A stretch of 64,000 nt of DNA from Picochlorum sp. SENEW3 (GCA_034226945.1 CP120455.1:620001-684000), one strand, 5' to 3'. Shown: positions 1-64,000, counted from the stretch's first letter. The notes: generated by a model not told the origin, from the letters alone. Numbers and translations: made by a program.

Positions 1-448
1 TGGAGGCAGAGACAACCTTGGTCAAGGCAACAACAGATGTGATGTTTGTATTGATCATTTGAATTGCATCCTCAATGTCCACATCATCCGTGGTATATGC
101 ACCCAATGCCAATCCCGCATTATTCACAAGAATATCAACATCTCTAAACTCTCCTGGAAGAGTCTCTGGAAGCCTGACAAGCTGTTCTGTATCCCTGACA
201 TCCAATATAATACTGTGCACAGGGACTGTTGGATAGGTTTGTTGAATATCCCGTTTCAACGCTTCCAAACGATCAGCTCGTCTTGCTAGGATGATGAGTT
301 TACATCCTGCATCTGCAAATCTCCAAGCACAGGCTTCACCAATGCCAGAAGACGCCCCTGTGATTAGGACAACCTTGTCCTGGATGCTGTAGGGCTTGTA
401 AGGCTGTCTCACAGAACTGCCCAGCTGTTGCGATTGTTCCTCAAGCAT
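1..448 (-). CDS. Short-chain dehydrogenase/reductase (NADP-dependent, YdfG-like), runs off the left edge
   Basis: Manual minus-strand translation from ATG 448: MLEEQ...DKVVLITGASSGIGEACAWRFADAGCKLIILARRADRL...DVDILVNNAG. Has the classical SDR TGxxxGIG and NNAG motifs. Not in the ORF track because it is open at the edge. Confidence 0.9.
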   Translation of the reverse strand, partial: MLEEQSQQLGSSVRQPYKPYSIQDKVVLITGASSGIGEACAWRFADAGCKLIILARRADRLEALKRDIQQTYPTVPVHSIILDVRDTEQLVRLPETLPGEFRDVDILVNNAGLALGAYTTDDVDIEDAIQMINTNITSVVALTKVVSAS

Positions 449-683
449 TGCTGACGATGCGTGCCTTGTCTACCTTGACGTGTTTTAAATATGTAAATGT
501 CCGTATCGATTGGACCAAGGGCGTCGTGTGGATGATCATCGCCCATCTAGAAGAAGCAGAGAGTCCGTAAATCAAACAATAAAAAACAAGTAGAGATCCC
601 TTCAAGGACAAACTGGTTGATTTGTTTTGTCTTCCGCCATCGGACGTTGACTTCATCGCACATTGATTTTAATAGATTATAGG

Positions 684-1220
684 ATGAAAGGATTATATAG
701 ACAATGCATGCGAGTAGGCATGCGTTGTATCGAAGCAGGTAAAGGAGGAAACAGTCTTGTCTCAACGCTTCCAGGCGAGTGGCACCTGGCCCGATCTTTT
801 GCAGCAAAAGCGAATAAAAGTAGCTCTAGTAGTAGCAGTAAAGACGATTTCAGTGATAAAAAGGGGAAAATGCAGGTTTTGATAGATGCGCTCTCGCCCC
901 CACAGACGAAGCGGGAGTTTACTGAAGAGGAACTGTTGGATGCGGCTGCAAGGGCCAAGGAGTTTAGTAGGCAGAAGATGAGACAGCATAGAGCATGGCA
1001 GGCGCAGTTCATGGCCAAGGTGAAGCTTCGGGATGCGGCTGTCGCAGCACTGCCAAACCAGAGGCTTCGAGATGCAGCCATGACGATGGATCTCACACCA
1101 TTTCCGTCTAATCGACAGGTGTGGGTGGAGACTCCTCCTCTAGAGACTGATGATTTGAAAACTATGGAGAAGGAGAGTTCTCGAAAGAGAAGACGGAAGA
1201 TAGGAACGAAGAATTTATAA
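684..1220 (+). CDS. Probable mitochondrial ribosomal protein mL40 (MRP-L28 family)
   Basis: Basic presequence-like N-terminus; helical domain ...AAVAALP..LRDAAM..DLTPFP..RQVWVETPP resembles mL40. ATG at 684. Confidence 0.6.
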   Translation: MKGLYRQCMRVGMRCIEAGKGGNSLVSTLPGEWHLARSFAAKANKSSSSSSSKDDFSDKKGKMQVLIDALSPPQTKREFTEEELLDAAARAKEFSRQKMRQHRAWQAQFMAKVKLRDAAVAALPNQRLRDAAMTMDLTPFPSNRQVWVETPPLETDDLKTMEKESSRKRRRKIGTKNL

Positions 1221-1279
1221 GAGTTGCATAAGATGTTGTCATGTGACATGAGGGGACAATAGAAAAAAATGACTCGTAT

Positions 1280-3327
1280 TTATGTAATAACAGTTGGTTT
1301 ATCCCTTCCTGTGAACTCTTGCAAACGAGATGTTTCGAGTGCAGCATTGATAATATCTTTAAGGGCATCCTGGGCGTCCAACTCGAACTTTGAAGCATCC
1401 TTGGTGTATGTCTCAATGTACATGCGAATGGTTGCACCAGCAGATCCGGTTCCTGAGAGTCTAAAAATGATTCTTGATCCATCCTCGAACACAAATCTGA
1501 TACCCTGGTTCTTTGCCACTGATCCATCGATTGGATCTGTGTAGGTGAAGTTATCAGCGGTGTCAATCTTGAATCCGCAGATGGCATCACCCTTGTTTGC
1601 TGAGTCCACAATCTGCTGGAGATGGGCCATCATTTTATTGGCAGACTCGCTCTCAACTCCCTCATAATCATATCTACTGTAGAAATTGCGACCAAACTTC
1701 TTCCAATGATCGTTCACAATGTCTTTAATAGATACCAGACTGCCTTCAGGTGCATTTTCATTCTTCTTGGCCAGAATAGACAACCATGCAAGAACAGCCC
1801 AGAGTCCATCCTTTTCTCGTACGTGGTCCGCGCCGGTTCCGAAACTCTCCTCTCCACAGATGGAGCATTTATCAGCATCCATGAGATTGCCGAAGAATTT
1901 CCATCCGGTTGGGGTTTCGTAGAATGGAATGCCCATGTCATTGGCAACATTGTCCAATGCAGCACTTGTTGGCATGGATCGTGCAACACCCTTCAATCCA
2001 TTCTTAAAGTATGGAATGCACTCTTGTGCATTCGCAGCAATAACAGCCACAGAGTCAGAGGGTGTAACGAAGAAATTATTTCCCAAAATCATATTTCTGT
2101 CACCATCTCCATCGGATGCAGCTCCAAAGGTTGGAGCATTGCTGGAAAACATGATATCTACCAACTCCTTGGCGTATGTCAGATTTGGATCTGGGTGGCC
2201 TCCTCCAAAATCTTCCAATGGAACACTATTTCGAATGCTGTCGGCAGGAGCTCCAAGAGCATCCACAAACAATGGTTCTGCATAAGCTCCAGTGATGGCA
2301 TGCATAGCATCAAAAACAAACTTGACATCAGACCTGCTCACAAACTTCTTCAGAGCATCAAAATCAAAGACCTCCTTCAAGGTATCAAAATATTCCTTTG
2401 TATAATCCACCACCTCGACTTCAAAATCTCCAAAGCGAGTCACACCAACAGATGACAAGTCAATATCTGGAATATCAGCCACCATGAGTTCAGAAATGGA
2501 CTGGGTGAATCCAAAAATCTTATCGGTAATCTTCTCTGGAGCTGGTTCTCCTGAAGAGTAATTAAACTTGATTCCCCAATCTTCATCTGGGCCAGCAGGA
2601 TTGTGAGATGCACTCATGATCAGCCCTCCATACAATCCTCGCTGCCTGATTAATGCAGACATTGCTGGAGTCGCCATGAAACCATTCTGTCCAACCACAA
2701 CCTTCTTTACTCCGTTCCCAGCTGCCAGCTTCAAGATAATCTGGACAGCTTGTTTATTGAAGTAGCGCCCATCTCCTCCCAGACCAATTGTTTGACCCTT
2801 TGCTTCATCACCAAGGGCCAGGAAGAGAGATTGAATCCAGTTGGCCAGATAATTCTCTGACATGAACACATGCGTCTTCTTACGAAGACCGCTTGTTCCA
2901 GTCTTCTGCCCATCAATTGGTTTGGTGGCAACCTTGTTGACAGTAAAGGTATCCATAGCAGCACGACACAATACACCAGCAGCAAGTCTTTGTTGTTGGT
3001 CAGAAGAAACACCACGCTGTTGCAACGATTTCTTTTGATATCTGCGGCACATTGTTGAACTTGTTGGTTAAAAGTGTCATCAAATCGATTGTATTCTGCT
3101 ATAAACGCGTATGTAAGGGTTGATGGGTATGCCGAAGGAACACGCCAACTCGGATGACCCCTAGAGCCAAGCCTGGTAGAACGACCCAAGCATGCAGATT
3201 CCCCACAAACGCACCTTCTAGAGCGATGGATCGATCCAAACTTCTGATTTAATGATGATACAGTAGCAGTTGTACGTGTAATACCAGATGATGACCTGTT
3301 GGGTATAAGAGTAGACAGATTCGACAT
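1280..3327 (-). CDS. PGM: Phosphoglucomutase, plastid-targeted; exons 3327-3215 and 3041-1280
   Basis: Motifs [20 protein letters not shown] and CGEESFG. A Ser/Thr/Arg-rich transit-peptide exon is joined in frame by GT-AG intron 3214-3042. Confidence 0.95.
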
Positions 3328-4118
3328 TGAAAGATAATGGTCTACCGCAAACAGCGTATTAGTACCTCAATGAGGTCGAATGTTGTTAATAATAACGCTA
3401 CAATGAATTCTAATTGAATCTTAATGCTCCACGATTGGTCTATTCCCGTCCTAGATCAGGTCGTCAATGCACCAAACCTGATCATGATAGATCTAGATCT
3501 CTAAAGATCTCATAGATGGTCGTATACATTGTATGGTCAATAAAAGGCAGTCAATCACAGACTCGCAGCACTCGACTCGGCGGAATATGTTACCGTAACT
3601 TTGCTTGGATACAACGTATCAACCTGAGAGGTCCATTGCAACAGTTCATGAGCAGAATACATGCATGCCCATCTGCAGTATATATACTCTGGACAATATA
3701 TTGACCCATCCAAGCCACTCTCCTGCGTCTTCAAAGATTTCAAGCACATTTCTACCAACATCCCTCCAGCCGCACTATGAGGCTGATTCCCGTATGAGAT
3801 GATCAGATATATTCTAGGAATATCAAGAATGCAGAGAGAGCATCCATTCGTTGTATACGTCGTCGGAAAGAAACTTCTGCACCAGATTATGTCAGCATCC
3901 GGGTTTGGACGAGAACTGCCGGTCGGACCAACGCATCATCAGGAACTGACCTCCTCTCAGTTGCAGATGCCATCGAACTGCGTCATTATTTTGGGTTACA
4001 GCCATTAGTTACACTAAAGAACTACCAATTATATACTTCTCAAGGAAAAGGAAATTCCTTTCAGGAGATACGCGTTCATTCGATATCAATCATGCAGGAC
4101 GCACACGTGATAGTAGGC

Positions 4119-5002
4119 ATGTACGTCAGAGCGACGGCGCTGGTCTCTTTACTTCTTTGTTCTTCCCTCGTTGGTGCTGGGTACGCCTGTTTCACTTGAA
4201 AATCGGCTTATGTAACAATAATTCATTTATGGTTTCGACAAGCTGGACGTTATTCCGGGCAGTCATGTGCCCTTTGCGAATCGACCGACGATTGGTAATC
4301 CTTCTGTGCAGTGCAAACGATTGCTCAGGTCAAACAGGGAGAGTTGTGGTTCCCAAAAAGAGCGGAGAGGATATCCTGTATACTTGGTATTCAGAGCTTC
4401 TGTACGATTCTTTTGAAGAAGCAAAGAAAAAATGCTGCGAGATGTGCGAGTTGTACAGGCCTCCTTGCACCACCTATCACGTGATCCAGCTGGAAGAGGA
4501 AAAGGACAACTATGCTTCAGGCCGAGCGCAATGCCTGCTCTACCAAGGAAAGCCAAGGATTCAAGAATGCAATTCTTCGGGCTGCCCAGTGACGAATGGA
4601 GCAAACGGGTTGTCTTCAAGTACATCAAGATCCGCCAACTATGTTGGAAGAATGGATGGTAAAGAACCAAAATGTGGGTATGCTGTGTTTCCCACAGACA
4701 GGGATTACGAGTTTTTAGGCTATCGAGGAAACAATGGTTTTGCCTACAAAGAGTTCAAATCCAGAGGAAATTTACACAAGGTGGCAAAGAATGTCCGATC
4801 TGTTAAAAGCTGCTTTCAAAAATGTGTCAATGATGATGACTCTGAGTGCGAGTCGTTTACCTATGATACAAAGAAGAAACGGTGCAGGATGAACAAGGGA
4901 GGATACATCTATGTCAAGGGTGAAGACGAAGAGTTCTTGAGCAAATTTTGCGAGTCTTCCGACAGATATGTGTCAGGGTTTATTGTGGATGAGTATGATT
5001 GA
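4119..5002 (+). CDS. Secreted Cys-rich protein with two PAN/apple-like domains (paralogue 1); intron 4181-4311
   Basis: Signal-peptide exon MYVRATALVSLLLCSSLVGAG splices in frame to ANDCSG. C-terminal SCFQKC...CESFTYDTKKKRCRM fits the PAN/apple pattern. Confidence 0.75.
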
Positions 5003-5349
5003 ACAGGACTGCTTGTAGTCCTGTCTGTATCAATGGCACTCACTCGCAACCTCATTATTATGAGAAGCGAGCGCAGACCTAGATCTTGAAGGATATTGGA
5101 GTATTTCTTGCCCGTGTAACAAATCATGAGCATCAGGTAGTCAGTGACAGATCTGTCGATGGGTCTAGACTCATCGGCCTACTCATAAGGCTCACAGGAA
5201 TTACTGCCCCACGTTTGGAGTACACGTGACACCAACGACACCCGACTGAAATACACGAATCAAAAAACAAATCCCCAAGTCATCATCAATACGTCGTACC
5301 GATAAAAAGAAAATTTCTTTCTTTATGTAAACGCGTTCATTCTATATAA

Positions 5350-6279
5350 ATGATGCATGGCCTGATAGCAGCCACTTGTGGGGGACACGAGCACGTGCGG
5401 GCCACGGCACTCGTTTCTCTACTTCTTTTTTCCTGTATTCTGGGGGCTCGGTACGCCATAATATTGTTTTGACAAGTGACGATATGTTCCCGAGATAAAC
5501 CGAAAGAGATTACGGGTTTTTTTGAATAGCTTGGTGGATCAGCCGACTGAGAGTCCCGTTACGCAATGCGCAGTGCAGATGATTGCTCCGGTAAGCCAGG
5601 AAGGGTCGTGATTCCACGGAAGAATGGGCAGGACAATGTGTACGCATGGGACTCATATCTTCTCCTGTATGATTCATTTTCAGAGGCAAAGAAAAAATGC
5701 TGCGAGATGTGCGAGTTCTATAGGCTACCTTGCACCACCTTTCATGTGATCCAGTTGGAAGAGGATGAGGACAGCTATGCTTCAGGCCGAGCGCAATGCC
5801 TGCTCTACCAAGGAAAGCCAAAGATTCAAGAATGCAATTCTTCGGGCTGTCCAGTGACGTTGGGAGAAAACGGTTTATCGTCTAGCACATCACTTTCTGA
5901 CAACTATGTTGGAACAATGGATGGAAAGGAACCAAAATGTGGGTATGCTGTGTTTCCCGGATACAAGGATTACAAGTTTTTAGGGTACGGAGGTTTTAAC
6001 GGTTTTGCCTTCAAAGGGTTCAAATCCAGAGGAGGATTGGAAACCGTGGCAAAGAAAGTCAGATCGCTCAAAAGCTGCTTCCGAAAGTGTGTCGATAAAG
6101 AGAATGCTGATAATGATCTGGAATGTCAATCGTTCACCTATGATACAAAGAAGAAACGGTGTAGGTTGAATAAGGGAGGATATATCTATGTCTTGGGCGA
6201 AGACAAAGAGGATTTGAGCAAATTTTGCGAGTCTTCCGAAAGATATGTATCAGGGTACATTGTGGATGAGTATGAATGA
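5350..6279 (+). CDS. Secreted Cys-rich PAN/apple-like protein (paralogue 2, tandem duplicate); intron 5451-5573
   Basis: Same exon structure as paralogue 1 (..VRATALVSLLLFSCILGA|..ADDCSG) and a highly similar protein. Confidence 0.75.
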
Positions 6280-6556
6280 CCAGGACTGCTTATAGTCCTG
6301 TCTGCATCAGTGGCAGTCATCCTCCACGACGTGATCATGAGAAGCGAGCGCAAATCTGCCATGGAAAACATAAATGTAATATTTTGAGTACATATAACAG
6401 AAGATCCGCTCGACGAATGACCATGTGAACACAATATTTCTCCGTTTTCAATCGCAGAAACAGATGTGCTGTCGTGAATTGCATCCTGTACTACGCTCAG
6501 GTTTCCAATTTTGTATAAGGAATAGATTACACATAACCAGAAGACATTGCTTTGCC

Positions 6557-7836
6557 ATGAATCAATACAAGCAAAGGATGAATTCAGGATTCAGTGCGTG
6601 GGGCCGCTCGGCGTGTGGTCGACACCCTCCTGTTGGAGCGATTCAACCAAAAAGACACAGTCAAAGGACATTCAATAGAACATTTGCATCATTTGTTGAA
6701 GAAGCGGTGCTTGTTCAGGAACAGGAGGAGCATGTATATGGATACCAAGGTGCTCAACACCTGTCAGAAGAAGACTTGGTTTTATACCCAGAGGCACCCA
6801 GTGTACAGCAACAGTGCGCGTTACGGCTAGGGTATACCTGTGACAATCTTCTATTGAAGAGGACAAAAAAGATTCATACGAGTCGGGGCTGTATCAAAAA
6901 GACATTTGAGGAAAAGGGGTTGGCTCATGTGAGTCAATTGGCCTTGGCCAATTGTTTGGATCTGCTTGAATTGCTCGCGTGGAATCACGCGCATGGTATT
7001 CATCTGTATAGGATGACAAGTAAACTGTTCCCATGGGCTGGTCATTATGAATTAGAAGAGCTTCCCGAGTATGAATTGATTTGTGCAGCATTGAGTGCTG
7101 CTGGGGAGGTGGCGCGCGCAGCTGATCAGAGGATAACAAATCATCCATCACATTTCATCAAATTAGCATCATCAAATGAGAATATTATTGATTCGAGTAT
7201 TAAAGATTTAGAGATTCAGTCCCGCGTGTTTGACCTGATGGGATATGCACCCTCACATTGGAATAAGGTATGTGTGTATGGAAGAGTCTCTATATATATA
7301 GAGTACAAGGAAAAGAAGACCATGTTTGATGATTGGGGATCAATCCATGTATGCAGATTAATATTCACGTTGGTGGTGTGTATGGGAACAAGAAGAAAAC
7401 ATTGGATAGATTTACAGAAACTTTCCATGAGAGACTGAGCGACTCGTTGAAAGCAAGGCTTGCCGTAGAAAATGATGACGTCCCTAATAGTTACAGCGTA
7501 GATGATTTACTACTTCTCCATAAAAATACAGGGATCCCGATAACATTTGATTTTCACCATCATCAGTTCTGTCCTGGAACCATGTCACAGAAAGAGGCGT
7601 TTGAAACTGCCATGTCAACATGGCCAGAAGGTATCAAGCCTGTGGTGCACTGGAGCGAAATGCCAGAATGTCCACAGCGCCGGAAGACCCATCCTCACTC
7701 TCACTCTAACTTTATATACGGACCTATCGATCTATACGGGTATGAAGACCATGTAGATGTGATGATTGAGAGTAAAGCAAAGGAAGCTGCATTGTTATTA
7801 TATAGAGATAAACTTCATCTTCAGCGACATGCGTGA
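6557..7836 (+). CDS. uvsE: UV-damage endonuclease (UVDE/UvsE family); intron 7268-7356
   Basis: Motifs RLGY.C, LYRMTSKLFPW, HPSHF, INIHVGGVYG, RLAVENDD, FDFHHH, HWSE, HSHS and DVMIESKAKE. The intron joins the two ORF-track frames. Start position uncertain. Confidence 0.92.
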
Positions 7837-7861
7837 TACTGTAAAAGTACTGAAATCATTA

Positions 7862-8646
7862 CTACACGCTGTTAGAGTAGCGTGATTCTCCCATTGAGGA
7901 TGGTATCACTTGCTCCTTTGGACTTGCATTGTGTATTGAAGAGGCCCACATTTTTGAATTCACAGATGTGACCTTGTCACGGCCAACACCTGTATCATCC
8001 TTTTTCTGCTTTTTTCTTTCTGGCAATGCATCATTTGCATCTCTGCTTTTACGACGCATATAGTGACATACCTTGCGTGCAACACCATCAAGAAATGCAT
8101 GACTTGCCATCTGCCGTGCTAGTTGTGATTCGAAGCGACGCATGACAATCTGCTGTGACACGTGCGCTCGTGCAGCACAATACTTTTCACTCTCATCAAT
8201 CTTCTTAACAAGATTGTCAACTTTTTCACACAGCGCATCCAGCTTTTCCTGAAACTGCTCAGACTGTTTGCTCCCAACACCATGTGAGTCTGGAGATGAC
8301 ACCATGGAAGGGTAGGGTGCCACTTGGAGATTTTGCAACAGCTTGCTCGCAATCTATAATATATCACAAAATATGAGCTGGAAACAGATGATTCCAAAAT
8401 GCGCGTGCAGCACCTCACAACCTCACACACCTGCTGTGACCCTTGACTATACTGGAAACTCGACTTTTGCATATCCATCTCAGCATCCTTCTGTGTACCA
8501 ATCTTAGAAAAAGGAGATGCCCATTTTTGTCCCATAAAAAACGATTTCTGAGACCCGTTTCCGTCCCCTGAAGGGTCGGCCGACTGCCAAGGTGCCGAAA
8601 ACGCTCTCTGCTGCGTCTTTGACGCCATTGCCCCAGGAGCAGGCAT
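7862..8646 (-). CDS. Hypothetical S/T-Q-rich coiled-coil nuclear protein (about 235 aa); intron 8430-8354
   Basis: Two overlapping ORFs join in frame through CAG|GTGTGT...TATAG|ATT. Contains a coiled coil and the NLS-like ERKKQKK. Confidence 0.65.
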
Positions 8647-8985
8647 CTTCCTTGATTGATTGATTGAATTTTAGAGTTTAATATACTATGAATTTAATCT
8701 AAAGCAAGGTGGGACTGTGGGAATGATACCAGATACTACTTCAACTCGAACGTGCATGAGGTCATGCAATCCCATTGTCTCGTCCCATCCCCACGTTTGT
8801 TCCATGGGCCACACACACGCATGTATACGTGGCACGCCTTCGTATTTGGCTAGAAGATCGGCCTTGTCCAAGAAAACCTTGAAACGCGTCAATCTCAAAT
8901 AAACGTATGGCAACCCAGAAACACATTCCAATAAAGATACAAACTGTTGTAGTAGTAGCCAGTGTAGATACAGATATATTCCGTC

Positions 8986-9417
8986 ATGGGCCGATCATCT
9001 CTGTTCGTGGCACTCTGTGTGTTTGCCTGTTCGACCTTGCTCGTCAACACGGCTGTTGCTCTCAAAGACCCACAGTACATCTGCATCAACGGTGTCTGTG
9101 CTGTCTGTCCGAAAGCATGCGAGAATATCAGTCTCGGAAACGCACCGTTGAATGTGTCAGACCCATCCTGGTACAGTACATGTGTATGCTCAGGGTCCTG
9201 CGAACCCCAGGAATGCAATGTATCTGACACAATCATGTCCAAAGTATCTGATGCATTAGGTGCAGCTGCAGATGCTACGAAGAGTGGGCTTGAGACGGCT
9301 GTCGATGCTACAAAGAAGGGAGTTGGGGTGGCTGTGAATGCGACAAAGAATGGTTTGGAAACTGCTGCCCAGAAGACTAGCGACGTCTTTCAGGATGTAT
9401 CAGACTTTTTTGGATGA
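8986..9417 (+). CDS. Small secreted protein with a Cys-rich domain and 11-mer amphipathic (LEA/apolipoprotein-like) repeats
   Basis: Signal peptide, 8-Cys domain, then ATKSGLETAVD / ATKKGVGVAVN / ATKNGLETAAQ. Confidence 0.7.
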   Translation: MGRSSLFVALCVFACSTLLVNTAVALKDPQYICINGVCAVCPKACENISLGNAPLNVSDPSWYSTCVCSGSCEPQECNVSDTIMSKVSDALGAAADATKSGLETAVDATKKGVGVAVNATKNGLETAAQKTSDVFQDVSDFFG

Positions 9418-9835
9418 TACAGTGAGATTCTGATTCTAGTCTCACTATGAATATATCATATGATTGCATGATTCGAAAGCCAAAAGTGTACATCAAACTC
9501 ACACAGATACATGCATGCATCTTACCCTTCTCCGGAAAAGAAAACAATTGTGATAACACTATCATCATACCATCGTTGTAGAACACATTATGTAACTCAT
9601 GAAAATATTAGCAAGAAGAAGAAGACGATGGCGTTGCACGTTGTATTTTCTAGAGAAAAACTTTGACAAACCCACCAGTCAAAAATGGTGCCATCATCGA
9701 AAGAGGGTTCAAAAAATCTCTCGTCGCTCCATGCCATGGTTCACACATGCCAATGGTCTGTACCTCATCTGCACAGATGAAAAATTGTAAACATTTTTTG
9801 AAAAGCACTGGTAGGCATTCGAATACTACAACCAT

Positions 9836-10696
9836 GTGCGAATAAACCAGAGACGGATACACACAAGGTACAGAATGACCCACCTCCGCCAATCTGTCTT
9901 TGGGTCGTATGGTGGGCACCTTTGTTGCCATTCATGTCACTATCAAAAAGCATTTGATGCTTCAAAGAAGAATTCACTCTCAAGATATAGAGGTGTTAGG
10001 TCTTTGAGCTCTAGGACGTCTCGGCGCCATTTTTGTCGAGCGAGTGTGACTGATAAACCGGTCCATGCACCTTCTGCTTCAATAGAATACGGTCAAGTGA
10101 CTATAACGTTTAGAGTCTATAAATGCTGTGAGTTTGGGAGTGGAGTCTGTGTTGTGGGGAACCTGCCAGGTCTGGGGCAGTGGGATGCTGAGCAGTCCCT
10201 CAGCCTTGAATGGAACGATGGTCACGTGTGGACGGGTCATGTGCACGTGCCTCTGGATAGATTACTGTCGGTATCACCAGGTGTAGAATATAAATATGTC
10301 GTGCGATCGCACGAGGCCATGGGAGATGTGGAGTGGATGCCTGGAGAGAATTTGCATATTCCTCAGGTGGAGTATGGCACTACCGCTCTCACCGTACATG
10401 ATACGTGGGGCATTGGGTACCGAGAAATACAGGTAGAAAGACTAGCAGAAGAACGTATGCAAGAAATGATTCGACAGGAAGAAAGGACGACTCGGAAAGC
10501 ACTGGATGGCATGGTGACAAATGCAATCCGGGAACTATCAGAAACTGCAACCTACTGTGAACGCATCTTGAATTCAACCGACGATATTGCATGTGACATT
10601 GTACTTAATGCAGATCGAGAATTAGCAGCGTGTTCCAACAGGGCAACACAGCTGCTTCGGGCAAACAATGCCTTGTTCTATTTGGACAGTGTATAA
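9836..10696 (+). CDS. Starch-binding CBM20 domain protein, probably plastidial
   Basis: FG..V.VVGN.P.LGQWD....L.W..GHVW...EYKYVV...W.PGEN is the CBM20 pattern; transit-like N-terminus. Confidence 0.85.
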   Translation: MRINQRRIHTRYRMTHLRQSVFGSYGGHLCCHSCHYQKAFDASKKNSLSRYRGVRSLSSRTSRRHFCRASVTDKPVHAPSASIEYGQVTITFRVYKCCEFGSGVCVVGNLPGLGQWDAEQSLSLEWNDGHVWTGHVHVPLDRLLSVSPGVEYKYVVRSHEAMGDVEWMPGENLHIPQVEYGTTALTVHDTWGIGYREIQVERLAEERMQEMIRQEERTTRKALDGMVTNAIRELSETATYCERILNSTDDIACDIVLNADRELAACSNRATQLLRANNALFYLDSV

Positions 10697-10795
10697 CCAT
10701 TATTATTATTACAAAGATACATCATGCAATCACATACTAATAACAAAGATGGAATGAAATCAATCTCCTCTCACCATCAAGATGATCCAATGTTC

Positions 10796-11236
10796 TTACA
10801 TTCCTTCTGTCATCTGTACAACCTCATCAATGGTAATCTCCTGCTCATCTCCTCTAAAATCGTTATCCTCTGTCAAGAATAACATGCAATGGCACTCTTT
10901 TCTCTCTCTCATAGGAACGCATGGGCAATTCCAGAATCCCTGGTCAGCCTCAGCCTGCTTGTCGTCATAATGCCTGCAAGGACACAATGGGGCACCCAAC
11001 TCATCCTTGTGCTCTGCTAACCCTTTGATAACCACAGCCGTCACGGACTTGTCCATACAAAAGTATGTACCGGATCTCTTTGCATACTGCTCTGAAAACT
11101 TGCGCATAATTTCGAGTGACTTGGAGGTGGTCTCCTGAGACATGGCTCTGACGGAGACGAGGGACCGACCACGCCTCGTTGCTCGCCTGCCTCCGACCAC
11201 AGGCAAAGCCGTCACTGGTGCTACCATAGACATCAT
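10796..11236 (-). CDS. FTRC: Ferredoxin-thioredoxin reductase catalytic subunit
   Basis: CPCRHY, CPC and CHC motifs; transit peptide. Confidence 0.97.
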   Translation of the reverse strand: MMSMVAPVTALPVVGGRRATRRGRSLVSVRAMSQETTSKSLEIMRKFSEQYAKRSGTYFCMDKSVTAVVIKGLAEHKDELGAPLCPCRHYDDKQAEADQGFWNCPCVPMRERKECHCMLFLTEDNDFRGDEQEITIDEVVQMTEGM

Positions 11237-12053
11237 TGTTACTATATTCCTGCTGCGAAAGTGTATAATAAAGAGAATGCGTTCTTCACTGTCGACTCGA
11301 GTGGGCTACAAAAGCAACAAGTCACACGGGAGCCCTTGAGAATACAACAAGACGTGATCCCTGGTCAAAAAAGAGTTGTCTCTTGTCGCAAAAATCGTAA
11401 TGTAATCTTATACGCAGATTTCTTGTTATATTTTTAGAGATGCGAGCGCGTATCAGCGGCAATGAATACATCCATCGGGACTCTCATCCAGATACCATCG
11501 ATCATTGTGGAATCTCATCCCATGAAAGATGACCTTGGATAGGGCTATAGTACATCTACCATCGGATGAGTCCTTCGATAGGACTTGGTAGACTGTACGA
11601 GTTCAGCCGGCAATCTCCTCAATCTCACGGCACCGGAAGGGGTTCATACCCTCGGGCATCCTGGCCCTGGGTCCATAGCCTAAACGATTGGTTGTATTTC
11701 TTTCAGTTAATAAACAAAGGCAACACGCCTTTCGAAGAGGCTTGGTAGCCTACTTTGGAGAGCGCTACAGTGTTGTGTTGTGTCCCGAGGATTTCACCGT
11801 TCTTTGGATCAATTCCACTTCTGTGAATAGGAATTGGTCTAGGAGGCAGTTCATAGAAGCTAAAAAATATACTCAAAAGGTATGTATGAGGTGATATATC
11901 CGATTGTATGAGGAGAATGATGAAACCGTGGACGGTGGTCTGCGCCAGCGTGGTTGAGTTTGCTGGCACGCCGGGCCTACTACGATAATTGGGTGCAACT
12001 TACCCTCATTGCGGTGTATTTTTGTAGGTCTATTCATATATAAGCAAATAAAT

Positions 12054-13349
12054 ATGTCTGCGATTGTTGACGTGATAGATAAGACGGAGAAGGCAGACGC
12101 ACAGGAGATGCGCATGGGTGGTTCTCTGGCACCGGGAGGGTTGCGCGTGGCACAGGGTGACTTAATTGTGGATGAGATGAAGCATTTGGGCATACAATCT
12201 ATTCAGGATGTTCATGGGTCGGTTGAAGGTGGGCAGGATGCGTCTCATATGGCATCCTTGTGGGGGGGACCAGATGTGTTTGTTCCTCTCAGCAGTGACG
12301 GGCTGTTATTCTCGTCCATTGGTGGTCTGAGCAATGGGTCAGAGAAAAGTAGCGATTTGAGTGCCTTTAGTGCCGAGTTTAATCCTGTTCTTCCTGCTCC
12401 TGAGCATCTGGATTCGTTTGGTGGGCTAGGGAAGAAGAAGAAGGAGAGAAAAGTGTTGCCTAGAAGGCGCCATGGCTCTGCTTCTGAGGGAGCTGCGTTG
12501 TCAACGAATAAAACAAAAAATAAGAAGGAGAATAAAGAGAAAGTGTCGAGCAGTGGTGATGTGGATGCAGTGGATAAGGTGAAGAGAACTGTGTATGTGG
12601 CAGATGTTCATCATCAGGTAACAGAGCAGGAGCTTGCTCGGTTTTTCAGTGATTGTGGTCCAATTGTCGATTACAGAATTTGTGGTGATACGAATACAGT
12701 GCTTCGGTTCGCTTTCATCGAATTTCACAGTGTTGGGGCGGCGAAGGAAGCTTTGTCGCTGTCTGGGAGTACGCTTGGGGAAAGTACTATTCGGGTGAGC
12801 CCCTCCAAAACTGCCATCATTCCGGTGAAGGACCAGTTTTTGCCACGATCTGAACGTGAGAGAGAAGCTGTGGCGAGAACGGTGTATGTCGCGAATATTC
12901 ACAAGACTGTGGAGCGGGATGTGCTGAGGCAATTTTTCCAAATGGTGTGTGGACCTGTGAGTAAAATTCGCCTTTTGGGGGATGCCCAGCATGATACCAA
13001 AATTGCATTTGTTGAATTCGCTTCTAAAGAATATACGAACGCAGCATTGAGATGTACCGGGGCCATGTTGGGACCTTTGGCCATCCGAGTGAGTCCTTCA
13101 AAGACACCAGTCAGGACAGATGCCAAGCGCCGAGTATCTTCAGATGTGAGCCATCTTTCTCCAGATGCAGCGAGTGCTGCTGCAAAATTAACACAACAGC
13201 TTAAACAAAGCCTCAGACAGGGGGCGATCCGTCAGAAGAAGAGTAACGTAAAGCCACAGGGTGGATCAGGTGGCAGTGCCACCCCTGGAGAGGATACGCT
13301 TGCCTCACCAACAATCATATCATTGCTCGAAGGCATTTTGAGTGATTAG
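12054..13349 (+). CDS. PAM2 plus two-RRM RNA-binding protein (CID/PABP-interacting family)
   Basis: PAM2-like LSAFSAEFNP; two RRMs beginning RTVYV with RFAFIEF/IAFVEF and ending IRVSPSKT. Confidence 0.88.
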   Translation: MSAIVDVIDKTEKADAQEMRMGGSLAPGGLRVAQGDLIVDEMKHLGIQSIQDVHGSVEGGQDASHMASLWGGPDVFVPLSSDGLLFSSIGGLSNGSEKSSDLSAFSAEFNPVLPAPEHLDSFGGLGKKKKERKVLPRRRHGSASEGAALSTNKTKNKKENKEKVSSSGDVDAVDKVKRTVYVADVHHQVTEQELARFFSDCGPIVDYRICGDTNTVLRFAFIEFHSVGAAKEALSLSGSTLGESTIRVSPSKTAIIPVKDQFLPRSEREREAVARTVYVANIHKTVERDVLRQFFQMVCGPVSKIRLLGDAQHDTKIAFVEFASKEYTNAALRCTGAMLGPLAIRVSPSKTPVRTDAKRRVSSDVSHLSPDAASAAAKLTQQLKQSLRQGAIRQKKSNVKPQGGSGGSATPGEDTLASPTIISLLEGILSD

Positions 13350-13383
13350 TAGGTACACTTTTTTTCCACGAAACAGCATTCAA

Positions 13384-14414
13384 TTAATATTTTGAGCATT
13401 TGTTCAGTACATGATCAAGAGATGTGGATATAATCCTGGATACAGGCCCAGGCACTGAGAAGGTATGGCGCCATGGCACAAGTCCCCATACATTGTTGGT
13501 CAGACACGCAATTTCTCCAAGCGCCTGTAGTTTCCTCAAGCTGCGTTTTCCAAGAAAAAAATACGTTTAATTGCCTGACGTTTCTTCCCATAATACGTAA
13601 AATAAACTCGACACGCGTTGTAGTATATTGAAATGTCATACCTATTGGTCAAAAATGCTTCCCTCCACAGATGTCTCTCCGAGACATTTGGACAGACACT
13701 GTATTCGATAGGTATTCCTGCGTGTTTGCATGCTTCAATGACACGAGCCCTCATGGTCCCTGGGAGCACACCAGCTTCCACAGGAGCTGTTTGTACAACC
13801 ATATCCCCAGACTCCTTTTCGACAACAATGAAAAGATTCGTGATGAGTCCTTCCAGTACATTGCCCTCTTCTGTACAAAGGAGTACATCAATGGCATCTG
13901 TAGGTGCCATCTCCTCCAGGTACCTCCTGTCTGCCACCCATGTTGTATCCTTCATCATGGGATTTTTGCGTGGTGGGCCGAGAATGTACGCTCTCCCACC
14001 ATGTCGAACTGCATGTGATACATCATATGGAGACATGTATATCTTCATCCAATCGTCGCTGTCCTTTCCATCATGTGGCTGTTGAAGAATCACCACCACC
14101 ACCATCAAGCCAGCAACTTCTCCAAAACAGTCCTTACCACGCGGGATAGCTTCTTGAATCCGTAACCGTATCTTTGAACGAACTATATTTCTTTTATTGT
14201 CATTATCGATGCGTGATAGAGTCTCCTCCTCGGAAGAAGAGACTGCAACCTGAGAAAGCCTGTCCACATGGCTAGAAAGGTCAGTGACACGTAACTTCTC
14301 ACCACACACATACATTGTGGTATAAATACACCCAGGATGATTTAACAGCAAATTTTTAATGCTAATTTCATCATGAATAATGATGGTATCCCCTATTTCA
14401 ACTATTCTACCCAT
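13384..14414 (-). CDS. PLP-dependent aminotransferase class IV-like protein; intron 13641-13541
   Basis: Motifs HVDRL, LEGLITNLF and VLPGTMR; splicing restores EAFLTNSLR. Confidence 0.8.
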
Positions 14415-14518
14415 GGTTTGGAATTCCACATGTCATGTCGTCCATTTTTTTAATACCTCTTCTCTACCGTACTCCTATTCAGTCTTACAACAATATTCTA
14501 AACTATTTTTAACGACTC

Positions 14519-15524
14519 CTACAGGGTCGATCGGAGTAATTTGAGAAACACCATGGGAGCTGCCACTCGTACATGGACTTCGGCAATATCAATATCATGC
14601 CCCCCTTCGACAAGACCCCACTGCTCAATCTGATGGTCTTCTTCCACTCTGGACGCTTTCAATAGGTCCTGTATCGAAAACGATCCTTCAACGCCACCAA
14701 TAGCCATGCACACGGATTTGCATGCCGATGATAGTTGTTCAAATGCACTCCTCTCCCATGGACTCAAGCCTGTATTATACAGTAGTAAAACATTCATTCA
14801 TCCATGGGTTACCATGTATCCATCAACAATCGGACTGGAATGAAGCATGCATACCTATAATGTATTGTTGAACCTTGAAAAGATCTTCTTCCGACACAGG
14901 TGCGCCGAAAATGCTGGACGATGTCTCCAGCATAAGACCAAGTCTCTCCCGGGCCAATTGTAAAAATGGCTGCATTACATCCTCTTGCTTCTTGAACAGC
15001 TCCGGATCTCTACTCTCTTCTACACGACATAACACAGGATCTGTAGATAAAAATTCTGCGGTATTTTGCGCGACGACAGCGGGGCTTTGCGGCTCATCAA
15101 TTGCTGTTGCTGCCAACGACATGAGGGGCATGGTGTTTGGATCTATCCGCGAGCCCTGCCAGTCCCATTCGGCAGCTATTCCATGCGCTAACGCTTTCGT
15201 AGGAAGCACTAATGGTTTCTTTGCTGGAGACTTGAGTGTAAACCTATCCAATGTGATTTCATACCCACGACAGGGGGCTGTTGACAATGAACCAGAAGAA
15301 TCATCAGCTGGTGCCCCTCTCACGCCAACAGATGAATAAAACTTGACCATACCAGTCTTCGATTCCTCACCCCTGTCAGATACTCCATGCGTTGCATAGC
15401 ATCGCCTAGAGTCTACATCTTTTATGGACTGAAACCATCTGCATCTCTCGAAACAGAGTTGCTCCACTCTCTCAGGAACAGCAAGACCTGTTTTGGATAG
15501 TGCTGTGCGAACCGATTGCATCAT
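14519..15524 (-). CDS. ATP12: ATP synthase mitochondrial F1 assembly factor 2; intron 14854-14770
   Basis: LD...LKSPAK, A..IAAEW, TMPLMSLAATAID and RVEEDHQIEQWGLVEGGHD. Confidence 0.92.
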
Positions 15525-15764
15525 ACATTCAAAGGTGTACTAGCATCAGAATAAGAAGAATAATTATTGAGTTATTGAATACCGTCAAGGCACAGCCACC
15601 GCCATTCAATCATCTGGGGGTAAAAAAATGAAAGTTCCGTAATATGATCACAACATCGACAAATCTACTGAAACGCACTCGTTTCATTCACAAGCTTTAT
15701 ATTTTTTTTCACTACAGTAGGTATTCTGAGCACATATTTAATTATCATATCACAGAGAGTAGCC

Positions 15765-16499
15765 ATGCTTCATTCCATGACGATGATGCAAAAGAGACCT
15801 GCGTGTGGTCTGTGTCTCAGCGCTGCTTCTGTTGGACATGGGCCATCCTCACGTGGTATTCGGACCCCTGGCGGTAGAGTTCCATTCAGGTGTAGAGCGA
15901 CAGACGACGGAGAGACCTCTGTGTCGGAGGAACCGACCACGGCTTCTGCACCAGCTGTTGGGGGAGAGGAGGCAGGTTCATCAAAGGGCTTGTTGGCTGG
16001 TGGTGCTGTCGGTTTGGGAGTTGCTCTGTTCATCGTTGGAAAGATTGGTTTAGGTGGTCCTTCATTTGCTGCATTGGAGGCTGGATCGCTTCCATTGGAC
16101 GAGGCACTTGGGAATGGAAAGCCAACAGTGTTGGAATTCTATGCAGACTGGTGTGACATGTGTAAGGAGCTTTTGCCTTCCACTTTGGAGGCTGAGAGGG
16201 AATACCAAGGTCGAGTCAACTTTGTTATGATGAATATTGATAATAGTAAATGGGCGCCGGAGATGGAAGAGTATAATGTCAAGGGTATTCCAGAGTTTGT
16301 GTTTTTGGATGCATCAGGAACGCCACAGGCTGCTGCAGTTGGAAAAGTACCGAAAGAAGTTCTGGCAGCCGACGTTGCAGCTCTTGCTGAGAATAGAAGC
16401 CTTCCGTATGCGCGCATTCGAGGAGCGGCGTCCGATACAACGCGCCCAGATAGTGCTGGGGCAGTGACAAAGAGCACCATGCCACGAGATCATGCCTAG
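15765..16499 (+). CDS. HCF164: Thylakoid thioredoxin-like protein HCF164
   Basis: Transit peptide, TM helix, [20 protein letters not shown] and [13 protein letters not shown]. Confidence 0.88.
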
Positions 16500-16578
16500 A
16501 TGATGAACTTTTTCTTTTCGCCTTATTGTTCTTCTTCTTCTTCCTCTTTATTCTACATGTATACATATATTCATTCAT

Positions 16579-17457
16579 TTATTCATAATGAGGTCTCCCT
16601 CCATATCGAAGTCGTTGTTGTCGCTCGTACGCAAGTCTACGCTGCTGCAGATTGACAAATGATGCGGTTGTGTAGATGACTGCAGCGCCTGAAAAGTACA
16701 GGAGGGCTAGGTATGCTGCAATCAGCGATACTGCTGCAACTGATGCTACAGCAAAAAACAAGAGGCCACTCGGGAAGCTTGTTGCATAACTCGAAATGAA
16801 GGATGGAAGAGAGAATATAAACGTCACCACTGCCATGATGCCACCCACAGTGTAATTCACGAGCGCAGTAAGCAACAAATTTACCAGCAGAGACACCCAG
16901 TCTCTATCCCGTGCCCTCAAAATAGTAAACAGACTGTCCCAAAATGTCTGCCTTTGCGCAAACACTTTTCCAGAGTCAAACGACGTCCATAACATCTTTC
17001 TAGATTCTTCTATCCCAGCGTCAGACCAGATTCCCAAATTGGACTTGGCCTCTTTCAGCATCGCATCCCGCTCCTGTTGAAGAGCACGTACTCGAGTCTT
17101 TGCATCTCGTATCTCTGGATCATGAGCTTTCACTTTCTCTCTATACTCTGGTCTAAATCTCCAAAACCAAACTTTGTGTCGACGAGCCCTCATATCTGCC
17201 TCGAGATAGGACTGTTCTGCTGCGGCAAGCCTGTCCTCCACTTTATGAGCTTGAGCTATACTATGCCGAAAATTGGCCAATTTTTCATCCGTAATTTTGA
17301 CAGGAGCGGGTGCAAAAAATACTGCAAAAAGTCCAAATAACCATATGAGCCCAATAGACACGCGTTTCTTTGTCGCATGTCTTGAAATGATGGACAATGC
17401 TCCTCCTCCTCCCCCGGAAGAGGAGTTGCGAGGCCTCACAGCACGGGATGAATCCAT
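16579..17457 (-). CDS. Conserved membrane protein of unknown function
   Basis: 292-aa ORF with an N-terminal TM helix, a coiled coil and C-terminal TM helices. Confidence 0.75.
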   Translation of the reverse strand: MDSSRAVRPRNSSSGGGGGALSIISRHATKKRVSIGLIWLFGLFAVFFAPAPVKITDEKLANFRHSIAQAHKVEDRLAAAEQSYLEADMRARRHKVWFWRFRPEYREKVKAHDPEIRDAKTRVRALQQERDAMLKEAKSNLGIWSDAGIEESRKMLWTSFDSGKVFAQRQTFWDSLFTILRARDRDWVSLLVNLLLTALVNYTVGGIMAVVTFIFSLPSFISSYATSFPSGLLFFAVASVAAVSLIAAYLALLYFSGAAVIYTTASFVNLQQRRLAYERQQRLRYGGRPHYE

Positions 17458-17697
17458 CTATCTTTTACTACAAAACAATTAATTTTAATTAATTAATGGC
17501 TATTATGTGACAGTTTTGATATCATATCAACACATGCATCTCATAGTGAAGATTCGAGCGCATATGGGGCTTTCTGACACTCTTTATTGACGACAGATGT
17601 GACATTACTCGTCGCCGCGGAGCAGAATGTCAGAAAGCCCTGCGAATTCTGATGCTTTTTTCTGCTCTTCCCCGTTAGGCTTGTATTTTATGCCTCC

Positions 17698-18966
17698 TTA
17701 CTGGCACAGAGACACTACTTTGCCTTTGATGGCAAAGACCGAGCCCTGCTGTGATTCTAGACACTGGGTGATTTGGACTTTGAGACGTTTGGATTTCGTC
17801 GTGATGGTGGCATCCTTTTGTAAGTGCTTGACAGCACCTTTAATCAGAGATTTCATTTTCATAGACTTGCTCGTCTCCTGGGACAACAGATGCTCCAATA
17901 TGCCTGCAATGACCTGGTTTGACGTGTCACCTGATTGTCGCGCCTTCTTTTTGGGTGGCATCACAATCTTAATCTGCACATCATTGTCGTCATCATCCGT
18001 CGATGAACATTCTTTTTCATTCTCTCCTTGCTCATTATCGGAATCGTCATCCAAGCGGGTCTTGGTGCCCTGCCATCGCACACCTGCAACCTTTTTCGGC
18101 ATAGAGGACCTGCCAAGGCCAATCCGGCCAGTCGTGGCACCATCATGGGCAGACGTGAAAAGGTTCTCCTGATCCTGTTCAGAAAATCCTTTTGTTTTGC
18201 GAATGCTACTCTTCTCTCTCTTACTCCCTGCTCTCGGTCCCCGAACAAAGTAGTTGGACCACCATCTGTCCTCCGGGACAACATACTCATGCTTGTTCGA
18301 CTTCGATTCTACGACTACATCTATTTTCTCTTCTTCTATATCTTCTTCATGTGATGTGCTTTCTTGCTTGGCGTTGCCGTCAGCATCAGTTGCCCCCTGT
18401 GCCATCAACTCTGCCTGCTTGGAAAATGGATCCTCCCCAAGAATAGCTGCAAGATCACTCGACGAATACCCTTTCACCATTTTGGCATGTTCTCGCCGTT
18501 TAAATCTACCAATATGTGAGGCTTTCTTCTTTTCTTCCTTCTTGCTATCCTTTTTCTTTCCAGCTTTCCTCTTCTTCCCATCCTTTTTCTTTTTACTCTT
18601 TCTTGCCTCTCCCTCTGCGAACTTGCTCTTTTTCGGGGAAGCAACAACAGTGTCATCATCGTCCTCTTCAGAAGATGACGACGAACTCCCAGCATGCTTT
18701 GACATAATCTCACTCAGAGAACTCAAAACTCTGTGAAACTCTGACATATTATTCGACCAATCTCGTGCCCGATCATGAGACTCAACAGCCCCCACACCCC
18801 AATTTTCAAACTTTTTCTTCACTCGTATATGCTCCTTAATGCCCTGTTTGGACGCACCCAGCCCCTCGCCTTCGTTCCAACCCATGCTCTTGAGCAACTT
18901 GTATCCCGCCGACTCCTTCTGAACTCCCTGATATCGAGTTCCAACCATATTTGCTTCTGAACCCAT
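17698..18966 (-). CDS. G-patch domain protein (PINX1-like)
   Basis: N-terminal G-patch SAGYKLLKSMGWNEGEGLG; Lys-rich body. Confidence 0.85.
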   Translation of the reverse strand: MGSEANMVGTRYQGVQKESAGYKLLKSMGWNEGEGLGASKQGIKEHIRVKKKFENWGVGAVESHDRARDWSNNMSEFHRVLSSLSEIMSKHAGSSSSSSEEDDDDTVVASPKKSKFAEGEARKSKKKKDGKKRKAGKKKDSKKEEKKKASHIGRFKRREHAKMVKGYSSSDLAAILGEDPFSKQAELMAQGATDADGNAKQESTSHEEDIEEEKIDVVVESKSNKHEYVVPEDRWWSNYFVRGPRAGSKREKSSIRKTKGFSEQDQENLFTSAHDGATTGRIGLGRSSMPKKVAGVRWQGTKTRLDDDSDNEQGENEKECSSTDDDDNDVQIKIVMPPKKKARQSGDTSNQVIAGILEHLLSQETSKSMKMKSLIKGAVKHLQKDATITTKSKRLKVQITQCLESQQGSVFAIKGKVVSLCQ

Positions 18967-19312
18967 GTGTTTATTTATGTATCTAGAGTGATGATCTTGG
19001 ATTTTGATGTCTTTCAGAATGTTTCAAATCCCTCGGCAAGGATTTACACATGCATGGCTTCGACCGAGAAAAATACTTCTCTAGAATCGATATATTCTCT
19101 GATGTAATGCTTTTTATACTCTTAAAATCTCTAAAGAAATGCACATTTGAAGAATTGATCAATCGCATCTGTGTCATCAATGCAGACGTGGAACAATCCT
19201 TCTTCTTATGAAGTCCCACCAATATATATATATATGGAAATGATGAGCGCTACAGTTTGTTTGAGGGACTTCATCATCATACGTCTGAATCAAAGCAGAA
19301 CGTTGAGTTCCA

Positions 19313-20172
19313 TCAGATGATCATGACCGCAATGACGGCAGTGGCCAATACAGCTGTAGGCAGAGGCACCCCACTTGCTTCTGGCACTGGAGATGAAGAC
19401 GTGTCTTCTTCTTCTTGTGCTGGAGATGCAGCAGAGGGTGTGGAAGACATGTCTTCTTCTCCAGCAGCAGGAGAAGATGTACGGTTCGTGGCTTGGAGAA
19501 TCTGTTGCACTTGTTTGTATGCATTCTCATACTCCGGACCTGGTTTTGGGCCTGTGCATTTGTCAATCATCTCTCCAAATGCCTGTCCCAAGGCATCATC
19601 TGTTGTGTCCTCAGTCTCTTTTGTATCATCATCAATCGTCTTCACCAATGATGATTTACATGCTTGCGCAAAAGGACATCCATTTGTGAAATTGATCTGA
19701 GGGATCACGGCGAATGGAATGTTTCCACTGAACGTCCCTTGAGATTGGCGCTCATCATCACTACCAGAGAACCTAGGTTTGTTGAAAGCTGTCTTGACAA
19801 ATGCTGCGATGAAGAAAGGCATGCGTCACAGCCTTTGTTTGTATCAAAGTCAGCTGCGATGAAGAAAACATACGAATGGTTATTATATATACATACATAG
19901 AGAGAGAGAGTAACGCATGTACCAATCCATAGAGTATGTGAAAACGCACCACCAATACAGGAGGCCACCATATCCTCATAATCGCCAGGTCCAAAGAAGT
20001 CTCCCACATTCTTCTCAAACATAGGAGGGCACGTGATATTGTATGGTTTACCATCTTTCAGTTGGATCTCGACGATACCAGGTGCGATGAGTTTTCCAGG
20101 TGTGGCTCCGAAACCAACAGCAGCAAGGTTGGCCAGTGCCGCGGCAAGTAGGGCATTGCGATATGCGCGCAT
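19313..20172 (-). CDS. Secreted, probably GPI- or TM-anchored surface protein; intron 19922-19804
   Basis: Signal peptide; splicing gives ..HTLWIAFVKTAFNKPRF..; S/P/A/E-rich linker and hydrophobic C-terminus. Confidence 0.7.
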
Positions 20173-20481
20173 GGTAGATGGAGAATAGTGATACTAAATT
20201 AGCAATCTTGTTGTAAAATGTATCTAGTTGTGAGGGGAGGAGACGGAATGTATGCGGGTATCGGCGTATTTTCTCTGCGATGTGATTGATGTCGCCGACA
20301 GTAGCAGTACTGAGCGATTACGCTACGCGTAGGAGATGGGTGTGTGTACGGCCACAGCGCCACCTTATCTCTCAGGTAACAAAAACATGTGTCTCTGTTC
20401 TCGCGGGTAGTAAAAGGATGTGATACGATATTATGTGTGACATTACAGTAGTACAGCATATGAATACGAGATATATTCATG

Positions 20482-22563
20482 CTAAAACTTAAAGTCAGGC
20501 TCGATGTCCATGGCCCACAAAAACTTGTTCAGTAAACTCTTGTTGAACACTTTTTCAATGGGAACCTCATTCCTTTTGCACCAGGCAACTGTGATTCTCG
20601 GATCCAAATAATTGATTTTGGATGTGCCAAGGGCAACTGTTTTCAACTCTTCTTTATTTTTTGCTGTGATTTCCTGCTTTACTATTTGAGCGCGTTTACG
20701 CTCAATTCTACCCTTGATGACATCCTCCTTGACCATCTTCCCATTTGAACATGGCTTTCCTGCCTTGGCCAATTTCAAATCTTTCATCATATCCTTCATC
20801 TCCTTCTGTAAATGGGCCATTTTGGCCTCCATTCGTTCCATTTGAGCTCCATGAGTCTTTGGAACAGACCGCTGATGGTTACACAGAATGGCAACTTCCT
20901 TATTTGCCCTGTCATACTCTGCCTTCCTGCCATCAATCGTGTCTTCCTTACTGGGGTCTGAAAGAAGCGTGTCAAGCGTAATGGATGCATTATAGGTACG
21001 GAACACTTTCACGCTCAATCCATCCATCAAACTCCTCAGCCTCACATTCAAATCCTGAGCATCAAATTCATCAAACAGCTGATCATTTCCAGTCTTTCTC
21101 CGGCCCGCGCCATCCACCTTGATGAAATTCTCAATATTTTTGTACACAGTCTCTTCCACCTCGACGGCATTCTCATATCTGATGGAATCCTTACCCAGAA
21201 AGTCAAACCTAATAGTGCAGGGTGGTATGCACTCAATGTTCTCACACTTGAGAGTACAGCAACCAACGGTCTCGGCTTCATCCTCATCCTTCTCATGCCC
21301 AGCACGAAGAGCTAATCTGTCAATAAAGTACAATGCCGTGGCCATCTGCCGTTCTCTGCGCTCAACAGAAGACCAATTCTTTGTATATGTACTGCGTATA
21401 TCATCAATATAATCCTTCAATTTTCTAGCCTTCTCATACTTTTGCAAATCCGACTCGCTCTTCCAGGACGATGTTGCTGCCATCATAACATACTTGAAGT
21501 CCTTTGGACTGATTGGATCCTTCCAGAATGCCAACCATGTCACTGTATTATCATGTCGGATTTCCTTCCAGTCCTGACCAGGGAATGGATGCGTCGGTAT
21601 TGGAGCACCTTTGCTAATATTTATGGTGATATCTCGTGGGTAAATTCTCTTTTTAATTTTACCCATCTTTGGATGCTCTCCTCTCCCTCGGAACAAGCCT
21701 GGTGGCTCCACCCTGAAATTCCCAACTGGCTCCTTCTTCCCATCAATCAACGCATACTTGAAAGGAGCTTCCTTCTCTTCCTTCTCCTTTTTCAATCTCT
21801 CCTTCTCTTCTTTCGGAAGATCCTTCTTCCGCTCCCTCTCAGCCATATGCCAATCGTAGATTGGAGTAAAATCACACTTTTCCAGACACTGGATCCTATG
21901 ATTCGGCCCAAGCACACCTTTAAACCCCTCCCAAAAGTTCTCCAAAAATATAGACTTTTTCATATAATCCGTCTCCTTCATCACCGCGAAAAACGTCGCC
22001 ACCTCTTCCTGCTCCGGTGTCAAGTCCACAGGGACCCCGTCATACAACATCTTCACACCATGAGGCTCATACTCTGGGGGAAACAACACACCATGATGCT
22101 CCAACGTTTTCCATCGAATCTCTGCCGTACTCTCCTGAGTCTTTTTCGCTCGCTTCTGCACAACACGCTCCTTTTTCACGCCCTCAGCAGACGCTCTCTT
22201 CCTCGGAGGAGCTTCACCATTTTCCTTCTTCTTCTTTTTCTTCACCTTGATCGTCGTCGCAACCGCAGCAATCCTCTTAGACAATGGAACATCGTCATCA
22301 CTATCATCACTCGAAGACTCCTCCTCTTTCTTCACAACGCCGACTCCATTGTCCGCGACATGTCCCGTGTCATTCGGACGTTGAACGGGATTCCCACCGC
22401 CTCCACTCCCACCATTCCTCACAGTCCCTGTGTCATCTTTTTCTTTCTTCACTGCAGGTTTCTGTTCAGACTGAAGCGTCGCTGCGACATTTGATTTGAG
22501 CTGCGACAGTGGGATGTCGTCGTCACTGTCGCTGTCGATGACAGTCCTCATGAATGCATGCAC
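20482..22563 (-). CDS. TOP1: DNA topoisomerase IB
   Basis: WKTLEHHGVLF, FRVEPPGLFRGRG, ALRAG.EK, KVFRTYNAS and LGTSKINYLDPR with the catalytic Tyr. Confidence 0.98.
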   Translation of the reverse strand: MHAFMRTVIDSDSDDDIPLSQLKSNVAATLQSEQKPAVKKEKDDTGTVRNGGSGGGGNPVQRPNDTGHVADNGVGVVKKEEESSSDDSDDDVPLSKRIAAVATTIKVKKKKKKENGEAPPRKRASAEGVKKERVVQKRAKKTQESTAEIRWKTLEHHGVLFPPEYEPHGVKMLYDGVPVDLTPEQEEVATFFAVMKETDYMKKSIFLENFWEGFKGVLGPNHRIQCLEKCDFTPIYDWHMAERERKKDLPKEEKERLKKEKEEKEAPFKYALIDGKKEPVGNFRVEPPGLFRGRGEHPKMGKIKKRIYPRDITINISKGAPIPTHPFPGQDWKEIRHDNTVTWLAFWKDPISPKDFKYVMMAATSSWKSESDLQKYEKARKLKDYIDDIRSTYTKNWSSVERRERQMATALYFIDRLALRAGHEKDEDEAETVGCCTLKCENIECIPPCTIRFDFLGKDSIRYENAVEVEETVYKNIENFIKVDGAGRRKTGNDQLFDEFDAQDLNVRLRSLMDGLSVKVFRTYNASITLDTLLSDPSKEDTIDGRKAEYDRANKEVAILCNHQRSVPKTHGAQMERMEAKMAHLQKEMKDMMKDLKLAKAGKPCSNGKMVKEDVIKGRIERKRAQIVKQEITAKNKEELKTVALGTSKINYLDPRITVAWCKRNEVPIEKVFNKSLLNKFLWAMDIEPDFKF

Positions 22564-22957
22564 ACAGCGTCGATTTGTAACTACGACTACTGAAATCTAA
22601 TCGATATACAGGTATTGGATATGGATATGAACCTCTCATGCACATGGATTGCTTCCATGCTCTTTTCTGATGTTTTTTTTTCTAATATCGATATTAGGGA
22701 ACTAGACACCCTTCTCGACCTGATCTAGAGATGCGATGGATCAACCCTGAATAGTTCCATCTGTCGGAGATGTCGCAGATTGGAAAGGCCAGTGTCATAG
22801 ACTCGCATGCATGGTATACATGCATGCTCATGATTTGTCCACACATGCATCTTACTCAACATGGATCTCTCCTCTCACGTATTCATGCATTGCCGATGAC
22901 GTACACATTGTATCAACTATATATAGATAGATGTATTTCACGAGAAAACGTTGACAG

Positions 22958-24064
22958 ATGGCACGCGTTGGACCACTACCCCCTAAGAACCACATACGCG
23001 TTGGGGCAGGGCAGAATGCAAGAGTTGTCAAAAAGAAGAACTTGATAGGAAAAAAATTCTCAGAATTAAAATGGACGACGCCACATATGATGCTGCCGCA
23101 TGGGATTAGTGGGCTCGGAAGCTGCCTGCTGGGTATTCTGTTAACCTTGACGACGCTGGTGACTGGCAGGAAAGAACCAAGAGTACTGCTCACGACGCAT
23201 TTCGACAATGATGGTGAGAGACATTCATCTCTGGATACTCTTCTTGTACAAATATATCTCATATTAACCATGTGCAATTCTTTGAGTGCATTTTTTGTGC
23301 TGAACAAGGCACCAAAGTCGAATGGGTCCAGGACCTTGTTTCGCATTTCAGCCATATTTCAGACCTGTCTAGTATACTTTGCGTGGAGATTTTTCGACGC
23401 TGAATCTCTTCCTACCAACTATAATCGTGTGTTGAGTTACATTTATCAACTGGTACCTCATGGTCAACCGACGGAATTCACAGTGCTCCTCAGTGGTATA
23501 CCAACCATGGTTGACAGGGGCATGGCATGCCTCATGGTGGCGACCCTGTTCTCCTTTGGCCTAGCTATTTGGAGAAACAGAATGATTGACACGGGTATCA
23601 AGATTGGATGTTTATGTGGTGTCGGTGCGCTCACGCTCCTGAGTGGGTATCCATTGCAGTATGCATTTGGATCCTCCATGGACTGGTGGAACCGAGTGCT
23701 GGATAATTATCCGCTCCAAGCAAATGCGCTCGTCTACTTTGTCTACATTCCCGCATGCTGCGTCGTATCAATCATCATGTTTGCCGCGACGCTGTATAAT
23801 AGAAAGATACTGGGAACAACATCATTTGCCTTGCTCGTGTTCTGCAGTGTGTTTGGAATACTACTGACAACAGTCTTGTCACAAGAGCTTTATATTCCGT
23901 GCGTCTCGACACAGAAACTACTGATTGATGTAGAAGGACATGGAAAAGTTTTTGGAATTCCCACAGCCTATCTTGATACGAGCAAAGCTGCCCAAAGAAT
24001 GTGGGCAACATTATTTCCTGCTGTTGATTTCCAATTCTATGATTGCTACTACTCAGTAGATTGA
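22958..24064 (+). CDS. Multi-pass membrane protein of unknown function
   Basis: 368-aa ORF with about 7 hydrophobic helices. Confidence 0.7.
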   Translation: MARVGPLPPKNHIRVGAGQNARVVKKKNLIGKKFSELKWTTPHMMLPHGISGLGSCLLGILLTLTTLVTGRKEPRVLLTTHFDNDGERHSSLDTLLVQIYLILTMCNSLSAFFVLNKAPKSNGSRTLFRISAIFQTCLVYFAWRFFDAESLPTNYNRVLSYIYQLVPHGQPTEFTVLLSGIPTMVDRGMACLMVATLFSFGLAIWRNRMIDTGIKIGCLCGVGALTLLSGYPLQYAFGSSMDWWNRVLDNYPLQANALVYFVYIPACCVVSIIMFAATLYNRKILGTTSFALLVFCSVFGILLTTVLSQELYIPCVSTQKLLIDVEGHGKVFGIPTAYLDTSKAAQRMWATLFPAVDFQFYDCYYSVD

Positions 24065-24277
24065 ATTCAGTACATTATTTTGAATGAGTATGACATCCGT
24101 CATTGTTTCTCTTTCTCTTTCTCTCACATGTGCTCGACATATAAACCATATCATATGTATGGTTTATACATTGTATTGAAGAAGGAAAAAAGGATGACCT
24201 TCCTGGTTGACATGGAGTCCATGTGGAGGAGAGAAAGGACAGCCCTTTCTTGTCGTATTTGAAATTATATATTTAAA

Positions 24278-25098
24278 ATGCCAAGATATATACTGTATTT
24301 GACCGTATATATAGCCCTGTTTGCGCAAGAATCGCTGGGGAACTATGTGCAACGGGATTTTGTTCAAATGTCTATGCGACGGCAGATGAGCAAGGTACGG
24401 GACCATCCATTCTCATTTGAAAACTTTTAGTCATTGATACCCTACATATTGTTTAACAGGCTGTAAAGACGGACTGGTCGGACCTGACTGGGGCACACTG
24501 CCCAAAGTTTGGGGTTCAAGGCCACGCCTTGTTACCTCTTCCTGGTACATCTTCTGACGATGGAACTCTACAGAATGGGCCGTACAATGTTCAGCTGAGC
24601 TTTGATGGGGGGAGGATTGTGACGCCGTGGCTTGGATTGAAAGGACACAAGGCTCCAAAGAATCCTGTGATACATGTCGAGTTGATTAGATCTGGTGGGG
24701 CTTTGACACGGGTTCGGGCGCGTGTGATTGAGCATCATGCGAAGAATAGGCATGAATTTGGTATTCATGAGTCTGAAAAGGTCATGGGAAAGGTGATGAG
24801 GGAATTTCATGATCCAAAGGTGTGGCCAAAGCATGTTTTGATCAAGTATACGTGGAAGGCGAGGCATGAGACGGATGTGGATGCTGCCCTGATGGCTGTG
24901 CTTACGCTTGGGGTGATGGGGACGGTGTTGATGGGGATTCGATCGATGGCGTCGTATAAGAAGCATTTGGTGGAATTCTTTAATGATGTGGTTGATGAAA
25001 CAGAGGTCAGCAGTAGCAGTCATAGTAGCAGCAAGTATCATCAGCAGCAGAGGCCAATGGTGACGCCTCCGCGACTATTTAGTGCCAAGGCTGACTGA
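24278..25098 (+). CDS. NPU-like (NO PRIMEXINE AND PLASMA MEMBRANE UNDULATION) membrane protein; intron 24395-24459
   Basis: Signal peptide, W..L.G.HCP.F, F.DP..WPKHVL.KYTW and a C-terminal TM helix, resembling plant NPU. Confidence 0.8.
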
Positions 25099-25200
25099 CC
25101 ACCTCGCGTAAATATATATATATACCTTGGGTGTTGTCGAACGATGAAATGAATATGTAAACTTGTAGATGAGCATTACAGTGGCATGTATGTTAGAGCA

Positions 25201-27855
25201 TTAGAATGCATGGAAACTCAAGAGTGGGTCAACGCGTTGATGGCGCCCACGTCCTCGTCCACGGCGCCCTTTTCCTCGTCCTCGGCCACTTCGTCTTTTT
25301 ACGTATGACTTTGCGTGTTTGACCTCACACAGGCTCGATATAGCCTCATCACAGATGATGCATACCTTTGTTGGAAGTGTCTCTGACTCTGTTGATCCTT
25401 TTTTCCAATCAAGTGCAACTAATGATGCTCCGCACGAGTCGCATACTTCTCCTCGTGCAATTTTGGCTTTATGGAGAGATTTTGGAAGGTACATTAAAAA
25501 GTCACACAGTGGACAATCGACTCTCCATGAGGGTGCGCTGATTGGATCCAACACCAGGGTTCCATTGTCACATTGAGGGCAGCTTGCAAGGCCTTGTCTG
25601 GCTGGAGAGTGTCTGCAGGTTGGGTGAAAACATGTTGTACACGGCATCCCACCAGATGCTTTATCTCCAATCTTCACTGCATCTTCAAATGGGGGATTAT
25701 TGTAACAATATGGACACAATGGTGTGTTCTTTCCATCAGATCCGCCAAGAGAGAACAAGACCAGCTGAAAATCATCCAGTGGACAGGTCAGCTCCTTGTA
25801 TAGTTTGATACTTCCTCCTTGCGGCATTGCATACACTTCTTCACAGATTGAACAGTACAGTCGTGATGGACGAGACGGAATCAGCTTCATGTATCTATTG
25901 CACTTTCCGCATTTCGAAAGAACTTTGCCAGTTGATGACAGAGGAGAGAAGGATGCCTCAAACAGCGAATCCATCTTTGTGATATGGTCCACAAAATATA
26001 AGAACTTTTGACGAAACTGGTCTAAACAATGCTCCACAACAGCCTCTTTTTCTGCACCACCTTTGGCAATCAGGTTTATTTGCTTCTCGACATAAGCCCT
26101 GACAAATGGCTTGCAAAGTTCTGGGTCAATGCTCTGATAGCCTCTAACAAGAGTGATGCCGAGTTCAGTTGGCACAACTCGTCGACCAGATTCGATCGAT
26201 ACAAATCCTCTCTCACAGATATTGTTGATATGGACTGGGATAGATGCATCTGTTCCGATTCCATTCTCCTCCATGAGACCAATGAGTTCTGATTCTGTAA
26301 GATAGTCAGGAGGTCCAGTTTTTCCTGACGTCATTTCAATATCTTTCACTGGGACCGAGTCGCCTTTTTGGACACGTGGGAGGATTTTCGGAGAGACGGC
26401 TTTCCAGTGCATGATGGTTGTGAATCCCGGGCTGACAACTGATGTTCCATGTGCAGAAAAGGTTTCATCCCCAGCTTTCAGAACCATCTTGGTGCTCTTG
26501 GTTATACAATCTCTCGATAATGATCCCAGAAAACTCCTGCATACAAACTCGTAGAGACGCCACGCGTCTCCACCCAGCATATCTTCTGTTGCTCCTCTGA
26601 CCGGAGTAATTGGAGGATGGTCACCAGCATCGACTCCTCCTTTTGTTCTGATGGTTCCCTGAAGCAATGATGACGCATACTCTCCCCAGATAGGATTACT
26701 ACACTGTCCTACTAATATTTCTTTAAAGTTAAAGTTTGGCGGATATGCTGAACTCTCTGTTCGTGGGTATGATAGGAATCCACTAGTGTACAGCCTCTCC
26801 GCCACTTGCATGCAGTGCTGGGGGCCCATGCCAAGGCTAGAAGACGCTGCCTTTAATAACGCTACTGTATTGAGCCCTGGAGGTGCCCCCTTCCTCTCCT
26901 CCTTTTCCACAACGTCAATCACTTTAAAATGTGGGTGCTCTAACAGAGTCCTTCTGAAGTACTCGCACACCTTTTCATCAAATATTCGTCCTCTAGACCA
27001 TTCCAAAGCAACGGGTTGTCCAGAGCACATGACGCGCGCATGAATCGTCCAAAACATTTCAGGCTGAAATGTCTGAATGGCCTGATGGCGTTCGACACAA
27101 AAGTTTAATGTCGGGGTCTGACATGGACCATACGAAATGACACTAGAATCCAAATTTCCATACTTTGATTGGAAAAACCTACTCTGATACCTAGTGAATG
27201 CCACGCCAACCTTTAAATCTAGTTCTTGGCGCGCATCGACAGCCAATGATTCATTTTTGTTTGGCTCTACCAGCTTTTTCATGGCACCTTGAATCTCTTG
27301 AGCACTGAGTGCTGAGAACTTTGCTCGAAAGATCCTTTGCTTCTTCAAAGCCGGTACACTGGGGGGAGCGAGATATCGAGCTGTGTTATCTATCACTTCA
27401 AAGCAAATATTCTCCCCCTCACGATCGCAATCCAACCATAAAATGAGTGCATCCATCCCTTTTGCCTCTGTTTGCAAGTGCTTGCACACTCTAGCTTTTG
27501 GATTCGCCTCATTCTTTACTGTTGGGGCATCAAACAACGTAACAGGATCTGTCTTTTCCCAGTTCTGATACTCTTTAGGAAAGTCAATCGACAATACATG
27601 CCCAATCACAGATGTCATTTTGAACAGACATGATTGGCCAAGGAATGTACCCTCGAAAGTATGCACATCCAGATTTGTATTCCGACTATGATACTGCAAG
27701 CATAATCAAAATTTGTACTCTTCATTGAACCATTCATTCATCACTGCGTTGTGTCGAAATCAGACCCAACCAACCTTGCCACGACTCAAATGCTCTGCTA
27801 TGGATTTCGCTAGACTTGGCTTTTCAGCCACCATGAGGATTTTTAATTGACCCAT
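25201..27855 (-). CDS. TOP3B: DNA topoisomerase III beta; exon 1 27855-27775, intron 27774-27694
   Basis: MVAEKPSLA TOPRIM start, DCDREGENI, SYPRTES (catalytic Tyr), CxxC zinc ribbons and an RG-rich tail. Confidence 0.96.
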
Positions 27856-27893
27856 TATGCAGATCCGTAATTATAACATTGTGTTGAAAATAT

Positions 27894-29312
27894 TTAATGG
27901 GGTTCTGATTTGATTCTTTTGCCTGAGGAGTACGACTTATTGGGTGGAGTCTCAATCTTGAGGTCTTCTTCATCACTCGTGTACCAACAGTCATCCTCAT
28001 CAGATGATGACGACACCGCATCTCGCTCCCTCAGTTTCTTCTTCACACTAGCCAACTCTGATATGAACAGAGTATTATGAGCCCATCCCGCGTATTCTCC
28101 AAACCGCTTGACGAATGCCTCTTGAACCTCAGGGTGGTACTTTGGGCTGTTTGTTTTACCACGAAGATGTGGCGTGTAATGCTTCAGAGAAAACTGCCAT
28201 ACATGCGTGTCGACTGGAATGGAACTGTGCTTGTCCAGGGAAAAGAGCGCAACGCAAGCAGCGACTTTTGGGCCCACCCCGGGCAAGATGCATAGTTCCT
28301 CAATGGCCTCATCAAAGCCTACATTCCGCAGTTGTAGAAGCCATTCTCGACCTCCCTCTGGCATATCACGCAACGTCTGCACAGATCCTTCGATAAATTT
28401 TGCTCGATATCCAAAACCTGCGTCTCTAAGATCGTCTTCTCGCGCACGTTGCAAGTCATCGAGAGTGGGAAAGGCGTAAAAATCACTTGAACCATACAAT
28501 TCCTTGTATGTTCTAATCTCCTCTGCAGACTCATCAACATGCAACTTTGTCCCATACATGGACGCCATTTTATTCACCATACCGTGAATTCTCGAGATGT
28601 GGTTATTTTGGCTACAGATAAATGAAAACAGGCATTCTACAGGATCCTGCCTCAGCATCCGTGCTCCTGGTATGACATTGTACATTTTCCTGAATATTGG
28701 ATCTACAAGACACCATTCCTCGCTGAGGGCCGTCAACGGTACCCTTCCTAAATTAAAGTAGTCTTCAATCAGTTCTGCGATGTCCGGTTGACCCCCATCC
28801 TTGTTCAATACTTTGTACCAAACTTCGTCATCAGACTGTTTCAGTGCCAACACATGCTTACCCAGTACACCCACATACTCACAATCGTCTGGAGAGATAC
28901 TTCTCCATCGGAATGACTGACCAATACTCATCGTAAACTCTAGCGTGAGCTCTGTCCTTGGAGTTCCCAATGGTTGCCACGATGGCGGGGCAGAACTATT
29001 TCCTATAATTGGCTCACCCATTGTTCCGAAAGCATGACAGCATTGTGTCGCTGGATCCACCTTGATCCTCTTCCTTCTCATTCTCTCCGGTGTATATCTT
29101 TTATTACTGCTATTGCTTGTCCCCGCGGGTGTTGCGGAGATTGGAAAATCAAGTCCAATTGTGAAAAAGCGTTCAAATGGTTGCCGCCAAAACCGGATGC
29201 TTGGAACGACTCTAGGAGTTTGATGGCTGCATAAATGATGTATATGTAACAACATAGTATGATTTATGGTGCGTATAGGACGATATCCACAACTATAGCG
29301 GTGGAAGAGCAA
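27894..29312 (-). CDS. OGG1: 8-oxoguanine DNA glycosylase/lyase (true start probably further downstream)
   Basis: GQSFRW, LRQDPVECLFSFICSQNN, GFGYRAK, HhH LPGVGPKVA, PVDTH and YAGWAH. Confidence 0.95.
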   Translation of the reverse strand: MLFHRYSCGYRPIRTINHTMLLHIHHLCSHQTPRVVPSIRFWRQPFERFFTIGLDFPISATPAGTSNSSNKRYTPERMRRKRIKVDPATQCCHAFGTMGEPIIGNSSAPPSWQPLGTPRTELTLEFTMSIGQSFRWRSISPDDCEYVGVLGKHVLALKQSDDEVWYKVLNKDGGQPDIAELIEDYFNLGRVPLTALSEEWCLVDPIFRKMYNVIPGARMLRQDPVECLFSFICSQNNHISRIHGMVNKMASMYGTKLHVDESAEEIRTYKELYGSSDFYAFPTLDDLQRAREDDLRDAGFGYRAKFIEGSVQTLRDMPEGGREWLLQLRNVGFDEAIEELCILPGVGPKVAACVALFSLDKHSSIPVDTHVWQFSLKHYTPHLRGKTNSPKYHPEVQEAFVKRFGEYAGWAHNTLFISELASVKKKLRERDAVSSSSDEDDCWYTSDEEDLKIETPPNKSYSSGKRIKSEPH

Positions 29313-29422
29313 ACGAATGTCCCTAAATAAGGCTTTTGTGTACCGAGATCGACGTTGATATACATGTCATCGCGGAGCGATGACCCATTAAGTTACGTAT
29401 ACAACCATTTTTCTAATTCTTC

Positions 29423-32299
29423 ATGTCGAGGACTGCTCCTCAAGGCGACTACCGCCCGTGTACTGGGCCATGCTTGTACACTTGGTGCCTAGTTCTGTTT
29501 CTCCTCAGCTTTCTGAGGCCTCTGAATGCATTATACAGAGACCAAGATGGTAAATATAATTGGATTAGTCAACATATTGGGCAATATAAGGCTGTTGCAG
29601 CGTGTGGGAGCCGCATGGCTGTCATGACTGATGACGGTGTTCTGGCTAGCTTGAATCCACGCGATGGACAGATATACTGGCGGAAAGTATTTGAGGACGG
29701 TGAGAAGATCCATAGTATATCTTGTGCCCGGATGGCAGTTGTTGCAGTGACATCGAATGCGTTTTCCTCGTCTCGAGTGCGAGTTTTCTCAGAGCAAGGA
29801 AGCCAGATGTGGGAGCATATATATGGGCCCTTGTCGGGGAGCTCAGCGTTACGAGCTGTCCTGGTGAATGCTTCAAATGGATATAGCGTCGTGGTTGGTG
29901 CGCCAGGGTTATTGCAATCCAGAGCTTTACAGACTGGTGCATTGGAATGGGAGCATGATCAGGTGACTGCAGGTGCACTCGAGGTGTTAATTCAAATCTC
30001 GGAAGCCGATAGTCTCCTTGTTGGATTGTACACGAAAAATACAATGGCATTAAACAAAGTGAGGATATCAGATGGAGGGATTATTGAGACAGAGTTGAGT
30101 AGGGATTTGCCAACAGAGTTGCGGATTGGAGAAGCAGTTTTGACAGATGTAGGGCTTGCAGCATTGTCGGCCGATGGTGCCAAGATCGGCCATGCCTCAT
30201 TTGGCAATATGAATGGGGGTTGTGTGTCTGTTGGAGATGGGGGTATTGAAGAGGTGAAAGCAGGTTGTGATGGGACACTGGTTACAAGGACCTCCACAGG
30301 TACAACTGTGCTTCAAGTGTCACAGGATGGAAAAAAGCTCGACGCAATTTTCTCGACCCTTCATCGAGGACAGATTTCAGAATGTGTTGAGAGTAAAGTT
30401 GCGATTGCTGTCGAATCGGGTGAAGGGTTATTCGTGCTGCAGTTTGATAACTTGAAGCAGTCTGAGCTTGTGCGACTGGAAGCCTCACCACGGTATTATG
30501 ATGGAGTACGAATGCAGCCTTCTTTGGTGGGTTTGCACAAGAACTCTCGATGGTTTGTTCAATTTAATGAAGGAACGACACTTTCTGGGTCCATGAGAAG
30601 TAATGCAGCAACCCTGCACCTAGAATGGAGCAGATTTGATGGGTTGGCATACACAACTGACTCGATGTTTGCAGACTTGCCAGAGCCAAATGCGGCAAAT
30701 GAGGAAGAATGGCAAAAACGACAGCCATCACTATCAAAGAGACTTTTCGCGCAGTTGATCATTCTGAAGACGCAGCTTGGAATGGGAACCCCAAAGGACA
30801 TCCAGTTGATTAATGAGCACAAGGCAGTCACCAGCAACCTCTTGCGGCCAACAATGGATGTAGATGGGTTTAGACGACAGATTATTGTCACGTGCAGCAA
30901 TGGAAAAGTAGCATCTTTACATTCTGGAGATGGAAGAGTGCTGTGGGAAACGAATTTCCCAAGGACTGATGGAGTTGAATTCAAAGTGCACCCATGGTTT
31001 GAGTCTGAGGCTGAACGTGTGTTGGCAGTTTTCGCAATTTCAAAAGACAGTACTCACGTATACTTGGTGGACACATATAGCGGTCATCTTGTGGAAGATT
31101 ATGCAGAGATTAAATCGAACGGTTCCCCATTGAACGTTGTTCCTGTGGAACCCATTGCCAAGAATCATGGAGAGCAACATGTATTTGCTCTTGTCGATAT
31201 CTCTGACAACGTCATTGATATAGCGCCAATGAATGACCCCGCGGCCAAGGAACATTTTGAAACAAAGTCGCAGTCCATGGTCAAATGGGGAGTTTCACAG
31301 GATAAAAAGAGCGTGTATGGAGTTAGACTGACATCATCTGGACCATCTCCAGTACTATGGAAGTTCCGAGCAGCAGCAACTGATGATGTAAAGATTCTGG
31401 ACATTTCTTCTCGAGACAAATCCGAGGCAATATATTCAGCAGCAAAACCAATATATGGAGGAGGCGTACTCATCAAGAATGTGAACCCAAACATGCTGCT
31501 TGTGATCACAGGGACAGGCACACCTACCTCAAAGATCACTGCCACCGCTCTAGATGCCATCAGCGGCAAAATTCTATACTCACAAGAGCACAAGAGGGCC
31601 ACAGGACCAATAAAAAGTATTCTATCTGAACACTGGGCAGCGTACAATTACTGGAATGAGGAACAGGGAAGATGGTACATTGGCGTGATTGACACCTATA
31701 TTGCCCAACCAGCTGATCTCACTGCAGCCAGTCTTCTCCTGTCGTCACACCACGGAAATAATACAGTGAGCGCATACGATGAAATGCCAGGACTCATCAT
31801 AGAATCACAGAGTTTTAGGACAAAGTATGGTGCATCATGTCTATCAGTCACACAAACAGCTCATGGAACAGCAGCAAAGATGCTCTTGTTTGGAACCACA
31901 TCGGGTCAAATCATGTCCATAGATCGACGAATGATTGACCCTAGAAGACCAAAAGTTCTTCCTGGTACCAAACCCACGCCACAGCAGGCGTATGAACGAC
32001 TCCCTCCATTCCATCCAGAACTCCCAGTCAATGGGCCATCATTCATTACCCTGTACCACACAATAGAGAGGTTGAAGAGCATAAAGGCATCAGCAGCTAT
32101 ATTAGAATCATCTTCTTTAGTATTTGCCCATGGCCTTGACTCGTATTTCATTCGCTTACAACCGTCTCGAGGATTCGACATGGTTCCAGATGATTTCCCT
32201 CATGCTCTCCTCGTCTTCATGGTCCTCTTCTTGGCAGCAGCCTTGGCCATTCTCAGAGCAATCATACAAAAGAGGACATTAAAACTAAAATGGCAATGA
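29423..32299 (+). CDS. EMC1: ER membrane protein complex subunit 1
   Basis: Signal peptide, LY.DQ.G..NW, PQQ-like propeller, DGFRR, DPRRP, LESSSLVFAHGLD, PSRGFD and a C-terminal TM helix. Confidence 0.93.
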   Translation: MSRTAPQGDYRPCTGPCLYTWCLVLFLLSFLRPLNALYRDQDGKYNWISQHIGQYKAVAACGSRMAVMTDDGVLASLNPRDGQIYWRKVFEDGEKIHSISCARMAVVAVTSNAFSSSRVRVFSEQGSQMWEHIYGPLSGSSALRAVLVNASNGYSVVVGAPGLLQSRALQTGALEWEHDQVTAGALEVLIQISEADSLLVGLYTKNTMALNKVRISDGGIIETELSRDLPTELRIGEAVLTDVGLAALSADGAKIGHASFGNMNGGCVSVGDGGIEEVKAGCDGTLVTRTSTGTTVLQVSQDGKKLDAIFSTLHRGQISECVESKVAIAVESGEGLFVLQFDNLKQSELVRLEASPRYYDGVRMQPSLVGLHKNSRWFVQFNEGTTLSGSMRSNAATLHLEWSRFDGLAYTTDSMFADLPEPNAANEEEWQKRQPSLSKRLFAQLIILKTQLGMGTPKDIQLINEHKAVTSNLLRPTMDVDGFRRQIIVTCSNGKVASLHSGDGRVLWETNFPRTDGVEFKVHPWFESEAERVLAVFAISKDSTHVYLVDTYSGHLVEDYAEIKSNGSPLNVVPVEPIAKNHGEQHVFALVDISDNVIDIAPMNDPAAKEHFETKSQSMVKWGVSQDKKSVYGVRLTSSGPSPVLWKFRAAATDDVKILDISSRDKSEAIYSAAKPIYGGGVLIKNVNPNMLLVITGTGTPTSKITATALDAISGKILYSQEHKRATGPIKSILSEHWAAYNYWNEEQGRWYIGVIDTYIAQPADLTAASLLLSSHHGNNTVSAYDEMPGLIIESQSFRTKYGASCLSVTQTAHGTAAKMLLFGTTSGQIMSIDRRMIDPRRPKVLPGTKPTPQQAYERLPPFHPELPVNGPSFITLYHTIERLKSIKASAAILESSSLVFAHGLDSYFIRLQPSRGFDMVPDDFPHALLVFMVLFLAAALAILRAIIQKRTLKLKWQ

Positions 32300-32357
32300 A
32301 TATCTTCTTACTGTAATAGTGTAATACTATGTTATTATATCAAGACGTTCATGCATG

Positions 32358-33416
32358 TTATTTTTGAAACACCACAGCACCTGCCAATCCAGCATGCTCA
32401 ATGGTCTCATCGACATCCACCAAATCTTTCGTCGGAAACGATGTTGTCAGCCTAAACGCATTCCCTAATTCCGGACGCGTGCTCATCAAGAACTGCCGAA
32501 TGTTCCCAACCGTCTGCGTCAGGTTGAACTTGGCAACCAACCTGCTCCCATCTGCCAACCGAATTTGAACAGAGGTTGTTGGCTTTGATTCATCCGGGCC
32601 TTTCCACATACCCTGCGGCACATCAACAGCAGGAGCTTTCTCTTCCTCTTGATTTGAGGCAGCAAGCGTATGTCCCGTGCCTGCAAACGCCCTATACTTG
32701 GGCTCTGCTGGAGGCTCATAGTCTTCCTGCTTCCTGACCAAATTAATATTAATAGCAGTCCGTGGATCCTCTGGGATCAATTCAGGAGGACACTGTCCCT
32801 CCATAATAGATTTCATAAACATGGCATTCGCAGGATCCTGTATCTGACGAGGCTCCCCATCATTCACAGTAAACACACCATTTGCATAAAATGTAACTGT
32901 GGCTGTCACCTCTCCAGGCCCCTCGGCCTGTTCACTCGCCGGTGCCCCCACTGGTATCCCCGACAATGTCTGCCCCCTTCCCGTAAACGACTGAAATCCT
33001 CTCTGAGCTGTAGACGACATCAAATCACCCTCTCGCCCCAACTCTGCCCCAGCTTCCCTCGCCTTTTGAAACAGCGCTTCCAAGTCACCACCCTCCCCAG
33101 GAGGTCCTCCTTGCACAATCTGACCACTCTTCTCCCCTCCCACATAGTAATCATTCCCTTCCTTGTTCCTATCGTCCCCACCATCCCGCAGATCATTCAG
33201 ACTCGCAATACCTCCAGAACGCTGACGATTCCCAACTCCACGAGAACCTCCTGGCGCCCCTGCAGCCCCACCGCTCGTCCCAGCACCCTCAGTATTATAA
33301 AATTCTGAAATAGCACTCTCGATATCCCCGTTTGCTTTTGAAAGACACCGTATTGCTGTCGCTCTGTTTGAATTCGTTATACTGATGAAATCGGCAATAT
33401 TCTTCTCATCCGCCAT
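32358..33416 (-). CDS. p47/Shp1-like CDC48 adaptor (UBA-SEP-UBX; plant PUX3-5 type)
   Basis: UBA-like N-terminus, YYVGGEKSG, SEP domain, SHP boxes F.G.G.TL and UBX with IRLADG..TSFP. Confidence 0.92.
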   Translation of the reverse strand: MADEKNIADFISITNSNRATAIRCLSKANGDIESAISEFYNTEGAGTSGGAAGAPGGSRGVGNRQRSGGIASLNDLRDGGDDRNKEGNDYYVGGEKSGQIVQGGPPGEGGDLEALFQKAREAGAELGREGDLMSSTAQRGFQSFTGRGQTLSGIPVGAPASEQAEGPGEVTATVTFYANGVFTVNDGEPRQIQDPANAMFMKSIMEGQCPPELIPEDPRTAININLVRKQEDYEPPAEPKYRAFAGTGHTLAASNQEEEKAPAVDVPQGMWKGPDESKPTTSVQIRLADGSRLVAKFNLTQTVGNIRQFLMSTRPELGNAFRLTTSFPTKDLVDVDETIEHAGLAGAVVFQK

Positions 33417-33600
33417 GATTATTATTAGCCTGATTTACATACAATTCTGATGCATTAGTAATACAGAGCTGGAATGCCAGTTTTTTTTAATGGCCCATGG
33501 AGATGCCTCCGAGCTCGGAGATAAAATGGTCTTTTGCTGTTGGGATCTTTGAATTGCGCCCACGATCGTGAGTGCTTGCAAGACAAATGTCGACGTCGGT

Positions 33601-34650
33601 ATGGAAAACCCAGTCATTACATATTTTATAATGATATCGCAAGGTTTCCATTCTCCTCAGCTTGGTAAAACTGCTAGGCACTCCCACAAGAGACAGTATA
33701 ATACTGCGAGTAGAGTAGAGTTCCAGAACAACACGTGTGTTCCTTTCCCCGTTCTGCAAGTTGCTGCTCGGAACAGAAGAGACGACGAGGAAGGCATTCT
33801 GGATGCCCAGGAACTGATTGCTCAGTGTGTTGTAATCTCTGCCATCGTGGCGTGTATCCAATACGTTCCTGGGGTGCAGGCGTATGAGAATGTTCGAGTT
33901 GAAGATGTTGAGAATGACATCTTACAGGCTGGATTGTTGGCTGCCGAGGCGAAAAACTACGAGGCTGCTGAGCGTTTTTTTCAGACGTATTTGAAGCAAG
34001 AAGATCCCAATAGTGCATCTGGGTATAGTAATCTAGGGAATGTGCATATGCAGATGGGCAAGACAAGATTGGCATTGGAGGATTATAATCATGCTGTTGC
34101 ATTGGCACCAGAGGCTGCTGTGCCGCTGCTGAACAGAGGGTTGGCATATGAGCAGCTCGGAGTGCAGTATGAGGCATCAAATAATATGTCAAAGGCGAAT
34201 GATGCATGGGAACAGGGAAGGTTGGATTTGAAGACTGCAATTCAATTGGATCCTCAAGAGTTTGCTGCATATTATGATTTAGGTTTGATTGAAATGCGGT
34301 TGCAGCGTTATGATGATGCATCGGTACATTTGCAGCAGGCAGCGGATTTAGCTCCTGGTATTGCAGGATATAGGGTGCGATCAGCAGCGTTGCTTTTTCA
34401 GACTGGAGATGATCAAAAGGCGGCGTCTCAGCTACGCGGGGTTGTCCGCAAGTATGGAAATTATGCCGAGGCGCATGCTGCATTGGCATCTGTTTTAAAG
34501 TCTCAGGGAAAGTTTGGGCAGGCTGAGGAAGAGATTGCCAAAGCTGTTGAGTTGGATCCATTGTGGGCAGACCCAGTTGAGGTGAAGAAGAACACTCGCT
34601 GGCCTCCAAAACTGTATGCAGCGCATGAGCAATTGATCAAAATTTCGTAA
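33601..34650 (+). CDS. TPR-repeat protein, probably plastid/thylakoid
   Basis: Multiple TPRs (YSNLGN, LLNRGLAYEQ, YAEAHAALA) and C-terminal RWPP; start uncertain. Confidence 0.8.
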   Translation: MENPVITYFIMISQGFHSPQLGKTARHSHKRQYNTASRVEFQNNTCVPFPVLQVAARNRRDDEEGILDAQELIAQCVVISAIVACIQYVPGVQAYENVRVEDVENDILQAGLLAAEAKNYEAAERFFQTYLKQEDPNSASGYSNLGNVHMQMGKTRLALEDYNHAVALAPEAAVPLLNRGLAYEQLGVQYEASNNMSKANDAWEQGRLDLKTAIQLDPQEFAAYYDLGLIEMRLQRYDDASVHLQQAADLAPGIAGYRVRSAALLFQTGDDQKAASQLRGVVRKYGNYAEAHAALASVLKSQGKFGQAEEEIAKAVELDPLWADPVEVKKNTRWPPKLYAAHEQLIKIS

Positions 34651-34654
34651 CATA

Positions 34655-36040
34655 CTAGATTATACCCTTGTATCGTAAATATACTGCTATGATGAGTACA
34701 ATGATGGCAAATACCATGGCAGGATTCTGACGGATGTATGCTTTTAGGCGTTGGTAATAGGATACGGCGGTGCCAATCACATTGGCAACCTTGGCTAATC
34801 GCTCCACTTGGGTATCACTCAGAGATGAGAGCTGATCTTGCATCTTTTTCGCTTGTTCTGGAGAAACATTGACACCAGCTGATTTCATCATGGTACAGAG
34901 AGACTCTGGGTCCATTCCTTTCAGCATCTGCTGCATGTGCTTGAGCATTTCTGGGTTCTGTGCCATTTTTCTCATATCATCCATCGAAGAGGGCATGGTT
35001 GGAGCACCTTGAGCTGCTGTACCATTCGAAGAGGACGGTGTAGAAGATGCAAATGCGCGTGACATATCTTGCATGCGCTGGATATCCTCCGCAGACATGT
35101 TCTCCATCATCTTTGCTGCCATTTTCAACTGCTCAGGGTCCACAGTCATCCCAGGTGGCGCCCCAGACATTTTCATCATTTGCTCCACCGTTTCGGGATC
35201 CATATCTTGTAACATTTTTGCCGCATTTTTGATACTCTCTGGATCTTTCACAAACATGTTTTGCTGATATGCCGCCCCGGCAGTTGTTTCAGTACCATGT
35301 ACTGTCTCTGTTGTGACTGCTTCAGCTACAGTCTCTTCTTCCACCGCACCATCAACTTCCTCAATGATTGTCTCCTCCACCATATCAACTTCTTCAATCA
35401 CCGTCTTTTCTACTTGGACGTCTAATGCCTTTGCAATCCTCAGCTTTTCTTCAATGAGAACCCCATCTTCCGGCCCCGCCAAGACGAGAGCCCTCTCCAA
35501 GTCTGCTACAGCATTGCTCTTCTTCTTCAGCCCAATATAGGCCTGTCCTCGCCTATACAAAGCCTTCATACTACGACCCCCATCAATCTCCAACACAGCA
35601 TTACAGTGATTAACACACTTGGACCACTGTTCCAAATGCAAATAACAGCTCGCCAAATTCGAGTGACAACTCTTCTTCACCAGGCCACCACCTTCACCAG
35701 TTGTTACATTCTCAAGAGCCCTCTGGTACTTGTCCACAGCCTCAGCATACCGCCCAGATTTAAACAGTGCATTTCCTTCATTTTTCAACTGCTCGCCAGC
35801 ATTCGTCTGCTGCGCAGACACGTGAGCCTGAGATTGCCTCAACAAATCGTCAGGATTCGACTCCTTGGCCATTCGTTCCACCTGCGCTCGCTGTTCAGGG
35901 GTCATATTCTTCATGGTGTCCATAGCTTGCTGTACTTGAGATGGATTCAACTTGGATGCTTGTTCCTGCATCTGTCTGATTTGTTCTGGAGACATTCCAG
36001 CCATCATGTCCTGCGCTAATTTCACCATTGAGGGATCCAT
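34655..36040 (-). CDS. OEP61: Outer envelope protein 61 / TPR7-like chaperone receptor
   Basis: Met-rich STI1-like repeats, clamp TPR (LKNEGN, KALYRRGQAY) and a C-terminal TM anchor. Confidence 0.85.
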   Translation of the reverse strand: MDPSMVKLAQDMMAGMSPEQIRQMQEQASKLNPSQVQQAMDTMKNMTPEQRAQVERMAKESNPDDLLRQSQAHVSAQQTNAGEQLKNEGNALFKSGRYAEAVDKYQRALENVTTGEGGGLVKKSCHSNLASCYLHLEQWSKCVNHCNAVLEIDGGRSMKALYRRGQAYIGLKKKSNAVADLERALVLAGPEDGVLIEEKLRIAKALDVQVEKTVIEEVDMVEETIIEEVDGAVEEETVAEAVTTETVHGTETTAGAAYQQNMFVKDPESIKNAAKMLQDMDPETVEQMMKMSGAPPGMTVDPEQLKMAAKMMENMSAEDIQRMQDMSRAFASSTPSSSNGTAAQGAPTMPSSMDDMRKMAQNPEMLKHMQQMLKGMDPESLCTMMKSAGVNVSPEQAKKMQDQLSSLSDTQVERLAKVANVIGTAVSYYQRLKAYIRQNPAMVFAIIVLIIAVYLRYKGII

Positions 36041-36487
36041 GGTGGCTGTGGTTTATTGTGGTAAAGTCTATGTCTAAAAACTAATAAAGTACTGGGTCAC
36101 AGTGTATGGCTCGGATCATATTGACGACCCAGTCGTCGTTGTCATTTTTTGATGCATTCCATGAAGACATTTAAACGTGGCCTCCTCATACACAGCATTG
36201 TTTTTCGGCATTCAGCCCTGCGTATATGCATCTAATCAATCCACTGAACGATTTTTCACTCGATAAAACATAGTTTGATGAAGGAATAATGCCGAAAATC
36301 GTTGAAACTGTGGTGTGCATGCATGCAAGATCCTAATGTCTCATGGCTGCATGTACTGTATGTACTGTGAACCTTCATGGCAGATTCTTGTACAAGTTCC
36401 AAGAAAAAATGCCCCAGATGGGTAGGTCTCGAGCAGAATTGCTGGGTACAAGAATAGAGTGCATTCCATACACACTCTTCACGAATA

Positions 36488-38500
36488 ATGAAAACAATGG
36501 CTCGAGTAAAGTATACAACAATTCTACTTTTGGTGGCTATTTCCATCTGGACATGGGGCCAGGCATTGGCTTCTATGGAATCTACCTTTGCCGGATCACT
36601 TTCTCTTTCCCGAAGATTGATGCAAGACCCGGACGATTTTGCGTCTGAATCAGGCGAATGTTCATGTCAAGAGTCCTGTCGAGTGTATGATGGGACGCCC
36701 GGCGAATGCTTTGAGAATGGAGGGACAGGATCCTGCCGTGTGGAGAACTCATGCAGCAGGGGCCGCCGGAGTGGCTTTGGAAGATACCTTTGTTGCCCAG
36801 CGCTTGGATCTGAGGAGGATTCCGAAGACTTTGCCGAACCAGAAGAATTGGAGGAGCCAGAGGAGCAAACGTCAACATCCTCTGTTAAAAGAGCAGGTTC
36901 AAGTGACTTTGCGTCTGAATCAGGCGAATGTTCATGCCAAGAGTCTTGTCGAGTGTATGATGGGACGCCCGACGAATGCTTTGAGAATGGAGGGACAGGG
37001 TCCTGCCGTGTGGAGAACTCATGCAGCAGGGGCCGCCGGAGTGGCTTTGGAAGATACCTTTGTTGCCCAGCGCTTGGATCTGAGGAGGATACTGAGGAAG
37101 AGTCAGAAGACCCAGAAGAACCAGAGGATCTAGAAGATCCAGAGGAACCAGAAGAGCCAGAAGAGTTGTCAAAGGATGCAGCAATCAGGCAAGTAGAGGA
37201 AGAGCTTCAGCAGTCCATCGAAACAATGGTGGATGAGATTCTCAGGACGACAGAACCACCTGCGATTCCTCAGCCACAGAAATATGTAAGCTGTAATGAA
37301 TTGACCAGACAAGGAGTGGATGGCTGCAAGAAATCAGTGGCATCCATGGTTGATTTTTGCAAAAAAGAGACTGCTAGAGGAATTGACGAGTGCAAAAAAG
37401 CACAAGCTTCAGGCATCGACGACTGCAAGAAATTGGTGGAGCGCGAAGTACAAAATTGCAAGGACAACTTTCCCATTGCAAACCTTGATATACCTTGCAG
37501 TGGTTGCTCATGCTCCAAGTGTGGCACCTGGTCAGTCACCCCTTGGGACAAAAACTGCAATTGCTGCGCCTGGTCATGTGGCCAAACACTGAAACTTGAC
37601 GAAGTTTGCAGCGTTGGACAGTTGGCTGTACCAACCTGTGAGGTTGGTAGAGCTGGGATACCTTTGTGTGAGGCTTCAAGAATTGATGTACCACTTTGCG
37701 AGTTGGATAGATTGACGAGCCTGTGCTGTGAGACTGCGAGGACATTTGCAGAATCAGCATGCGCTGAATCCGGATCATCAGCTATTGATGACATGCTCAC
37801 CTCCTTCCAGACGACATGTGGCCTTGCGACTGGCTTTGCAAAGTCAGCGCTGAAGTCATATGCAACTGGCCAGGTGATGGGAGCTTTGGCATCTGCAAGC
37901 GATGTCCTTGAAGTTGGAGAAGCTTTCGATCAACTGAACACATTGAAAAAACGAGGTGAAAAACTGGTCGAAACAGGTGAAGGTATCTTGGCAGCTGCTG
38001 ATGGCGATCTGAGCTCTGCATCCTCACTTTTGAGCCAGGCTGCTGTAGAGTTTGACATCCCCGAACTGAATTCCTTGTCCAACGGGATTGATACATTCGT
38101 AGGAATTGAAGCGTCCATCAATGGAAACACAGACAGACTACTCAAACAAGCTACTGAAGCTATTTCGAGCATCAAGGAACTGGATGAAGTTGCTCAGGTG
38201 GCCTCTGACCTCAACGAACTCTATCAAGACTTCAAAGTAGGCAGTGCCACCCTTGAAGACTTGCGACAGGAAGCAGAAGCATGCTCTCGAATTCAAATTC
38301 CAGATTTCAGTGATCTCACTGGCAAACGTTTTGGAATCCGAAATGCAGAAGATGTCATGGAGGCGTATGCCGAAGCTCAAGAGAGAATTGAAGAAGAAAA
38401 GCAGCGTATTGCAAAAGAAGTGTCCGACTGCCGAAGGGCACAGAGAAGTGCCGAGATGTTGCTCACCATTGGAGCAGAGCAACTTGGAGCTTCGTCATAA
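36488..38500 (+). CDS. Large secreted Cys-rich repeat protein of unknown function
   Basis: Signal peptide, RRL propeptide-like site, duplicated 8-Cys module, Cys-spaced 10/11-mer repeats and a helical C-terminus. Confidence 0.8.
   Translation: MKTMARVKYTTILLLVAISIWTWGQALASMESTFAGSLSLSRRLMQDPDDFASESGECSCQESCRVYDGTPGECFENGGTGSCRVENSCSRGRRSGFGRYLCCPALGSEEDSEDFAEPEELEEPEEQTSTSSVKRAGSSDFASESGECSCQESCRVYDGTPDECFENGGTGSCRVENSCSRGRRSGFGRYLCCPALGSEEDTEEESEDPEEPEDLEDPEEPEEPEELSKDAAIRQVEEELQQSIETMVDEILRTTEPPAIPQPQKYVSCNELTRQGVDGCKKSVASMVDFCKKETARGIDECKKAQASGIDDCKKLVEREVQNCKDNFPIANLDIPCSGCSCSKCGTWSVTPWDKNCNCCAWSCGQTLKLDEVCSVGQLAVPTCEVGRAGIPLCEASRIDVPLCELDRLTSLCCETARTFAESACAESGSSAIDDMLTSFQTTCGLATGFAKSALKSYATGQVMGALASASDVLEVGEAFDQLNTLKKRGEKLVETGEGILAAADGDLSSASSLLSQAAVEFDIPELNSLSNGIDTFVGIEASINGNTDRLLKQATEAISSIKELDEVAQVASDLNELYQDFKVGSATLEDLRQEAEACSRIQIPDFSDLTGKRFGIRNAEDVMEAYAEAQERIEEEKQRIAKEVSDCRRAQRSAEMLLTIGAEQLGASS
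36638..37090 (+). repeat. Intragenic direct repeat of about 183 nt, period 270 nt
   Basis: 36638-36820 is nearly identical to 36908-37090. Confidence 0.95.
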
Positions 38501-38710
38501 TCATCATCTAGGCTATATGTCGACCACCATTGTACAATACATGGTCAGCAGCAGTCCTCTCTCAGAGATCTCTGAGAGAAATTTCAAAACCACCTTCAAA
38601 GTGTGATCAAGGCTCGATTAATCATCAACCATCAATCTCTCCCATCCTTTTCAATTACTTCAAGACATTCTTTCCAAAAAAGTAAACAACAATAATACCA
38701 TGCTGTATGT

Positions 38711-39949
38711 ATGAAGAAGAGAATACTTACCACATTTGGCAACGGAGATTGTGGTCGCCTTGGCCATGGCACACCCTGCACGTCCATCGAAATCCCGAAG
38801 CAGGTATCTGCGCCTATTTTAGAAGGGTTTGAATACATCCAAGTCGCTTGCGGAGGAGCACATACCCTTGCATTGAGTACAGAAGGTTCTGTCGTCTCTT
38901 TTGGACTCAACGACAAAGGACAGCTGGGTCATACCGAAAGCGAGGCATGGGTGGCAGAGCCAATCGATGTCCCCATCCCAGAGGATGTGGTTCGTGTGGC
39001 AGCTGGACATTATCACTCGTTGGCTGTGGACAGGAATGGGGGTGTGTGGGCATGGGGGCAGAATGGGTCTGGTCAACTTGGACTGGGGAAGGAGGTTCAT
39101 ACAACATGTGATCCGAGACTGGTTGCCTCCATCAAGGATAGTGATATAGTATATGCTGCAGCTGGGGCTGCTCATTCGCTTCTTGTGAGCTCTGCAGGGG
39201 AGTTGTATTCGTGTGGAGATGGAGCACATGGGAGGCTGGGGCATGGAACAGCTGGGTCATCATCTATATTTCGGTACATTTCGACACAGGAGGAGTATAT
39301 TCCTAGGAAAGTGAGAGCTTTGGAGGCGAAAAAGATTGTGGCTGCAGCCGCAGGGCATATGCATTCTGCGTGCATAGACTCTGATGGGTTTGTATACACG
39401 TTTGGAAATGGGAGGCATTTGCAGCTGGGCACTGGGACTCGAGATGATTCGTCCATTCCTATCAAAGTACAAGGATTGGAATCCGTTGGATCGCTGGCGT
39501 GCGGTGGATACCATTCTCTGGCATCCACGCACTATGGAAAGACCATGGTGTGGGGTGCTGAGCAGCAGGGATGCTTGGGGTTGGGTAGCTCTGTCCCCCA
39601 TGGAGTACTACGCCCTCAGCCAATACCAGACTTTCAATCGATATCCGTAGCAGCCGGTTGGAAGCATTCCGCAGCCATAGATGATAGGGGGTGGGCTCAC
39701 TGCTGGGGATGGGGAGGATCTCAGGGCACTGCCATGAGCATAGATCATGGAGGCAGTGGAGGCGGGCAATTAGGTGGTGATGACTGTGACGCATGGTCTC
39801 CCCGTAGGATTGTTACCATCGAGATGGCAGATGGACTCGAGGTGCCCCAGTCCCAGTCACAGGGACATCTCATCTGGAAGGCAGTGAGCATGTCTTGCGG
39901 ACTTAATCACACGGCCATGATTGTTGAACTTATCAATGGCGCTGACTGA
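38711..39949 (+). CDS. RCC1-repeat protein (UVR8/RUG-like family)
   Basis: About seven RCC1 repeats (ACGGAHT, GQLG, AAGHYHS and others). Confidence 0.9.
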   Translation: MKKRILTTFGNGDCGRLGHGTPCTSIEIPKQVSAPILEGFEYIQVACGGAHTLALSTEGSVVSFGLNDKGQLGHTESEAWVAEPIDVPIPEDVVRVAAGHYHSLAVDRNGGVWAWGQNGSGQLGLGKEVHTTCDPRLVASIKDSDIVYAAAGAAHSLLVSSAGELYSCGDGAHGRLGHGTAGSSSIFRYISTQEEYIPRKVRALEAKKIVAAAAGHMHSACIDSDGFVYTFGNGRHLQLGTGTRDDSSIPIKVQGLESVGSLACGGYHSLASTHYGKTMVWGAEQQGCLGLGSSVPHGVLRPQPIPDFQSISVAAGWKHSAAIDDRGWAHCWGWGGSQGTAMSIDHGGSGGGQLGGDDCDAWSPRRIVTIEMADGLEVPQSQSQGHLIWKAVSMSCGLNHTAMIVELINGAD

Positions 39950-40155
39950 TACTTAAACCAGTCCATATATGAAATAAAATAATATATGTGAAGAATGTAT
40001 TGTTAAAAATGGCCAAACTCTGAGTTTGATACTGTAATTGCATGTTTTCTTGTATTTTCTGCCTTTCGAACGACATAGAATAGTAGATTCCGGGAGAATT
40101 GCTCGTAGCAATACTAGATATTAGAAGGATTTGGTTGGTCTAGAAATATTCAAGG

Positions 40156-42558
40156 ATGAATGCGTCGCTTGTCGTGACGATTTGTGTGCACTTGGTGTTC
40201 CAGGGTGGGCTGTTCTACTGGACCCTGTCTTCGCTTGCAAAAGCAAAGCCATCATGGTTTACTCTCAAATCTCTCTGGAAAGAGTATTCTGTTGGGGATT
40301 CAGGATTAGATATACCTGTGTCAGTTCTTGTATACTCGATTGTGCTGGTCCTGTGCATGGTATGGGTGAGGTATCGGTTGAATAGGTTGGTGAGAATGTT
40401 TCAAGTACCAAGGACTGATGCACTTGCGCTCAAGGCACCACGCACCTCTATCTATGTGCTGACGAGTGTGTATCACATTCTTTTGTTGGGAAAGGCTGTG
40501 GTGGTAGCTATATTGAGTGATGAGGAGCCTTGGCCGGTGGATAGATATCATTCTGGATTGGTGTGCATCTACACAGGGGTGTTGGTGGCATTTGTGGTGA
40601 CCCAGTTTCAACAGCATGTGTGTATGCGGGCGATTGATAGTCTGGCGAAGAAAAAGGCCATGGAAGTACGGGCGTCTTCGTTATACCAGCCTTTGGTGGC
40701 TGATAGCGAGGAACATAAGGATGATGGAGAGGAGGAGGTTCGGCATGCGACGATATTGGGGTTGTTGGGTTTTGCTGCGCCTGATACGCTCTTGCTGACG
40801 GTTGCGTTTCTGGCTGGATCGCTTGCGGCGTTGGGTCAGGCTCTGATACCATATTATACGGGTAAAATTATAGATTATGCGTCGATTGATCCGGATAGAG
40901 CATTGTTCAAATACACTATTGTCAAGTTGTTGCTGGTGGCGTTTCTCTGTGCTATATTTACTGGTATACGTGGAGGATTGTTTACGTATGCCATGACCCG
41001 GATGAATGTGAGGCTTCGTATGAGACTTTTCAGTTCGTTGTTGGGACAAGATTGTGGGTTTTTTGATCGGAATCGAATTGGAGATATTACTTCAAGGTTG
41101 TCAGCAGATACAACCACAGTGTCTGATCAGATTTGTCTGAATTTGAATGTTATGATGAGATCCATTACGCAGGCAGCCATGGTTCTCGTGTTCATGTTCA
41201 AATCGTCATGGAGGTTGTCGGTGGTGACATTTGTCATGGTGCCAATCGTGATTATTGTCTGCAAGGTGTATGGAGCCTATTACAGAAGAATGTCAAAGAC
41301 GGTTCAGGCGCGGTTAGCAGAGGCGAATAGTGTTGCTGATGAATCTCTATCATCCATATCTATCGTCAAGTCTCATGCGGCTGAGGGAAGCACGGAATCT
41401 GCGTATGAAACAAAGCTGAGGGAATTTTATTTCATTCAAGTGAAGCAGGCGCTTGCGTATTCCCTGTATATGATCAATAATACGTTTTTGACGGCTGCAG
41501 TTATTGCTGGTGTCCTTTTCTATGGTGGAACGTTGGTGTTGAATGACGCGATGAGTGCTGGATCGCTCGTGAGTTTTATGCTGTACCAGCAAAGTCTGAG
41601 TGCATCTTTCCAGTCGTTAGGAGATGTGTTTTCCGCCCTGTCTGCTGCAGTAGGAGCTGCTGATAAGGTGATTGAACTTATCAACAAACCACCTGCTTTT
41701 ATTGAGAGTGGAACAGAGAAACCAGATAGGGATTTGGTTGGGAGTATTGAATTCCGTAATGTGTCCTTTAGCTATCCTGCCAGGCCTGGCATCACCATTC
41801 TGGAAAACTTCTCCCTCTCTATTCGCCCTGGTGAGGTTGTCGCATTGGTTGGGCCTTCTGGTGGTGGTAAATCATCAATTGTTAAGCTGTTAGAACGCCA
41901 ATATTTGCCATCAAACGGCGCTGTATTGATTGATGGAAGAGATATTGGATCATATGATAAAAAATGGCTCAGGCAGAGGGTTGCGTTGGTGGGACAAGAA
42001 CCCGTCTTGTTTGCGCGAAGTATAAAGCGAAATATAATTTATGGAATGGAAACTGATGATGGGCTGCCCGAAGAGCAGGTCCCTGATGATGAAGAGATTG
42101 AACTGGCATCAAAGCTGGCCAATGCGCATGAATTCATCAGTCTGTTGCCAGAGCAGTATGAAACAGAGTGTGGTGAAAGAGGTGTGCAGCTCTCTGGAGG
42201 TCAAAAACAGAGGCTTGCAATTGCTCGAGCGCTTGTTAGGAAACCGTCAATCTTATTGCTTGATGAAGCAACAAGTGCATTGGATGCAGACAGTGAGCAT
42301 GTTGTGCAGGAGGCATTAGACAGGACCATGGTGGGTAGAACGGTGTTGGTCATTGCTCATAGGTTGTCGACAATCCAAAATGCAGATCGAATATGTGTGG
42401 TTCAGAAAGGTGCGGTGGTCGAGATGGGTACACATGAGGAATTATTGGAGAGGCAAGGTATATATGCAAAGCTTGTTCGCCGTCAATTGGCAAAAAGTGA
42501 ATCATCAGCCAGTTTGCTTGGCATGACTCCTTCCGCATCCAGTGCTAAATTAGCATAA
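40156..42558 (+). CDS. ABC transporter B-family half transporter (TAP-like)
   Basis: TMD with SRLSAD, Walker A GPSGGGKS, LSGGQKQR and LLLDEATSALD. Confidence 0.95.
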   Translation: MNASLVVTICVHLVFQGGLFYWTLSSLAKAKPSWFTLKSLWKEYSVGDSGLDIPVSVLVYSIVLVLCMVWVRYRLNRLVRMFQVPRTDALALKAPRTSIYVLTSVYHILLLGKAVVVAILSDEEPWPVDRYHSGLVCIYTGVLVAFVVTQFQQHVCMRAIDSLAKKKAMEVRASSLYQPLVADSEEHKDDGEEEVRHATILGLLGFAAPDTLLLTVAFLAGSLAALGQALIPYYTGKIIDYASIDPDRALFKYTIVKLLLVAFLCAIFTGIRGGLFTYAMTRMNVRLRMRLFSSLLGQDCGFFDRNRIGDITSRLSADTTTVSDQICLNLNVMMRSITQAAMVLVFMFKSSWRLSVVTFVMVPIVIIVCKVYGAYYRRMSKTVQARLAEANSVADESLSSISIVKSHAAEGSTESAYETKLREFYFIQVKQALAYSLYMINNTFLTAAVIAGVLFYGGTLVLNDAMSAGSLVSFMLYQQSLSASFQSLGDVFSALSAAVGAADKVIELINKPPAFIESGTEKPDRDLVGSIEFRNVSFSYPARPGITILENFSLSIRPGEVVALVGPSGGGKSSIVKLLERQYLPSNGAVLIDGRDIGSYDKKWLRQRVALVGQEPVLFARSIKRNIIYGMETDDGLPEEQVPDDEEIELASKLANAHEFISLLPEQYETECGERGVQLSGGQKQRLAIARALVRKPSILLLDEATSALDADSEHVVQEALDRTMVGRTVLVIAHRLSTIQNADRICVVQKGAVVEMGTHEELLERQGIYAKLVRRQLAKSESSASLLGMTPSASSAKLA

Positions 42559-42604
42559 TGTCATTTTACATCAGTGTTTTGATACGAGAGTAATGTGTAA
42601 AAAT

Positions 42605-44158
42605 CTATGATGATGCTTCTGAAGGCAGTAGTGTCTCAGGTATGATTGGCGTCCGAGGACTGCCATAGATTGTACTGAAGCATTCCACTAAAAACGGTAG
42701 CTGTACCGAAGCGACAAGACTGTAGGCTTTGTTGAACACCTCCAACTCATCTGCATCTACATTCATCATTCGCCTTTCTTCCAATGCTGCAGCCAACTTT
42801 TGGAAAGATACCCTAAGGCATTCAGCCACCCTATCCTTTATAGCAGATGGTGCGCAATGTCTGAGCTCATTAAACCCAGCCAACAGACCATTCGTATACA
42901 CAGCCAAGGGTGGGTGCTCAACCAAAACAATAGGCGGCTCGATGCCTTTTGTCAACACCTTTGCTGACTCCTCCTCCTTCTCCTCCTCCTTTTGATTCTT
43001 GCTCATTTCCATCGCTCGATTCAGCACTGAAGGAATTGCAACCCATCTATGCGTTGCAATCATCTCTTGAAACACCTCATCTGCCACCTGCACCAACCTC
43101 TCAAAGTTGGCATGCGCCGCATCTTGAAACATTGGAAACACAGTGGGTCTAAAATCAAGCCCTACCCGAGCTAATGCTTTTCCACAGTACATACAATGAT
43201 CTAGAACTGACGCCAGACTACCTCCATCTTCGATTAAAGGCAGATTGGTCTGCATTTCTGCCAAGTAAAACACCATTCTCTTGTATGACCACGAAAACGA
43301 TGGATCATTCACGTCAAACACTGCACCATTCTTTGAATAAAATATAGCACGATACTGCATGAGAATATCAAACATCTGCAGCCTATATATATCCGTTATT
43401 TTCTTCAAGTACTCGTACGGAGGCAACGAATCTCCCAACTCCCTCAAAGACGCATCAATCCAGCACCCCCTCCTTTCCAGAAACTCCTTCTTCAATGCCA
43501 CAGCATCCGACGGGAACGCATTCATCCTTTTCAGATACCCCACAACCTTTAAGCACTCGGCAAGCTGAATACTTGACTGCAGCTTCTCCAACAACTGCTC
43601 CACCATCACCTCCAAGACAGCCTCAATGTCCCGGGACAACATCACAACCACGGGAATGTCTCCATGGATCATCCTCAACCTCCTCCCAAACGATTTCAAC
43701 TCCAGCGCTTCGTCATAATTACCAGCCCTTACACACGTATCCATCAACGAAGGAATCTCTAAAATATCCAACAACATGCCCTGATGAGAATACACGTGGC
43801 GAAGCGCCTCTCGAGTCGAATTCTCCTGCGATGCCTTCTTCCGAAACTCATTCGCCTGCTCTTGAAGATCCGGAACATCAACATCCTCAATCTTCTTCAA
43901 ACATTCAGAACAATCTCGCAACACACCACCCAGCGACTTCATCTTCTCATGAACACTCAAGTACACATTGTAATGGCTAGACACACAGTCGTCCAACAAT
44001 TTCTTCCTATCCTCCACATCCTGCACCAGCTTTGCTGGCTCATGCTTGATCTTGATATGATCATATTCTAACAATTCCCCAAAATATTCCTGCATTTCCT
44101 TGCTCTGATCGTCCTTTCCACGACCAGAAACCTCTGCTACGCCAAAACCAAGACCCAT
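42605..44158 (-). CDS. COG8: Conserved oligomeric Golgi complex subunit 8 (Dor1)
   Basis: LLDILEIPSLMDTCVRAGNYDEAL, FDILMQYRAIF, RVGLDFR and NELRHCAP. Confidence 0.93.
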   Translation of the reverse strand: MGLGFGVAEVSGRGKDDQSKEMQEYFGELLEYDHIKIKHEPAKLVQDVEDRKKLLDDCVSSHYNVYLSVHEKMKSLGGVLRDCSECLKKIEDVDVPDLQEQANEFRKKASQENSTREALRHVYSHQGMLLDILEIPSLMDTCVRAGNYDEALELKSFGRRLRMIHGDIPVVVMLSRDIEAVLEVMVEQLLEKLQSSIQLAECLKVVGYLKRMNAFPSDAVALKKEFLERRGCWIDASLRELGDSLPPYEYLKKITDIYRLQMFDILMQYRAIFYSKNGAVFDVNDPSFSWSYKRMVFYLAEMQTNLPLIEDGGSLASVLDHCMYCGKALARVGLDFRPTVFPMFQDAAHANFERLVQVADEVFQEMIATHRWVAIPSVLNRAMEMSKNQKEEEKEEESAKVLTKGIEPPIVLVEHPPLAVYTNGLLAGFNELRHCAPSAIKDRVAECLRVSFQKLAAALEERRMMNVDADELEVFNKAYSLVASVQLPFLVECFSTIYGSPRTPIIPETLLPSEASS

Positions 44159-44663
44159 CGTATGAAATCTGACCACGGATTCTTCCAATACCGTTATAAG
44201 AGCCTTTTCAGGAGATAAACCGTACAATCGGCATGCACCCAAATCGTATAATGGGGATAGATCAGAGAACAATATCTGCTATGTGAAATCGTGACCTACA
44301 CGGAGATGAAACACTATTAATACCTCATAAGAGCACCCAAAATTCCTTTGTGGTGTTTATTAAAGTATTTTTAGACCACCATGGCTACGAATCGACACCA
44401 ATGAAACCAACATGGTGTCTTTTGGCGCATCGAAGATACATTGGTATACGTGTCCCATCAAAAAGTGCATTGGATGGGAGATGAGAAAAGTGATACGCGA
44501 CCGTTACGTTCATTGCAGCAAGGGGTCTAGATTGTCTAGATGGGCCTCAAAATAGTGCTTAAAATAATTCTATAAACTTACATAATATTACAGAAACGAC
44601 TGATTTGTTCTGAAACCTACTATCAGCGGTATTCGGTACGCTGAGGTCATCGATCCAACTACC

Positions 44664-47600
44664 ATGGTATCGAGAAGAAGACAGGAGCCAGATTCTCCAT
44701 CTGAGAGCGATGTAACGTTTTCTTCTTCTATTTTAAGTATTCCTGTGTTGCTGAATGAAGCTCAAAAGTCTCTTGGGCATGGACAAGTGCGGTATGCCAA
44801 TATGCTGTGGGACAGAGTGGAGGAGAACATTGAGGATGAGTTGCACCAATTGTGTATTTGCTTGAAATGGATTGTATCCTTGTCAGAGGTAGGCTATGAT
44901 GTCGCATCTCATGGTTGCAATGTGTCGAATGACGTTGGAGTCTTGTGTGCAGAGAAATATGTATCATGATAGGTTGGTCAAGTTCTTTGGCATCTTGTCC
45001 TCGCTTGCTGCGAATACTGATAGGCTGCAGTGTGTGGAAGTAATGATTGGGTTTCTCGTGGAATGGTCCCATGCAAAGGAGCCGATGATGCGCTGGAGAG
45101 TGTGCCAATTGATTGGAAACTTGGTGAATAATATGCCAGAGGAGGCAGATGTTGCAGAGGAGGTTTTGGATGCTGTGCAGAAGAGTATGTTGAGGCTTGT
45201 TGAGGATGGAAGGCCAAATGTTCGAACAGCGGCTGTCAAGGCTCTGCTGCGATTTCCTCAGCCAAATGATGACGGAGATTTTGTGGATTGTCCTGTTGTT
45301 GAGAGTTTGCTCAAGGTGTTGAAATCTGATAAGAGCAAGGAGGTCAGAAAGGCAGTCATCTCTGTGTTGCCGATCAGTGAGTATACTCTGGAGTTTATGG
45401 TGTTGAGAACGCGAGATGAATCTGATGATGTGAGGAAGACGACGTATATGACCTTGGCAGAAAAGACAGTGTTATCTGATGTCAACCCCTCTCTTGTTCC
45501 GGGGCTGTTGAGCAAAGGTTTACAGGATCGAGTGGAATCTGTTGTGGATGCTGCGAAAGGTCTTGTTGTATCGTGGTTTGACTCTTGTGGTGGAGAGCCG
45601 TTGACGCTGCTGAGAGAAATGAATGGTGGAGAACACGTGGAGGCAGCCGAGCTGGTCCTCATGGCCTTGTTCACCAGTGAAAGGTTGGATGCTGTTCAGG
45701 TAGCACTGCTGGCCTCGAACGAAAAGTTGGGACTTCGCACAGATTTTACAGTAGAGAGTCCAAATCTTATGTCGGCCGAGGAGGCGTTATTTTGGCGCGT
45801 TGTGTGTGTGCACTTGTCCTCTGAGGCATCCTCCCACGGCATTAGGGCTGCCACATCAGGAGGAGCTACTGCCAATGTTGAAGCTGCAACTGCTGGAGAG
45901 AGGCTTGAAGCATTTGAAGCAGTCATGCCGAGTTGTGTCGAGGACCTTGCATTCATCATTCGCCTTCACAAGGATGAGCCACAGACCTGCTGCCAGTTGT
46001 TGCTTCTTGCAGCTCAATGTGCTGATTTTGTCGATGCCAGTGGCCGACGAGCTATCGAAGACGTGATTCAAGCAATTTTGACGTCTGGAGTATACAATAA
46101 AAAGCTGTACGATGCGTGTTTTGAGGTTGTGCGTAAGATGTATACATCAGATGAATCCCTGACAGAGGCTGCCTTCCACATTCTCGAGCATGTGTTGGCC
46201 AAGAAGGATTTGATGCCACTCGACCCACAAAAAATGCATTCGTTGACATCTGAGGACCAAATTCTCTTATTGAGTATCATTTCTGGTTTTCTGTCCTCTC
46301 TCAAATGCCTGGAGATGAGTGAAAGTGTGTTGCAATGGTCTGACATCTTGCAACATGTTATTTGGTCTGCATCCACGAGCCCCGATGAGCATGTTCGAGT
46401 TATTGCATACACATGCCTTGGATTATACTTTTTGATCGAGACTGGAAAAGAAACGAGCGCTCTTATTATGAAGGACATGTTCAAGGCACTCGTCTCATGT
46501 GAAGAGCAGGCAGATGTGAATGCAGTCATGATTCAGGCATTGGGCGATGCATGCCTCTCCCGAGGTCCTAAAGCAGTACAACTCATAATCCAAGAGATGG
46601 CTCAAGCAGACAACCATGAAGAGACCCCAACAATTGTAGACCTGATGCTTCACTATGCCCAAGAATGGCTCGATGCTGACGATGCAGAGGCTCATGCTAC
46701 CATTGGCGAAGCCGTCGTCCAATGCCTCATCAAGCTGGTCTCGGTGAATGAATTAAGGCAATCATCGGACCTGCATCACGAGATGGATACCGCGCTGGAA
46801 GATGGAGACATGATCCGAATCCTTGTCAAACTGTTTGTGCTCTGCTTTGATGCATGTACAGGTGTATCACCAAAAGCAAGACAGAGCCTGCTCGTATTCT
46901 TCCAACGATATGCTACATTATCGGTCACCTCGCAGCAGTACTTGGCTACCGCAATGCTCCCCGCAGTCAGATCCGCAGCAGCCATTGATGTTGCTGCTCG
47001 GAGAAAGACAATTGCCTCTGGAGCCATTGCACCCCAGGTCATTACATTTGCCACCAAATTGCTCCAAATGCCAGTCATGGATCGTCACGGAGAACGTGAA
47101 ATGTTTGGACATGAACCATTGGCTGAAATACTCATGGGTGAAATCATAGAATGTGCCCATGCGCGGTCAGTACCAAAGCAGTATATGACTGCCATGTGCA
47201 AAGCCCCAGCAGCACTACCAATGTATGATGCGGGAGATGAGACCAGAGAGACAGTAATGAGAATTCATATATATGCCACCCATGCAGCAGATATCATATC
47301 AGATCCTGCGTGTGTCAAGGAAATGGAGAATATCCAAAAGCGCTACAAGCCCACTGTCAATGACGATGATGCTCAGCACAAGGATGACTCTCACGTGGAC
47401 ACATTGCTCAACGAACTGAGAGAGAATGTACATGCATTCTGCACTGGGTTCCCTGAACCATTCAAGAAGGAGGAAGAGGCATGTGACTCTGACATGGATG
47501 AAGACTCTTCTCCTTCTTCTTCTTCCTCCTCGGTGCAAGGCCAGCGACGCAGGCTGCCATCACGGGTGACGAGAACAACATCAAACATGAATGAAATCTC

Positions 47601-47793
47601 AGACGATGATGATGATGATGAAGAAAAGGTCAAAGAAGAAGAAGAAGAGGAAAATGTGTCCCCACACACCACTCGTGGTGGCATGAATGCCACCATGCCT
47701 GGCCAGGCTAGAAAAACGAGGAGAAGACAATCCACCGAATCAGTGACTGCCTTGGGCGATGCATTGAATACCAAGGCACGCCTCTCAACCTGA
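44664..47793 (+). CDS. NCAPG: Condensin I HEAT subunit CAP-G; intron 44889-44952
   Basis: RWRVCQ, VR.AAV.AL.R, D.S.EVR, RTRD....VR, E.ALFWR and RQSL.VFF; acidic tail. Confidence 0.85.
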
Positions 47794-47925
47794 CCATCCA
47801 TTATTATTAATAATAATACTTTTGTTGTATCAATCAAACATCGACTCGTATTGGTAGAAGATAGATAATTGCCACAGGGGGGGTGACTGTCATTTTTCAT
47901 GCGTTTGGATTGTGGATGATTGACC

Positions 47926-49291
47926 ATGTTTCTGGATACACCATTTCACATAGTTGGACTGATCCTTCTGCTGGTAGCAGCACTGATCCATCCGATTGCA
48001 GGAGCGAGTGCAGGATCAGACAACAAAAAAGTACTCGTCTTGGTGGACGATCACGCCACGACAAAGACCCACAGTACCTTTCTGGATACCATTAAGCGGA
48101 AAGGATATGACGTAACTGTATCACTGGCGACATCAGATGAGGTACAACTGCAAGATGTTGAAACATGGCTGTTTGACAAACTCGTCGTTTTAGGAGGACA
48201 ATCAAGTACGTGTTTGGAGAGATTTTTCATCCGATGCCTATAGGAATCATATCATATAGTGCATTTTCATATTGTGTGCAGAATATGGTCCTGGTATTAC
48301 AGCGAGGAAGCAGTTGGAGTTCTTTGAAGCTGGTCATGACTTGTATGTAGCAGTGACTCCATCTGCGGGATCATCTACTCGGGCGTTGCTCGGGCGATTA
48401 GGTGCTGATATCGAAGATTCTGGATCTACGGTTGTGGATCACTTCAAATATAATGCGAAAATTGATGAGGGAGGGCATACTGCAGTGTTGACATCTATAG
48501 ATGACAGTCTGTCTGGAACATTTGCGCCTTCAACAGAGCAGCATGACATCACCTGTCCTGGTAGCATTGGGTTTTCCATATCTCCTGAAGCGTATATGAC
48601 AATGGGTGTGTTGCATGGTTCCCCAACAGCCTATTCGGCTGAGAAGGATGGCACAGCTGCCGGCACTGGAAAGACTGCCTTGGGTGGATACAACCTCAAG
48701 CTTGCTGCCCTCGTGCAGGGAAGAAATAACGCTCGCGCCGCAGTTCTCGGATCTCTAGATATGCTTTCTAACTCTCTAATTACATCATCGAAAGGAAACG
48801 CTGGGTTCGCCATCGACTCGTTAAGCTGGGTGTTCCAAGAGAGACACGTCTTGCATGCATCAGCGATTAGGCATAGACTTGTGGATGGGCCATGGAACCC
48901 ACCATTATACAGGATCAAAGATGATGTCGAAGTTTTTGTTGATATTGAAGAATGCAATTCTTCTCGATGCCAGCCGTTTGATGGAAAGGATGTGCAAGTC
49001 GAGTTTGTCATGCTTGACCCATACATCAGAAAGACCCTGACACACCTTGGCAATGGAACCTTTACTGCCCAGGTCAAAGTTCCAGATGTATACGGTGTAT
49101 TCAAATGGGTCATAGACTATAAGAGACCCGGATATTCGTGGATATATGAGTCAGAAACTGTCCCAGTGAGACCATTCAGGCATTACGAGTACTCTCGATT
49201 CTTGTCTCAAGCATTCCCGTATTATGGGTCTGTCATGGCCATGGTTATCGGGTTCTTGTTCACTGGTGCCTTTTTCTTATACAGTAGATAG
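47926..49291 (+). CDS. OST48: Oligosaccharyltransferase 48-kDa subunit (WBP1/DGL1); intron 48206-48281
   Basis: Signal peptide, THS.F, QGRNNAR, QVEFVMLDPYIR, PDVYGVFK, VPVRPFRH.EY.RF and a C-terminal TM helix. Confidence 0.95.
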
Positions 49292-49506
49292 ATAGATATG
49301 TGTAAATATTCAGGTATCCACATGCCTAGAAATCGTGATTTGAATATAATCTCCTGTCAGACTCACGCGGAGGAGGCTATTTTATTTGAAATTGAACTTT
49401 ACGTATGCATCGTCACTCATATTAAAATATAAGTAAATAAACCCGCGTACATAGTCTCTATGGGCGTCGACAATTCTGTTTAAATCCAACAACAACAAGA
49501 AAGGAC

Positions 49507-51318
49507 ATGCCTTCGTTCGCGAGGGCGTTTGTGTCTGTTGCCTTTTTCCTGCAACAGTTTGTTACAAAACCCATTGGAGAATTTCTCTCGGGTTCTTTTG
49601 TCGGAGTTATTGAAGAATCTATCAAGGTACGGAGAATAATTCAATCGCCATCTTCCATCTTCCATTGTTGTTGAATAAAAACACTCTTTGTGGGAGACCT
49701 CTATGTTCATGCGTCAAATGTACTGCAGAGTTTGTTTCGGGAGGCGTTTCAGGCTGGGAGTAGAAGTTGCAATGCCGTGTTGAGTCTGATACTCTCTGGA
49801 GTGCCTAGAGAAAGCAAGACGGAGGCGACGCAGAGGAAAAAGGCATGGAAAAGTTGGCATAATTCATCATTCTCGTCATTCAACTTTTTGTATGGGTCTG
49901 ATGATGATGATGCTCGGGCTCCAAGGTCTCTGTCTTCTCGTTTCCAGTCAAACCATGGGTACATGATGTTTGGAAAGAGAGGAGCTCAGTCTCTGACTGA
50001 GGGTCAGTCGTCGAGAGGGTTGTTAGAGGATCTTAGATTTACCTTGGAGGTGTTTGTATCGCGTGTGTTTGGAGGTGTAAGGCGGTCTATTCGATGGATA
50101 TTTCGGTTGGAAGAGGAGCATCGACTGCACAGTGTCTCTCTTGCCAAGAGGAGGCTGCGGAAATGGAAGCGGCTGTACAACTTTACAGCGTCAGATGCGA
50201 TATTAAAAGCTGGATATCCGTTGGAGGAGTGTTATGTGACCACGGAAGATGGATATTTGTTGCAGATGCATCGAATACCACGGAAGAATTCGAAAAAAGT
50301 GGTGTTTTTTCAACATGGTGTGTTGGACACGAGCTTGGGCTGGGTGAGTTTGGGGACTGGTGGCTCTGTTGCTTTTGCTGCGTATGATGATGGGTTTGAT
50401 GTGTGGTTGGGGAATACACGTGCAAATCCTCCGCAGAGGAATGCGTTGAAGAAAAAGTCAGAGTATTGGAGGTGGAGTGCGAATGAGCTAGCCCTATTTG
50501 ATCTCAAAGCGCAGTTTGAATATATTAAACGTGCGAAAGAGAATGAGGAAATCGTTTCGTATTCCTTACAAGCGGTTGGCCATTCTCTTGGAGCAGCATG
50601 TCTGCTCATGTATGCTGTGCATCAGAAATCAATCGGCAAAGACCATGGTTTGGATAGGTTGGTGGTCTTGAGCCCAGCGGGATTTCATGCACGAATCCCA
50701 TTTTTGATGCGGTCGTTCAAATATTTGATGCCATTCGCGACGTATATTCTTAATCGCGTGTCATCGACTCGGGGGATTGGGTTGAGGCTGCCCTCATGGC
50801 CACTGAGATGGGTGACATTCAAACTCATGGCTGATGTCAACAGATCGCCAGTGTTCTTTGATTTGTTTTCTCTAGCATTTCGATGGATTTTTGGTGGAGA
50901 TTCGTCGGATTGGACCAAGGCAATGTCGCTTCCACACTATAATGCTCAGGCCATGCCTGCAGTGAGTTTGCATTTGGCCAATCATTTTGCCCAATGGGCA
51001 AAACGGCATGATTTTAGCTTTTACGATTATGGGTCACCACAGAAGAATATGGACGTGTATGGGCAACCAGTGCCGCCCAGTGTAGCAGGGCAATATGCCC
51101 TCTTGGCTGACCTCCCAATTGATATTGCTGGCGGAACATCAGATGGCTTGATTCCGCCAGAAAACGCAGCATACCATGAGTATTATTTACGGCAAGCTCA
51201 GGTGCCAGTGACGATGAATTTGTTCGAGTATGGTCACCTCGAGTTCATTTTCGGTGTCGGAAATGAGATTGTGACGTACATTATGAAATGTTTGAATACT
51301 AATAATACATCTTGTTGA
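49507..51318 (+). CDS. Triacylglycerol lipase (lysosomal/gastric acid lipase-like alpha/beta hydrolase); intron 49627-49728
   Basis: GYPLE...VTTEDGY.L..HRIP, QHGVLD, GFDVWLGN.R, GHSLG nucleophile and YGHLEF. Confidence 0.9.
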
Positions 51319-51474
51319 TTGATACTACATTGTTGTTGTTTTTCCTGTTCAATTCGTTTTTTCCACACGTACAAATTGACATTTAATGTAATCTTGAATT
51401 ATTGCTACTGAATCGAATACAATCGAGTACACATTGTTGTTGTTGTTGTAGTTTGGAAAACGTCGTTGAGACAC

Positions 51475-52212
51475 CTAGGACAAGGCACTGCGAACCTGCT
51501 CAGCAACTGTTTCCTGTGGCTTGTCCGCCTTGATGTGCACAACCTTTTCCCCATAAAACGATACCACTGGAGCAGTCTGCGCATGAAACTCTGCCAAGCG
51601 CCTCTTCAATGTCTCCGCATTATCATCCTTCCTTTTCACCAACGGTTCTCCTGTCAAATCATCCACCCCTGCAACTTTTGGAGGGGAAAACTTTTCATGA
51701 TAGCTTCGCCCTGATGCAGGATGCACCAACCTCCCCGTCACTCTTTCCACCAAGATGGCATCGGGAACAGTAAAGTTCAACACTTTGTCAATACTTTGTC
51801 CCCTCTGTGCCAACATGTCGTTCAACTTTTCAGCCTGGGTCACATTCCGTGGGAATCCATCAAGTACAAATCCTGTCCTGCACTCTGGTTTCTTGGTCGC
51901 CTCGGCTATCAAACCCACAACGATATCATCCGATACCAATGCACCAGCATCCATTGCTTTTTTCGCCTCCAACCCAAGTGGTGTTTTATTTGCAACAGCA
52001 GCTCGAAGCATATCCCCAGTTGCTAGGTGACACAAGCAATTATCATTCTTAATCATGGGAGATTGGGTACCCTTTCCACTCCCTGGTGGCCCGATGAGCA
52101 CCAATCTCTTTTCTGGTTTATTCAGACATTCCAAACGCCGCTGCATCTCTTTAATGAGAGCATCGGTGGGAATTTCTGATAAATCCGCAGACTGTGGGGC
52201 AGCAGCAGACAT
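51475..52212 (-). CDS. ADK: Adenylate kinase
   Basis: [37 protein letters not shown] and RKDD. Confidence 0.97.
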
Positions 52213-52632
52213 GTTTGGATACCAAATCAACCCTATACTATGATACCATGTATTAAAGAACAAATCGTTAAGGTTTAATGACGTACGCATCGGACCAAGG
52301 TTTGCCATCCATGAGGAGATTCTGATGCCCCAATTGTTGTTTATTTAATGTTTTATATAGGGAATGCGTCGTCACACAGATGTTCTCATATGGAATACGC
52401 ATGCGCCTGAGTCATCTACATAGCATTAAATTTATAAATTAGTATAGAATACTAGTCATCCACGCGAAGAAGCAGTCACTCGTCCGTAAAGAGTGCCCTG
52501 TACTCGTGTTGTCGTTCCATCCTACCGAGTGGGGCTGCTGGGGTATTTTCATCTCTGTTTATTCGTCGTAGAAGGATTTAAATACCAAATAATTTACATA
52601 CGTTCGAGCGGAGCTGTATACGACGGAGAACA

Positions 52633-53290
52633 ATGTCGCTCTCAAAAACTGGGAAACTCTTGCAGTATATAAACTATCGTGCGTGATTGTAATCGTATGT
52701 TCATGGAGAGACATCATGCTGATGCTGATGTGTTTTTTATTGATGATGTAGGTATGCGGGTAACGATTTACGATGGACGGCAGATTGTTGGTAGATTTAT
52801 GGCTTTTGACAAGCATATGAATTTGGTGTTGGGAGATGCAGAGGAATATAGGCAGCTTCCTCCAAAGAAGGGCGTTCCTGATGATGAGAGAGAGAAGAGG
52901 AGGGTTCTGGGGTTGATTATACTGAGAGGGGATGAAGTGATTGATATGGTGGTGGAAGGGCCACCTCCAGCGGATGAGGCACGAATCGTGAAGGCAGCTG
53001 GCGTTGTGCCGGGCCCTGGAATGGGGAGGGCTGCTGGAAGAGGTATGCCAATGATGGCGCCAGGTATGGCACCAGCTGGGCTGGCGGGTCCCGCCCCTGG
53101 TGTGGGGGCCCCAGCTCCAGGAAGTATGATGCCGCATGCTAGAGCTCCTCCTCCAGGAGCACGCCCACCTCCACCGGGTATGCCACCGCCAGGTGGAATG
53201 CCACCACCACCGGGTGGAATGCCTCCTCCGCCTGGAGGAATGCCACCGCCTCCTGGATACAGACCAAATTTCAGGCCTCCGCCGCAATAA
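52633..53290 (+). CDS. SmB: snRNP core protein SmB/B'; intron 52679-52751
   Basis: Spliced MSLSKTGKLLQYINYRMRVT..AFDKHMNLVL..LRG; Pro/Gly/Met-rich tail. Confidence 0.95.
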
Positions 53291-53350
53291 TATTTGACAA
53301 TGATATACATGACTGGTAACATTTATGTCGCACCACGGATGCATCACACT

Positions 53351-54028
53351 TTATTCGTTTTCTAATCCTTCTCTGCCTTGGTTGGTGGTGTCATCACCAT
53401 TGTTTTCCTCCTCGTCTTCCTCATCTGTGAGAGTTGCTTGAAGGATTGTACCATCAAGCTTTTTGAGATGAGGGAGACGTTTCATCATTTCTTGAGTATA
53501 CTCTGCCAAATTATTCTTCTTCTGATACCTTTTATAGAGAGGGTTACCTATGAACAACACATCCGATAGGTGGGGCAGACAACTCAACCTGTCAATTTCC
53601 TGCCAGTCTGAAATCTTGTTGTTCGACATGTACAGCACATTCAGTTTTTGGAGGCACTCAATACCCTCAAGTCGCTCAATAGCATTATAACTGATCCAAA
53701 GTTGTTCCAGGGTCCCTGCGACTGGCTGTATTCCATCCAGCTTGCGAATACCATTCCGTCCCACAGACAAGATTTTGAGGGGCATGGTATCAGACAAATT
53801 CTGGATCCTATCTATATTGTTCGTGGACAATGATAATTTTTCACACGATGTACAATCTTTGAGAATGCTATCCATCACTTGGATGGGAGGATACTGCCCG
53901 CTGAGATCAATGGCGGTGGCTGCACACTGGTCTGAGAGGTCTCCAAGGTTTGACAGTGCAGAAGCACAGTCTTGTACCTTTTTCTTCTTCGTGGCAGCGG
54001 CGCTCTTTACGCCCTTTTTCATCGTCAT
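53351..54028 (-). CDS. DNAL1: Axonemal outer-arm dynein light chain 1 (LC1, LRR)
   Basis: PPI..MD..L, LSLSTNNI, ILS.GRN, TLEQLWISYN, LYMSNNKI..W.EID, GNPLY and RLP.LKKLDG are collinear with LC1. Confidence 0.9.
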   Translation of the reverse strand: MTMKKGVKSAAATKKKKVQDCASALSNLGDLSDQCAATAIDLSGQYPPIQVMDSILKDCTSCEKLSLSTNNIDRIQNLSDTMPLKILSVGRNGIRKLDGIQPVAGTLEQLWISYNAIERLEGIECLQKLNVLYMSNNKISDWQEIDRLSCLPHLSDVLFIGNPLYKRYQKKNNLAEYTQEMMKRLPHLKKLDGTILQATLTDEEDEEENNGDDTTNQGREGLENE

Positions 54029-54228
54029 TATATTATACGCTGTTGTTTTTTTATAGTAGTCAAGATGGATCCATGTATGATACGTGTGTTTCCTCTCATG
54101 TGGCAGTGGTCAACATGGGGTGCATGTGTTGACCATCATCATGCATGTATACAGCGCACATGGCAATTCAAACAATAGGCCGTCGGCTGTATGCGGTACA
54201 TACCATTCTGCGAATTCAGAGGAGGGCG

Positions 54229-54237
54229 AAAAAAAAA
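54229..54237 (-). terminator. Pol III oligo-T terminator (T9)
   Basis: A9 run on the + strand, starting 10 nt downstream of the tRNA 5' half on the - strand. Confidence 0.75.
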
Positions 54238-54246
54238 TTTTCCGAA

Positions 54247-54345
54247 TACGAAGGGCATGCTCTAAGACCACTGAGCTACAGAAGCGTCAAGTAGAATGAT
54301 TTCTTCTTGTGCTTCTGGAGAGAATCGAACTCCCGACCCCACCCT
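54247..54345 (-). tRNA. Circularly permuted tRNA-Thr(CGU): 3' half 54345-54310, spacer 54309-54286, 5' half 54285-54247
   Basis: 3' half AGGGTGGGGTCGGGAGTTCGATTCTCTCCAGAAGCA precedes 5' half GCTTCTGTAGCTCAGTGGTCTTAGAGCATGCCCTTCGTA. Joined, they give a 7-bp acceptor stem, D, anticodon and T arms, and anticodon CGT. Confidence 0.88.
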
Positions 54346-54690
54346 GTTCCGTACCCATCCCTCAACCAGTTCACCCGGACAGGTCCAATCGCGATAGGAA
54401 AGGCCCTTGTGGGTGAGCAAGACGGGACAGCGAGCAAAAATTCGAATTTTTGACTGTACTAATTCAGGTCGAAAACGCATTTTGGCTTATACGACCTCTA
54501 GAGATGATAGAAAAGCAAAGCAAAAGGTATCATACGTGACTATAGTGCATCAATATACATGTAGGACAACATGGTGGGGTCAAAAACCAACAACGCAGTT
54601 GGTTGAGGATGGAATTTCATCATTCCACAACACACAGCACATCACCTCCTGTGTGAGAATACCATCACACACGCATGCAGCGTTACATAT

Positions 54691-55302
54691 TTATTCCTTT
54701 TTATCCGTATTTTTTGGAGGCGGATTCCCGCCACTCAACACATTGTAAAACAGAAACAAACTAATGGCCCCACTGGCCACACCAACAATCCCACTCAACC
54801 ATGGGAAGGCACCCAGCCTCCACAAACTGGTACACACATACGCCATGACACTTGAGCATACTCCCCCAGCAACTGTAAAAAGTGTACTATGTCCACCTGC
54901 TTTCCATGCCTTCAACGATAACGATGACAGAGCAATCTCAAATGCCCCAACACTCGCTGCAGTCAAGCCAAACTTGACTGCACCCTGAATAAAAACGCAA
55001 GCCAGCAGACCTACTGTGACCATAAAGGCCCCATATGGGATATTCATACAGAAATCATGAAGAACTGCATGGCGAGAACCACCCATGGTATCCGTGACTG
55101 GCGTTGAAGACGAACTAGCTGCAACCACTCTCCCTGATGCTCTTCCTAATCCGCTGATAGACCCTTTCTGGCGCTTGTTCACTACCGTATACAGCGAAGT
55201 TTTTAAAACAGATGAGCAGCGCGTACTTTGAGGAATCAGAGCAACTATGCCAGGACTCGAATCAATTCTGACAGATGCAGTGCGAAACAAACTCGCAGGC
55301 AT
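54691..55302 (-). CDS. TMEM14/FAX-family plastid fatty-acid export protein
   Basis: Transit peptide, HDFCMNIPYG, four TM helices and YNVLSGGNPPPK. Confidence 0.85.
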   Translation of the reverse strand: MPASLFRTASVRIDSSPGIVALIPQSTRCSSVLKTSLYTVVNKRQKGSISGLGRASGRVVAASSSSTPVTDTMGGSRHAVLHDFCMNIPYGAFMVTVGLLACVFIQGAVKFGLTAASVGAFEIALSSLSLKAWKAGGHSTLFTVAGGVCSSVMAYVCTSLWRLGAFPWLSGIVGVASGAISLFLFYNVLSGGNPPPKNTDKKE

Positions 55303-55588
55303 CTGAAGCAAGGTTTCAATCTATCCTCCCTAAAAATTGAGTTTTATTGCATAATGTGACGACGATATGGAAAGAGTCAAGGAACTGGATCTCAACGCGG
55401 TAGTACCCATGAGTAGTACTCAGATCTACTGTTGTGTGGGTATCTGCATCTAGATGCATTGCACTCTGTACAGACCACATGTGGTACCACCGGCGGTTGT
55501 TTTTTTTTAATTCTCGCCCAATCATCAAGTCTTTGATCAATCAATCACACAGAAATTACAAATCTTCATGTACATATGGTCATTATTA

Positions 55589-56815
55589 TTATCGCATCAA
55601 GCGGCTTGGTTTGTGGAGTTTGACAGGCTTGTCCTGCAAGATGACTGTTGTAGGGTCTTGCATGACGACATTCTCCACCTCGTCTAGATTTTCACCCGGT
55701 TTCTCTACTGGCACTGGTTTCTTCCCATCCTCCCGTGGGGAACTCCCCAGCTCTGTTCCCTCCAGCAAATATGCATGGGTATCGTCAGGCCCACCACAAG
55801 CACTGGGACTCATCCTGTATCCTAGCTGCTCCATATTCTCTTGCTTTGCTACCGGCATAGATACACCTTTATTCTCTCCAACACCTCTTCTGATTGTATT
55901 CCAGACATGCCGTCCACCATAATATGTTCCATGCCGTGTCTGGATGCCATCTTCAGGAGTATGATGATCATGTCTGACATCAGTGGCAGGGTGGCGACGT
56001 GATGATGCAGAAGAAGAAGCGGCTGATTTTCTATGTGGCATTGGTCCACCCGTTGCCCTCTTGGGACGCGTGTGTTCTATATTCCTCATGGGAGCAAGCC
56101 TCATGTCCAGTTCTTCCCGTGACAATCTCTTTGGTTTTGGTCTTTCAGCATCAGATACTTTTGGGGTATTCTTAGCAGCACTCTTTGGTGAGGTTGATGG
56201 CATCAAGGTACTCAGATACCGTTTCAGATGATTCATTCGTGTGGCCACAAGCACACCACACACTGCTACAAACCCAACAATCCCATACACATGCACTGGA
56301 ATCCTTCCTGTATGAGACATCATAGAACCATTCGCCGAAATACCAACCCGTACTCCATCCAATGCCGCCTTGGGAATGGATACTTTATCCTCCATATACT
56401 GCGTATACATCATCTTGCTTGTAAAATCAAAAATACCAGTTGGTTGCAAGCCCACATCTCGCTGCCATGATTGCAAGGCCTCCTTCGTCATACTACCAAA
56501 ATACCCATTCACCACCTTGAATGAATCATATGGACTTGCAAAGAGGTACGATTCTTCCGACAGAAACTCCTGCAGTGCCAGCACATCAGCCCCACTCTGC
56601 CCTTGCCGTAGCACCCTGCCTCCAAAATCCTTCACATGAATACCATACGCCTCCTCCAAGTACGCACACCGCTTTTCATATTGATATTTACTCATCAGAC
56701 TGGCTTGACACACCATCCTCTGTCGCCGTTTACGTTGCATAGTACAGCAACGTTGTCTTCCCCGAAGAGAAAGAGGGAGAGTCTTGCAACAGGAATTCAA
56801 TGCCATGACAGGCAT
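55589..56815 (-). CDS. Plastid-type protein with a peptidoglycan-binding-like domain and a TM helix
   Basis: L..G.SG.DV..LQ..L, GYFG..T..AL..WQ...GL..TG fits the PG_binding_1 pattern; transit-like N-terminus. Confidence 0.75.
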   Translation of the reverse strand: MPVMALNSCCKTLPLSLRGRQRCCTMQRKRRQRMVCQASLMSKYQYEKRCAYLEEAYGIHVKDFGGRVLRQGQSGADVLALQEFLSEESYLFASPYDSFKVVNGYFGSMTKEALQSWQRDVGLQPTGIFDFTSKMMYTQYMEDKVSIPKAALDGVRVGISANGSMMSHTGRIPVHVYGIVGFVAVCGVLVATRMNHLKRYLSTLMPSTSPKSAAKNTPKVSDAERPKPKRLSREELDMRLAPMRNIEHTRPKRATGGPMPHRKSAASSSASSRRHPATDVRHDHHTPEDGIQTRHGTYYGGRHVWNTIRRGVGENKGVSMPVAKQENMEQLGYRMSPSACGGPDDTHAYLLEGTELGSSPREDGKKPVPVEKPGENLDEVENVVMQDPTTVILQDKPVKLHKPSRLMR

Positions 56816-57217
56816 ACCATACCCTACAATTAGACCGGTGTGGTATGTAATTAGTCATCTGTCTATTATGAGGGTATATATGGTTACAGACAGGAAAGTC
56901 TGGAAGTATTTTCAGGAAAAAAACAAGATTCGAGATCGATCAATTACAGAAACATACCTCGTGCCATGATCCACGAATATATACTGCGACCACAGAGAAT
57001 ACTGTTTTGTTACTAATAATAATACGCGTATGCAGCCTTCATCTATTGTAAAAAGAGGCTTGATAAAAACTAATCAGGGTGCCTGTTCGAATTTGAATCC
57101 TCTCCAAAGTCCGCGCCCAAATATTAGATTTTGGGAGTTTTGAAACAGACAGCATCCTCGTTCCATACAATTAGTATTATTGTTATTGTACTAGTAGTAG
57201 TTGAAAGGCATAGAAGA

Positions 57218-58996
57218 ATGGTGGAGACCACGGTGGATCGTGGGGAGGGAGAAGCGTCAGGACTGACAAGGAGGGTAAAACAAAAAACAAACACCTCTGA
57301 TGCGGCAACAAGGCTATCAACGAGTCGAACCAAGTCTAAAAAGAATGCTGGAAGTGCACTGAGGAAAATGAAGGAGGAAGCGCACGTGACGAGGTACTTG
57401 TTGTCTGGGGTCATGCATATAGCTGTCCTGGGAGCTGTGGTGCGGATGATGTATATTGGCGGTGTGATTGATTTGATGGAGAGTTATTATGATGCATGGG
57501 CGCCTTGGGTTGTACCATGTGGTTTATTAGAGACTAAAGAATACGTTATATTCTCCGAGCATATTGTTGGGAGGTATGGTATGGTTGCTGGTGGGATTCA
57601 TGTTCGGGGTGAGATTATTGCTGGCACATTTCTTGGCAGGCAAGGGTTGAACAGGTCTCTTATTTTGGAGCGATTACTCGGACCGAAGAAGAGCTCCTCT
57701 ATCCATATACTGGATTATAAAGATTACGTGGTTGGACCTGGGTTGATTGATGTGCATGTGCATATGAATGATCCTGGTAGGGCAGACTGGGAGACCATGT
57801 ATCAGGCTACACAAGCAGCAGCTGCTGGTGGCGTGACGATGGTGGTTGATATGCCCTTGAATAGTGATCCTGTGACAACGACAAAGAAGAGAGTATTGGA
57901 GAAGATTCGGATTGGTGCTGGGAAGAATTCGTCGTTTGTTCAGGTTGGTGTCTGGGCAGGTCTTGTTCCAGAGAATGCTAGGAATCCTTCAGTGCTCAAG
58001 GGGCTTGTGCGGGCAGGAGCTTTTGGATTTAAGGCGTTTATGGCTCATAGCGGGATTAATGATTTTGAAAAGGTTTCGATAGATGATATCGAGGCTGCAC
58101 TGCCTGTGATACGGAGCCTGGATGTTCCCTTGTTGGTTCATGCAGAGCTTGAGTTGGATGAGGAGGAGGTGGATGCGGATCTTCAAAAGGATTTGTATTC
58201 GTCTTGGCTTCAGATTCGACCTCCTGAGATGGAGAGAAGAGCTGTTCAGCAGTTGATTGATGCTTTAGAGAAACTGGAGAAGACGTCTACTAATGAGAAG
58301 AAGGGTTTTAGGATTCATGTGGTTCACATTTCTGATGACAAGGCGCTTCAGATGATTGTAGATGCAAAGAAGCGACATTTGCCAATCACTGTCGAAACAT
58401 GTCCTCATTATTTGTTGTTCTCGAAAGAGATGATACCGAAAGGGGCGACTGAATTCAAATGTGCACCACCGATACGAGATGCTGAGAATAGGGATGCGTT
58501 GAGACGGGGTGTGCTGCGCGGGGATATCGATGGGATGTCCTCGGATCATTCACCATCTCCAGAGTCTATGAAGATGAAAGATACTGGGGATTTCCTAAAC
58601 TCCTGGGGTGGTATTTCAGTTGTGCAGTATTCGTTGCCAGCCACATGGGAATCGCTCGTCAGTGCTGATCCATCAGTGTCGCCTTTTGTGCTGCATGCTG
58701 CGTTTTCAGGATTTCCGGCATCATTACTCGGTATGGAGCACCTCAAGGGCCGTATTTCTGATGGAAAGCATGCAGATTTAGTTGTATGGGATCCAAAGAG
58801 CAATGCTGATACGTCTCGAGAGGGTTGCTATCAGACACAGAAGCTATCACCCTACATGGGACGAGCCATGCGGGGCAAGGTTGTCTCAACATTTGTCATG
58901 GGATCCATGGTGTATGATTCTGGTGTAGGTGTCTCAGCGACATCATGTGGTACAAGTATAGCAAAGAAGTCAATTCGGAAGAAACGAAAGTCATAG
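57218..58996 (+). CDS. Allantoinase with an N-terminal membrane anchor
   Basis: PGLIDVHVH..DPGR..WE, AAAAGG.T..VDMPLNS, GFKAF, VHAE, ETCPHY, FKCAPPIR, SDHSP and WGGIS. Confidence 0.93.
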   Translation: MVETTVDRGEGEASGLTRRVKQKTNTSDAATRLSTSRTKSKKNAGSALRKMKEEAHVTRYLLSGVMHIAVLGAVVRMMYIGGVIDLMESYYDAWAPWVVPCGLLETKEYVIFSEHIVGRYGMVAGGIHVRGEIIAGTFLGRQGLNRSLILERLLGPKKSSSIHILDYKDYVVGPGLIDVHVHMNDPGRADWETMYQATQAAAAGGVTMVVDMPLNSDPVTTTKKRVLEKIRIGAGKNSSFVQVGVWAGLVPENARNPSVLKGLVRAGAFGFKAFMAHSGINDFEKVSIDDIEAALPVIRSLDVPLLVHAELELDEEEVDADLQKDLYSSWLQIRPPEMERRAVQQLIDALEKLEKTSTNEKKGFRIHVVHISDDKALQMIVDAKKRHLPITVETCPHYLLFSKEMIPKGATEFKCAPPIRDAENRDALRRGVLRGDIDGMSSDHSPSPESMKMKDTGDFLNSWGGISVVQYSLPATWESLVSADPSVSPFVLHAAFSGFPASLLGMEHLKGRISDGKHADLVVWDPKSNADTSREGCYQTQKLSPYMGRAMRGKVVSTFVMGSMVYDSGVGVSATSCGTSIAKKSIRKKRKS

Positions 58997-59027
58997 TACC
59001 TATTACAACTTTTTAAATGATTGTCTA

Positions 59028-62000
59028 CTACTTTGATTGACTTGCCATGAGTCCTTTTTGAACAATTGTCATCCAGTCAAGATATGATGGCTGGCCAGAT
59101 GCTCCCATTCTATCTTCAATGAAGAAGGGCATCACATGTGCTTCCATTGGAGTCCCTTGACGAATCACATGAACGTCTTGCACGAATTCTTTGGACTGCC
59201 TGAGGGAATGAATAACCTCATGGATACGAGGGGCCAATTTTGATCCCTGCCTTGGAGGTTCGAGAGTCAACGGTTGGTTCATATTCATGGCATTGTTTCC
59301 CAAGACATCCGCGTAAAACTGCTGTGACGTTCCTGATCCAAGCCAAAGAACCAATACTCTTCCAGTATCGATTAGATACACGCCTGTTGGATCACAGTAT
59401 TCCAGACCTGCTGGTGTTGTGCTTGGGAGTACCACCTTATTCTGCTGATTTCTTAATCCCCAGTTTCCTGATTCCTGATCAACTCTATAGCATGATGGGT
59501 ACATCAACTTCACCAAATCTCTGATGGTACCCGTGGTGATGTGGTGAGACACTGCAGCTCTTTCATCAGTGTTCACATCCCTGCCACTTCCCCTGAGGGC
59601 AGCAGTCTTCAAAAGACCTAAAGTCAGGACTGGAAGACTCTTCAGTTTCTCTGGCAACACCATCGATCCTGGCTGGGGACCCCCACTTCCTCTCATATGC
59701 AACATGCGATACTCTTTAAGACTACTGCACAGTGTCTGTTGGATTTTGTTCCTAACCGCGTCGAGTTTGGATGTATATGTCTTCTCAACAAAGACCTTGG
59801 CCATGAGCGCCGCCGTACATCCAGCATCACATGCTTTATATAGGTCTATCAATTCAGAGACAACAGGAAGAGCCAAGGTGTGAACACGAATCCGCCTCTC
59901 GCCCTGAGATGATGTATACAAAAGAGCAGCCTGTAAATATGCTGTTTGCCCTGTAAGCAATGTTTCCTCATGGGTAATTTCGACTGAGAATGTCTTGTCC
60001 GCATCACATGCAGGTAAAGCAAGTAAATCTGTCGACCGAACAAAGAAATGTCCGAAGAAGGAGGAAATTCGCAGACCTTTTGAGCACCTGATTCGCATGA
60101 CAGACTCCCATGCAGTTTCCCTGGTGACATTTCTTTCTAATTCGGCAAGAAGTTTGCTCGAGTCTTTATCTTTTGAGAATCCTGGGTAGTAGTAGCACTG
60201 CCCACCGGTGTACTTGGCAAGAGCTCCAATTGACGGAAGATCTTGGTACACAGAGCCACCAGCAAACACATCAATACAAATCTGGAACCTGGATGCTTCA
60301 GCTGAAAACCTCTTGTAGAACGGATCATCTGGACATCTGAGTGTATGTTCCCTGTCTGTACCATACAGTGCGGGATTATCGCGAGCTTTAATCCTGCCAA
60401 TCCCAGCCGATGGAGCAGCAGTTTGGAAAAGCATGAGCTTGCCACCAACATGATTCATCACAAGGAATGCGGCCTGCAATGCTGGTCCCATGGCACTATC
60501 TACAATTTGGGTGCTCATAAATGATTTCGGTATCGAGTCCAGGAGGTTTTCCAAGAGGCTGCGAGATTCTGACAAATTTACCAGGAGTTCGTCAGGCAGC
60601 GGAACAAATGGATCATCTATTTCACCAACCACCATCATCTGCGGGTTGGCCAGTCCCGCCCTCATGTTGTAAAAGTGGACGGATTTGTCAAAAGTGATGA
60701 CAGCAACTCTAGTTCTGTCATCACCAGGCAACTTTGAAAGAATTGATTTGATACTCTGGCAAGCTGCAATGATCATCCCAGACGATGCTGCGGCAAAAGA
60801 TACATCAATTGCAAAAACAAATGTCGGTGGCATGGGTGCACGAACCATATACTCTGCTGGAGCCACATATTCGCATGACCCTTGGCTCAATTCTGGCCTC
60901 TGATCGTGGTCAAGTCTTTTCCCTGAGGCATCAAGTGCACAGAAATAATCCACTGGACATTCATTCACCATTTGGCACACATTACACGAGAAACGCCTGC
61001 CACCATCCATCCATACCATGAATGGATTCATATATGTCCTGCAGCGCTTACAACGAACAATTGTTGTATGCCCAGCATTGGCGATATGAACCTCTCTGCC
61101 AGTTTCAGCCAGAGGATGTACAATGGCGCCATATGGAAGATGCCATCTTGATTTCAATGCCTGGCTATTCGGCACGGCATTCGTGGAAAATCTGACAAAG
61201 TCTTTACCACAGTTTGCAGCATTCGGCGTTGCAGGAGCTCCAATGGCAGCCTCCTGCTGCTCCTCTGTGCCAGCTGGCCTTGGGAAGGATGCAGCATTCA
61301 CAGGCTGTTGCTGCTGTTGTTGCGACCCTGGTGGACCAGGAACAGATTGCGATGGACCGAGAGATAACGACTCGAATGCATCGAGTGTTGCTGCCATCGT
61401 ATCGCCACCAAACCCTTGAGGGGCCATCATTCCTCCTGGCCTCGTTCCACCCATGGCACCTGCCTGCGGTGCCCCCATGGGAGGAGCAGCACCAGTCATC
61501 GTTGCAGCCGGAGGCCTTGGCTGTCCAAAAGATCCAGTCCCTGGTGGACCAGTTGGAGGACCAGTTGGTGGACCAGTTGGTGGACCAGTTGGCGGACCAG
61601 TTGGCAGACCAGTTGGAGGACCTGCAGACTGATTGGGCACAAATCTATTCGGTGGAAATCCACCCATCGATCCAGCTGGCGGCCTTGCAGCACCTCCCTG
61701 AGAACCAGGCTTCTGTGGCTGAAACGTTGATGGCCTCATCATTCCTGGCCCTTGCTGCTGCTGCTGCACTGGTTGCTGTTGTTGAGAAGGCATTCCTAGC
61801 CGCTGCTGCTGCTGCTGCATCGGTGGCTGCTGTTGAGAAGGCATCCCTGGCCGCTGCTGTTGCATTTGCCCTGGATACTGAGGAGGCACGCTGGGCCTCA
61901 TACCGGGCTGAGATGGCTGATATTGCCCCGGAGGAGGTCTCATCCCTGGTTGTTGCTGAGGCTGTCCCGGGCCAGGCATACCTGGACGATACATCCCTCC

Positions 62001-62280
62001 TGCTGGTTGCTGCGCAGTATTCATATAACTTCCACTTACTGGTGGTCCACCCATTCCTGCAAGAAGAAGACCAGATTACGCAAAACTCAACGACTTGGCC
62101 GGGCGAACAACCAATCTGATCGACGGCAATAAGACGACCAGATCAACATCCCATGCTACAGAAAGACCAAAACTGATTAATTACATCAATCAACATACCT
62201 GGATGCCTAAATTGCTGCTGCTGCTGTTGTTGTTGACCCGACCCCGGGGGGGCCCATTGATTTGGCTGTTGGCTCCCCAT
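59028..62280 (-). CDS. SEC24: COPII coat subunit Sec24; exon 1 62280-62199, intron 62198-62057
   Basis: Q/P-rich N-terminus, zinc finger RCKRCRTYMNPF..CNVC, vWA-like trunk, ESVMRIRCS, GERRIRVHT and a gelsolin-like end. Confidence 0.96.
61543..61622. repeat. 12-nt tandem repeat encoding (PPTG)n in the Sec24 N-terminus
   Basis: About six copies of GGACCAGTTGGN. Confidence 0.85.
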
Positions 62281-62513
62281 TCAACGAGTCTCAAGCCCTT
62301 CTGATTGATTCCAATATGTGTCAGATATTGTATCAAGACTATCTTGGGGAATACTGACTCTGGAACCATGTAGCCTTGAGAGAATTCTGCGAATTTAATA
62401 TTCTATTTACAGAAGCAATGCATTCTTACACAACCATCCAGAGACTCGATCCATCCATCCATCCATCATATTTGATTAATTCCATATTGACAGAACACAG
62501 AACAGAGATTGCG

Positions 62514-63082
62514 ATGGTTCAAGGGGATGAGCATACTCCTAGCAAAGTTGGCGCAGGCCTTTTTATAGTGTATGTTGTCGGACTCTGACTACTCTCTTCA
62601 TGAAGCCACAGAAATGATCCATCGTGCTTCTATATACATGCAGGACTGACGTGGGAAAAGATGCGCCAAAGGTTTTGTTGCTGAAGCGAAGTATGACGAG
62701 TGGAAACCCAGGTAGCTGGGGGTTGCCTGGAGGAAATCAGGACCTGGAGGATGAGGGCGATTTATACGTGACGGCGCTTCGCGAGTCTCGAGAAGAGATG
62801 GGAAATGTGCTTCCTGCATTGCGGCAGATTGGTGCCGTGCTGACGAAGAGGGGTAAGCATTCTCAGAAGCATTATACAGTCTTCTTGGTTGAAGCAGAGG
62901 ACGAACGGGTTCGAGAGACCTGGAGCCCGGCACTCAATGAGGAGCACTCTGAGTATAGATGGTTTGATGTTGCGACGTTGCACGAGATGGTTGATAGTCT
63001 GCATCCTGTGGTGGCACAGATGGTTGAAGAGGGTCCATTCCGGGACATTGTGCATACAAGTGTTGGTTTGACATCATCATAA
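62514..63082 (+). CDS. Nudix hydrolase; intron 62570-62643
   Basis: WGLPGG...ALRESREEMG Nudix box and EHSEYRW. Confidence 0.88.
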
Positions 63083-63097
63083 AAAAAGAGAGTCATA

Positions 63098-64000
63098 TTA
63101 TACATCCTTTTTTGTATCATTATTTTGGACACTGATTGTCTTCACGTTCACATCCGGGTGGACGCGTACTCTCTTCTTCTTCTTCAGCCTCTTGTCTCGT
63201 TGCTGGCTATACGACGTTAGAAAGGCAGTACCAATGGCTTTCAGTACATAACCGAGCATCAATGTCAGAGCTGCTACAGTAATCCATAAAACTATCACAG
63301 TTGTTGCTATCAAAGCAAAAACCATGACTGATGAGAATGGTCCTGCCCATGCCATTGGTTTCATGAATATTTCCAATTGCAAGTCTGTGAAGGATACAAG
63401 CACTCTGAAAAAGAGAGCAGCACTAGCAAATGGTTCAATCCCAACTAATTTGTGCATTGTATGGGACTGTGATGTGCTCAAGTTTTCACACAAATCTTTT
63501 GTGAATTCGTTGTACACCCCTGGACGAATATCATTGAATTTTCCCAGGACTGCATGTTTCGTCACATCAATAATCACCTCTGCAAACAAGACATACAGGC
63601 ATTGTCTCATCATCCGGGTGCTAGGCAATGGTTGTCCTAGTCCGATTGATTCTTCAACCAGAACAAATGAGATGATGATGTACAGATGGAAACGTTCAAC
63701 AATGTCCTGACACGCCAGCACAAATAGCTTTGTTGGATCAAATCGTTTCAGTACTGTCCCTTTGATTTCTGTGAAATTAGAAGCAATAAGCAATGCCAAG
63801 AGAGTATTTTTCTTGCTATTCATCGCAACACCGTATACGAGAGCCTGAGCTAATAACACACCAGCATGAGCAACAAGCAAGACGAGTGCCACGATTGCAT
63901 CTGAGGCCACATGAAGGTAATTCCTTCCGGTAGGATTCGTTGACAGCAACGTGCAGCTTGCAGCGAGTGCTTCTAGAACATCGACTCCGAAAGAACAGCA
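63098..64000 (-). CDS. TAPT1: TAPT1/POD1 (DUF747) membrane protein, 5' part outside the window
   Basis: VAMNS..N.LL.LLI..NF.EIKGTV.KRF, DIVERF and E...D..KHA...KFN. Confidence 0.88.
   Translation of the reverse strand, partial: CCSFGVDVLEALAASCTLLSTNPTGRNYLHVASDAIVALVLLVAHAGVLLAQALVYGVAMNSKKNTLLALLIASNFTEIKGTVLKRFDPTKLFVLACQDIVERFHLYIIISFVLVEESIGLGQPLPSTRMMRQCLYVLFAEVIIDVTKHAVLGKFNDIRPGVYNEFTKDLCENLSTSQSHTMHKLVGIEPFASAALFFRVLVSFTDLQLEIFMKPMAWAGPFSSVMVFALIATTVIVLWITVAALTLMLGYVLKAIGTAFLTSYSQQRDKRLKKKKRVRVHPDVNVKTISVQNNDTKKDV

What the first reader, a model, noticed from the sequence alone, without database searches (positions are those of the whole stretch)
54229..54351. Circularly permuted tRNA-Thr(CGU) gene: 3' half encoded before the 5' half
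Seen, on the - strand in order: leader, tRNA nt 38-73 (54345-54310), a 24-nt spacer, tRNA nt 1-37 (54285-54247), a short trailer, then T9. The halves complement each other. The acceptor GCTTCTG/CAGAAGC is perfect with A73, the D stem is GCTC/GAGC, the anticodon stem is TGCCC/GGGTG, the loop is TT-CGT-A|A, and the T arm is GGGAG-TTCGATT-CTCTC. The break falls at the canonical intron position 37/38. Leader CGGA can pair with U32-G35, leaving 3-nt bulges (AC|A38 and U36A37|U), which gives a relaxed bulge-helix-bulge endonuclease substrate; its outer helix is weak. The spacer folds into a hairpin (CAAG/CTTG and AGAA/TTCT, loop ATCA). The B box precedes the A box. I found no other tRNA half nearby. 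Established: permuted tRNAs mature through a circular intermediate and are known from Cyanidioschyzon, prasinophytes (Ostreococcus, Micromonas), a chlorarachniophyte nucleomorph and the archaeon Thermofilum. Inference: this is a functional example in an apparently trebouxiophyte-like genome, where I know of no report, and standard tRNA scans would likely miss it.
Basis: partly seen in the sequence, partly recalled or inferred. Interest (0 to 1): 0.92.

Follow-up and report, generated by a model that had tools for sequence, protein, structure and literature searches.

The report
Back-to-front threonine tRNA gene, green alga
This is a real threonine tRNA gene written with its second half before its first half, so the RNA must be cut and rejoined to work; such genes are already known in a few algae, including a close relative of this one, so it is a new example and not a new kind.

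Summary
On the minus strand lie tRNA nt 38-73 (54345-54310), a 24-nt spacer, tRNA nt 1-37 (54285-54247), a 9-nt trailer and T9. ARAGORN and Rfam call no tRNA in the window. The halves joined in a script give a clean 75-nt tRNA-Thr(CGU). Duplicated-tile scans hit only this locus and 0 of 9570 shuffled tiles. Independent contigs from two other studies span the same arrangement. In a strain about 5% diverged, no listed change falls in either half, while spacer and trailer change. The leader pairs with U32-G35, leaving two 3-nt bulges and no outer helix. That is the relaxed hBH form described for green-algal permuted genes. A related metagenome locus (L002) carries a permuted tRNA-Thr(AGU) whose leader changes to match its anticodon. 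Read loose ends show another permuted paralog in this alga. Two of two proteins place the genome in Chlorellales. Expression and absence of a conventional copy could not be tested. Verdict: new member of a known kind.

The parts
54346..54357 (-). 3' end of the leader. Bases 54351-54348 (CGGA) pair with U32-G35. Bases 54347-54346 (AC) plus A38 form the 3-nt bulge that holds the 3' cut site.
   Evidence: All 4 pairs of the central helix form (U:A, U.G, C:G, G:C). No listed change in 54346-54376 in the divergent X10 contig.
54310..54345 (-). 3' half of tRNA-Thr(CGU), nt 38-73: anticodon-stem 3' strand, variable loop, T arm, acceptor 3' strand and discriminator A73. The B-box-like AGTTCGATTCT lies at 54331-54321.
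   Evidence: G53 at 54330. No listed change in X10 record 4.
54286..54309 (-). Intervening sequence of 24 nt. It closes the acceptor stem in the circular intermediate and would be removed by RNase P and tRNase Z (inferred). It has no T-run and does not start with CCA.
   Evidence: Its length varies between strains: two 2-nt deletions in X10. Its hairpin is therefore not conserved.
54247..54285 (-). 5' half of tRNA-Thr(CGU), nt 1-37: acceptor 5' strand, D arm, anticodon-stem 5' strand and loop up to A37. A box TAGCTCAGTGG at 54278-54268; anticodon CGT at 54250-54248.
   Evidence: No listed change in X10 record 4.
54238..54246 (-). Trailer TTCGGAAAA. Its first base together with U36 and A37 forms the 3-nt bulge that holds the 5' cut site. 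It is removed at circularisation (inferred).
   Evidence: It varies between strains: 3 substitutions and 1 inserted base in X10.
54229..54237 (-). T9 run, read as the RNA polymerase III terminator.
   Evidence: In X10 the run is interrupted, but by my reading of the listed changes runs of five T remain. In X3 it is one base shorter.
54435..54452 (-). AT-rich perfect palindrome 90-107 nt upstream of the 3' half. It is a possible upstream promoter element or boundary (speculative). It contains a T5 run on the gene's strand, so polymerase III transcription of the gene most likely starts downstream of it.
   Evidence: Read. The stretch 54378-54453 has no listed change in X10, and changes resume at 54454. 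Function not tested.

Best explanation
This is a genuine, probably single-copy, nuclear tRNA-Thr(CGU) gene of a Chlorellales green alga. It is encoded in circularly permuted order (type II, junction 37/38).

Proposed pathway; only the first step rests on what the sequence shows:
1. RNA polymerase III makes one transcript: leader, 3' half, 24-nt spacer, 5' half, short trailer, ending in the T9 run. The layout is shown by the sequence; transcription is inferred.
2. The two halves fold into the ordinary tRNA body. Leader bases CGGA pair with U32-G35, giving a 4-bp helix flanked by two 3-nt bulges (AC|A38 and U36-A37|U).
3. The tRNA splicing endonuclease cuts in both bulges, and the tRNA ligase joins A37 to A38. 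This yields a 99-nt circle that still holds the spacer (inferred by analogy with Cyanidioschyzon and the prasinophytes).
4. RNase P and tRNase Z remove the spacer at the acceptor stem and CCA is added, giving a 75-nt tRNA that reads ACG codons.

The gene most likely arose from a tandem duplicate whose outer halves decayed.
For: Anatomy and detection:
- Anatomy matches at every coordinate.
- The joined halves are called tRNA-Thr(cgt) by ARAGORN.
- Only this locus is found in 1595 tiles of the window, and 0 of 9570 shuffled tiles give a hit.
- tRNA consensus nucleotides are present, as are G1:C72, C2:G71, G35, U36 and A37. That these are threonine identity elements and the t6A site is recalled knowledge.
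- There is no T-run in the halves or spacer, T9 follows 9 nt after the 5' half, and CCA is not encoded.

Junction:
- The central helix forms with 4 of 4 pairs, the bulges are 3 nt, and the outer helix has 1 of 5 pairs. This is the hBH form that the 2014 review states for green-algal permuted genes (review PMC3978253, sections 4 and 8 read).
- In L002, a permuted tRNA-Thr(AGU) from a metagenome, the same helix forms with a compensating change: C34:G here becomes A34:U there. The leader also ends in AAC.

Comparison between strains:
- X10 record 4 differs from the window at 23 substitutions and 15 gap letters over 693 nt.
- 22 of the 23 substitutions and all gap letters are listed, and none lies in the 75 nt of the halves.
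- The 24-nt spacer has lost 4 nt. The 18 nt of trailer plus T-run carry 4 substitutions and 6 inserted bases.

Other points:
- A paralogous permuted gene exists. X10 record 5 is a 34261-nt contig at depth 26.6, against 24.3 for the contig holding this locus. Together with loose ends in X3, X10 and X8, it shows the 3' half at a second place, followed by a different short spacer and a 5' half with the same acceptor strand but another D stem.
- There is demand for the tRNA. ACG is 86 of 451 threonine codons in 14 Pfam-supported ORFs of the window.
- Origin: in L002 the trailer aligns with that gene's own 3' half (score 25, null 13 +/- 2.4, p 0.002-0.003, 1 of 4954 real pieces as good).
Against: - No RNA evidence of any kind. 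All four runs laid were assembled contigs, the two guessed to be RNA were rated probably DNA, and no joint across 37/38 was seen.
- No whole genome is held. A conventional tRNA-Thr(CGU) elsewhere, and the presence of the endonuclease and ligase genes, could not be checked.
- No TATA-like sequence lies within 50 bp upstream, and the B box precedes the A box, so how transcription starts is unexplained.
- The unconstrained minimum-energy fold prefers a continuous 9-bp leader/anticodon-loop/trailer helix. That helix buries the 5' cut site in a helix instead of a bulge. It is not possible in L002, by my reading of the leader and trailer printed.
- The conservation test is weak. Unchanged blocks of 76 nt also occur in the flanks (54155-54230 and 54378-54453), and at the mean rate of the X10 contig zero events in 75 nt has a probability of about 0.05. 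One substitution of X10 record 4 is not listed and could lie anywhere.
- More divergent haplotypes cover part of the 3' half, but the places of their differences are not shown. These are X3 record 10 and X8 record 17, each with 11 differences in 119 or 107 nt.
- The window's own flanks show no relic of lost halves.
Confidence: 0.85

Rival explanations
1. A dead relic. Two tandem tRNA-Thr genes each lost one half, and what remains is not expressed or not matured. ACG is read by a conventional tRNA-Thr(CGU) elsewhere, or by tRNA-Thr(UGU).
For: - Tandem duplication followed by loss of the outer halves is the accepted origin model (review PMC3978253, section 10 passages). L002 shows such a relic.
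- No expression data exist.
- No genome is held in which to look for a conventional copy.
- No upstream TATA-like element lies within 50 bp.
Against: - The break lies exactly at 37/38. The leader forms a 4-bp helix with the anticodon loop and two 3-nt bulges.
- That helix is kept by a compensating change in L002.
- A T9 run follows 9 nt after the 5' half, and no terminator lies inside the unit.
- Neither half has a listed change in a strain that has changed the spacer and trailer.
- No piece laid in four runs joined the 5' half directly to the 3' half as a conventional copy would. This is weak, because contigs show presence and not absence.
Confidence: 0.07
2. The gene is functional but matures without a circle. 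RNase P and tRNase Z cut at the spacer first. The two base-paired pieces are then trimmed and ligated at 37/38, as with archaeal split tRNAs.
For: Nothing here speaks for it directly. [quoted passage not shown] The review notes that the order probably depends on where the enzymes are located (PMC3978253, section 6 passages).
Against: By the review's account, circular intermediates that keep the intervening sequence were found by RT-PCR for algal permuted tRNAs. I did not see the primary papers.
Confidence: 0.06
3. Not a decoding tRNA but a tRNA-like module of another small RNA, in the manner of bacterial YrlA (Y RNA-like) RNAs. In those, T arm, acceptor-like stem and D arm follow in this same order.
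For: The only tRNA-related Rfam match in permissive mode is YrlA (RF02553). It scores 32.7 bits with E 1.3e-4 and covers 54223-54365 on the minus strand.
Against: - The score is far below the family's gathering score of 69.
- The window is a eukaryotic nuclear genome encoding Sec24, EMC1, condensin, Top3-beta and SmB.
- The locus has a complete anticodon arm with a sense anticodon and a full 7-bp acceptor stem, and ARAGORN calls the joined halves a standard tRNA-Thr.
Confidence: 0.01
4. An assembly artefact that put two tRNA fragments side by side.
For: Short contigs of X3 and X8 break inside or beside the locus, at 54302/54317 and at 54334.
Against: Contigs of two other studies span the whole locus in the same order: X10 record 4, 1757 nt, and X9 record 24. 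The breaks are explained by the 3' half also being present at a second locus.
Confidence: 0.01

Closest known systems
Permuted tRNA genes of Auxenochlorella UTEX 250-A (Trebouxiophyceae, Chlorellales), Plant Cell 2025, PMC12636532
   Same: Same order of green algae, by the placement of two window proteins. Same architecture, with the 3' part before the 5' part, and likewise missed by tRNAscan-SE according to that paper.
   Different: The text and the Fig. S1 legend that I could read show only a tRNA-Pro(UGG) and name no threonine tRNA. The stored supplement file was cut, so a fuller list may exist. The window has 45-48% G+C; as I recall, Auxenochlorella genomes are much more G+C-rich.
[quoted passage not shown] 2007; Table 1 of review PMC3978253)
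   Same: Same isoacceptor, same type II junction at 37/38, and similar intervening lengths (31 and 24 bp there, 24 bp here). In both lineages at least two threonine tRNA genes are permuted; here that rests on the window gene, the paralog seen, and L002.
   Different: A red alga versus a green alga. C. merolae also has junctions at other positions, extra introns and an upstream TATA-like element within 50 bp in most genes. No such element is seen here. No sequence comparison was possible, because no C. merolae sequence was available from a tool.
Type II permuted tRNA genes of Mamiellophyceae (Ostreococcus, Micromonas) and of the Bigelowiella nucleomorph (Maruyama et al. 2010, as summarised in PMC3978253)
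   Same: Green lineage. Junction at 37/38, a relaxed hBH motif without an outer helix, intervening sequence of 5-64 bp, and no encoded CCA.
   Different: None of the 21 genes listed there is a threonine tRNA; they are Ser, Leu, Cys, Arg, Asn and iMet. They come from a different class of green algae. The primary paper is not held.
YrlA / bacterial Y RNA-like RNAs (Rfam RF02553)
   Same: The order T arm, acceptor stem, D arm along the RNA, which gives a sub-threshold Rfam match.
   Different: YrlA is bacterial, lacks a decoding anticodon arm, and is not processed into a tRNA (recalled). The score here is 32.7 against a gathering score of 69.

Membership tests
Circularly permuted tRNA genes, type II (junction 37/38) | 3' half lies upstream of the 5' half on the same strand, separated by a short intervening sequence (1-74 bp in known cases) | tested here: met
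   36-nt 3' half, 24-nt spacer and 39-nt 5' half, all on the minus strand. The range is taken from review Table 1.
Circularly permuted tRNA genes, type II (junction 37/38) | The joined halves give a standard cloverleaf with eukaryotic consensus nucleotides (U8, R15:Y48, G18G19, U33, U54-U55-C56) | tested here: met
   ARAGORN calls tRNA-Thr(cgt), 75 nt. All the named nucleotides can be read from the sequence. Control: 0 of 9570 shuffled tiles gave a hit. Infernal or tRNAscan-SE scoring of the joined sequence was not possible with the tools.
Circularly permuted tRNA genes, type II (junction 37/38) | Leader and trailer form a bulge-helix-bulge motif at the junction (relaxed hBH in green algae) | tested here: met
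   The 4-bp helix U32-G35 with leader -3 to -6 forms, the two bulges are 3 nt each, and the outer helix has 1 of 5 pairs. The helix is kept by a compensating change in L002. Caveat: the minimum-energy fold prefers a competing 9-bp helix.
Circularly permuted tRNA genes, type II (junction 37/38) | One transcription unit: T-stretch after the 5' half, and no terminator or promoter signal in the intervening sequence | tested here: met
   T9 starts 9 nt after A37. No run of four or more T occurs in the halves or spacer.
Circularly permuted tRNA genes, type II (junction 37/38) | Upstream TATA-like or AT-rich element (most C. merolae genes, some green-algal ones; not strictly defining) | tested here: inconclusive
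   None lies within 50 bp upstream. An AT-rich palindrome lies 90-107 nt upstream at the edge of a block without listed change in X10.
Circularly permuted tRNA genes, type II (junction 37/38) | 3' CCA is not encoded (eukaryotic members) | tested here: met
   A73 is followed by CAAG.
Circularly permuted tRNA genes, type II (junction 37/38) | A circular RNA intermediate and a mature CCA-tailed tRNA are present in cells | not testable with these tools
   Only assembled contigs were available. The two runs guessed to be RNA were rated probably DNA, and no joints were seen.
Circularly permuted tRNA genes, type II (junction 37/38) | The permuted gene is needed to complete the decoding set (no conventional gene for the same anticodon) | not testable with these tools
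   No whole genome is held. The window has no other tRNA. ACG codons are in use: 86 of 451 Thr codons.
YrlA (Rfam RF02553) | Reaches the family's gathering score | tested here: not met
   32.7 bits against 69. No match in gathering mode.
YrlA (Rfam RF02553) | Bacterial genome context | tested here: not met
   The window encodes eukaryotic nuclear proteins, and their nearest named relatives are green algae.

The most novel reading that the evidence does not exclude
The permuted state is old and heritable as a family in Chlorellales. On this reading a threonine tRNA gene was permuted once, then duplicated and changed its anticodon while permuted. The leader co-evolved each time to keep the 4-bp helix with the new anticodon. 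That would explain why the CGU gene here, its paralog in the same alga and the AGU gene of L002 share the acceptor stem, the T arm and, for the two whose leaders I could read in full (this gene and L002), the AAC leader end.

The same pair of isoacceptors is permuted in the red alga Cyanidioschyzon. This would then point to a predisposition of threonine tRNA genes, or to a much deeper origin than the patchy distribution suggests.
Probability: 0.25. Interest if true: 0.6.

Novelty: new member of a known kind. Interest (0 to 1): 0.4.

Why it matters
**Annotation.** Standard tRNA finders miss this gene, so genomes of this group of compact marine and brackish picoalgae will seem to lack a tRNA for ACG codons. 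A duplicated-tile scan is a cheap remedy: 0 false calls in 9570 shuffled tiles.

**Distribution.** It adds a second Chlorellales lineage to the short list of eukaryotes with permuted tRNA genes. As far as my searches reach, it also adds the first threonine isoacceptors among green algae: none of the 21 green-lineage genes in the 2014 table is a threonine tRNA.

**Mechanism.** Three related loci with different anticodons or spacers give a small natural experiment. The leader changes with the anticodon, while spacer length and sequence drift freely. This says which parts the processing enzymes read.

**Origin.** L002 keeps a recognisable relic of the lost outer half. That supports origin by tandem duplication and decay.

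Tried and rejected
- **Relics of lost halves beside the window's gene.** By eye the leader looked like a decayed 5' half and the region after T9 like a decayed 3' half. Local alignment against shuffles rejected both (p 0.89 and 0.99). 2465 and 2977 of 3000 random window pieces scored as well.
- **Metagenome loci L001 and L003.** These are chance matches to the search pattern: a plain hairpin in a repeated element, with no permuted tRNA by the tile scan. L003 only has an ordinary tRNA-Glu(ctc).
- **RNA evidence.** X8 and X9, guessed to be RNA, were rated probably DNA when laid. No joints and no starts or ends were reported.
- **Whole-genome questions.** No genome is held.
- **Cluster look-up for organism names.** The database was switched off.
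- **Protein Atlas for taxonomy.** It gave only 'Eukaryota' level hits for EMC1.
- **L002 coding content.** There are no convincing ORFs in its 1436 nt, so its organism is not placed.
- **Earlier scan notes.** None exist for this genome and no look-alike stretch was found.
- **Maruyama et al. 2010.** The paper is not held.
- **Spacer hairpin as a functional element.** Rejected because the X10 strain deletes 4 nt of one arm and the spacers of L002 and the paralog are unrelated in sequence and length.
- **The 9-bp leader/trailer helix of the minimum-energy fold as the relevant structure.** Not adopted, because L002 cannot form it. It is not excluded for this locus.

Full report
**1. What is there**

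On the minus strand the sequence reads, in order:
- a leader ending CGGAAC (54351-54346);
- 36 nt that are tRNA positions 38-73 (54345-54310);
- a 24-nt spacer (54309-54286);
- 39 nt that are positions 1-37 (54285-54247);
- a trailer TTCGGAAAA (54246-54238);
- T9 (54237-54229).

The acceptor is 7 of 7 Watson-Crick with A73. The D stem is GCTC/GAGC. The anticodon stem has 5 bp with two G.U pairs. The anticodon CGT lies at 54250-54248. The T arm is GGGAG-TTCGATT-CTCTC. The consensus nucleotides that the 2014 review names for genuine algal tRNAs can all be read off: U8, R15:Y48, G18G19, U33 and U54-U55-C56 (review PMC3978253, section 4 read). CCA is not encoded. No run of four or more T lies inside the unit.

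**2. Is it more than chance, and is it missed by standard tools?**

ARAGORN finds no tRNA in the 64-kb window. Rfam at gathering thresholds finds nothing either. When the two halves are joined in a script, ARAGORN calls a 75-nt tRNA-Thr(cgt) with a normal cloverleaf.

I then turned this into a scan. Each 240-nt tile of the window was duplicated head to tail, so that a permuted gene appears as a gene with an 'intron'.
- Of 1595 tiles, only the 4 overlapping tiles over this locus gave a call.
- Six dinucleotide-preserving shuffles of the window gave 0 calls in 9570 tiles.
- A second scan does not depend on the junction position. It looks for a T-loop motif followed within 90 nt by a complementary acceptor strand. 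It found 1 of 14 motifs, again this locus.

So the window holds one permuted gene and no further halves.

**3. Is the arrangement real DNA?**

The stretch 53300-55400 is held by runs of 11 studies. I laid four runs on 53900-54800. All were assembled contigs.
- X10 record 4 (1757 nt) spans 54108-54800, and X9 record 24 spans 54202-54396. Both come from studies other than the best holder and both keep the same order of parts. An assembly artefact is therefore excluded.
- The short contigs of X3 and X8 break at 54302/54317 and at 54334. This is explained by point 5 below.

**4. Comparison between strains**

X10 record 4 differs from the window by 23 substitutions and 15 gap letters over 693 nt. 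All gap letters and 22 of the 23 substitutions are listed.
- None of the listed changes lies in the 75 nt of the two halves.
- The 24-nt spacer has lost 4 nt (at 54303 and 54307).
- The trailer and T-run (18 nt) carry 4 substitutions and 6 inserted bases. By my reading of these changes, runs of five T remain.
- X9 record 24 has 1 substitution (54377) and 8 gap letters whose places are not listed.

This pattern is what a tRNA under selection, with a freely drifting spacer and trailer, would give. The test is weak, however. Blocks of 76 nt without listed change also occur in the flanks (54155-54230, 54378-54453). At the mean rate of that contig, zero events in 75 nt has a probability of about 0.05. 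One substitution is unlisted. Two more divergent haplotypes cover part of the 3' half without their differences being shown: X3 record 10 and X8 record 17, each with 11 differences.

It loses one arm in X10, so I do not count it as functional.

**5. A second permuted gene in the same alga, and a third in a relative**

In X10 a 34261-nt contig (record 5) matches only 54309-54348, with 5 differences. Its depth is 26.6, against 24.3 for the contig holding this locus. Loose ends in X3, X10 and X8 show what lies beside that match. Upstream is an unrelated leader. Downstream is a different short spacer, whose sequence differs between X3 and X10, and then a 5' half that starts with the same acceptor strand but has another D stem. 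That is a paralogous permuted gene.

Its leader, if its last three bases are as in the window, would pair perfectly with a loop reading UUAG. This predicts anticodon AGU (inference).

A pattern scan of metagenome contigs gave three loci. Two are chance hairpins. The third, L002, is a permuted tRNA-Thr(AGU) that ordinary ARAGORN also misses. It has a 36-nt 3' half, a 30-nt spacer, a 38-nt 5' half, and a T5 run 40 nt downstream.

**6. The junction**

With the tRNA body folded, leader bases -6 to -3 (CGGA) pair with G35-U32, and all 4 pairs form. This leaves the bulges AC|A38 and U36-A37|U, each cut after its second base. The outer helix has 1 of 5 pairs. This is the relaxed hBH form that the review gives for green-algal and nucleomorph permuted genes (section 8 read).

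In L002 the same helix forms with other bases. The changed anticodon base is matched in the leader: C34:G here, A34:U there. The leader again ends in AAC, and the outer helix is again absent. For a random leader the chance of four pairs is about 0.03 per locus (my arithmetic), so two loci give modest support.

Against this, the unconstrained minimum-energy fold of the precursor prefers a continuous 9-bp helix between the leader and U33 through trailer +4. That helix puts the 5' cut site inside a helix. L002 cannot form such a helix, so I take the 4-bp helix with bulges as the conserved feature, but the competing fold is not excluded.

**7. Which organism**

The window is a compact, intron-poor eukaryotic nuclear genome of 45-48% G+C. 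It encodes Sec24, EMC1, condensin, topoisomerase 3-beta and others.
- The nearest named relatives of its adenylate kinase are Micractinium and Chlorella, at 79-82% identity.
- Those of its UVR8-like protein are Nannochloris sp. (45%), then Myrmecia, Micractinium and Chlorella.

Two of two proteins thus point to Trebouxiophyceae, order Chlorellales. Closer unnamed relatives (98-99%, 85%, 80%) exist in environmental data. The genus is not determined. The composition and compactness remind me of the Nannochloris/Picochlorum group, but that is recall, not a test.

**8. What is known**

The review's Table 1 lists 34 permuted genes:
- 11 in Cyanidioschyzon merolae, among them Thr(CGT) with a 31-bp spacer and Thr(AGT) with a 24-bp spacer, both type II;
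- 19 in Ostreococcus and Micromonas;
- 2 in the Bigelowiella nucleomorph;
- 2 in Thermofilum.

None of the 21 green-lineage genes is a threonine tRNA.

A full-text search for 'permuted tRNA' found 74 papers, of which 30 were listed. Combined with Picochlorum, Bathycoccus, Trebouxiophyceae, Nannochloris or Chloropicon, or with Chlorella, the only paper that reports such genes in a trebouxiophyte is the Auxenochlorella genome paper (PMC12636532 and its preprint). It states that tRNAscan-SE gave an incomplete set and that permuted genes were then found. The legend of its Fig. S1 shows a tRNA-Pro(UGG) (passages read). The stored supplement file was cut, so a fuller list may exist.

A 2026 review of tRNA genes in photosynthetic organisms mentions permuted genes only for O. 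tauri, C. merolae, B. natans and archaea, and does not mention Chlorella-type algae (passages). The primary paper of Maruyama et al. 2010 is not held.

**9. Origin**

The accepted model is a tandem duplicate that lost its outer halves (review section 10 passages).
- The window's flanks show no trace of lost halves.
- In L002 the trailer, from its third base, aligns with that gene's own 3' half over the anticodon-stem strand, variable loop, T arm and the start of the acceptor strand, with small deletions. The score is 25 against 13 +/- 2.4 for shuffles (p 0.002-0.003), and 1 of 4954 random real pieces scores as well.
- I ran eight such tests in all, so the corrected p is about 0.02.
- The relic starts almost directly after A37. 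This suggests, without proving, that the ancestor of that gene had no long intron.

**10. Verdict**

This is a real permuted tRNA-Thr(CGU) gene, very probably functional. It meets every defining feature of the family that sequence can test. It lies in a lineage where the phenomenon was first reported in 2025 but not described for these isoacceptors.

Still missing are RNA evidence, a whole-genome tRNA census, and an explanation of how transcription starts. No TATA-like element lies within 50 bp, the B box precedes the A box, and an AT-rich palindrome lies 90-107 nt upstream at the edge of a block without listed change.

It is a new member of a known kind. Its main value is for annotation, and as a small comparative series showing which parts of the precursor are constrained.

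Noticed in passing
window 54435-54452 (minus strand): A perfect 18-nt AT-rich palindrome lies 90-107 nt upstream of the 3' half and contains a T5 run on the gene's strand. In the divergent X10 contig there is no listed change from 54378 to 54453, and changes resume at 54454. It could be a promoter or boundary element of the tRNA gene, or the 3' end signal of the upstream protein gene.
   Followed up: partly
window 54377: The window has G on the plus strand where contigs of all four runs laid have T. This is either a variant private to the source strain or a base error in the assembly.
   Followed up: no
not in the window; X10 record 5 and loose ends at 54309 and 54348: The same alga has a second permuted tRNA gene elsewhere in its genome. 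It has a near-identical 3' half, a shorter spacer that differs between strains, and a 5' half with another D stem. Its leader predicts anticodon AGU.
   Followed up: partly
L002 1313-1348 and 1245-1282 (minus strand): A metagenome contig carries a permuted tRNA-Thr(AGU) with a 30-nt spacer. Its trailer holds a recognisable decayed copy of the 3' half, which is a likely intermediate of the duplication-and-decay origin.
   Followed up: yes
window 54223-54365 (minus strand): Rfam's bacterial YrlA model gives a sub-threshold match (32.7 bits, E 1.3e-4), because YrlA has T arm, acceptor and D arm in the same permuted order. Such hits might serve as a cheap flag for permuted tRNA genes in eukaryotic genomes.
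   Followed up: partly
L001 1949-2118 and L003 2501-2539: A repeated element of about 130 nt has a strong hairpin and matched the search pattern by chance. In L003 it lies beside an ordinary tRNA-Glu(ctc) gene and shares about 30 nt with the sequence just before it. It may be a tRNA-linked repeat in an unrelated organism.
   Followed up: no
window 38711-39949 (+): A 412-aa RCC1-repeat protein whose relatives are named UV-B receptor UVR8 in plants and in Micractinium.
   Followed up: no
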